Shown here: positions 1 to 64,000 of the stretch, one piece after another
How the letters are laid out: every line of letters starts with the position of its first letter
Numbering within the stretch: the stretch's first letter is position 1
Assembly: GCF_009914755.1 (NCBI RefSeq)
Contig: NC_060927.1
DNA from: the human T2T-CHM13v2.0 reference genome, Homo sapiens
Reading direction: 5' to 3' (one strand)
DNA: 64,000 nt
Notes under the pieces: generated by a model
Database searches by the model: none
What the model saw: the letters and a program-made list of their open reading frames with translations, nothing else
What the model was told of the DNA's origin: nothing
Made by a program: the position numbers and the translations under genes

Positions 1-215
1 GAACTAGTATAGCTAACCAAGAAAAAAAGAGAAGATACAAATTTGCATTGTTATAAATAAAAGAAGAACCATCACTGCTGATTCAAGGACACGTAAAAAA
101 TAAAAAGGGGATACTACAAACAACGCTATGCCTGTTCAATAACTTAGATCAAATGGGCTAATTCTTGAAAGACACAAACTATTGAAACTGACTCAGGGAG
201 AAATAGATAATCTTT

Positions 216-2187
216 AAAAAAATTTTTTTTTATTCTAAGTTCTGGGATACATGTGCAGAATGTGCAGGTTTGTTACATAGGTATACAAGTGCCATGGTGG
301 TTTGTTGCACCCATCAACCCATCATCTACATTAGGTATTTCTCCTAATGCTATCCCTCCTGTAGTCCCCCACCCACCAACAGGCCCCGGTATGTGATGTT
401 CTCTTCCCTGTGTCCATGTGTACTCATGGTTCAACTACCACTTAAAAGTGAGAACATGAGGTGTTTGATTTTCTGTTCTTGTGTTAGTATGCTGAGAATG
501 ACGGTTTCCAGCTTCATCCATGTCCCTGCAAAGGACATGAACTCTTCCTTTTTTATGGCTGCATAGTATTCCATGGTGTTTATGTGCCACATTTTCTTTA
601 TCCGGTCTATCTTTGATGGGCCTTTGGGTTAGTTCCAAGTATTTGCTATTGTGAACAGTGCTGCAATAAGCACACGTGTGCATGTATCTTTATAGTAGAA
701 TGATTTATAATCCTTGGGGTATATACCCAGTAATGGGATTGCTGGGTCAAATGGTATTTCTGGTTCTAGATCCTTGAGGAATTGCCACACTGTCTTCCAC
801 AATGGTTCAACTAATTTACACTCCCACCAATAGTGTAAAAGCATTCCTATTTCTCCACATCCTCTCCAGCATCTGTTGTTTCCTGACTTTTTAGTGATCA
901 CCATTCTAACTGGCATGAGATGGTATCTCATTGTGGTTTTGATTTGCATTTCTCCAATGATCAGTGATGATGAGCTTTTTTTTCATATGTTTGTTGGCTG
1001 CAAAAATGTCTTTTGAGAAGTGTTTGTTCATATCCTTCACCTACTTTTTGATGGGGTTGTTTGCTTTTTCTTGTAAATTTAAGTTCTTTGTAGATTCTAG
1101 ATATTAGCCCTTTGTCAGATGAGTAGATTGCAAAAATTTTCTCCCATTCTGTAAACTGCCTGTTCACTCTGATGATATTTTCATTTGCTGTGCAGAAGCT
1201 CTTTAGTTTGATTAGATCCCATTTGTCAATTTTGGCTTCTGTGGCCATTGCTTTGCTGTTTTAGTCATGAAGTGTTTGCCCATGCCTATGTCCTGAATGG
1301 TATTGCCTAGGTTTTCTTCTAGGGTTTTTATGGTTTTAGGTCTTTTGTTTAAGTCTTTAATCCATCTTGAGTTAATTTTTGTATAAGGTGTAAGGAAGGG
1401 GTCCAGTTTTAGTTTTCTGGATATGGTTAGCCAGTTTTCCCAACACCATTTATTAAATAGGGAATCCTTTTCCCATTACTTGTTTTTTTCAGGTTTGTCA
1501 AAGATCAGATGGTTGTAGACATGTGGTATTATTTCTGAGGCCTGTGTTCTGTTCCATTGGTCTGTCTATCTGTTATGGTACCAGCACCATGCTGTTTAGG
1601 TTACTGTAGCCTTGTAGTATAGTTTGAAGTCAGGTAGTGTGATGCCTCCGGCTTTGTTCTTTGTGCTTAGGATTGTCTCTATACAGGCTCGTTTTTGGTC
1701 CCATATGAAATTTAAAGTAGTTTTTTCTAATTCTGTGAAGAAAGTCAATGGCAGCTTGATGGGGATAGCATTGAATCTTTCAATTACTTTGGCAGTATGG
1801 CCATTTTCACGATATTGATTCTTCCTATCCATGAGCATGGAATGTTTTTCCATTTGTTTGTGTCCTCTCTCATTTCCCTGAGCAGTGGTTTGTAGTTCTC
1901 CTTGAAGAAGCCCTCCACATCCCTTGTAAGTTGTATTCCTAGGTAGTTTATTCTCTTTGTAGCAATTGTGAATGGGAGTTCATTCATGGTTTGACTCTCT
2001 GTCTATTAATTGTGTATAAGAATGCTTGTGATATTTGCACATTGATTTTGTATCCTGAGACTTTGCTGAAGATGCTTATCAGCTTAAGGAGATTTGGGGC
2101 AGAGACAATGGGGTTTTCTAAATATAAATCATGACATCTGCAAACAGAGACAAGTTGACTTCCTCTCTTCCTATTTGAATACCGTTT
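216..2187 (-). mobile_element. 5'-truncated L1PA7-like LINE-1 (ORF2 3' part plus 3' UTR)
   Basis: Minus-strand ORFs are L1 ORF2 C-terminal fragments ([30 protein letters not shown]). Poly(T) at ~223-231. Degenerate TSD ataatctt (207-214) / ataatgtt (2188-2195). Confidence 0.9.
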
Positions 2188-3068
2188 ATAATGTTAATAG
2201 TCCTACATCTATTACATAAATTGAATTAACTTAAAACTGTTTTTAAAAGCCCAGACCCAAAGGACTTAACTGGTGAAGTTTACCAAATGTTTACAAAAAA
2301 AAAAAAATAGACCAATTCTGCATAATTTTGTCTAGAAAATTGAAGAAGAGAGAACACCTCCCAACTAATTTTATGAGGTTCACATTACTCTAATACCTAA
2401 ACCAAGTAAAGATATTACAAGTAAACTACAGACCAATGTCTCTCATGAATGTGTATGTCAATTCCTTAATAAAATATTGGCAAATTTAACCCAGCCAGAC
2501 ATAAAGAGGATTGTGCCACACAATTTTGCAAGACTGGTTCAACATTAGTAAACCAGTGAAACTTATTGTATTAACAGACTAAATAAGAACAACTGTATAA
2601 TCATATTAATGGATGCTGAAAAAAATTAATAGTATTCAATACCCACTCACGATAAAGATGTTCACAAAAAATAGAAAAATAGAAATAGAAGACACTTTCT
2701 TACCTAATAAAGTTTATATGTGAAAAACCTATAGCAAATATAATACTTACTAATGAGAGGCAGGATGCTTCCCCCTGAGATCAAGAACAAGGCAAAAATG
2801 TCCTCTCTCACCACTAGAAGGATTAAAAACAGATCAATGGTGCCCAGAAGTTTCTGAATGCAGGAATATTTGACCAGGGGAATCACAGCAAAGTTTGTAG
2901 GGTGGTGCAATATCTGCATGGTAAATATATTAAACTGCATTTGTCAAAATCCATAGGACTGTACAGCACAGAGTCAACCTCAATGCACGTAAACAAATTT
3001 TTTTAAACTTTCAGGAAATTGAGGGATCCCAGAATGGAAAGCATACTATGATAAAAGAACCTAATATG

Positions 3069-3144
3069 TATGTCATATATATTAGAAATATATTAGAAAT
3101 ATATATTAATATATTAGAAATATATTTCTAATATATATGACATA
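3069..3144. repeat. Perfect 24-bp inverted repeat with an internal 28-bp palindrome (AT-rich)
   Basis: tatgtcatatatattagaaatata (3069-3092) is the exact reverse complement of 3121-3144. 3109-3136 is self-complementary. Confidence 0.9.
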
Positions 3145-3577
3145 ACCTCACCGAAGTGGGTGGGGAAAAAGTGCTCACCTAAGTAAGCTAGGAAACTGAT
3201 ATTTTGACTAAAAACTGTAAGAATAATACAGAAGGAATTGCACACAAATATTGTATTCTGGTTAATAAAGTTGTTTCTCACAAGGAATGGGTAAACAATT
3301 TTGATTGATACACATATATACTAAAATTAAACAAATAAGTAAAAAGATGGCAGATAATGGGAGCTAGGTTTCTCAGTTATTAGAGTGGGAGATTACACCT
3401 AAAAAAAAGAGGAACGCTAGAATGAACCATGTGGGACTAGACTAGAATTGGAGAAATCAGTATGAATTCACATTTAGCTTAACATAAATATAAGATTTAT
3501 ATATTATATATATATACACACAGTGATATATAGATAATATAGATACAAGTGGATATACACAGAAACAATTATACATA

Positions 3578-3611
<34 letters not shown>
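3578..3611. repeat. (TG)n(TA)n microsatellite
   Basis: Visible dinucleotide runs. Confidence 0.85.
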
Positions 3612-5419
3612 ACTGAATTAGTATTCACGTATATTATTTCCTAGCTCTGGCTGCTGAACATAGAAGCAATGATATTACAGTAACAATGAGCATGAGCACA
3701 ACCAGAACTCAGACTTTGCTTTTTAATACTCTAACAAATGCTCAAATAAAAAGAATTGGGGATCCTTGGAAAAATGACTGATTCTAGGGCTGGGACATGA
3801 AACCCAGGTGATGAGCCTGGAACATCTTGTACTGCTAGAAAGTAAGGAGTGCTCAAAAGGCAAACAAAAATATCAGGGCATATCAAAAGGACAGAAGAGC
3901 CAACTGAAAGAACTCTCAGTGGTCAAAGCTAGAATAATTTGAGCAAAAAAAGCAAATAACACACTAATGGATTATAACCCAAAGTGTAAAATAATTAACT
4001 ATAAATGTGTACTAATTGAAATAAGTGATTGAATACATTAAAAATGAGAAAGCAGAGAAAAATCTCTTGTGACAAAGAATCCTAAATAATTTGTGTAGAT
4101 GATCTATCCTCAAAAAGGTGGAGTATAACTCCCCAACCCTTGACTGGGGACTGAATTTAGTGACTTGCTTCCAAAAATCAGAATTTGGAAAGGGGGAAGA
4201 AAACTTTACAGCAAAGAAACCTAACACGTGATACCTCAGCAAGATCATCAAGGCTAACATCATCAGTGAGAAGTCATGGTGACAGCATGTACCCTTGGTA
4301 TGATATGATAAAAATGGCATTTCACCTTGCGATTTTCCTCCCCAAAACCTCTATCCCTATCCTAAGCACAACCAAAACGTCAGACAAATACCAATAGAAG
4401 GACATTCAATGAAACACATGACCAGTACTCCTCAAAACAGTGAAGGTCATCAAAAATAAGAAACTCTGAGAAATTGTCACAGATTAGAGAAGCCTAAAGA
4501 GACACAACTAAATGTAATGTGATATCATGTATGGGATTTTGTAACAGAGTAAGGACATTAGGAAAAAACTAGTGATATCAAAAGCCAATGTGGATATTGG
4601 TTCTTAGTAATGTACCAACGTTGGTTTCTTAGTTGTGACAAAGGTTGCATAGCAATGTAAAATATTAACAATAGGGAAACTGGTTGAGGAGTATATGGGA
4701 ATCTTCTGTTTTATCTCTGTAACATTTTTGTAAATCTAAAGCCATTCTAAATAAAAGGGTTATTTAAATTAAAAACATAAGGGACAGACCTTGAGACACT
4801 CTAAAGAAAAATATTCTCTCAGGTCAAAATATAACACATAATCAACTTCCATTGTCTGAGCTCCAGTATTTTATTTCCTTCTCTTTCATCTTGTCCTTTT
4901 CTAGGGCCACAGCATTTTCCCTTATCAGTTAGTTTCTCTACAGGCCCAGTTTCTTTTTTTCTTCCCTTTAGATTTATCCTATAGCCCTCTTTTGGGATTT
5001 TTTTTCAAAGATCTATATTTAAAGCTGCACCAAATAGTCCCCAGATATTCCCCTAAGTCTTCCTTGTGTCAAGATCTCTGCTTCTCTAGGGATCCTGATC
5101 CCCATTACCAATTAAATGGACAAAGATCTATATCTAGGTCACAGGGGCAGAGAAACCATTTATGCTTCAGAAGCACTTTAGTGAAAAAGAGAAGGAGACA
5201 GGCAGTGAAATCCAGTAATAACCTAAAGCCTTATGGGGCCAACGATCCAAGTATTGCTTACAAAACAATTCCTATAGAACAGTAGGGAGTCGATAACTTT
5301 TTAACCTGACCACAATTTTGAAAATGGCTCCTACACGTATAATGCCACCTCTCATTTAATTTACAATTCTTCTTCCTACTTTTCCCAGGCTTCCTCAGTT
5401 CTCATGCCACTCTTATGTA

Positions 5420-5670
5420 CATAATAATGAATAGTAATAACATGTTACATTTTAGTGATTACTATGTGCTATATAATATCTGAATTGTTTTATTTAATCC
5501 TTGTAATAAGATGGTTACTCTTATTATGGGTATCTATATATTGTGAATAATAAAAGTAAGTGAAAAGAGATTCAGTAAGTTTATACCAAGGTCATGTTTG
5601 TAAATGGTGGAACCAAGATTTGAACCAAGATACACATAGCTGCAGAATCATAATTTTAACCTCTATACAT
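5420..5670 (-). mobile_element. MIR remnant
   Basis: MIR-like motifs tttaatcct..., caaggtca..., agatttgaacc; heavily diverged. Confidence 0.55.
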
Positions 5671-5738
5671 TCAGCTTCCTGTCTTTATAGCTCTTTCTTC
5701 TCAGTTACCCCTTTAGAGACCTTTAACATTTGTCATCT

Positions 5739-8476
<2,738 letters not shown>

Positions 8477-8703
8477 TTTGTCATTTGTTCTCTGTTCACA
8501 TCAGGTACAGTGGCCAATTCTTGATAATCCATGTTTTCTCAGACTATCATTGACGTCCCCGAGAATCTGATCAGAAAGAGAGTGAAAAAGAGGCATCAAA
8601 CTAAACAAAATCTCATACTTGAGTTTCATCTCTTTCCATTACCAGCTCAATCCTTACCTCCTTAGTTAGAGCATACAGCTAAAATTCTCATTTATGTATT
8701 TTA

Positions 8704-8742
8704 CATATATATGTATATATATTTAAATATATATTATATATA
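8704..8742. repeat. (TA)n-rich low-complexity tract
   Basis: Visible interrupted TA run. Confidence 0.7.
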
Positions 8743-10547
8743 ATAAACCTTGGAAAATTATATTTTTAAAAGAATAAAGTACACAGTTAGAGAATAGTAA
8801 TCTATTAACTTGTCACTGCAAGTTCCATTACAGTGTATGTGCAAATACCTGAAAGTATACATCATTTGGTCTGTCTCACCCACTGTTGCCAAAAGATTTA
8901 AGGTGGAAATTCTAGGCATTTTTAATCTCACAAACCTAATTAGTTTGCTCAAAAGTTTTCTCCCCTAATCAAATTAGAATCAGCAAGAAAAGAATCTGGT
9001 CAATAAAGAAAAACATCAAACTAGAATAGTATTAATAAAAATTTATGTTCCCAACTTTATTAAATTTTAGTTATAAATTTATTATTTTTTAAACTTCATC
9101 TATTTAAAGTTTCCCCCAATTAACAGTTCTCAAGAGAATAGCTATGAAGGAACCACATCTCTTAGTTCGTTGGATGCCTCATAGAGTACAAAGTGCCTTG
9201 CTTATAGTAGAAGCTCAAAGAATGTTTTATCAATCAGTCAAAAAATTATTGTGTTTGCTCAATGTTTATGGATAATTGTGTCAAGAAAAGTCCTGAGCTC
9301 AAATTCAAAGTGTTTGGGACTCTTCCAGTCATTAAGCAATTTCAGGAGAAGAAAAATTATTTCGAGTATGAGGCATTGATTCCTTTCCCACACTCCTTCA
9401 TAAACTGCTCTGTAAGAATTTTAAACAAACATGAGGCACATATAACTTTCTTAGAAATGCCAAAACATTCTACACTCTTCAAACATTAGAATTATAAAAA
9501 CATTTATTAATGTTTTAGTAATTGAAGGTAGAAAGTAAATCTTTAATACTACCCACCCAGACAAATCAATACCCACTAGCTATAAGGTAATCCTACAATT
9601 GAATATGCCAAATGTAGAGCATGAAGTTTTCCATGAATATAGATTTTCAAACAATGAACACCCGGCACAGAATCTGTAACACCATTCCCCATCATCAGGC
9701 ACTCTTGGCTGAAAAGGAATGAGAATATCTATTTATGTACTCAACTAAATGAGCTGTTCAAATATACTCTAATAACCAACCACTATATGGCCAAACAGGT
9801 AGTCAAACTAATTAGATGGCTGAAGTTACCAACTCTTATCTTGGATGTATTTTATTTCAGATGAATATGGGATAATATATTAAATCATATAATAAGCAAA
9901 AATTTTTATAATAAAAATGTAACTTACTTATTGTGTGTAGATTAACATTATCCTCAATTGATTTGAAATGGAAATATTTTTCAAAATGTCATTTTATTGC
10001 TAGTCTATTTAGAAAAATTTGGAAAAGTTTTAGCAAATTTCATGTTACTTTTCGCCATTTAGAACCCAGCTGTTTTCTTTATCCCACACTTCCAATCGTG
10101 ATATTGAAGACCCTTGACAATTACCACATCAGATAAAACTGCCCAGGGGTGAGAAAACCACCACTAGGGATGATGTCAGTATACACAATTTGCAAACAAT
10201 TTATCTGTACAAAAAGTAGATATATCTTGGGTATTATCTTACTTTTAAAGCACTTTAGTATACATTTTTTTCTTTTCTTATATATGTAATACATAAATAT
10301 ATGTTCATTTTTTTAAAAAATTACAATTGATGGATAGGTACATGTAAAAAAATTGCTTTTGTCACCCCTCTAACAGCAATATTGAATTCTAATTCCCTTA
10401 CCAAACAAAATCTTTGTTAGGTTCAGTGGATATTGTTTCACAATAAGCATACAACTCACATATGCACACCTACTACATACATATTATTTTTCCTTTTTAA
10501 ACTTTAAATCCCCATATATCATAACTGAATTAAAATGCCAAGACATA

Positions 10548-11736
10548 TAGTCATACTCTACATAATGACATTTCAGTCAACAATCAACTGCATAAGATTA
10601 TAATGAAGCTGAAAAGTTTCTATTGCCTAGTGATTTTGTAGCTGTCATAACATTCACAACGCAGTATATTACTCACGTGGTTGTAATGATGCTGGCGTAA
10701 ACAAACCTGTTGTACTGCCAGTCATATAAAAGTCTATCCAATATGATTATGTACAGCATATAATACTTGATAATGATAAATAACTATGTTACTGGTTTTT
10801 GTATTTACTATACTTTGATAATTATTTCAGAGTATATTTCTCTACTTTTTTTTTTAAGTTAACTGTAAAACAGCCTCAGGCAGTTCCTTCAGAAGGAATT
10901 CCAGAAGCAGACATTGTTATCACAGAAGATAACAGCTCCATGTGTGTTATTGTCCCTGAAGACTTTCCAGCAGGACAAGATGTGGAGGTGAAAGACAGTG
11001 ATATTTGATGATCCTGACCCTGTTTTGGCCTAGGCTAATGTATGTGTTTGTGTCTTAGTTTTAAAAAAAATGTTAAGTAAAAAGAGAAAATAAAAATGGA
11101 AAATATTATATATATTTCCTTTATAAAATAATGATTAAATCTTAAATCTTTATAAAATAAAGATTTAAAGAAAAAAATTTTGTATAATCGTATAATGTTT
11201 GTGTTTTAAGCTAAGTATCATTATAAAAGAGCCCAAAAGTTTTTTTAAAAGTAAAAAGTTACAGTAAGCTAAGGTTATTAATGACAACATTTATTTATAA
11301 ATTTAGTACAACCTAAGTGTACATTGTTTATAACATCTATAGTAGTGAACAATAATGTCCTAGGCCTTCTCATGCACCCACTACTCACTCACTGACTCAC
11401 CCAGAGCAACTTCTGGGCCCTCAAGCTCCATTCATGGTAAATGTCCAACAGGTATACTAATTTTTATCTCTTATCCCATATCTTTACTGTATCTTTTCTG
11501 TGTTTAGGTATGCAAACATTTATCATTGTGTTACACTTGCATACAGTATTCAGTACAGCAACATGCTGTATGAGTTTGTAGCTTGGGAGCAATTGACCAT
11601 ACCATAGAGCCCAGGTGTGTAGTAATTGTACCACCTACATTTGTGTAAGTATATTCTATGATGTTCACACAATTTCAAGATCACCTAACAACTAATTTCT
11701 TAGAACATACCCTCATCATTAAGCATTCGATGACTG
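10548..11736 (+). mobile_element. Tigger3 (Tigger3b-like) DNA transposon
   Basis: Termini tagtcat...atgactg form degenerate TIRs, with TA at 10546-47 and 11737-38. Length ~1.2 kb with Tigger3 internal motifs (cataagattataat; gcctcaggcag..ccttcagaagg). Confidence 0.85.
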
Positions 11737-12569
11737 TATATTTTGTTCCACAAATTTCCATTTAGTTTTCTCTTTAATATATTCATTCAGAGGTGGCAGT
11801 TGCTATTGCCATTTTGCTTTTAAAGTAAGTATCACTAAAAAGCTAACTGTTGCTACTTAGTAACCTTCATCCCTGTCACCCTGCCTTAGGCAGCACAGCA
11901 CATAATGGACTCTCATCATGTAAGTGAAATGGATTTCTGTGTTTGTCCTGTGAACATGTACCCCAAGGATTCTCAAAGATTGAGCACAGTATTAGTGGAC
12001 TGGGTTTTTATAGCTAAAGAGAACCAAATACCATGTGCAATTTGCTCAATGCCACTTGGTCGTCTTTTCTAACAGTTCAAATGTTTACGTATTTTACTTT
12101 GGAAGTACCAGCCACGCTCCCACTGCACATAACCCTTGCTCTCACATCATTCCATGTTTCTTTCCTCTCTTTATAAGTAACATCTTAATGAAAAACCAGA
12201 AAAAGACTCACAAAAGAGCCTCAGAGCTTACAGTTCTACACACCACAGAACATGGTGCAGACCCAGACAAAATGAAAACTGTGGAGTATACCCAGGACTC
12301 CCCACATTTACTGAATTCCATTCAGAAGAAACCCAGGCTCCCACAAACCCCATACAAGAGCATTTATTGCTATGGAATCCTAAAAGATCTGAATAAAGGC
12401 AGTCTCCACTAGGAGGGGTCTGGACACCCAGAGTCTGACTAATCAGAGTACTGATAACCCTTGATTAGCTTTCCAAATAAATTTGAGTAAAAGTAAACAA
12501 AAAGCACATTCTTCCTAATTCATAATAAAGAACAGTAATAGCTATACTGTTCTGAGTGCAAATGGAACT

Positions 12570-12740
12570 GGAAATGCCCTTGGAGCTCGGCTCAATCTCT
12601 TCAACTATTAAAATTAGAGTGACAAAGGTATGTACTGGATAAAGTCATTGCAAAAATTATATCATCCACATAAAATGTTTAGCATAGAATCTTCCAAATG
12701 ATGGTTATAATTATTATACTTCTTACTGTTGTCATCATTT
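12570..12740 (+). mobile_element. MIR fragment
   Basis: Diverged MIR 3' half (aaaatgtttagcataga... AT-rich tail). Confidence 0.4.
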
Positions 12741-12834
12741 TGATTTTTCAGGAATTTAGTTATTTAAAGTGTGTATTAGAATGAGCCCAAATGTCTGACT
12801 GTAAGAAATAAGACTTTTTCCTTCCTAACACCTT

Positions 12835-12912
12835 AATCCTTCTATATGTTCTCTGCTGTCTGCGCAACACCTGGAAAAGTAACTGATGAATGAATGAATG
12901 ATCAAATGAATA
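12835..12912 (+). mobile_element. L2 3' end fragment
   Basis: Ends in a tgaatgaatgaatga tail typical of L2. Confidence 0.5.
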
Positions 12913-14218
12913 TCTTTTAGCATTATTGCATTTTACATTATTTTTCCTTCCCATTCACCTCCTAGAATTTTGCATCTTTTATTGAAAAACATGATTCGTT
13001 TCCCATTTCTTCCCAGACTACACCAGACCACTTTAGTCTTCACGTACAGTGATAGCTTTTACAACATTTGAAACTTTAAGTGGGCTATTTTCCCCCTACT
13101 GCCAATAAGTATGTTCCTACTAAATCCATTTATCAGTTCTATGATGAGCATAAAGATGACTGGGAAAATGAGTAATAATAGCAGGCAAGCTGATCTACCT
13201 CAAATTCTCTAAAATTACTAAATGTGCTGTGCTTTTCTTTCACATAAAAGATTATGGGGTGACAGAACCAGTACATTAAATTTGGAAAGGCAGCTCAGTG
13301 ATACAGGGGTAACCAGTTGAGTCCACAGTGCATCTTTCCCCTAAGCCTACCCTATAATCAATTACATATTTCCTTAAGGTCTAAATTACTGGAGAGAGAA
13401 GTGTCTGTTAATCTGATTAAATTATGATCATTACTTCTAACCATTCAGCAGCTTAAAGGAAAAACAGCAGTATCCATTTTAAAGTAGACATAACAAAAAG
13501 TTTTCCTATACTTCTCTTTAATTTCAAACTCTTGTTTTTCACGAATTAGAATAAAAATGAATAAGATTGTAATTCAAGCACAGCATTCTGAATTATCCCT
13601 GTCTCAATAGCCTCTCCTTTCCAAAACAATTCAAAAGAAGACAACATACTAATCCAATGCCACAAAGCATTTTCTCACGTGCTATTGAAAAAAACTTATC
13701 ACAGAAAGCTAGTTTAATCTTTGATGTCCTACTAATTATTTCTGCTAAGAAGCTACTTTCTATATTTGAGAATGTTTGTTATTTCTAGAATCCTGTTGTG
13801 ATAAAACACACAAACAACAAAAGTATAATAGAGGCAAAGGGAGATATTGAAGCCTAGTCTGAGAAATGATGCTTTTCATAGTTAGCAGGATAATGGAGTT
13901 GAAAGCAGTTAAGAGGAGAATAGAAAGGGACAGCTGACTCCTCCTGAGATGCCAATTTATAGTGTTTTTCTCTTATCACTTTTGAAGTGAGGCAAACATC
14001 AGACATTCTCATATGACACTGGTAGTATAGAAGCAAGTTTTAGGCCAAAAACGAAAATGAATTTGACCACATCCATCTAGGATTTTTCAAACCACTGCTC
14101 TGATACAGTCAGTAGGATAAATAAGGAGTAAATGAACATAAATGTCTTTTGTAATAACTGCTAGTTATTTTTATACCACTCTGTAATTTCTAATTATGCC
14201 ATAGGAACAAAGGCATAC

Positions 14219-14630
14219 TATGGCAACCATAAAAATGCACCTCTTAGATCTCCTACTGTTAGGAACATAATTGCCAAACAGCCCTAGCTGCTGCATTCTG
14301 AAACCATTCACTGTTTGTGATCGGGCATGCTTCCCATGGGCTATTCCCAGCCAATGACTAAGACCATCACTGCAAGATCCAAGAGTTCACTGATGGGAAG
14401 ACCCTGTTAGCCTTGCTGAAACTGTCCTAAAACTATGCTGCAGTCTAAGACCTTCCTTCCACTCTTTCTCCCGTCAACCCTTCATCCCTGCCCTCTCTGT
14501 TTCAGAGAGATGAGACCTGCATCATGGTCTGAAAGTTCTTCTAGTCTCTTCTGGCTCCCTCCTCAATAAATATCTCTTCACATATAATCCTGTTTTGGCA
14601 CCTGCTACTCAGACAACTGTTACCTACACC
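14219..14630 (+). mobile_element. ERVL-class solo LTR (LTR16-like)
   Basis: Starts tatggcaaccataaaaatgcacctcttagatctcctactg, resembling the LTR16 5' end. AATAAA at ~14565. Confidence 0.7.
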
Positions 14631-14989
14631 TATACTTTACACCAAAGAAAATTTGGGCAGATCCATTTTTATAAACAATCTTACTTTAAAGTAACTGGAT
14701 AAATATATAAAGGAAGCAAGATAAACTTTTTTCCTCTAATTATCCTTAATTTATGTTTGGTAAGTTCAGATTTCTCTTTATGGGCTTTCAATCAAGTTTA
14801 ATACCATTCTCATAATATCCCAATCCCTAATACACAGACATCTTGCCCCTATGAAACTCAAAAAAAAGTACCTTCAATTTATTTTAAAATTTCAATTAAA
14901 AGAGCAAGTTTCTCAGGTGGCTTTGAATAAACCAGTGCAGAGGCCTATATAACTGATATAGAAAGTTATTTCTCATTCTTTCCTATTTT

Positions 14990-15412
14990 GGAAATGGGGG
15001 AAAGACATGTGGCTAATTACCAAACCCCTTTCTGCTTTGGGCTACACAACCACTAGACATTTTCCAGCCTCCCTTGCAGCTAGGCATGACCATGTGACTG
15101 AGTTTCAGCCAGAGAAATGTGAGTAGAAATTAAGGGCACCATTTCCACAACGTGGCTCTTAAAAACCTCCCTGTGTGATGCTCCTTATCCTTCTATGATC
15201 ACTGCCAACAAGCACAGGATATGTGAAAACCATATGATGAAGATGAAAGAGTGACCATACCATGGGAGGATGGGTCACTGAATTGCCAACTGAACAAGAG
15301 CTGCCTGACCTGGAACACCTGGACTGTCGTGTAAACAAGAAACAAGCATATTGCATTAATCCTCTGAGATTCAGTTCTGAGCTTGTTGCAGCAGCTGGCA
15401 TTACCTTAATAT
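14990..15412 (+). mobile_element. MaLR LTR (MLT1J-like)
   Basis: ccagcctcccttgcagctagg...catgtgactgagttt motif and an MLT1-type 3' end. Confidence 0.65.
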
Positions 15413-15485
15413 ATAGTTTTATAGCACAAGTATTCTCAACAGGTTCATAGTAAAGACTGCTCCTGCAAGGCAGTGATGATAAGAG

Positions 15486-16582
15486 TATGGCAGATGGTTC
15501 TGTTAACAATAAAGCCAGTCTCCCAGAAGATGGGGTCTTCCCCCTCTTTGATGTCATGAAGCCAACACACAAAACTAAAAGTGAGTGTCCAGCAGTACAG
15601 GCTTGATTCAATGGCCATGGAACTGAGAAGCAGGAGCAGGGCTCACAAATCAGCTTCTCAACCAGTGAGGAGGTTAAAATATAGGGTTTCTCTAATGAAG
15701 GGGTTGGATATTAAAAGCAGGGTGGGAGTGGTAGAATAGTAAACTTCTTAGAACCAGAGTGCTGCCTTTCTCTTTGTCCTTTTACAGCTTCTTCTGGTCA
15801 TTGTGATGGCGATTGTCAACCTCTTGGTGCTGGTGGGAGTGTCATTTAGCGTGAAAATGAGATTATAATGAAGCTTGAGGTGTTTCTGAGGTCATTAGGT
15901 TGGCTATCTTGGTTCTAACCAGTCTCAGCTGGTCTGGTTACAAAGGGAGCTTTTTATCACAGGTATCTTGTTCCTTAAAGTTAAACAGAGTTAGGATAGG
16001 GTGGAAATTCAATTCTGTCACATAGACATTACACTAGGTAACAGTTCCAAACATGGCCACCAAAAGTTTGTTTAAACATGCCACTCCTCCTTTCAAGAAG
16101 TTGTTTATTTCCCCCTCTCCTTGAACCTGTAAGATCTTGTGACTTGTTTTGACCAATATAAAACAGTAGAAGTGTCCTTATACCACTTCAAGTCTAACCT
16201 TTAAAAGCCCAACAGCTTTTAATTTTAGTTTCATGAAATCCAGTGTTCATGCTGTAAGGAAGCGCAGTCTCTCCTGAAGACAGGGACCACTTGAAGGGGC
16301 CCTGGAGGATGAGATGCCATGTGGAGGAAGAGGCCACATGGAAAAGACTCAAGGTACCACAGCCAACTGCCAGCTGCAAGTACCCAGGCCTTACCGAGAC
16401 AGCCTTCTTTCCAGCCCAGCCACGTGAGTGATACCAACTGAAAGCATGTGGAGAACTATCTAATCAACCACAGAATCACAATAAATAATGAACTGTTATT
16501 TTAAATGACTAAGTTGTTACAGGTTTTGCCAGGGAGAGGGGTATGGAGGAAGGATTGTCACACAATAAGAGGTAACAGATAC
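15486..16582 (+). mobile_element. MaLR LTR (MLT1F/G-like), split 15 bp from its 5' end by an ERV1 LTR
   Basis: tatggcagatggttc continues as caaacatggccacc across the insert. MLT1-type 3' end ...gtaacagataca. Confidence 0.65.
15501..16043 (-). mobile_element. ERV1-class solo LTR (subfamily not determined)
   Basis: TGTTA...TAACA termini, 543 bp, exact 4-bp TSD GTTC (15497-15500 / 16044-16047). Confidence 0.75.
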
Positions 16583-17494
16583 ATTGTGGTTTTTAATAAA
16601 GAAGTAAACAATTTACAGTAAGAGATACTCTGAGAAGTGATATTTCCTCTATTGTGTTTTCAGCTTTGAAATTCCAAAATATTAATATGTTCTCCTATAA
16701 AATAAATGCCAAATAAGCATATTTACCTGGTAACCAATATGCCCCAATTTCTACACAAAAAATACAAATAGTATATTTTTGCTAAAATAAAGGTCAACTC
16801 ACATAGAAATGGGTGAAAACTGAAAATTTCCCTTTCATGCTTCTTTCACAGCTCCAAGTCACTCCCCTTCCTAGAGGCAATTGCTGAGGACATTTTAGTT
16901 TTTGGTGTGTTTTAGTTACTCATCCAGGTTTTTGTCTATGAAATGTCTATGTGTTTGTGTATGTATGTAGCTTTCCATATTTGAATATTTGAATCAGACT
17001 GTACATGTTCTTTTGCAACTCACAGAATTTATTTTCGAAGGAACAAATATTCCATAAGAGACTATATCAAGGGACATTACTTTTTCACACCTGTGCTTTC
17101 TTTTTGCCAAGTCTACATTTAGAAGCTTATCTCTGCTAGAACCAAGAGTATGCCACCAACTACTTCCCTTCTTTAAGTATACTGTATAACAAGAGTTTTG
17201 GAAATGCAGACAATCTTTCCCACAGAGCAGTTTCTTACCTCTTTGATTCTGAGGCATTTTCACTGCATGAATACTTGTTTTTCAGGTTTATGTTTTGACT
17301 ATTTCACAATAGTCTTCAATTAAGAAAAAATGGTGATGGAGAGATAAAGCTTTAATGTTCACATTATCAACTTATTGCAAACAAAGATTGTGAGGGCACT
17401 AATAATCCTTTGCTGTCTCAAAATTGTAACATAGTCCCAAGCGTGGGAAGGGGAGAATGAGACAGACACGAACATGTATAAAAACTTTTCTCCT

Positions 17495-17844
<350 letters not shown>

Positions 17845-18357
17845 TCAGTCAACTTTGAAAAAGCTAATAGCCCTATAGAGGAATTTCTTGGATCAAAACA
17901 GCCAGGTTTCTTGAATGCCAGACATCTTTAAAGATGGATAATTTTTGGCTTTTAATTCTAGAAGAAAATGAACATGGTCTTCTTTGAATACCTAGAGATA
18001 AATACAATGCCCTAAGGTGTTCCCAGTGCACAATCTTAAGAAGAAATGGATTCTCTATTTAGACAATGGATGAAATTAGACTTTTTCATTTCATTAACAA
18101 AATATGAAGTAGGATATCTTTGTATCTGGTATCAACAGCATATGTATCTTCTTTCAACCAACAATATAGAATATCTGCATTTGTGAGAGAATTCCACAGA
18201 GTTGAATGCTCTTTAGTATCAGGCAATGGCCTGGTTGAGACAGGCAATTTTCATTTCATGAGAGCAATATACTTAGCACTATGTTTCTTCAATTATTGGT
18301 ACATATCCCTTTGGTGTATTTGACAGTATCAAGAAGCAATTGATAATAAATAACAAC

Positions 18358-18885
18358 TGTAGCAGAGTGTATCTCCTAAGATGGTCTAAATAATACCGCT
18401 TACCTCACATAATCCCCTTATGATGCAACTCCATCCATTAAAACATGAGATCTACATTCCCTCTTCTTGAAACTGGCTGGACTTTTGTGGCTGGTCCAAG
18501 AAATAGGGTACAGTGGAAGAGATGCTGCACGACTTCTGAGGCTAGGTTCTGCCTGGCGGCTGGACAATCACGATTTGAACCCTGAGCCTCTACATATGCA
18601 AGATATTGGCCCCAAAGCAGCAATGCTGTGAAGAAGTCCAAAACAGCCCACACATGAGAACAAATGAAAAGCCCAGAAACATCATGAAGAGAAATGTCCA
18701 GTCAGCTCCCAGCTACTCCAGCCCCTCATTGTTCCAGCTACAGCTCCTCAAACCAGAATCATCCAGTCAAGCCCTTCCCAAACTCCTGACCCACAAAAAG
18801 CATGAGAGAGAATAAAATGGTTGCTCCTGTTCTAAGTCACAGGATTTCAGAGTGCCTTGTTACAAAGCAGTACATAACTAGAACA
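18358..18885 (+). mobile_element. MaLR LTR (MLT1H-like)
   Basis: tgt...aaca termini, cccttcccaaactcctgacccaca motif, AATAAA near the 3' end. Confidence 0.7.
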
Positions 18886-19165
18886 ATACCTAATGTTTAT
18901 TGAGCTATAGAATTGAGCATGTAATATTTTATTCAATTTATTGAACACATAGTATTTGTGTAGTCAGGATTCAAGGATTTCACATGTATTAATTTATTAA
19001 TTCATTTAATGCTTTTATTAAACTCCTGTGAGGTAGGTATAAATTATTCTATTTCAAAGATAAGAAAACCGGAGCAAAGAGTGCTTTTGTAACATTTCCA
19101 TGGTCATAGTAGTAGATGGCAAAGGAAGGATTTACCTCTGAACATCTAGCTCCTGAGCCAATACT
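18886..19165 (-). mobile_element. MIR
   Basis: tttattgagc...catttaat...ctgtgaggtagg...aagataagaaaacc MIR core in antisense. Confidence 0.6.
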
Positions 19166-20279
19166 TTATTGTATTATTTCTTTATTATTATTATATATTT
19201 AGAATTGTCACTGACATGTGCATTTATATATCAGCATACATACATACATATCAACATGCATCTATATCAACCACAGTTATATTATTGGATAGAATATAAA
19301 TATTCAGAACTTTAAGATAACACACAAGACTTCAGAGAAATATCTGACTGAAGCTATTCATCCAGACTCTCTGGAAATCATGCCTCTTAAAGCATTTCCT
19401 GAAAAAGCATTTCCATTTTGTTCTGTTTTGTTATCACAGACTTGGCATTTCATTGAGAGTCATTACATGAAATTGTGATATGGAAACTACTTCTACATAA
19501 TCAGTCAGAAGCAATATTGTAGATCTCTAACAATGCCTTAGAAAATATACCTGTTAGAATTTGTATTATGATAATGTACATAATATCTAGACATTAAATA
19601 TTGTGCCTTTTTGAGGCACTTTTCTGCAATGAATTTTCTTGTCTGGTTTCTCCCACTTCAGGCTTTAAAATATTCACTGTAGATAGAATCCAAAGCATCA
19701 GAGTATAGAAATAACTAGAAGGGTTGTTTATCTTGGGAATACATATTTAAAAGTAGTGATTAAGAATTACTTGTATTGAGAGCAACAGAGAGTTTAACAT
19801 ACCAATTATTTATAACAAATTCTAAAGACTATGCAGCAGTACTCAAATCTTTAGTTCATCCTTACAACTGAGTTGATGATAAAACATAACTTTTGTGACT
19901 AGAACATGACCTCAGAAGTGGACCCATCTGCATCTTTTCAAACGGGCATTTGTTTCATAAACAGGACCACACCTAACATTTGTGCAGCCCAAGATGCGAG
20001 TACAAATGAAGACCTACCTACCATGTATCTAAATATGGAAAATTATACCTTAGGCTGCATCTACAGAATGGCCAGCATTTCCACCCACGGACCTCGTAGC
20101 TATTTTGGGGAGGTCACCATGAGGATTCAGGGGCTAACAGAGTCACATTATCCTTTGGTTTTTAGCCCTGCTGCCTATGAGCATGAGAGGCAATACAGAT
20201 CTGCTAGGGCAGGATACCTATTTTCTACCACTTATATTTGCTCACCAAACTTATGAAAATTTGCTGTTGTTAGGCAATC

Positions 20280-20803
20280 TGTGATGGTTTTATACATCTA
20301 CAATCTGCAAATCCTTTCATATTCCACCCATCAAAAGGTGGAGTCTAATTCCTTTCCCCTTGAATATGATCCAATCATGATGACTTGGTTCCAATAACAA
20401 CAAAGTTATACAAGTAAACTCTGTATAACTTTCAAGGGTAGTTTAAAGGAAGCAGTGACATAACTTCCACCTGGATCCCCTGCCTTTTCTGTGTGTGTGC
20501 ATGCGCACGTGTGTGTGTGTCCCACTGACTCTTGGAAGTCATAGCCTTAGAGAGGTCATGTGTAGGTGTTGCAGGTGACAGACCCAACTGAGATGCCAGG
20601 CTGTGGCCAGCATCACCGCCAGACATGTGAGTGAAGGAGGCTTCCGACTGTTGCAGCCCAACTGATACTGAGTGTAACAGAGACAAGCTCTTCCCATCAA
20701 GCTAACTCTGCTCAAATTTCAGATTTGCGAGCCAAACAAACGTTTCTGTTGTTTTAAACCCCTAAGTTTGGAGGTGGTTAAGCAGCAATAGATAGCCACA
20801 ACA
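20280..20803 (+). mobile_element. MaLR LTR (MLT1G/H-like) with an internal (TG)n tract
   Basis: tgtgatggtttta start, aggtggagtctaattcc motif, gttgttttaaacc..taagtttgg..gcagcaatagatagc end. Confidence 0.7.
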
Positions 20804-20859
20804 CAAAGTTAAATATTACTTTTCCTAATGGCATGTTATAATGTAAAATACCCCAGATT

Positions 20860-21020
20860 TCTAAGTCAGAAGATCTGAGAATTTGAATCAAAACTCCAAC
20901 ATTTACTAGTGTGTGGATATAAGTTACTTATTTTAGCTTTTGTTTTCTCATTGATGTGACAGAACAACCCTCCCTCAGAGATATCAAGAGTATTCAAAAG
21001 GGAAATGTATGTGGAAGAAT
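20860..21020 (+). mobile_element. MIR fragment
   Basis: agtcagaagatctgag..tttgaatc..ttactag core. Confidence 0.5.
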
Positions 21021-23330
21021 AGAATTCAGGACACTTCACATTTTGTAAATGTTTCTTGAATCCGTATCTCACAATTCCAGATACTTACTCTTTGTTCCTT
21101 CTCTATCTCTATCACTTTTCCACGAGGGCAGAAAATTGTGCGAGTTATGACTGCTACATCTGTATCTAAAAGTGTGAATAATCTATATTTTATTTTCTTA
21201 GTTAAAGTAATTTCTTAGTTTAAAGAAATTACTACTAGAAAATTCTTCAGACCATTACCCGATGAACCATTCAAAGAAGAAACTCAATACTGACAGGTTT
21301 TCCTTCTGGAAGTAATTAAAGACCCCAAAAAGAACAATATTATGTGTTCCACTGAGAAAGTACACATTGATTCATCTTCTATGTATGCCTTCTCCCTGAA
21401 ATGTATGCCTGAGGGAGGAAAATGCTCCCGATTAATGCCTCCCACTTCTTGATTCTGTAACCTACTCATGCTATAATGTTAGAATGCTCTGCATCCTAAA
21501 GGATTATTCAAAAACAGAATCTGACTTGAAAGTCTGACTTTTCTAGAAGCTAAACTTCAGAGATACTAAGTCTTATTTTTTAAAAATTTTCTCTTAATGT
21601 TTTCTAAATGGCATCAGAAGATGAATTTCAAAGAACTATAACTGATTTAAGATTTCACTTACCAAACAAACACAGTAAAAGATGGTATCAAACATCTGCA
21701 GTTTTCAATCACATAGCTTGCAAAGAAGCACAAAATGGTTTTAGTGAAGTGCATAATTTGCCATCCTTGACATCAAAGGTAATTTTAAATACATAATTCA
21801 CAATGCCCATTGACAGCAGGTCTCTTTTGCTGGGTATTAATCTGCCAGGATGAATCTTGAAACATCAATGTCTCTCAATTAAAAGCATAAACTTTAAAAA
21901 TGAGAAATAAAATCATGGTGGTATGAACAGGGCACAGGTGGGTAATTGACAAGCCTACATAATGTGGAAAAATCATAGGTTAGAGGAAAAGTCATAACAA
22001 TAATATAAAGCTTTGGATTTGCACAGCCACTTCCCCCAAAGAGATCAAAGCTCCTTATATACATTATCTCATTAATCCCCCTGCTACCTGCTGCTTTGGC
22101 AATGTCAGGGCAGACACCCATCAGTGACGATTCTGTGGCCATCAGTGTCCTATGTGGTAGCCTATTGTGAACCCTATTACTTTCATTCTCTTTTCTGTAA
22201 TAAAGTCTGAGATTAGCGTTCGAGTCACAGCTGGAGATGCAAGGCAGCATCAGTTCCTAAACCAATTTATCCCTTTCCCCAATTTGTCACACTACACAGA
22301 TAACTACCTAAAATATTTCCATCGACAGGTACGCTATTAATGGGCTGTAACTGTGTCTCTGAAAGAGAGTTCAAAGACATCAAAAACATCTGTAACTACT
22401 AATTAGAGACTCGCTTAACTACATGAGATTATTTCAGAAAGCAGGTTAGCTGTGGGACTCATTTGTTGCTCAACACCCCAGACACTTCAGACATTTGATT
22501 TTTTTCAACGTTCTCTTCCCACCTCCTGTTAGAAAGATTACATGCATGTTACAGTGCACGTATGTGTAGATTCATGAAAAACAAGAAACAAAAAACGCTA
22601 TTTGGCTATCATGCATTCTAACCTTTCTGAAAACCAGATCACCAAAATCTTATTTTATTTCCCTTTATTTATTGTATTTCAGAAAAAATAAACCTCTGTG
22701 AAATATAACTGTTTTTTCAAATGCTACTCATTCATATTTCATCAACAAAATTGTCAAACTACAACTCATCTTTCTTGAGGAAGAAAAAAATACATTGGTT
22801 TAGTATCCTATTTCTATGACATATAAACCTTTATGTATGCTAATAATTTTACTATAGTGGAATATTTGACTGGGTATTTCTTTGATAATCAATCCAAGGA
22901 TTATACCTGCCACCTCTAATTTTCTTTGAGAATAAAATTCAAAAACTATGTGTGCATTGAAATTGAAAATCAATAGCTTCACATCTAAATATAATTAATT
23001 ATTAAGAAACATAACTAATGTTTTAATTTCCTGGAAAGAATACACCTTGATTCTACGGTATGTAGCCGAAGAAAGGTCACATGAAAGCTTTCAGATTATG
23101 CCTGCATAGAGCTATTACCTTTAATTTTTGTACAAAATAAAATGATTGGTATCCATGTGAGATATACCAACACCCATATTTGCAGGAGAAATTTTGTTTT
23201 CCTATGTAGATGCATTATGAAAAAGTTGAAGAAGCATTTAAGGATGGTGATGCCTAAGCTTGGGTACTCGCTGATTTTATTACTTCATACGCTATTACAA
23301 ATATTGTATTTATACTAAAATTGTATTGCT

Positions 23331-24884
23331 CCATTTATTGAATAGGGAGTACTTTCCCAATTATTTTTGTCAACTCTGTCAAAGAACAGTTCGCTGTAAG
23401 TGTGTGGCTTTATTTCTGTTTTCTCTGTTCTGTTCCATTGGCCTATATGTCTGTTTTTGTACCAGTACCATGCTGTTTTGGTTACTATAGCCTTATAGTA
23501 CAGCCTGAAGTTGGGTAATGTGATGCTTCCAGTTTTGTTCCTTTGTTTAGGATTGCTTTGGCAATTTGGGCTCTTATTTGGCTCCATATGAATTTTAGAA
23601 TTCTTTTCCAATTCTGTGAAAAGTGATATTGGTAGTTTGATAGGGATACTTTTCACCAGATACAAAAATTAACTTGAAATGGATTAAAGATTTAAATGTA
23701 AGACCTTAAACTATAAGAAGACTAGAAGAAAACCTAGGAAACATCATTCTGGAGGATGGCATTGGGAAAGAATTTATAACTAAGTCCTCAACAGCAATTG
23801 CAACAAACACAAAAACTGAAAAGTGAAATTTAATTAAAGAGCTTCTGCACAGCAAAGGAAAATATCAATAGAGTAAACAGAAAACCTACAGAATGGGAGA
23901 AAATATTCACAAACTATGAGTCTGACAGAGATCTAATAACCAATATCTGTAAGGAACTTAATTAAAGAAGCAAAAAACAAATAACCCCATTAAAAAGTGG
24001 GCAAAAGATATGAACAGACACTTCTCAAAAGAAGGCATACATGTGCCAACAAACATATGAAAAAATGCTTATCATCACTAATCGTCAGAGAACTGCAAAT
24101 CAAAACCACAATGAGATACCATCTCACACCAGTCAGAATGGCTATTATTAAAAGGTCAAAAAACAACAGATGCTGGTGAGGCCGTGGAGAAAAGGAAACA
24201 ATTATACACTGTTGGTGGAAATGTAAATTAGTTCAGCCACTGTGGAAAACACTTTCAATATTTCTCAAAGAACTTAAAACAGAACTACGACTAGACCCAG
24301 CAATCCCACTACTGGGTATATACACAAAAGAATATAAATTATTCTACTAAAAAGACACAGGCAGTCATACATTCCTTGTAGCACTATTCACAATGGCAAA
24401 GACATGGAATCAACCTAGGTGCCCATCAATGGTGGATTGAATAAAGAAAATGTGGTACACATACACTATAGAATACTATGCAACCACCAAAAAAAGAACA
24501 ATATCATGTCCTTTGCAGCAACATGGATGAAGCTGGAGATCATTAAGTGAATTAATGCAGGAACAGAAAACCAAATACCACTTGTTCTCAATTATAAGTG
24601 GGAACTAAACAATGGATACTTATGGACATAAAGATGGCAAAAATAGACACTGGGAACTGAGGTGGGAGGGAGCGAGAGAGAAAAGGTTGTAAAACTAACT
24701 ATTGGGTACTATGCTAAGTACCTGGATAATGGGTTCAATTGTACTCTAAACCTCAGCATCATGCAATATACCCAGGTAATAAACCTACACACATACATCC
24801 TGAATCTAAAATAAAAGTTGAAATTATAAAACGAATGAAAATAATAAAAATTATTTGAAAATAAAAGTAAAATAAAAATAAAGG
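23331..24884 (+). mobile_element. L1PA16-like LINE-1 with a 5' inversion (minus segment 23331-~23649, plus segment ~23650-24884)
   Basis: Minus-strand ORF2 piece (IPIKLP...WYWYKNRHI) abuts the plus-strand ORF2 end, 3' UTR and A-rich tail. TSD aattgtattgct (23319-23330) / aactgtattgtt (24885-24896). Confidence 0.88.
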
Positions 24885-24964
24885 AACTGTATTGTTTTTA
24901 CAAAAGGCTGGGTTAAGGCGAGGATTCCCCACCTGTCTGCCAGGTCCACCTACTAGTCATTAAG

Positions 24965-25118
24965 ACCCTTGTACTCTAAGTGTGGTCCTGGGCATCATTG
25001 TAGGTTTATTAGAGATGCATGATCTAAGGCACCACGGAATATAAGTCCCCAACCTAATGGATCAGAATCTACATTTTCCATGATCCCAAAATTACTCCTA
25101 AAATTTGAGGAAGCACTA
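24965..25118. mobile_element. MER5-like hAT-Charlie MITE
   Basis: aagtgtggtcc...ttagagatgca...atcagaatct...tttgaggaagcact. Confidence 0.6.
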
Positions 25119-25615
25119 AGTTGAAATATTATCGGAAACCTAAAACACAAAATTAAAGAGATTATCTTAACATAACTGAAGTTTCTGCAGCAGAGTAAAT
25201 ATTTGGTCCAATCTATTTTCACCCGTCAGATCACCAGCACTACTACTCCTTGTTCCCTGTTCTCCATTTTCAAAATATGCCTTGTTCTGTTAGGTAAATG
25301 AAGCACAAATAGAGCAAAAAGGTCTATTGTTGGTCCCTTTTTGGACTTTAAACAATGACATTTTCTATCACAAAAATCAATAAGGGATACTTTGGATTAT
25401 ACAAAGCGGGAAAGGAAAGCAAATGGAGACTGTGGGGGTCCCAGTTTCCCTTTGCTTCAGATACTCTCCAGTTTTACTCTTCTCTATTTTAATTAATTGG
25501 CTTACCCTCCTCCGGTGTGACATGCTAATGTCATAAATTGAAATGAAATGCATTTAAACTCTTTCTGCTTCTATATTTTATTGTCCTCATGTAATTTTGC
25601 TATGAAAATGTCACT

Positions 25616-25997
<382 letters not shown>

Positions 25998-26399
25998 TCA
26001 CAGAAGACTCCTACTGATATGGAACACAGAGTCAATAACAAACTGAAAAGCTCCATTGGAGTAAGAAGGATCCTCCATGGCATCCAAATCATCCATGCAG
26101 AATTTTGTCCAACATAACCTCAGATGACAGGAAATAATTTCAAATGTTGAGTTTTCTCATCAAAGGTTTTTTAGAACTATATTCTAGGGAATTTTTAGTA
26201 TTAACAATCAATCTTGTGTAATATTTGGAATATGTCTCCAAGTTACAAAGGTTATAGTTAATTCACAAATGGCCAATACTATTGGCTCTATTCTTTTCAT
26301 GGTGTCACAGATCACAAGCAGTCTTCAGGGTGGCAATTTTCAAAATTCCATAGTTACTCCACTTCAGCCTAAGAAACTTCAATATTATGTTTATAAACT

Positions 26400-26942
26400 T
26401 GTTCTGGTCATCAATTGTTATTTAACAACTCAAAAACTAAATGAGATTTTTTTAAAGAAAACACCCATTTTATTACGCTCACAGCTTCTGTGAGAATCAG
26501 GAATTAAGACAGCACATATCAGGGATGGCTTTTCTCTGTGTTATGATGCTTGGGGCCTCAGATGAAAAGACTCATACAGTTGGGGGTGACTCAAATGGAT
26601 GTGGAAGGAACCCCAGAGTCTGGGTTGAAAAGGTTTGACTGAGTCTATCAGCTACAATCCCTATACATGGCCTCTCCATGTGGCTTGGACTCTCTTACAG
26701 TCTAATGGTGTCAAGAGAGTCAGTCTTTTTACCCTAGTATGCTCAGCCTCACAAGCAAGTGCTCCAGATAACAGGGCAGAACTTGCACAGTCCCCTTTTA
26801 TGGTCCAGCCTCAGTGATGCTGTATTGGTTGAAGTGGTCACAAATTTTCCCAGACTCAAGGAGAAGGGACATAAACATTAACCTCAAACTTTAATGGAAA
26901 TACTTCCAAAGAAATATGAAGCAATATTTTAAAGGTGCCACA
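26400..26942 (-). mobile_element. MaLR LTR (MLT1H-like)
   Basis: Antisense MLT1 motifs (catggcctctccatgtggcttgg; cccagactcaaggagaagggacata). Confidence 0.65.
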
Positions 26943-28569
26943 TATCTACCAGTTATAAGGGCAATAGTTTCATGCAAGAAATGATTTTAAAATTAAAAAT
27001 CATTAATCAAATCTAATACAAAAGGTCTTGATTAAAGGAAAATATTATGCTAAATGTTTGTTTTCTACTTGTAATTTGAACCAGGTGGCATGCAATTCTC
27101 TCAAATCGAATCTCAATATTCTTAGCACTATATTGAAGAGGTCTTTCCTTGTTAATGATAAGAATAAATTCTCATGTCCCACCTGGAAGCTCTAAAAAAT
27201 GTACAAAGACACACCATCTTTAAGAGAATATTTATCTACTGAAGTCACTGCGGACACCCTGAAAGACAAATCGTCTGAATAAAATAATTTATTTATGAAT
27301 ATTTAAATTGTTCATTGCCCAGATATAGTAAGATACATTATCTTCATTCTCTGCATCACTGCATCATGTTTCTGCCCTCAATTACTCCTATAGAATAAAA
27401 TAGAATTTTAAAATGCATTCAATCAGGAAAGAAAGTATAAAAACTATGAAAGTAAGCTCTCCTCAAACAGCAAAAACACATAGGAAGTCAGTAACATTTC
27501 TCAAGGTGAAAATGAGAAATAGAGAAGTTTCCTCTAAAAGGAGAGATAAGAATTTCATTGCTGGAAAGAAACATAATGAAAATTACATGGGGAATTTGTA
27601 AACCATTCAAGGATCGATACACTGCAACATAAAGATCTGAATAAAAAGTTGAGGCATTAATTGAAAAAACTCTGGGGAGCAATGAGGGGAGATAGCAACA
27701 ACAGTTAGATGTTGATGCTGCCTTTCCCAGTCCTAGGGCCAGCACTTCTAAAGCACTCAGTGGACCCATTGCTCAGGAGACACCGGGAGAGGATCACTGA
27801 GAGTGGTCCAAGGAGCTGATGGGCCACGGAGCTTAGGAAACAGAGTTACCTATTTATGACAAACATAAAAGTTTGAAGTGCTTTTATTTGGGCATTTGAA
27901 TTTCTAACAATAGGAAGAAAGGTTACCCTTAAATTGGGGGATTATGAGGTAAAAGTATGGCACCAGAATTCCATATGGTGATGAACTAAGAAATGATGTT
28001 TCTTCAGTAAGGAAAATAAGAAAACCTCCTTTGGAGTAGCAGGAGATGGTTCATGTAATTCTAAGCTTGCAAACTAAGTGTACACATAGACATTTAATGT
28101 ATATACACGTCCAAATCTCCATTTTCAGTGCAGTGTTGAAAGCATATGCTTTAACATAAAAAAGAGTTTTAATTATTTTTTTAAAAAGTCTACGCTTTAT
28201 CTTGGTGTGTACCTATGTGCGTATGTATGCATATGCATGTTAGACAGGTAAGTTAATTATTTTTAAATGCATATTTTAGAAAATGTACTTTTTAAATTAA
28301 GCTATTCTATCAGTTGTTGTTTTCTTTAAAAAAAAGAAAAGACTAGCCGTATATGATCAGTTAGTTCTGATTAGGCATCAGCCCACACCATCAGGAACCA
28401 TGATGGACAGAGTGTCTTTTTCAAGAGGCATTTATTCCTCTAGAAATTTTTCCAGCTAAACAATAAAGAAACTTTGATGAAACTAGAATTGAAGTGAGGT
28501 GCTTAATGATTCATTAGTAAGTTAGTTTCTATAGAAAGTAATCCAACAAAACATATTCTTTTTAATTTT

Positions 28570-28814
28570 ATGCTTTCTTTTTAAAAATATTTTATTTTAG
28601 ATTCAAAGGGTATGTGTACAGGTTTGCTACATATATATGTTTTATAATGGTGAGGTTTGGGCTTCTAGTATACCTACCACCTAAATAATGAATATTATAC
28701 CCAAGAGGTAATTTTTTTAACCCTCACCCAGTGTCTATAATTTTCATTTTTATATCTAATGCACCCATTGTTTAGCTCCCACTTATAAGTGAGAACATGT
28801 AGTATTTGATTTTT
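28570..28814 (-). mobile_element. Short L1PA16/L1PB-type 3' end
   Basis: tttagctcccacttataagtgagaacatg with a T-rich end at left. Confidence 0.75.
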
Positions 28815-29249
28815 GTAAATTTTCTCGTGAAAGCTCAAAGAATCACAGTCCATAAAGCCTGAATTCATTATGATGTCATTGATTAAGTTCATTAATGACA
28901 AATCAAGTATAGTTTTGCAAAGGAAAAAAATCACATATTAGTTCTCAGCTTTGCTTCACATGCATTCTTGGAAAGACCCTTAACTAGAAGTATCAGTAAT
29001 AAAAAAGGAAATAAATTAAACACCAAGGATATGTTGTTACAGAAGACCTATTAGTTCCACAGTTATACTTGTTCATGCCACAGCAGCTTGTTAAATGGTA
29101 AAAACAAGAGTGGGGGAAAATGGCTTCATGATAAACAATTGGATCTGATGGACTGTATCAACTACTTATTTGGATCCCAAGTGACCCAGCTTAAAAAAAC
29201 TTTTGAGGAGCAAAATACTCCCCCTCAAGTTATGCTTTTGAAGCCATTG

Positions 29250-29330
29250 TATATGTATGTGTACATGCATATATATACACACACACACACATATGTATAT
29301 ATACATATATATACACACATATGTATATAA
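29250..29330. repeat. Compound (TA)n/(CA)n microsatellite
   Basis: Visible run. Confidence 0.85.
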
Positions 29331-30344
29331 ATGACTATCTGGTCAAAATTGCTAACAAGATAAATCATTTCAACATCATCCAAATCTTATTCTCATGGTT
29401 TGTCATAAAAGGGTACCTATTGCAATAAGAGCCATTGGGATCAAAGACATGAATTAGATGCCAAGGAGAGGACTAGGCCATGCTACCCTGCCTGATAGCT
29501 CAAAGAGAAAGACTAGACTGTTAACTCCATGAGGCTTGAGAGAAAACTTTTTGTTTGCTTGTTTTTGTTTGTACCAATTTGTGAGGGGAAAACTGGAAAT
29601 AAAGCTCACCTAATTAAATATTAGTATTTGACTCCATTCTCTATTTATTATTCTTATCCAATCATATAGATATTTGACTGACAACTTTCCCTTCAGTCCA
29701 TGAAGCTAGATGCTCCTCACTATCCCACATCTGAAGATACTAGAAGGAGAGGTTAGTACCAAATAACTGGCTCTTCTAAGGCTTCTGGTCTACAGCTACC
29801 CCAACTCGACTTCTGACCACAAATTCCTAAAAATTTCCTACTTACTCATAACTTCAAGTAAAATACCTTTTTTCCTCAAACTTACCAATACTTCCAGTCC
29901 TTTGACTCCTTCATGTTCTTCTAAGCTGTCAGTTCTGTCATAGCTTCTCTTCCTTTCATGTAAGTCTTGACCCCATGGCTAATTATCTGAACTGCACTGT
30001 CTCCAGCACTGTTAGTTTTCTCTTACCCCGATACCTTCTGAGAAATTGGTCATATGAAGTTCAACTTTAGCACAATGTAAAATTCGAGTGTTGGACACCA
30101 ACTTTGGTCTAGATAATGGTGTACTAGATAATCCCGATACAGTATCAAATGGCACCTTGATAAATTCCCATTCTCTAACATCAGCTGGGACATAAGTAGC
30201 ATCAACCAGTTCTTTTACATATTCTTGGTCAGCTTTCTTTCCCATTCCTCTCAATCACCATTACAGACTCACTCAGTCTCTCAAGTTCCCTACCCAGTCT
30301 AGGCAAAGAATATGCTTTAAGGAAATTGAAGCAATAACACACGA

Positions 30345-31640
30345 TCTGGTAAGGAATTGGAATGGTGGAATGAGGAGCTCAGCAAATCCTCTGCACAAAA
30401 AGCAATGATAAAACTAGATGAATTTGTCAATACAAAGATTTCAGGACATAGAAATAGAACAAAGGCATAAAATGAATTGAGTTGTATCTATGCAAGAAAA
30501 ACTACTGAACCACAGATAAAAGCTTCTTGTGACATTTTAGCCTGGGGTTGTATTATTCCTGTTCTCCATCCCCCTTCCCCACCTTTCCATTTGTGCTCAG
30601 CCATGTACTAGAAAGAGGCAAGTCACAGAAACAAGCAGCTTCTTAGACAGGAAGGGTAAGTGCTGACTTGGTATTTAGCAGGGCACAGAAAAATCCCCAC
30701 ACTCAGGGGCATGGTCAAAAGTAGCAGCAATTTAGGTGATGATAAGGGCCAATGTTAGTTAGCCTAAGGCATGATTTCAGTTGGGGCAAGCAACAATCAG
30801 ACTAGGCAAAAATTTAACAGGAAGGTCCATGAAATGAGTCAGCCAGAGCAGGCCCTGATAAGCTTCCACCTAACCCTGATTGTCTGGAATGAAGTACGCA
30901 TGTGCAAAGCTGCACACACTCTCAGGAGAGAAGAGAAGACAACTATCTGCTTGTCCCTAGATGACGGTGAGGCCTTTTGCAAGCAGAAAGGAAAAGCCAG
31001 GAAAACTTATTAAACCGTCTGAAATGTAAAAGTGTTCCCCAGCTCACACATAGATTCATGAACGAGAGCAGAAACCTTAGCTGTTCAAGGTGAGTAATCT
31101 GACTGATTATTGAAAGACTAAGCAATTCTGACATGAGAGCAACCCTTATGGAGTCAGGCATAAAAATAAAAGTAATAATAAAGAAGAAAACACCTGAGAA
31201 GAAACATCAGAGGTTACACACTGTAGAGGAAGACAGACTCCACAGAATTCATCTAAACAAGGCATTAACCAATAAACAAGCAAACACAAACAATACCTGG
31301 GAAAAAATAAATTGAGGTTTTCTCTATTATAGTATCTAGAATGCTCAGTTTTTAACAAAAACTTATGAGACTGCAAAGAAACACAAAAGTACAATCCATA
31401 CACAAGAAAAAAGCAGTCAAGAGAAACTGTCTACTAGAGGACCTAGATGTTGGACTTAGCAGACAAAGATGTTAAACAGCTATTATAAATCAGTTCAAAG
31501 AACTAAAGAAAATTATATTTATAAGTTAATGGAAAGTGCGACAACAGTAACTCACTGAGTAGAGAATATCAATAAAGAGATAAAGATTGTGAAAAAAAAA
31601 AAGAAAGAGAAAATTCTGGAGTTAAAAAGTACAAAAACTG
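30345..31640 (+). mobile_element. Ancient L1M (L1ME-like) 5' UTR and ORF1 start
   Basis: L1M 5'-end motifs (gagctcagcaaatcctct; gaaaaactactgaacc) followed by A-rich ORF1-like sequence. Confidence 0.6.
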
Positions 31641-32076
31641 GCATCTTCAATTTCTACCCTGTGTGAAGAGCTTGGAAATCATCACTTCCATCATCATAAC
31701 AAGAAGACAGCAGAAAAACTAAAAGTCAACAACTAGTCTTAGATTTATCAGAGAACTGAGGTCACAGGACAGACTGCTGCTCCAAAACCTAGAGAAAGAA
31801 GAGTTCACTGAGAATCACAGCTTACCACCAGCAGAAGCCAGAGAGGCCAGAAACTGGAAGGAACATTAAAATATGTAATTGACAAATTGCTGCATCCTGA
31901 ATGTTGACTAGCACGAGAGTTAAAATTCCTGGGGGAAGCCCACAAGGTTCTCACTGGGAAAATTAGAGACAAATGTCCAAGTACTACGGAAGGGGGAGAA
32001 AGAAAGGTACCCATTTTGAAATATACCAAGAGTGTTCTGTTTTCTGAAACAAAGGCCTCCCCTGAAGCAAAAACTA

Positions 32077-34700
32077 CAGATGTTCCTGAAGTTATAATGA
32101 GGTTATATCCCAATAGACCTATCATAAATTGAAAATATCATAATATGCCTAACCTACAAAGCTTGATAGCTTAGCCTAGCTTACCTTAAACATTCTCAGA
32201 ACACTCACATTAGCCTACTGTTGGGCAAAATTATCTAAGACAAAGACTATTTTATAATAAAGTTTTTAATATCTCATGTAACTTATTGAATACAGTACTG
32301 AAAGTGAAAAATAGAATGGTTGTATGGGTACTTAATGCAGTTTCTACTGAATGCATATTGATTTCACACCATCATAAAGTAAAAAAAAATTGTAAGTCAA
32401 ACCATCATAAGTTGGTATATTAGTCTGTTTTCACGCTGTTGATAAAGAGATACCTGACACCGGGTAATTTATACAGGAAAAATAGTTTAATGGACTTACA
32501 GTTCCATGTGGCTGGGGAAGCCTCACAATTATGGTGGAAGGCAAGAAAGATCAACTCACATCTTACACAGATGGCAGCAGGCAAAGAGAGCTTGTGCAGG
32601 GAAGCTCCCTTTTTAAAACCATCAGATCTTGTGGGACTCATTCACTATCATAAGAACAGGACAGGAAAGACCAACCCATGATTCCATCACCACCTATAGG
32701 GTCCCTCCAACAACATGTGGGAAGTCAAGATGAGATTTGGGTGGGGACACAGTCAAACCATATCATTCCACCACTGGCCCCTGCCAAATCTCATGTCCTC
32801 ACATTTCAAAACCAATCATGCCTTCCCAACAGTCCCCCAAAGTCTTAACTCATTTCTGCATTAACTCAAAAGTTCACAACCCAAAGTCTCATCTAAGACA
32901 AGACAAGTCCCTTCTGCCTATGAGCCTGTAAAATCAAGAGCAACTTAGTTACTTCCTAGATACAGAGGCGGCACAGGCATTAAGTACAGTCATTCCAAAT
33001 GGGAGAAATTGGCTAAAACCAAAGGGCTATAAGCCCCATGCAAGTTCAAAATCCAGCAAGCAATCAAATTTTAATGCTCCAAATGGTTTCCTTTGACTCC
33101 ATGTCTCACATCCAGGTCACATTGATGCAAGAGGTGGGTTCCCATGGTCTTGGGCAGCTCCACCCCTGTGGCTTTACAGCCTCCCTCCTGGCTGCTTTCA
33201 CAGGCTGGCATTGAGTGTCTGTGGCTTTTCCAGAAACCCAGTGCAAGCTGTTGGTGGATCTACCATTCTGGGGTCCAGAGGACAGTGGCCCTCTTCTCAC
33301 AGCTCCACTAGGCAGTGTCCCAAGGAGGGACTTGTGTAGGGGCTCCAACCCCACATTTCCCTTCTGCACTGCCCTAGGAGAGGTTCTCCATGAGTGCCCC
33401 ACTCCTGCAGCAAACTTTTGCCTTGACATCCAGGCATTTCCATACATCCTCTGAAATTTAGGCAGAGGCTCCCAAACCCCAATTGCTGACTTCTGTGTAC
33501 CTGCAGGCTCAATACCACATGAAAGCTGCTAAGGCTTGAGGCTTGCACCCTCTGAGGCCATGGCCCAAGCTGTACCTTGGCCCCTTTTAGTCACAGCTGG
33601 AGTGGCTGGGATGCAGGACACCAAGTCCCTAGACTGCACACAGCAGGGGCCTGGTCCATAAAACCATGTTTTCCTCCTAGGCCTCCAGGCCTGTGATGGG
33701 AGCGGCTGCCGTGAAGATCTCTGACTAGCCCTGGAGACATTTTTCCCATTGTCTTGGGGATCAACATTCAGCTCCTCATTACTTATGCAAATTTCTGCAG
33801 CTGGCTTGAATTTCTCCTCAGAAAATGGGTTTTTCTTTTCTATTACATTGTCAGGCTGCAAATTTTCCAAACTTTTATGCTCTGCTCCCCCTATAAAACT
33901 GAATACCTTTAACAGCACCCAAGTCACCTCTGGAATGATTTGCTACTTTGAATGGTATCTGCTTTCTGCCAGATACCTTAAATCATCTCTCTCAAGTTCA
34001 AAGTTCCACAAATCTCTAGGGCAGGGGCAAAATGCCACCAGTCTACTTGCTAAAACATAACAAGAGTCACCTTTGCTCCTGTTCCCAACAAGTCCCTTAT
34101 TTCCGTCTGAGACCACCTCACCCTGGATTTCATCATCCATATCATTACCAACATTTTGGTCAAAGTCATTCAACAAGTCTACAAGGAGTTCCAAACTTTG
34201 CCACATTTTCGTGTCTTCTTCAGAGTCCTCCAAACTGTTCCAACCTCTACCTGTTACCCAGTTCCAAAGTCACTTCCACATTTTTGGGTATCTTTTCAGC
34301 AGCACCCCATTCTACTGGTATCAATTTACTGTATTAGTCTATTTTCACACTACTGATAAAGACATACCTGAGACTGGAAATTTACAAAAGAAAGAGGTTT
34401 AATTGGACTTACAGTTCCACATGGCTAGGGAAGCCTCACAATCATGGCAGAAAGCAAGGAGGATCAACTCATGTCTTACATGGATGGCAGCAGGCAAATA
34501 GAGAGAACATGTGCAGGGGAACTCCTCTTTTTAAAACCATCAGATCTTGTGAGACTCATTCAGTATCATGAAAACAGGACAGGAAAGACCTGCCCCCATG
34601 ATTCAATCACCTCCTACCAGGTCCCTCCCACAACACATGGGAATTAAAGATGAGATTTGGGTGAGGACACAGGCAAACCATATCAGTTGGGTATTGTCTA
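32077..34700 (+). mobile_element. MER47A (Tigger-derived MITE), split by THE1 near its right TIR
   Basis: cagatgttcctgaagttata start after TA, tagcttagcctagcttaccttaaac core, terminal piece at 34686-34700 followed by TA. Confidence 0.85.
32416..34685 (-). mobile_element. Full-length THE1 (THE1A-like) MaLR: 3' LTR 32416-32765, internal 32766-34329, 5' LTR 34330-34685
   Basis: Two ~350-bp direct LTRs ending aaaccatatca with THE1-int between them. Exact 5-bp TSD GTTGG (32411-15 / 34686-90). Confidence 0.93.
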
Positions 34701-37536
34701 TACTCTACTAGAACCTTATCTGACCTAGGGAAGAGCGGTGAGCCAATCTCAGCCCCTTCTATCCTTCCTGTTTCACATACAGGGATTTTTAAAAAATGCT
34801 AAAAAACTATTCTAAATGTCACAGTCCAGGAACTTTGGCCCATTTTTTTTTAATGGAGATCTAATCATAGGATTATAGAAAGCTTCTTCTTTCCAGTATC
34901 TTACCATTCCAATATCTTACCACCACATCAACAGGTCTGTTGTACAATAATAGTAGATAACAAATGAGAGAACTTCAAGACACAGACTTTAAGGGGAAGT
35001 TTCTAGAGAGACTCAAAGACAAGAGAAAAGACAGTAACAAGGACATCAGAGTACACTGAAACCTTTGACACCTATAGCAGTAGCAAACAATAAACACAGA
35101 CTAACTTCTAGCCATATAAACATAAAACTTCACACTAAAGGCCTATGATTTCAATTCCCAATATATGATACTTCATGTCTGAATTTCAACAAAAAAATTA
35201 TAAACCATACTAAAAGACAGGACATAAGTACTCTGGAGACATAAAGCCAGCATCAGAAAATAACTCAAGATATGGCAGGGATTTTTTTAAAATTATCAGG
35301 CCAAGAATTAATATAACTATAATTAATATGTGAAAGGCTCTAATGGAAAAAGTGGACAAAAAGCAAGAACACATAGATAATGTAAGCAGAGACAAAGAAA
35401 GATTCAAAAGTAAATGCTAGAAATAAAAACACTACAAGAAAAATGAAGAATGTCTTTGATAGGCTTATCAGTAGATTGAATATGGCTGATGAAAGAATTA
35501 GTGAGTTTAAAGATATGTCACTAGAAACTTCCTAAAGTGAAATGCTAACATAAAATAGTAGAAATAACAGAAGGAGAAAGAAAGGAGAAGAAGTATTTGA
35601 AGTAATAATGGTGGAGAATTTTCCAAGATTAAAGTCAGACACCAAAACAGATTCAGGAAGTTCAGAGAACACTCAGAAAGTTGAAAAAAAAAAAACACAC
35701 CTATACCTAGGAATATCATATTCAAACTAAAAATAACAAAAGACAATGAGCAAATCTTGAAAGAAGCCAAAGGAAAAAAAAATACTTTACTAATAGAGAA
35801 AAAGAGATAGGAATTACAATGGATATCTCTTCTGAAATCATGCCAGCAAAGAGAGAGTGGAGTAAAATATTTAAAGTGGTGAAAGAAAAAAAGTCGCCAA
35901 GGCCACAGAGCAAACTGGGTAAACTCAGCCATTCTCCTTCTCAGTGGAGGAGAAACAAAAGCTTTTTGAGATAAACAAAAACAGAGAATTTGTCTCCAGA
36001 AATCTGCATTACAAGATATGGTAAAACTAAATTTTTCAGAAAGAAGAAAAATTACACAAATCAGAAACTCGGGTATGTATAAAGAAGAGCATTAGAGAAG
36101 GAATAAATAAATTAAATATTTTATTTTCCTTACTCTAATTGTCCTAACAGATAACATAATAATAGCAATGATTAATTGGGTGATTATACCTTATGGATTA
36201 CTGAAATAAATGACAGCAATTTCGTAAGGAATAAGAGGGAGGAATTGGGCATACTTTGTTATAAGATACCAACACTGCCCATGAAGTGGTACACAGTTAT
36301 TTTAAAATTGACTTGGTTTAGTTGTAAATTTATATTTTGAACTCTAGGGAAACTACTAAAAATGTATAAAGAGAATTATAATTGGTATGCTAAGAGAGGA
36401 GAGAAGACGAAATTACATAAAATGCTCAATTGAAACCACAGAAAACACAAAAAGAAGGAACGATAAACAGAACAAATGCAACAAATAGAAAAGTTACAAA
36501 TATGGTAGCTAATAATCCAACTATATCAATAATTACTTCAGATGTGAGTGATCTAAATACAAAAATTAAAAGACAGAGACTGACAGAATAGATTCTTTTA
36601 AAGAAACAATTTTATATTGTTTCCAAGGAAGACTTCAAATATAAAGACATATAGATTAAAAATAAAGAGATAAAGGAAAATAAACCTTAGTAACACTGAT
36701 CAAACAAAACTTTTTATTGCTTCATAGAAAGCAGACTTCAAAACAAAGAAAATTGTCAGTGGTAAATATGAGAGTTACATAATGATATCAGGGTCAATTC
36801 TCCAAGAAGACATGATGATCTTTAATGTGTATATGCCTAAGAACACACCATCAAAATACATGAGGCAAAATCAGATAGAACTGGAAGGAAAAAGAGATCA
36901 GTCTGTCATTATAATTCAGACTTCAACACATCTCAATCAGTAATTGACAAAACCACCAGGCAGAAAATCAGTAAAAATGTAGTTGAACCAAAGAGCACTA
37001 TCAATCAACTTGATTTAATTGATGTTTATAGAACACTTCACACAATAACAGCAAAATACACATTTCTTCCAAGTTCACATAAAACATTCATTGAGATAGA
37101 CCATGTTCCAGGTAATAAAACACACCTTTAAATTTTTTAAAAAAGAGAAATTACACAAAATATGCTCTCAAACTAAATGGAGTTAAACTAGAAATCAATA
37201 GAAATATAGTTGGAAAATGCCAAAATATTTAGAACTAAACAATCACTTTTAAACACATAGGTCAAAGAAAAAGTCTCAACGGAAATTTAAAAATACTTGA
37301 ACTACATGAAAATGAAATTACAGCTTATGAAAATTTGTGGGTTGCAGCAAAAGCAGTGCTTAGATGGAAATTATAGCATTGAATGAATATATTAGAGAAG
37401 AACAAAGATATAAAAATCAATAGTCCAAGCTGCCACCTTAGGAAACTATAGAAAAAGAAGCAATGTAAACCTAGAGCAAACGGAAGAAATAATTTAAAAA
37501 GCAGCACAGAATAAATTTTAAAAAATGGGAAGGCAA

Positions 37537-38555
37537 ACGCAGCAATAATAAAAGAATTCACTCACATCCTTTACAGCAATGTCAATGGAGCTGGAGGCCA
37601 TTATCCTAATAGAACTAACTCAGAAGCAGGAAACCAAATACTGCATGTTCTCATTTATCAGTGGGAGCTAAACAATGGGTACTGATGGACATAATGATGG
37701 GAACAGAACTGGAGACTCCAAAAGCAGGGAGGCTTAGAGGACAATAAGAGTTTAAAAATTACCTATTAGGTACAGTGTTCACTACTTGAGTACTGGGTAC
37801 ACTAAAAGCCCAATGCCCACCAATATGCAATATAACCCTGTAGCAAACATGCAAATGTACTGTCTGATTCTTAAATAAATTTATTTAAATATATAATAAT
37901 ACACTGAGAAAACATGGCATTTTAGTATGCATAATCTGAATTTAATGATGAGGAAACATCAGACAATCCCAAAATAAAGAGCATTTTACAAATAACTGTC
38001 CTGTACTCTTCAAAAATGTAAAGCCATGAAAGATAAGGAAAGACAGAAGCACTTTCAGATCAAAGGAAACAAAAAAAAAGAAAGAAAAACAAAACATAAG
38101 AACCAATGCAACATATGCTCCTGGGTTGACCCCTTTCCCCATAAAAGACAATATTGGAATAATTGGCAAAACAAATGATGGGATCTATTAATTAATTGGT
38201 AATGTATCGGTGTTAATTTCCTAATACTCATTGTCATACTCATTAGGTGGGAGACTGATCTTGTTAGGAACTACAGACAGAAGTATTAAGGGCTAATAGA
38301 GTGTGTCTGTAATCCTCAAATAGCTTAGGGGGGAAATAAATGTAATGTACATATAACAGATATATAACTTATAGGTGTATGTGGATATATGTATACAGAG
38401 CCAATAATGAGGCAAATGTAGTAAAAAGGTAAATCTGGCAAATCTGTATAAAGGATATATAGGAATTTGTTGTGTTGCTCCTGTAATTTGTCTGTGTACT
38501 TAAAGTTATTTCAAAATAATAAGGTTTTAAGAAACCAAAAAATAAATAATTAAAA
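37537..38555 (+). mobile_element. L1PB4/L1PA17-like 3' end (~37537-37890) followed by an L1MC-type 3' UTR segment (~37900-38555), inside a single TSD
   Basis: Flanking direct repeat tttaaaaaatgggaaggcaa (37517-37536) / tttaaaaaatgggaagacaa (38556-38575). Host ORF2 resumes afterwards. Confidence 0.8.
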
Positions 38556-39841
38556 TTTAAAAAATGGGAAGACAATAGAGAAAATCATTGAAACTAAAAC
38601 TCATTCGTTAAAAAGATCAATAAAATTGATACCTTTCATCAGGAGAACCAGGAAATAAAGACAAAACACAAGAATTACTAATATCAGAAATGAAAGACAG
38701 ACCATCAACACTGATATCAGGGATATTAAAAGGATGATATAAGAATATTAGAACTAGATGCCCATAAATGTGATAACTTAGACCAATTCTCTGAAAGACA
38801 TAACCTACTGAAACTCATAAAAATCGGTAATTTGAAGAGGCCTATATTCATTAAAGAAATTGAATCAACAGTAATCTTCCAAAAAAGATAGTATCAGGCC
38901 CAAATGGTTTTATTGTGAATTCTACCAAACATTTAATGAAGAAATGATACCAACTCTCCATGATCTCTCCCAAAACATATAAGAAGAATGAATGCTTCCT
39001 AACTCATATTATGAGGCCAGCATTACCCTAATGCCAAAACCAGATAAAGACATTATAAGAAAGGAATACTACAGAATAATATGTCTCAGATGTAAAAATT
39101 CTCCACAAAATATTAGCAAACTGAATTTAGCAATTGATAAAAGAATTGCACACCACAACCAAGTGGGATTTATTCTAGATATAAAAAGTTGGTTCAGCAT
39201 TTGAAAACTGACTAATGTCTACCATATAAACTAGTTAGATTAAAAATTATATCAATAGATGCAGAAAAAGCATTTAACCAAATCTAACAACCATTTATGA
39301 TTTTAAAAAATTCTCAGTAAACTGGGAATGGGGAAATTTCCTCCATTTGATAAAGAATATCTACAAAAAACCTACAGCTAACTTCATATTTAATGGCAAG
39401 AAACTTACATGCTTTCCTCCTAAGATCAGGAGAAAGGCATGGGTACCCCTTCTCACAACTGATTTTCAACATTGTAAGGGAAGTCCTAGATGATGCAATA
39501 AGACAAGAAATAAGATAAAAAGTATACAGAAAGGGAAGAAATAAAACTGTCTCTTCACAGGTGACATGACCATCTACGTGCAAATTCTGAAAAAAAAATT
39601 AACAAAATACTCCTGGAACTAATACATGATTATAGCATGGATGCAGGATATAAGGTTAATATACAAAAGTCAATTATTTCCTCACACAGATCCACAATTA
39701 ACAATTGAATTTAAAATTAAAGACAAAATACCATTTACATTAGCACCAAAAACAAAATATTTAAGTATAAATTTAACAAAATACCTGCACAATCTATGTG
39801 AAAAAAATAACAAAACTCTGATGAAATAAGTCAAAGAAGAC

Positions 39842-40244
39842 TGATATGTTTTGGCTCTATGTCCCCACCCAACTCTCACCTTGAATTGTAATAATACCCA
39901 TGCGTCAAGGGTGGGACCAAGTGGAGATAATTGAATCATGGGGGTGGATTTCTCATGCTGTTCTCAAGAATTGAATTATGGGGGTGGTTTTCTCCATGCT
40001 GTTCTCAAGATAGTGAGTTCTCATGAGATCTGATCGTTTTATCAAAAGTTTCCCCTTCACTGAGTACTTCTCCTTCCTGCCACCATGTGAAGAAGGACAT
40101 GTTTTCTTACTCTTCCACCATGATTGTAAGTTTCCTGAGGCCTCCCCAGCCATGTTGAACTGTGAGTCAACTAAAACTCTTTTCTTTATAAATTACCCAG
40201 TCTTGGATATGTCTTAATTAGCAGCATGAGAATGGACTAATACA
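39842..40244 (+). mobile_element. THE1C-like solo LTR with an internal 40-bp tandem duplication
   Basis: tgatatg...ctaataca termini. TSD AAGAC (39837-41 / 40245-49). Confidence 0.92.
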
Positions 40245-41406
40245 AAGACCTGTGTAACTAGATAGATACTTCATTTCGCTAATAGGAAAATTCAATATTG
40301 TTTAAAATGTCAATTCTTCCCAATTTAATCTATAAATTGAATGCAATTCCAATCAAAATCCCAGAAAGTTATTTTGTGGATATCCAACAGATTCTAATTC
40401 TAATTCTAAAGCAAAGAACCAAGAATAGACAATACAATATTAAAGAAAATTAATAAAGTCAGGGGATGGAAAAAATGTAACTTTAAGACTTACTATAAAG
40501 CTACAGTAATCAAGTCGGTGTGATATTAGCAGAAGCATAAACAAATACATCAATGAAACAGAATAGACAGCCCAGAAATAGACTCACATAAATATAATCA
40601 TCAAGTGATCTTTGAGAAAAGAGCAAAGGCAATACAATGGAGAAAAGAGAACCTTTTCAATAAATGGTGCTAGAACAACTGGATATTTACATGCAAGATT
40701 CAATAAGTGGTGCTAGAAAAACTGGATATTCACATGTAGGATAAATGAATCTAGACTCAAGGTCTTATATTCTTTGCAAAAATTAACTCAAAATGGATCA
40801 TAGATCTAAATGTAAAAAACAAAACTGTAAAACCCCTAGAGGATAACATAGGTGAAAATCAAGACCTTGTGTTTTATGATGACTTTTTAGATACAACACC
40901 AATAGTATTATTCATGAAAAAAAGAATGATAAACTGGACTTCGTTAAAATTAAAAATTTCTGGCCTGTAAAAGACATTGTCAAAAAATAAAAACACAAGA
41001 AACAGACTGGGAGAACATACTTGCAAAAGACATATCTGATAAAGGATTGTTATCCAACTATACATGTTACTCTTAAAACCTAACAATTGGAAAACAAAGG
41101 GCTTTTGCCCTTTATTCTGCTAATATGGTGTATTTTATTTGAATATGCATTTCTCCAAAATGATATATGTCTCACAAACACATAAAATATGTTAAACCTT
41201 ATTAGTCACTAGGAAAATGCAAATTAAAATCATAAGAAACTAACACTTCATACCCACAAGAAGGGCTATAACTAAAAGACAAACAATAATAGTCTTAGGA
41301 AGGCTATAAATAAACTGAACTGTAACCCTAAAATTTTCTAATGGGAATAAAAAATTCTTCAGTCCCTTTGGAATTTAGTTTGGAATTTTCACAGAAAGTT
41401 AAACCT

Positions 41407-42092
41407 TAACATAATGTTCTCCAGTTCCATCCATGTCATTGCAAATGACAGGATTTCATTTATTTTATGGCTGAATAATATTTCATTGTGTATATGTACC
41501 ATATTTACTTTATCCATTCATTTGTTTATGGACACTTAGGTTGATTTCATATCTGGCTATTGTGGATAATACTACAATAAACATGAGAATGCAGATATCT
41601 CTTCAATATACTGAAGTCCTTTCTTTTGGATGTATACCCAGCAGCGTGTTAAGTGAAATAAGCCAGACACAGAAAGACGATGTCACACGTTCTCACTAAT
41701 ACTTGAGAGCTAAAAAAATTTATCTAATGGAGTTAGCGAATAGAACGATGGCTACCAGAGGCTAGGAAGGGTATTAGGAAGGAAAATAAAGAGGGTTTGG
41801 TTAATGGGTACAAAAATGCAGTTAGTAGGAATAAGATCTACTGGTCAGTAGCAAAATAGGGCAATTATCATTAACAATAGTTTATGGTATAATTCAAAAT
41901 AGCTAGAGGAGTGGATTTACAGTGTTCCCAACACAAAGAAATGATCTGCATTTGAGGTGATGGACATCCCAATTATCCTGATGTGATCATTACACATTAT
42001 ATGCTTATGTCAAAATATCACATGTATCCTATAAATATGTACAACTATTGTACACTCATAAAAATTAAAAATAAGAAAAAATTTAAAACAAT
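41407..42092 (+). mobile_element. L1MA-type 3' fragment with a 5' inversion (minus 41407-41644, plus 41645-42092)
   Basis: Antisense L1 segment, then sense L1MA 3' UTR and A-tail. Exact 11-bp TSD aagttaaacct (41396-41406 / 42093-42103). Confidence 0.88.
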
Positions 42093-42699
42093 AAGTTAAA
42101 CCTAAATGTACTGTATTATTCAAAATTCTGCCAAAGTATCAACCCATGAAAAATGGAAATACATGTCTACGTAAAGGTTTGTATTGAAATGTTTATAGAG
42201 ATATTATTTGGAACAGCCTAAAATTGGAAATGTTCTTAATATCCCAAGAACAGGAAATGTCTACCTACAATGTGATACATCCATACAATGGCGTACTACT
42301 CAGCAATAAAACTGAACAAAGTACTCCTACGTGCTATAACACAAATAACTTCAAAAATATTATGCATAGTAAAAGAATCTGGTCACAAAAGACTACATGT
42401 GTTACATCCAGAGAAAGCTAAATCTAAAGCAAATTAGTGGTCACTTGGGGCCAGGGGTAGGAATACGAATTGACTGTAGATGGACATAAGAGACAGTGTT
42501 GGGGTGATGAAAATATTTTAAAGCTGTATTCTGGTAATGTTTGTACAACTCTATGAACTTATTAAAAGTTATTTACTTGTAGTGTGTAAATTATATTTCA
42601 ATAAAACCCTTCAAGAATAAAATGCAAATAATAACTGGCTGAACACTGAACTGAACTGTAACCCTCAAAAATTTATAATGGGAATAAAAAATTGTTCCA

Positions 42700-44130
42700 T
42701 ATTTTTTCCACACACAAATTGTATCCATATTTTTTCAATTCTTGCTTTCTTTCCTCCAGAAGGCATGTTCTGCCTCATTTATTATTATCTCCCCGCCTGT
42801 ACCCACGACATATCTCCTTCAAGCCCGTTCAATATTTCCCACTAACAATTCATTTCCTACTTCTCCTATATTTTAATCTTCTCTCTATTAGCTCCTTTTC
42901 CATGAATGTATATTAAGCTCATTTCTCCCATAATTAAACAAATAATAAACTTCCATTTTTCCTGAATGTGTCTCTAGTCTGCCTCCTTTCCATCTTCTAA
43001 AAATATGTTTAAAGACAGGTAGTTTTCAGTTGCTGCCTCTATCTCTCCACGCTCCTGTTGTCCATTTCTTCAACTCACTGAAATCTGGCTTCGTTTTCTA
43101 TACTCTGTTACTCAAGTGAACTCAAAAAGGTCACTGATTACCTCATACTTCCTAATATAATGCATATGTATTAATCCAATCTTGTTGGACTTTTCTTAGG
43201 CACTTGACCTTATTTATCATTGCCTAATTAAATTTATCTATTACCTTTAGATTCTAGATAACATTTATCTTTTTTGAGCCTAACCATTCACTGTTTATTA
43301 TATTCTTTTATATTTACTTTCCTTTAGAGTTCTATCCTCAGTCACTTTCATACTAATTATATATAGTCTCCTTAGATAATTCCATGAGCTCGTTTCTAAC
43401 AATCATCTTACACTAGATTGATTGCATTAGTAGTTCACACGCTATGTTCACACCCTTTGTCATGTAACCTTGTAAAATGCTACCACTCCGACTCTGCACC
43501 TAGCTGTGCGACCTGCTTTACCCAATGGAATGTTAGCCAATATAATGAGTGCAGAAGCTTAAAAGCATTCATATGAATGGGCTGGGAAGCTCTAGCCCCT
43601 CACCCATTGCTCTGAGAATAAGCAGAGCAGCTACTAGTAAAAGGAGAGCACGTGGAAAGACTTCCTAGTTGTCTCAGCCAAAAGCATTCTAAATGGGCTC
43701 TCAGACAGAGAATCCCAGACAGAGAATGAGGCCAGCCCAGACAAGTCTCACAGATACAAATTCAACAAATGTTCATTATTGTATGCCACTGAAGTTTTTT
43801 TGTTACATAGCATTATAATAGCTATGGATAACTGATACACACCCTCTATGGTAGAAACGAGAAAATCTGCGTTTCCCCATGATGACTCTCTGAGCTTCAC
43901 ACCGGGGAATAGCTCGAGCTGAATGTCTCACAAGCATCTCAAATTAACATAAATATAACTGAGCTCATGATCTTTCCCATCTAATGAGACTGATTCTTCC
44001 TTAAATTATCTATCTCCACTTTCAGTACCACTATCCAATCCAGCCAACCAAGCTAGATCCAGGAGTCATCCGTGCTTGTTCACTCTCCCTTATCCTTTAT
44101 CTCTAATTCTCTAATGATACAATATATGCT
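42700..44130 (+). mobile_element. L2 remnants (probably continuing an L2 at ~29600-30340), interrupted by MLT1
   Basis: Pyrimidine-rich L2-like motifs (aatctggcttc; gaatgtctcacaagcatctcaaatt; ggagtcatcc). Confidence 0.5.
43412..43839 (+). mobile_element. MaLR LTR (MLT1I/J-like)
   Basis: gacctgcttt..ccaatggaatgttag motif; 3' end tgtatgccactga...gataactgataca. Confidence 0.65.
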
Positions 44131-45099
44131 CCAGGGAATTGCAAGCAGCTAGCAGTCATAGGGAAAGGAATGTGTGTGCATGTTTGTGTGTCTATGTGTG
44201 TGTTCTGCTTTGGTTAACAAAATCTTCATTAGAATTGATACTGAGATTGACTGAAGTTTGCCTTTACCAAAAGGTCATTGTCTCTAAAAGCTTGAAAGTA
44301 TTTCGTACGTTTCCCCTACTTGTTTAGATGGGGGTTAATTTGTAGTTAAAAATTGCAAAGGGATATAATTTTTGTGAAAATTCCTCCCAAATGTTAGATA
44401 TGGAGTTAAAATAAATGATTGATTTTCTTAGCACCAATACTGTTTCTATGATTTTAATAGAAGAAAAATATCTCATTTCATAAAGCTATGTTTCCAATGA
44501 CTGAAGTTTTGGGGAAATTTTTTGGTGGTTGTAAAAAATCTTCTTTTAACCTTTGGATATGCTTGGAAAAAATTAATTTAGGAAAAGATTAATGAAATGG
44601 CTACCAAGGTTGCATATAGGCTGAAGGTGACAATGACAAAATAATGTCTTTTTCAAGCAATATAAAATGTGTATAGGAAAGCAATAAGGCAGGGTAAAAT
44701 GAATTAAAATGTGCTATACCCCCATTTAAAAATGTTCAGAAAATAACAGCAGGAGAATTTAAGCCTTTTCATGGAATCTAACAGAAAGTGTCCAGAGTCC
44801 AGAGATGATGGAAGACAAGTCAGAGGAAAAGCTATGTGAGTCTGAAAAGGAAAACTTTCCAAATTCTTCTGAAAAGAAAGTTAAATGACAATTAAGAAAA
44901 AGGCAAAATTTTTTCATTTAAAACTTTGAGACAAATGTAGAGATAGCATAAAAAACTATTAGGAGATGCCCTTCAGCACAGTCTTAATAAGCCAAATGAC
45001 TTGGTCGAATACATTGTGTTTTATTAGAGTTCTGGTTGTTTTTTATAAAACTATCCAGGCAATACTTTTGTATATAAAAATATTGCCTTAAAAGAAAGT

Positions 45100-45445
45100 T
45101 ATGAGTTAAGGAGGCAGCACAGCATAAGAATCGAATTTGAACAGACCTGGCTTTGAAACCTGTTTTCACCAGGTCCTATTTGTTTGGCTTTGACAAGTGT
45201 CTTAATCTTCCTAAGCTTTTGTTCTCTACTTTCAAAATAAATTTTAAAACATCAACTTTCAGTGTTGTTGTGAGTATAAAAGCAGATAATACCGGTGAGC
45301 TTATAAAAAAGGTGAGCTTATAAAAAAGCAGGTAAGTCACTATACCTCTTGGTAAAATCCAGCAGACTATATGTAAAGCACTTATCACAGTGCCTAGCAC
45401 ATAACAAGTGGTTAATAAATGCTAACTGCTATTACTATTTTTACT
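45100..45445 (+). mobile_element. MIR with an ~80-bp internal insert
   Basis: cagacctggctttgaa...; atgtaaagcactt..cacagtgcctagcacata..taataaatg. Confidence 0.7.
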
Positions 45446-45498
45446 TGTGTTAATATAATTATTACTCAAACTCCCAAAAAATATAGTACTTGTAATCT

Positions 45499-46032
45499 GT
45501 AGTGGACATCTTTTATCTGTGGTCACCCAGTATCATCTGAACTTCCACTACAAACTGTGATAGTTCCCACATTGCAAACCCTGCCTTCTTTATTTTGGTG
45601 TCCAAAACATTACATTTCCCAAGACTCCTTGCAGTTATGGTACAGATGTGTGGCCAACCCATGTGAAATCAAGGAACTCATGTGAGACCAAGATTCAGAA
45701 GTGAGCTGTGAGAGGGAACAAGCTAATGGCAAGACATACATTTTGATGGTACAAAACATTTTGAAATCAGCAGAAAGATCCAAGTATTCTGCCATTGACA
45801 GTAACAGTAGGATACTTTCCAGTTCATGGAAAACACATCGTGTTTCTAGGTAGGACAGAGGTAGCAATCCCCTGTCTCAGTGGTGTTGTTCTGGAAGCGG
45901 TTCCTGGAAGCTCACCTAATAATTTTAGAGAGCTGGAGAAATAGACTACTGGCTACTGGATAACTCTTAACATTTTTGGTTACACTCATTAGAATGGATT
46001 CTGTTCTCTGGAACTAAGAATCCTGACCAATA
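45499..46032 (+). mobile_element. ERVL-class LTR (LTR33-like)
   Basis: tgtagtgga start, acatttccca..ctccttgcag motif, ttctgtt..aactaagaatcctgaccaata end. Confidence 0.55.
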
Positions 46033-46198
46033 GGAGTACCAACTTGGAAGTAAGCTCACAAAAGATTCCATCTTGTAAAAGATTCCATCTTGTTTGGCAT
46101 CTATGAGTAGCAGTAAGGAAGGTTCAGTAGGTGACTATTTGCTATTCTAGGAAAGAATACATCTTCAGGGAATATAAAGAATCCAGATTCACAGGTAT

Positions 46199-46575
46199 TG
46201 CTATGGTTTGGCTGTGTCCCCACCTAACATCTCATCTTGAATTGTAATCCCCACAGTCCCCATGTGTAAAGGGCGGGAACAGGTGGAGGTAATTGGATCG
46301 TGGGAGTGGTTTACCCCATGCTGTTCTCAGATGGTGAGTGAGTCTCACCAAATCTGATGATTTTATAAGTGCCTGGCATTTCCCCTGTCCTGCATTCACT
46401 CTGACCTGTCGCCCTGTGAAGAAGGTGCCTGCTTCTCCTTTGCCTTTCACCATGATTGTAAGTTTCCTGAGGCCTTCCCAGCAATGCAGAACTGTGAGTC
46501 AATTAAACCTAATTCTTTTATAAATTACCCCATCTTAGGTATTTCTTCATAGCAGTGTGAGAACAGACTAATACA
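46199..46575 (+). mobile_element. THE1D-like solo LTR
   Basis: tgctatggtttggctgtgtcccc...agactaataca; ctggcatttcccctg motif. Confidence 0.88.
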
Positions 46576-48107
46576 CATATGATACAAAAGAAACGCTTTG
46601 GTGTTACAGTGCATGGAAATATATGAATAAAGACAAAGGACAAAATGCCAGTCACTTGGAAGATCTCCTACTCCAGCCTCTGCTTTAACACTTGAGTCTT
46701 ACAACCAGTGTTTTGAGGAAATACCGAAAATGCCCTTTTACAAATTTTATTTGAGACACTGGGGACAAGAATCAGCACAGGTTTAAGGTCTGCATGACAG
46801 AGTTCAGCACTACTGGAAAATGAGGTAGTCTCTCTCACTTGGAGATTTCTCTGAAAAATGAAACAGCTAGAGCAGATTTAAGGGCAAGTCAGATAGGTTC
46901 CTCCTGGACCAGTAAAGGAAGATAAGAGGATATGGCATTGACAGTTGAGCACCATCAGAAGATGGCGCTGTCAAGTTTCAACTGTAGCTTTACCCCACTT
47001 TTGAGTGGCTTGCAGGCATCTGAGTGCTTACTAAAAATTATGTTTCCCAGGAAACCCAAACATGATTGAAAAATCGATGCCTCATTGTAACCAACAGAAT
47101 TAGTCATAAGCACATATGTTTGGGAAACAGTTCTGAGTGTGGGACAAGGAAACAACATGTGGAGGTGCTTAAATCTTGTTAGAATACCGTTTTCCTCCAT
47201 TACTGTGGCTCAGTTTCATGCTTTGATTGGTAGGTTATGAGGGAACATAGGTTGTATTGTGTGCGTTTGTTTTAATGAAGCTCTTTTGAGAGAAAGATCA
47301 TATGACTCTCAGAAACAGCAGGTCATAAATATATTCAAGGGCATGGTTTGGTAGAGGATATTGTCTCTTTCTCCTGTCACTCTGGGTTCTAGGCTGGGAG
47401 GTTCAGAGGTTTCATGTGGAACCGAATCAATAGATCATATAGTCTGCTGGATTTTACCATGAGGTATAGTGACTTAACTACTTTTTATAAGCTCGTCTTT
47501 ATCCATCCCAGTGGAAGCCTTCAGCTGGGCCCATTTGCCTATAGATGACAACACGGAAGACTGTTATGGGACAGAGTTTAAACCAACTCACTGCTGAAGT
47601 ACTTGCCCTGACCACACGATCCATCTTTGGCTTAGTCTCTAATCCCTTTTCTATTCAATACTGGCCATGGTAGCTGTATTAATTTTCAACCCATGTAGCA
47701 TGAATGATAGAGACTTATCTGTGAAAGAATAGATTAGCAACACAAAGCATTAAGGATATGGCAGTATTTGAAACTGCATGGTCTTCTGCATAGTCTGCCA
47801 AGTACAAGCTTCATCCAGAAGAACTTAAAATTCTGGTGCAGCCATCTACTCTGGACTAAAAACTACTTTTTTGGCATTTTGGCAATGACCTTAGTAGAAA
47901 TCTAGCGGTCTTCACACCCATTGGTATAAACATAGACTGTTATATATCATTTCTTTTAAGAAATACATCAGTGAACTGTAATAGTTTGAACTAGAACCTT
48001 CCAATATCCACAGAACATTAATTCTATATATATTATTCTCAGAAAGGGCTCTATATTCAACTAACCCCCAACATGAGATGCTGAAGTCTGAAGGGACTGA
48101 CCCTCTG

Positions 48108-48199
48108 CTAAAAAAGAAGACATAACCTCATGTGGCCTGATGAGAAGTCATCTTATACTTCAGTAATCAGGCCACATGAGATTATGTCTTCTTTTTTAG
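48108..48199. repeat. 34-bp inverted repeat (33/34 identical) with a 24-nt spacer
   Basis: 48108-48141 versus the reverse complement of 48166-48199. Confidence 0.92.
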
Positions 48200-49616
48200 A
48201 CATAAGGCCTAGATGGTAATATAAGAAAACATTATACTGGGGCAGCAGGCAGAAAAGGGGCATTAAGCTTCTTGTGGAAACATAAAATTCTAAAAACTAC
48301 AGCACACTATACTGACCCCTGCAGAGAAACTTTTGAATTTTGGCTGTAACATACCACTGGGATGCTGAATGTATTTCTACTAGCTAAGAGAAAAAAGAAC
48401 AGAAAGCCAATAAAAAACGTATTGCCTATCATCTGTGCATTCTGGATAGATAATTCTCCATAACTTTGATGGCATACTTATGGATGCTTAAACAGATGGT
48501 GACATGAGTCAATTTCCTTTAGACTCATCAAAAGTAAAGGAATATAATCATTGCTTATTTATTAGGACAATTCTAGTTGTTATAATGCAAAAAGCGTGAT
48601 AAATAAAACACAACAATTGTTAATGTTTTGCTTAAAGTAAGTTCCAAAATGGGAAAGATTGTGAGAGGGAAAAGCCTCTGTCTGGTTTCTGAGATATGGC
48701 CTGTAACCCTAGTAAGAATATTCAATTCCCAGCCCCTGTAGCCGTCTCATCATACTGACTTTGTCCTGCAAAGGGGTTGCATCCTTAGAAAATTCCTATC
48801 AGGGCATGAAGTGGAAAGTCCCACCATTGTGCTATTTTTATTTTCAGTAGGGCCACAATATTCTGACATATTATAATGTATCTTCCTGGTAATCCAGAAA
48901 AGCACTCAATCTCAAAAGGGAACAAAAGTCACCCTGGACCAGAGATGATAATCACAATATTTAAAAATTGGCCCAACATGAGCTCTGAGCACAATTCAGA
49001 TGTCACACAATTAAAAATGAGGCTAATCACAATCCTGCACCCATTTATATAAACTGACAGTAACCCTGCTCTCTTTTCACACTGGGGGATGATGAAGAAA
49101 GCCTCCAGGTACCTGGGAGCTCAGATTACAGAAGTGTGTCTGGAATCTGAGGATAGGTTTCTGATGTAAGGTAGAAAACCAGTCATATCAACCAGTCTCA
49201 ACTGTATTCATTGTTCAGTTCCTTTAAGCCAAAAGCCTCTACCCGCCCCTAGTTCCTGAGGGAAATTTGAATAGGAACATGGCTGAATCTGGGAGCTTCC
49301 TGTTCAGGGAATATGTATCTGTTCCTGCAAGAACCTCTGCAGAGTTCAGAATTTTGGTAGGGAAGGAATGAGAGCTTATTCTATGTAGCAGAAGTTCATA
49401 AATACTGTTGGGGTCAGAATTGATGTACCTCGCACCTGGCATCAAGGAAAATAGACTCCTACACAGGCCCACCTTGTTTAGCAGATGGAAATCAGGACCA
49501 CGGAGAGCCATGCCCAAGAAAATAATATAATTGTTTCAGTAAAAATTTTCTGTTCCTTTCCTATTCCCCATCTTATCTCTATCTTCTCTGAGATAAGAAA
49601 GAGTGGTGAGAGAGTG

Positions 49617-50128
49617 TGTCAGGAGTCATGCTTCAAGCCCAAGTTGTGCTGTCCTGGAGTAAACAAGATCAGCGCTCCCCCTGTATCTCCTAGGATCTCT
49701 ATTATATCATTTTCATGCACGCTCACCCCCAGCTTTGGGATGCTTTCAACAGGAAGGGCCTTTGGAGGAGGAAGACTGCCCTCAGATCACTAGAGCCACT
49801 TTGCCTCCAGACACAGAGAGTTGGAAGTGCTTGGGATTTTATGTTTACATGGATCAGCCATTAGTCAATGACTAACATGTATGAGTGCCCAGCTCCCTTG
49901 CCTTGGTTTTTGACAACTCCGAGGTGTATCCTATACCCAGCATTCCACCAAAGGATCTAGGTGAAGCTAACCTCCATGGAATTTTGCCTGAGACCTCACT
50001 CTTCTTTAGCTTCTTCCTCTGTCCCAGGCCCCCATCCTTTTCTAGGTTATCTTGAACACTTCTGTAATGAATCAATTGCACACAAACGTCATCCCAGGAT
50101 CTGTTTCTAGGGAACCTAACCTAACATG
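49617..50128 (+). mobile_element. ERVL-class LTR (MER54/MER74-group-like)
   Basis: 3' end aatcaattgcacaca...tctgtttctagggaacctaacctaaca is typical of this group. Confidence 0.5.
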
Positions 50129-51894
50129 CTGGGATGCAAAAGGCAACTTTGGCCATAAGGGACGTATCTAATACTCATAAATTCAACAAAAGGTATCTAA
50201 TACTCGTAGGTTCAAGACTGAGAAATTCATGGCATTTTTGAGAAGTCACTAGTTAGGTCTTCTTTGTTCCTTGGAAACAATGAAAACTAATTAGAATTTT
50301 TTATAAGAAGAAAAATGATACATATATTTTAAAGTCACAAGAATCATACTCTTTTGGCCTGGATTCTTGTATTCTTTCACTTCCCCTAAATTATCCAGCA
50401 AATAAGAAACCTTCCACTTGAAGATAAAACCAAGATAAATGTGTCTCCTTCAGTTTCTAATGAATAGAACTGAGAAACTGCACAAGATAAATATAAGCTC
50501 CAATGAGGCCTTTAAGCAAGGGCACTTAATTAGCTGGGTTAATAGAGGGAAGAAAGGCCATAGATAATCCAAATCAATATGTTATTCAAAAATAATTTAT
50601 AATTGCTTTATTTAAACAGGTTTATTTTTCTATTTGTCTTGCTTTATGCAAATATCCAGGTAAACTTTCCTTCCCTAAGCACGTATTAGCTAGGGCCAAG
50701 AAAATGGCCAGAAACCACAATAAATAGTGAAGGTCTCAGGATATACTTTGCCATTGTGAGTGCATGAAGCAGATTTGCCTCATGTAGATTATCGAGAATT
50801 GAATGTAAGTAAACACCATAAATGACAACATTTCTCATTAGATTCAACGTTGGTTAGAATTATTTCACTCAAAACTCCAGGAACAGAGAAATGACTTAAT
50901 GACGGAATACCTAATAATTTTCTTTCCTATAAGGAACTGCTAAGAACAGAAGCAGTAATTTCCAGAGAGGAGCTTTATTTTTACTCTTTAAAAAATGTTT
51001 TAATAGATAGTACTAAGTTACAAATAAAAAGTCTGAGTTATATATTGCATGGGTGTTAAAATTGTTAGCAATTTTTAAAATGTTAATGTGTGGACTAGTT
51101 ACTTTATTTATTTAGATGGCATTTTCCTACGATAGAGTACTGAAATTGAAAGCAGATTCTCAATAGTGGACATTGTTAAAGACTGTCATTTTTAAACTCA
51201 ATTATGAGAAAAGAAAACTGTTTCAGAAACTAATTGATTTGGGATATTTAATTACTAATAAAAGAACCTTTGGATGAATGTAGGCTACCAAAAGGACAGA
51301 GTTGACTGAGTCATATTAATTTTGACAAATTTATACAATCAACATCTTGCAGTGTTCCACAGTTAGAAAACAAACTTGAGACAAACTTGAAAAGCTGAAA
51401 AATAAACTTCAGAAAAAAAGATGCAATGAGAGATTTTGAGTGAGAATTATTAATAAATCACTATTACAAAAATAAAAAGCATCTGTGTTTTTAGCTTATA
51501 AACTTTAACTGGTTAGGGCATGCCAGTGAATATTAAAGAAGAGAATGCACTTGTATTTATTAAGTGGGGTATCATTTCACAATGCTCACCTCTTTGGGGA
51601 AAGTCTAATACCATTGACCATGGCACAAAGAAAACATCCTTGAGGAAGGTGGGATCATATAAAAGGATACATAGAATCACCTGTAGAGATTTTTAATTTA
51701 TCTTCCCCTACTCCAGGATTCCAGGATTCTGAATCAGCCCGTCATCTCAGAGTGAGAATCATGTTCTAGAGGCCCCAGTATTACTGAGAGGGGGGTGCTA
51801 TATTTGACATATTCGATGGGCAAAAGATTGAGAAACAAAGAAAGAAGCACACAGGTTAAAATTGCTAGCCCTTGAGATTGGGATTATACAGGAA

Positions 51895-52204
51895 GGTATT
51901 CAATGTGAGTCAAGCCTTGAGCACCTACAATGTTCTAGGCATTCTTCAAGGTGCTGGGATCCAAGTGCTGAACAAGAGGGAAAAGATCCCTGCTCTCCTG
52001 AAAGTTGTACAGTACTTTGTTAAAATTAAATTTTTATCAAATTCACATACTACTTATATATGCCAGGTACTGATCTATAAAAGTAATACTTTAATCCTTA
52101 TAACAACTTTATTAGGTAGATATTCTAAATGTTCCCATTCTACAGATGAGGGACCTGAATCAAAGCTAGTAAGTGTCAGAGGCAGGATCAAAACAGAAGC
52201 CACA
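51895..52204 (-). mobile_element. L2 3' fragment plus MIR; the MIR is the target of the full-length L1 and resumes at ~58257
   Basis: ttgagcaccta...tccctgctctc (L2); cccattctacagatgaggga (MIR). Confidence 0.6.
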
Positions 52205-52214
52205 AATTGGGATA

Positions 52215-53118
52215 GGGAGGAGCCAAGATGGCCGAATAGGAACAGCTCCAGTCTACAGCTCCCAGCGTGAGCGACACAGAAGATGGGTGATTTCCGCATT
52301 TCCATCTGAGGTACCAGGTTCATCTCACTAGGGAGTGCCAGACAGTGGGCGCAGGCCAGTGGGTGCACGCACCGTGCATGAGCCGAAGCAGGGCGAGGCA
52401 TTGCCTCACCTGGGAAGCGCAAGGGGTCAGGGAGTTCCCTTTCCGAGTCAAAGAAAGGGGTGACGGACGCACCTGGAAAATCGGATCACTCCCACCCGAA
52501 TATTGAGCTTTTCAGACCGGCTTAAAAAACGGCGCACCACGAGACTATATCCCACACCTGGCTCGGAGGGTCCTACGCCCACGGAATCTCGCTGATTGCT
52601 AGCACAGCAGTCTGAGATCAAACTGCAAGGCGGCAGCGGGGCTGGGGGAGGGGCACCCGCCATTGCCCAGGCTTGCTTAGGTAAACAAAGCAGCCGGGAA
52701 GCTCCAACTGGGTGGAGCCCACCACAGCTCAAGGAGGCCTGCCTGCCTCTGTAGGCTCCACCTCTGGGGGCAGGGCACAGACAAACAAAAAGACAGCAGT
52801 AACCTCTGCAGACTTAAATGTCCCTGTCTGACAGCTTTGAAGAGAGCAGTGGTTCTCCCAGCACGCAGCTGGAGATCTGAGAACGGGCAGACTGCCTCCT
52901 CAAGTGGGTCCCCGACCCCTGACCCCCGAGCAGCCTAACTGGGAGGCACCCCCCAGCAGGGGCACACTGACACCTCACACGGCAGGGTATTCCAACAGAC
53001 CTGCAGCTGAGGCTCCTGTCTGTTAGAAGGAAAACTAACAAACAGAAAGGACATCCACACTGAAAACCCATCTGTACATCACCATCATCAAAGACCAAAA
53101 GTAGATAAAACCACAAAG
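52215..53118 (+). promoter_or_regulatory. L1 5' UTR: CpG-rich internal sense promoter (YY1 site AAGATGGCC 52225-52233) and antisense promoter
   Basis: Canonical gggaggagccaagatggccg start and retained CpGs. Function is from established L1 biology, not shown here. Confidence 0.85.
52448..52663 (-). CDS. ORF0: L1 ORF0, intact 71 aa (MAGAPPPAPLPPCSLISDCC...RCVRHPFL)
   Basis: ATG at 52663 in GCAATGG context, open to the stop at 52448. Matches the primate L1 ORF0 peptide as recalled. Confidence 0.85.
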   Translation of the reverse strand: MAGAPPPAPLPPCSLISDCCASNQRDSVGVGPSEPGVGYSLVVRRFLSRSEKLNIRVGVIRFSRCVRHPFL

Positions 53119-54135
53119 ATGGGGAAAAAACAGAACAGAAAAACTGGAAACTCTAAAACGCAGAGCGTCCCTCCTCCTCCAAAGGAACGCAGTTCCTCAC
53201 CAGCAACGGAACAAAGCTGGATGGAGAATGACTTTGACGAGCTGAGAGAAGAAGGCTTCAGACGATCAAATTACTCTGAGCTACGGGAGGACATTCAAAC
53301 CAAAGGCAAAGAAGTTGAAAACTTTGAAAAAAATTTAGAAAAATGTATAACTAGAATAACCAATACAGAGAAGTGCTTAAAGGAGCTGATGGAGCTGAAA
53401 ACCAAGGCTCGAGAACTACGTGAAGAATGCAGAAGTCTCAGGGGCTGATGCGATCAACTGGAAGAAAGGGTATGAGCAATGAAAGATGAAATGAATGAAA
53501 TGAAGCGAGAAGGGAAGTTTAGAGAAAAAAGAATAAAAAGAAATGAGCAAAGCCTCCAAGAAATATGGGACTATGTGAAAAGACCAAATCTACGTCTGAT
53601 TGGTGTACCTGAAAGTGATGGGGAGAATGGAACCAAGTTGGAAAACACTCTGCAGGATATTATCCAGGAGAACTTCCCCAATCTAGCAAGGCAGGCCAAC
53701 ATTCAGATTCAGGAAATACAAAGAACGCCACAAAGATACTCCTCGAGAAGAGCAACTCCAAGACACATAATTGTCATATTCACCAAAGTTGAAATGAAGG
53801 AAAAAATGTTAAGGGCAGCCAGAGAGAAAGGTCGGGTTACCCTCAAAGGGAAGCCCATCAGACTAACAGCGGATCTCTCAGCAGAAACCCTACAAGCCAG
53901 AAGAGAGTGGGGGCCAATATTCAACATTCTTAAAGAAAAGAATTTTCAACCCAGAATTTCATATCCAGCCAAACTAAGCTTCATAAGTGAAGGAGAAATA
54001 AAATACTTTACAGACAAGCAAATGCTGAGAGATTTTGTCACCACCAGGCCTGCCCTAAAAGAGCTCCTGAAGGAAGCACTAAACATGGAAAGGAACAACC
54101 GGTACCAGCCGCTGCAAAATCATGCCAAAATGTAA
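53119..54135 (+). pseudogene. ORF1: L1 ORF1p, disrupted by TGA at 53446-53448 and 53473-53475
   Basis: MGKKQNRKTGNSK...YQPLQNHAKM in one frame with two in-frame stops. Confidence 0.95.
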
Positions 54136-54171
54136 AGACCATCGAGACTAGGAAGAGACTGCATCAACTAA

Positions 54172-58018
<3,847 letters not shown>

Positions 58019-58378
58019 ACAATGAGATCACATGGACACAGGAAGGGGAATATCACACTCTGGGGACTGTGGTGGGGTGGGGGGAGTGGGGAGGGATAGC
58101 ACTGGGAGATATACCTAATGCTAGATGACGAGTTAGTGGGTGCAGCGCACCAGCATGGCAGATGTATACATATGTAACTAACCTGCACAATGTGCACATG
58201 TACCCTAAAACTTAAAGTATAATAAAAAATTAAAAAAAAAAAAAACAGAAGCCACATTTTTCCTGATTTTTGCTTTTAACTGCTATGTTATGCTTCTACT
58301 GGAAGAAGCAGCTGACACATAAGTTAACAAGAAAATGTCCTATTTATATTAGCCACAAAGGAAAAGAACAATCTGCTC

Positions 58379-58702
58379 TGTCTCAGCAAGGGTTCAATCA
58401 GAGAAGCAGAATTTTCTGACCTTGGTTACAAGGCCTCTGACCATGGTTACAAGACAATATTGAAAAAGCTAGAACCTTCTTCATAGAGACAAAACACATG
58501 CACTGGCTCAGTTGCTGCTTCACACCAAGGAAGCGAGTCAGTAGATCAGCAGCAACATGTACTTGCTGCAAAATGGCTGCAATCTCCCTTCCACAGTCCA
58601 GCTCTGGAGATAGAATCTCCCTTATAGCTCTCCTTAACCAGAAATATGCTAGAAAGGGAAATCTGGGAAATATAGTTCAACCTAGCCAAGTTAATACATC
58701 AC
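58379..58702 (-). mobile_element. Old LTR fragment (ERVL/MaLR class)
   Basis: agggttcaatcagagaagcagaa and agggaaatctgggaaatatagtt motifs. Confidence 0.4.
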
Positions 58703-58809
58703 AAAGTAATTGCATATGCACTGAAAGGGAATCGTAGTGTAGGCTTTGGCAAAGACCATGGTAAACCAATTCCCTGACCTTAGATAATTTAGAATAAGCT
58801 GAGGGAAAT

Positions 58810-59120
58810 AACCATTAAAGGAGTGATAACAAATATGATGAATGTCAAAAAAGAGGGCCATAAAGTCTGCTACGAAAACTTGCAACTAGGAGAATTAGGA
58901 GGTCAGCAGAGGAGTTGTCACTGAAGAGATGATGTTTCCATTAAAACTTGAGAATTGATTAGTAATTAGCCATTGGGAGTAGAGATTGGAGTGAGAGGTG
59001 TGAGGGCATTTTCCAGGTACAGAAGATGTGAACATTTCAAGGACAAGAAGAGAGTGGCTGGAAGCACAGTCTGAAAGGAAAATCAGACCTGTAAAGTAGG
59101 TGAGTGGCAACATTATATGA
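58810..59120 (-). mobile_element. L2 fragment
   Basis: Purine-rich antisense L2 motifs (cactgaagagatgatg; cattttccagg). Confidence 0.45.
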
Positions 59121-59124
59121 ATAT

Positions 59125-59655
59125 ATGCTGCAATTTCACTTCTGTTGAAAGCAGAGTCTCAAAAAGGTATTTGTATATTATGTTCACAGCAGCCTCATTC
59201 ATAATGGCCAAAAAGTGAAATCAACCCAATTACCCATCAGTGGATGAACGGGTAAGCAAAATGTGGTATATACATACAATGGAATATTAGTCTGCCTTAC
59301 AAAGGAATTCTGAAACATGCTACAACTTGGATGAACCCTGAAGACATGATGCTAAGTGAAATAAGTCAGATACAAAAGGGCAAATATTGTATCATTCCCC
59401 TTATGAAGTACCTAGAGTAGGCAAATTCATAAAGATGGAAGATAGAACAGTGATTACCAAGGCATTAGAGGACAGAGATTGGGAGTTAGTGTTTAATAGG
59501 TACAGAGTTTCAGTTGGGACCAGTGAAAAAGTTCTGGAGATGTATGATGGTGTTAGTTGCACAACAATGTAAATATACTTAATGACAAAAACTGTATACT
59601 TTAAAGTGGCTAAAATGGTACATTTTATTATAAACATATTTTACAATAAAAAACT
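59125..59655 (+). mobile_element. L1MB/L1MA-type 3' end
   Basis: gctaagtgaaataagtcagatacaaaaggg; gggagttagtgtttaataggtacagagtttcag; AATAAA near the end. Confidence 0.8.
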
Positions 59656-59799
59656 TTTAAGATGTGTGTCCTTAAGGACATTTGCTTCTAAAACAAATTA
59701 AAAATCATTAGCATGTGCTAGTTTCTGTATCTTTAATGTACAGAGGGAAAAATAGTTTTCTAAGTTAACCTGTCATTCAGAACAGTTGAAATAAACACA

Positions 59800-60068
59800 T
59801 GGAGATTTGTCATATTACAGCCAGCTAGGAAGAATAAGTTCTAGTGTTCTGTAACATTGTAGGATGACTATAGTTAATAATTTGTTGTATATTTTCAAAT
59901 AGCTAGAAGAGAAGGTTTTGAATGATCAACAAACAAAAAAAAGTTCGAAGTGATAGATATGCTAATTACTCTAATTTGATCATTACGCATTGTATACCTG
60001 ACTGGAAATATCATATTACACCTCATAAATATGCACAATTATGTGTCAAATATAAAATTTATAAAGAA
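59800..60068 (+). mobile_element. L1MA-type 3' UTR fragment
   Basis: aataagttctagtgttctgta...aatagctagaagaga...tttgatcattac. Confidence 0.75.
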
Positions 60069-60070
60069 AT

Positions 60071-60787
60071 TACACCAGATAGAGTTAAATAAGCAAAGCC
60101 TGCACACAAGACTATTGCAAGAGAATGAACTCAACTCTGCTGAAACAAAAAGCAGGTGAACTTTCTAAGCACTGGGATGAGCTAGTGGAAGAAAACTGCA
60201 GGATGTCAGTAGGGAAGCTGGTCAATTTTACTAGACCATATGTATTTTCTAATTATTGCTTGTAGAAGTTAGGCTCCTACCCTCTCCACAGAAACTGGGA
60301 GACGGAGTGTATTTGATGAGTACATTTCAGAGGGATGGCTCCCAAGTCCTTTAGAAAGACATTCCTGAGTTATGAAACTGGCAAGAGCCTGGGAGAAGAT
60401 TTACATCTCAAAGGGCGGAAAAAGAATTTTCAATTACAACTTTTCTCAAGAATGTTCTAAGAAAAGGAAAAGAAAAAATCTTAAGTTTAAATTTAATCAA
60501 GTCTGAGGAACAACAAAAAAATGATTTGTCAGTCAGGCAGCCCTCAGAACCAGAACAAGTTCTGTGAACTCTGGTCAACAATGAGACCAGGCAGCATTTA
60601 TAGAAAATGTAAGTGAAGTATAGAGACAACTTACACGGTTACAGTTTAATTGGTTGATTGGTTACAGAACCTCCCCCAATTACCTAAAGGTCAACAACTG
60701 TGATTGAACCTCATATTGGTTTTGTCTGTGGGGCCTCGTGCAGGAGCTTAGGCCAAATCAATAGCCTCCTCCAAATTTTGTTTAACA
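60071..60787 (-). mobile_element. ERV1 (MER4-group) LTR sequence, probably MER31-like (~60071-60480) plus MER101-like (~60480-60787); the latter is the 3' LTR of the provirus to the right
   Basis: The minus strand reads the PPT-like aaaagaagagaat (60788-60800) directly before TGTTAAAC (the LTR start, 60787). Confidence 0.65.
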
Positions 60788-61418
60788 ATTCTCTTCTTTT
60801 GGTCAAGCTCTCATCTCTACAACCTTCTTATCCTCTCAGCTACTTGTCCTACACATTCCCTTCCTCTCACTCTGGAACTGCACTCCAGGACAAAAACTAC
60901 TCTCCTTTTCCCCTAACAAGAACACATCCTTTATGTAAACTTCATTTACCAAAATTACATCCCAGCCTCCTCACATAAGGAGTTGTTTCCCTTATCATCA
61001 CCATTCTCAATTGCCATATATTGATTAGAATTTCTAACTCTCAGAAACCTCAACTTCCAGTGAAAACCTAGGAAGTAAGCAATTTTGAAATGTTTCCTAT
61101 CAGCATTTGGTAGGTGAGCACCATTTTATAACTTTTAGAAATGTGTTTCCTCATAACACAATTTCCACGTTTATTTACAGACCCATATTTAGTTTCTCTA
61201 TGCTGTATAAAAACAAGATGCCAAAATACATATTATACATGTATACTCAGCAGTTAATGTCTTAGTATTTTAATTTACATAAAAATGACCACAAAATTTT
61301 ATAAATATCTGTTACTTAATAAACACATTCTTGATAGCTTCTTGGCTACCATTATAGCATTATCTTTCCTGTACAGAAAAGCTATTCAACCAGAAACATA
61401 GACCAGTACAATAACAGG

Positions 61419-61737
61419 CAGTAGCCCCGCCCCATTGTCTGTGGAGGATGTTTCAAGACCCACAAAGGATGTCTGAAACCATGGGTAGTATTAAACCCTA
61501 CATGTACTATGTTTTTTCCTATATATACCTATGACAAAGTTTAACTTATAGATTAGGTACCGTAAGAGATTAACAATAGTGAAATAGAACAATTACAACA
61601 ATATACTGCAGTGAAAGCTATGTGAATGTGGTCTCTCAAAATATTGTACTGTATGCACTCACCTATTCTTGGACCACCGTTGACTGTAGGTAACTGAAAC
61701 CATAGAAAGCAAGACTGTAGATAAGGAAGCACTATTG
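61419..61737 (+). mobile_element. MER44A (Tigger7-derived MITE) inserted in the ERV integrase
   Basis: cagtag...ctattg termini with TA on the right; ttcaagaccc..ggatgtctgaaacc core; ~320 bp. Confidence 0.82.
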
Positions 61738-62213
61738 TATTCGTATCCTGTTTAATGTGGTAATTGAATGAAATCCCACTGTTAATGTTGAAATGGTCCT
61801 TCAGGTAGCAGAAAGGTGCCGCCTGGAGATTTGATTGTCTTCCAAGGCTTATGGGTTTGGCAAACCAAATATTAGGCACAAACTATTTTAGCAATTTTGT
61901 CACCCCACCGATTTTTTTTATAATTTGGATCATTTTGCCTATTACATGAGTTGTAGAGTTCAAAGTTCTTAACAAGGGAATCTTCAAGGACTCAGGGAGG
62001 ACCAGGTAGCCATCCAGGCACTGCGTGAGTCCATGCTTAACACTGAATTTACTTTCTTTCAGATACCAATTTTTTTTCTCCAAATCAGGGGCTTTGCGTT
62101 GTTTATTACATAGATCATCATAAACATTGACTTGGATCAATCATATAGGTATCATTCTAATTGCACATCCTATCCATTCAGCACTAGCTGATTTAGCATT
62201 CCCTTTACAGTTA

Positions 62214-62885
62214 TGGGCTTCACCCTTGGATGCATCTGGCTGAGATTGAGATTCTATCTAAAGTTGCCTCAACCCTGCCACCTCTTTGGTGTAGTTCTGG
62301 CCCTCAGTGCTGCAGCTTCCATGTGCTTCTCCAGCTTTGCCTCCAGATGCTAGGTGCATTCCCTCACCTGATCTGAATTTTCATGTTCCCCTTTTAGCTT
62401 CTCTACAATACCTTTGAGATGTTTCACTATGACCTGTGACTGCTAGGACTCCTCCTCTGCTGGCCTTCCACCTGTACTCCTCCTGTCATGTAGCCTCTGA
62501 CTTCGTCAGTTCCTTGCTGAGCTCCTGCCAGAGCTTGGCCAGCTCCACATTCTGCTTGCCGCCCACATGGCTCATGGCTTGGTTCGAGGTATCCCTCAGG
62601 ATGGAGTTCTGCAGCTGCCCCTGAAGAATCCAGATCTTGCCCTAAATCTGCTGCACCTCCTTCATGTGCTCCCAGTAGTTGGCCCACATGGTCACTTCTG
62701 GGCCATCAGCTGCTTTTTCACCTTGGCCTCCCAGACTGCTGTCTTGACATTTTTCACGACATCTCCTTCTAAGTTCCCTCAGTTTGCTCTTGGGGACAGA
62801 CACATCTTCCCACTCCATGAACAGCAGCTTTTACTTCTCTTCCAGCTGGCATTTTAGAATTGCCACCATATTGCCTTCTGAGTGG
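62214..62885 (-). pseudogene. RRBP1: Intronless, internally deleted RRBP1 (ribosome-binding protein 1, p180) coiled-coil coding fragment embedded in the ERV
   Basis: Minus-strand translation: VAILKCQLEEK*KLL..EDVSVPKSKLREL, EAKVKKQL, YWEHMKEVQQI*GKI, NSILRDTSNQAMSHVGGKQNVELAKLWQELSK, VKHLKGIVEKLKGEHENSDQVRE, QNYTKEVAGLRQL*IESQSQ. These match recalled RRBP1 (VAILKRQLEEKEKLL; NSILRDALNQATSQVESKQNAELAKLRQELSK; QNYAKEVAGLRQLLLESQSQ). Multiple stops and frameshifts. Confidence 0.88.
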
Positions 62886-63216
62886 GGAAGCAGTTCAATT
62901 TGGTCTAAAAGGAGGAGGCTTATTGGTAGACTGGCATAAAAAAATAAAAAATCTCTGTTCCTATGTCTTGTTTGTTTGCCATAAAGGCAGACATATTGGG
63001 ATAAAGACTTTTTTAGTCTAGGTCTTTTGGTTGTAGGATAAAATAAGGAAATAAGGATGAAAAAGTCCCTTTGGTCTAATCCCTGCAATAGTTGTAATTG
63101 GAGGGAAATAAGTTTGTTAGCTTTTGGCAATTTTTCTTATTTTAAAGTCCTCTCAAGGTGTTCAGCTAAAGCTACCAATTCAGCTATATTTATAACTTCC
63201 TATCCACTTTATGCTT

Positions 63217-63573
63217 TTGTTGTTGTTGTTTGTTTTGGTTTTTTGTTTTTTTGTTTTTTTGTTTTTTTTTTTTTTGAGATAGAGTCTCACTCTATTGCCC
63301 AGGCAGTAGTGCAGTGGTGCAATTTTACAATTTCGGCTCACCACAACCTCCACCTCAAGGGTTCAAGGGTTCAAGCGTTTCTCCTGTATCAGCCTCCCAA
63401 GTAGCTGGGATTACAGGTGCCCGCAGCCACACCCAGCTAATTTTTGTATTTTTAGTAGAGACGTGGTTTCACCATGTTGACCCGGCTGGTCTTGAACTCC
63501 TGACCTCAAGTGATCCACCCTCCTTAGCCTCCCAAAGTGCTAGGATTACAGGCATGAGCCCCTGCTCCCAGCC
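63217..63573 (-). mobile_element. AluS (Sx-like) with a (TTG)n/T-rich tail, inserted in ERV gag
   Basis: Antisense Alu dimer. Degenerate TSD actttatgctt (63206-16) / agtttatgttt (63574-84). Confidence 0.92.
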
Positions 63574-64000
63574 AGTTTATGTTTCTTAATCAGACTGCTA
63601 CATTTAGGACAAAGTTTGTTTATAAATAAAGCAGTTAATGCCATTTCAGTCTCTCAAGGAAATACTCCCTTGTTGTATTTTAAACACAGAATATTTTACA
63701 AATGTTGTTTCTAAATGATCTCCGTAATGTGAAACCAGCTCATCTTTCTTCTGCTTGCAAGAATATGTGTTGGTCCAATCAGTTTTCTGTGGAAAAACCT
63801 TAAGGATTGAATTTAAATGGTTTTTAGTGACGCTCCCAGCTCATTTCATGCCTTCTCACGAGGAAGAAGAAGTCTTTAATATCCTGCTCAAGTTCTTTCC
63901 ATTCTACTGCTGCTATCCATTTACAAGCTTCATCAAGTCCAAATATCATGTAAATAAATTGGTAATCATCAGGGTGTCCTGATGGTAAATTCCTATGAGA

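What the first reader, a model, noticed from the sequence alone, without database searches (positions are those of the whole stretch)
60788..64000. Endogenous retrovirus that appears to have captured host RRBP1 cDNA in place of pro/RT
Seen, in minus-strand order: gag (MHR-like and Zn-knuckle remnants, to ~62886), ~670 bp of intronless RRBP1 coding sequence (62885-62214), RNaseH-end/integrase remnants (62213-61320), PPT, LTR. The host piece is in the proviral orientation and is purely internal CDS. It has no 3' UTR, poly(A) or TSD, and protease and RT are missing exactly where it sits. At the downstream junction gaagccca can be read both as RRBP1 E-A-Q and as RNase H-like E-A-H, and it is followed by aagggaatgct..aaatcagct, so it may be a microhomology. 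Established: acutely transforming retroviruses gain cellular sequence by RT template switching that replaces viral genes, whereas L1-made retrocopies normally carry poly(A) and TSDs. Inference: this is a fossil gag-[host gene]-IN transducing provirus. The MER44A and AluS insertions suggest it is an old primate event. I cannot tell whether it was amplified or has been described.
Basis: partly seen in the sequence, partly recalled or inferred. Interest (0 to 1): 0.9.

Follow-up and report, generated by a model that had tools for sequence, protein, structure and literature searches.

The report
Fossil retrovirus carrying captured RRBP1 mRNA
A dead, single-copy endogenous retrovirus on human chromosome 3 has about 2.3 kb of its enzyme genes replaced by a 670-base spliced copy of the host RRBP1 message, likely picked up when its reverse transcriptase jumped between RNAs roughly 45-80 million years ago, which would make it a rare, old human example of a known gene-capture process.

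Summary
On the minus strand lies a 5.0-kb class I provirus (LTRs at 65479-65155 and 60787-60468; K2P distance 0.235), inserted into another LTR. Positions 62885-62214 are intronless RRBP1 coding sequence, 81-82% identical to the chr20 gene across six exon junctions. Sister proviruses carry protease, RT and RNase H between the same anchors, so about 2.3 kb was replaced. Both virus-host junctions sit on shared short words (5 nt exact; about 0.0045 each by chance). There is no poly(A), 3' UTR or duplication around the insert. Best reading (0.8): reverse-transcriptase template switching in a virion, an LTR-mediated retrocopy like FAM8A1/HERV-K. Main rival (0.13): cDNA-patched break repair in a resident provirus. 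Against excitement: only one copy was found in T2T; the insert decays neutrally (dN/dS 0.55-0.62, six stops); the in-frame junctions are expected by chance (about 0.14). RefSeq already marks part of it as pseudogene RRBP1P2. I found no paper on its ERV origin, and it is absent from Tan et al.'s three human cases. New member of a known kind.

The parts
63576..64000 (-). gag remnant (capsid region, MHR-like motif by eye), with stops and frameshifts. The element runs past the window end; counted on in window coordinates (read in L009): gag to about 64555 and beyond, an Alu monomer at 64740-64570 (FLAM-like name recalled), a primer-binding site at 65151-65134 (15 of 18 to a tRNA-Ser end) and the 325-bp 5' LTR at 65479-65155
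   Evidence: 68-73% to sister gag; translations, no Pfam hit itself; 5' LTR; PBS (compared by eye); Alu monomer
63225..63575 (-). Alu inserted in gag with a target duplication (AluS name recalled)
   Evidence: interrupts the sister alignment
62886..63224 (-). gag 3' end with decayed zinc knuckle, cut about 16 codons before the sisters' gag stop
   Evidence: zf-CCHC in sister L051 E=0.002
62874..62885 (-). 5' virus-host junction: CCACT shared exactly, about 10 of 11 over the 12-nt overlap; lies at base 2 of an RRBP1 exon
62470..62885 (-). RRBP1 piece 1: four exons (chr20:17692590-17684133), intronless, 82% identical
62214..62490 (-). RRBP1 piece 2: four later exons (chr20:17671473-17669263), 81% identical; joined to piece 1 across a 912-nt jump at a GAGCAG repeat
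62214..62221 (-). 3' host-virus junction GAAGCCCA (RRBP1 E-A-Q; RNase H E-A-H)
61738..62213 (-). RNase H end and integrase N-terminal remnant, with two short deletions right after the junction
   Evidence: about 67-77% to 29 other loci; sisters hit RNase_H, Integrase_H2C2, rve
61419..61737 (.). ~320-bp high-copy insertion after a TA in integrase (MER44A name recalled)
   Evidence: 2363 candidates, 72-77% to other copies
61321..61418 (-). integrase core remnant; the rest of integrase and env are absent
60788..60800 (-). polypurine tract
60468..60787 (-). 3' LTR, last ~4 bases and any target duplication lost; 78% to the 5' LTR beyond the window
60110..60467 (-). 3' part of an older LTR of another family split by the provirus; its 5' part lies beyond the window at about 65480-65590 (MER67-like name recalled)
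   Evidence: flanks contiguous in 11 of 12 intact copies

Best explanation
The chr3 element is a dead provirus whose protease-RT-RNase H region is replaced by spliced RRBP1 sequence, likely because its reverse transcriptase switched from the viral RNA to a co-packaged RRBP1 mRNA and back at short shared words before integration. Inferred order during minus-strand synthesis: leave the viral RNA at GAAGC in RNase H; copy RRBP1; jump 912 nt at a GAGCAG repeat (or lose that stretch later); return to gag at CCACT. A helper virus would have supplied the enzymes. The chimera integrated once into an older LTR and has since decayed neutrally, gaining two Alus and a DNA-transposon-like insert. Shown: anatomy, replacement, microhomologies, single copy, decay. 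Inferred: virion template switching, timing, helper.
For: Both LTRs, PBS and PPT enclose the insert. Sisters carry RVP, RVT_1, RT_RNaseH and RNase_H between the same anchors; 4 of 10 sisters span 2350-2395 nt against about 700 here. The insert is intronless, in the proviral sense and purely internal CDS. The ERV match and the RRBP1 match overlap at both ends (10 of 15 sisters at the 5' end; 9 of 27 with GAAGC(T/C)CA at the 3' end). An exact overlap of 5 nt or more occurs at 0.0042-0.0048 of random breakpoint pairs. Ages agree: LTR-LTR non-CpG K2P 0.195 against insert-parent non-CpG dS 0.215. These are the features of LTR-mediated retrocopies in Tan et al. 2016 (PMC5131818, passages).
Against: A single copy, so passage through a virion is not proven. 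No APOBEC-like strand bias (G>A 16, C>T 17). Target loss and spliced-mRNA capture also occur in break-repair insertions (PMC1920257, PMC4516963, abstracts). Junctions are judged against sisters only 76-79% identical; exact CCACT occurs in only 7 of 15, and the true progenitor is unknown. The provirus's own TSD cannot be read.
Confidence: 0.8

Rival explanations
1. A resident provirus suffered a double-strand break, and RRBP1 cDNA (made by L1 or another RT) was patched in through microhomology, with loss of 2.3 kb.
For: Endonuclease-independent insertions come with target deletion (PMC1920257, abstract). Spliced mRNA pieces are captured at breaks in mouse zygotes (PMC4516963, abstract). Single copy. 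An L1-type RRBP1 retrocopy on chr7 shows the mRNA reached the germline retroposition pool.
Against: It needs a chance hit in ERV-internal DNA in the sense orientation. The insert's divergence matches the LTR age, so it would have to follow integration closely. A clean 2.3-kb replacement with homology at both ends plus an internal jump is the usual template-switch product.
Confidence: 0.13
2. An ordinary L1 processed pseudogene landed in the provirus, and later deletions removed its 3' end, poly(A), TSDs and the neighbouring pol.
For: The element has many short deletions, some at direct repeats, and has lost env and part of integrase.
Against: It needs separate large deletions on both sides that remove about 2.3 kb of ERV and the RRBP1 3' end. 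The chr7 control keeps its 3' UTR and an A tract; this one has none.
Confidence: 0.04
3. Classic two-step transduction: a provirus in or near RRBP1 gave a read-through or spliced gag-RRBP1 RNA, and only the 3' junction came from RT switching.
For: The 5' junction lies at base 2 of an RRBP1 exon.
Against: Sisters have no GT donor at that point, and the junction is explained by homology. No remnant of this family in the 40 kb of RRBP1 searched (the rest of the gene was not searched).
Confidence: 0.03

Closest known systems
LTR-mediated retrocopies (Tan et al. 2016, PMC5131818), including human FAM8A1 in HERVK14 (Jamain 2001, seen only as cited there) and ENSG00000230535 in MER4 (parent BASP1, name recalled)
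   Same: Partial intronless mRNA replacing internal ORFs, flanked by one element, microsimilarity at the switch points, no poly(A) or TSD.
   Different: Not among their three human rows (Supplemental Table 8). About twice as diverged (18-19% against 8-9%). Class I host virus, microhomology at both ends, a jump inside the mRNA, one copy where FAM8A1 has two in the table.
Crocodilian gene-capturing ERVs CrocERV29 (KIT-ligand) and CrocERV31 (nectin3) (PMC4299795, passages)
   Same: Ancient ERV holding a host mRNA, in the nectin3 case at the cost of a viral gene.
   Different: Those are multi-copy with ORFs under purifying selection; this one is single-copy and broken.
Acutely transforming retroviruses with gag-onc fusions (own knowledge)
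   Same: Host CDS joined to gag in the same register and replacing pol; helper-dependent.
   Different: No sign of selection or spread; RRBP1 is an ER coiled-coil protein (recalled), not a classic oncogene.
HEPSI / MER4-group class I ERVs (Vargiu 2016 PMC4724089; Kojima 2018 PMC5753468; passages)
   Same: Sisters show a single in-frame stop between gag and protease and an MLV-type integrase C-terminus. The LTR divergence (20-24%) is inside the 13-31% given for HEPSI.
   Different: The exact Dfam/Repbase family could not be assigned; no repeat library was available, and the HEPSI label is a recalled resemblance.
L1 processed pseudogene, e.g. the chr7:53.16 Mb RRBP1 retrocopy
   Same: Intronless copy of the same mRNA.
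   Different: chr7 keeps the 3' UTR and an A tract and is only 5'-truncated; chr3 is cut at both ends and embedded in an ERV.

Membership tests
LTR-mediated retrocopy | Intronless, partial copy of a host mRNA | tested here: met
   Six exon junctions, both ends inside the CDS
LTR-mediated retrocopy | Both flanks from one LTR element, with internal ORF sequence replaced, not merely interrupted | tested here: met
   Ten loci match both flanks; about 2.3 kb with pro/RT/RNase H missing here
LTR-mediated retrocopy | Microsimilarity at the switch points | tested here: met
   5 nt exact at both ends, longer near-matches; chance about 0.0045 each
LTR-mediated retrocopy | No poly(A) or TSD at the retrocopy | tested here: met
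LTR-mediated retrocopy | 5' and 3' LTRs both present | tested here: met
LTR-mediated retrocopy | Chimera formed before integration (no intact provirus at the orthologous site) | not testable with these tools
   No related genomes are held for this assembly (header)
LTR-mediated retrocopy | Co-transcription from the LTR | not testable with these tools
   No expression data
Amplified or selected transducing retrovirus (acute type) | Further copies sharing the junctions | tested here: not met
   Only chr3, chr7 and the parent match; no RRBP1 sequence in 46 sister loci, best E=0.83
Amplified or selected transducing retrovirus (acute type) | Host ORF under purifying selection | tested here: not met
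   dN/dS 0.55-0.62 against 0.37-0.45 for the chr7 pseudogene; 6 stops in 205 codons
Amplified or selected transducing retrovirus (acute type) | In-frame gag-host fusion | tested here: inconclusive
   All three junctions keep register relative to sisters and parent, but the chance is about 0.14 given microhomology (0.43 x 0.43 x 0.76)
L1 processed pseudogene | 3' end with poly(A) and TSD | tested here: not met
   control
Class I ERV (HEPSI/MER4 group) | LTRs, PBS, gag-pro read-through stop, gamma-type pol | tested here: met
   (class I only; the stop and pol are seen in sisters)
Class I ERV (HEPSI/MER4 group) | Assignment to a named Dfam/Repbase family or to the epsilon-like Pol clade | not tested
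   No repeat library available; no Pol tree built

The most novel reading that the evidence does not exclude
A fossil of a once-replicating gag-RRBP1-integrase fusion virus: the three junctions kept the reading frame because the chimeric coiled-coil protein was expressed and passed on with a helper, making it an early-primate counterpart of acute transducing retroviruses, with sister copies surviving in other primate lineages.
Probability: 0.06. Interest if true: 0.75.

Novelty: new member of a known kind. Interest (0 to 1): 0.42.

Why it matters
Tan et al. listed only three ERV-made retrocopies (two genes) in the human genome, all under 10% diverged. This locus would add a third gene, a case about twice as old, with homology visible at both junctions and a jump within the mRNA. 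It suggests that old processed pseudogenes cut at both ends hide more ERV captures that young-copy screens miss, and that the RefSeq span of RRBP1P2 is wrong. It has no evident function today.

Tried and rejected
Amplification: four genome searches (insert, chr7 copy, parent exons 2-4 of the captured stretch, its first exon) found no other ERV-embedded copy. The tool scores only best candidates and needs shared words, so very decayed copies could be missed. Selection: pairwise dN/dS is higher than in the chr7 pseudogene; rejected. In-frame junctions as a sign of selection: expected about 14% of the time; not used as support. Exon skipping as the cause of the 912-nt gap: both ends are mid-exon; rejected. 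Splicing from a viral donor at the 5' junction: no GT there in sisters; rejected. APOBEC3 signature: none. Provirus TSD: unreadable, as about 4 LTR bases and the duplication are gone. Pfam on the element itself: no retroviral or RRBP1 hit. TIR search on the 320-bp insert: no clean terminal pair. The long-gap alignments were noise and were not used; only its BLAST rows and spans were. Sisters were seen only as 3.3-kb loci, so their LTRs and full layouts were not compared. Orthologues could not be examined.

Full report
Host piece. Window 62885-62211 (minus strand) matches seven exon stretches of a gene at chr20:17.67-17.69 Mb with the introns absent; the hub annotation identifies the pseudogene's parent as RRBP1. 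I defined the exons by splice sites, by a chr7 retrocopy and, for six middle exons, by a codon/splice-site chain that gave an open 210-aa frame (a prediction). Against the resulting 1890-nt stop-free CDS stretch the insert is two pieces: mRNA 2 to about 490 (339 of 412 columns identical) and about 1390 to 1674 (234 of 288), with six exon junctions and a 912-nt jump whose ends are both mid-exon and share GAGCAG. Several 1-39 nt deletions break it further, some at direct repeats. There is no 3' UTR or poly(A), and the junction flanks share only a 5-nt word. RefSeq's RRBP1P2 (62471-63291) covers piece 1 plus about 400 nt of gag and Alu tail and omits piece 2.

Provirus. A self-comparison found a direct repeat at 65479-65155 (window coordinates counted on beyond the window end) and 60787-60468. 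The upstream copy is the 3' LTR's best other match among 40 scored of 134 candidates. It runs TG...CA and is followed by a PBS matching a tRNA-Ser end at 15 of 18 (compared by eye); a purine tract precedes the 3' LTR. The outer flanks are two halves of another LTR family, contiguous in 11 of 12 intact copies fetched (chosen from the 40 scored hits for starting at the query's first base). So integration was clean, but the last 4 or so bases of the 3' LTR and the TSD are lost. LTR divergence is 62 of 316 sites, K2P 0.235 (0.195 without CpG-like sites): 44-53 My at 2.2e-9 and 65-78 My at 1.5e-9 per site per year (rates from my own knowledge). An Alu monomer, a full Alu and a 320-bp high-copy repeat inserted later; their family names are recalled.

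What was replaced. The gag flank gave 17 other matches and the pol flank 39 of 40 scored (251 candidates). Ten loci match both in order. The span between anchors is 2350-2395 nt in 4 of 10, 1173 in one and 3101-7786 in five, against about 700 here. In two sisters scanned, that span holds RVP (E=5e-6 in one; a weak protease hit in the other), RVT_1, RT_RNaseH and RNase_H, followed by integrase domains; the chr3 element gave no Pfam hit in 3 of 3 frames. About 2.3 kb, from just before the gag stop to near the end of RNase H, is gone exactly where RRBP1 sits. Integrase stops at about 61321 and no env match was found.

Junctions. At the 5' end (15 of 17 gag-side loci aligned; L057 and L065 left out), the ERV alignment runs to 62877-62874 in 10 of 15, overlapping the RRBP1 match that begins at 62885. 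CCACT is exact in 7 of 15, and 5 of 15 read CCACTAGAGG against RRBP1 CCACTCAGAAGG. At the 3' end (27 of 29 pol-side loci; L039 and L042 left out), 9 of 27 read GAAGC(T/C)CA 57-58 nt before a common anchor, against RRBP1 GAAGCCCA. Ten of the 27 have unrelated sequence there and the rest carry variants. Random breakpoint pairs between six sister stretches and the mRNA share 5 nt or more in 0.42-0.48% of cases, so two such junctions are about 2e-5. All three junctions keep the codon register, but given microhomology that is expected about 14% of the time, so it is not evidence of selection.

Copy number, selection, timing. Searches with the insert, the chr7 copy and parent exons found only the parent, chr3 and chr7; 46 sister loci had no RRBP1 match better than E=0.83. 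The chr7 copy is a conventional 5'-truncated retrocopy with a 3' UTR (split by an LTR) and an A tract. Pairwise dN/dS against the parent is 0.55 (0.62 non-CpG) for chr3, with 6 stops in 205 codons, and 0.37 (0.45) for chr7: no constraint. Non-CpG dS of 0.215 resembles the LTR distance of 0.195. In the shared region chr3 has 23 private non-CpG differences in 226 sites against 17 for chr7. The capture is therefore about as old as the integration and probably somewhat older than the chr7 copy. G>A and C>T are balanced (16 and 17).

Mechanism. The anatomy is that of double template switching by RT between co-packaged viral RNA and host mRNA, followed by one integration with helper enzymes (0.8; the switching is inferred). 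cDNA-patched break repair soon after integration can leave similar scars (PMC1920257 and PMC4516963, abstracts only) and remains at 0.13. An eroded L1 retrocopy (0.04) and read-through transduction (0.03) need more coincidences; no remnant of this family was found in the 40 kb of RRBP1 held.

Prior knowledge. Tan et al. 2016 (PMC5131818; passages, supplement search, and part 6 of the supplemental tables; file 1 of the supplements could not be searched) define LTR-mediated retrocopies and list three human cases: FAM8A1 twice in HERVK14 and ENSG00000230535 in MER4. RRBP1 occurs nowhere in the main text or the nine files searched. Chong 2014 (PMC4299795, passages) describe multi-copy, selected captures in crocodilians. 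Vargiu 2016, Kojima 2018 and PMC1914374 (passages) served for family context only. Searches for 'RRBP1P2' gave 0 papers, and for endogenous retrovirus + RRBP1 + pseudogene one unrelated paper by its listing; listings showed nothing on this locus. The library lacks most subscription papers and bioRxiv supplements, so an entry in a retrocopy table elsewhere is possible.

Verdict. Real, and well supported as an LTR-mediated retrocopy: a new, old member of a known and rare kind, single-copy and functionless by every test available. Interest 0.42.

Noticed in passing
window 62471-63291: The RefSeq span of RRBP1P2 includes about 400 nt of ERV gag and Alu tail and misses the second RRBP1 piece (62470-62214).
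   Followed up: yes
L012:4240-7410 (chr7:53,164,240-53,167,410): A 5'-truncated RRBP1 retrocopy, 88% identical to the parent, whose 3' UTR is split by a ~1.6-kb LTR (LTR12-like, name recalled) and which ends in an A tract.
   Followed up: partly
window 62885 / chr20:17,692,590: The 5' switch point falls at base 2 of an RRBP1 exon; possibly chance, possibly RT pausing near an exon junction (speculation).
   Followed up: partly
window 62213-62196: Two short deletions relative to sisters lie immediately after the 3' junction, apparently between short repeats; they may be RT slips in the same event.
   Followed up: partly
L049/L022 (chr9:107.05 Mb) and L061 (chr12:104.96 Mb): Sister proviruses with their own internal deletions of pro-pol; no RRBP1 sequence in them, other inserts not checked.
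   Followed up: no
L030, L031, L033, L035, L036, L040, L043, L045, L046, L047: Ten loci share the RNase H-end/integrase sequence but have unrelated DNA just upstream, suggesting a deleted, amplified sub-family with a common breakpoint close to the one used here.
   Followed up: no
L027 and L029 (chr2:73.65 and 73.71 Mb): Two nearly identical sister copies 60 kb apart, probably a local duplication.
   Followed up: no
window 56849-58240 (+): A young-looking L1 3' end with a 383-aa open ORF2 stretch lies about 2 kb from the provirus.
   Followed up: no
chr11:95,009,850-95,016,993: Two LTRs of this family 7 kb apart on one strand, likely a fuller provirus of the closest LTR type.
   Followed up: no
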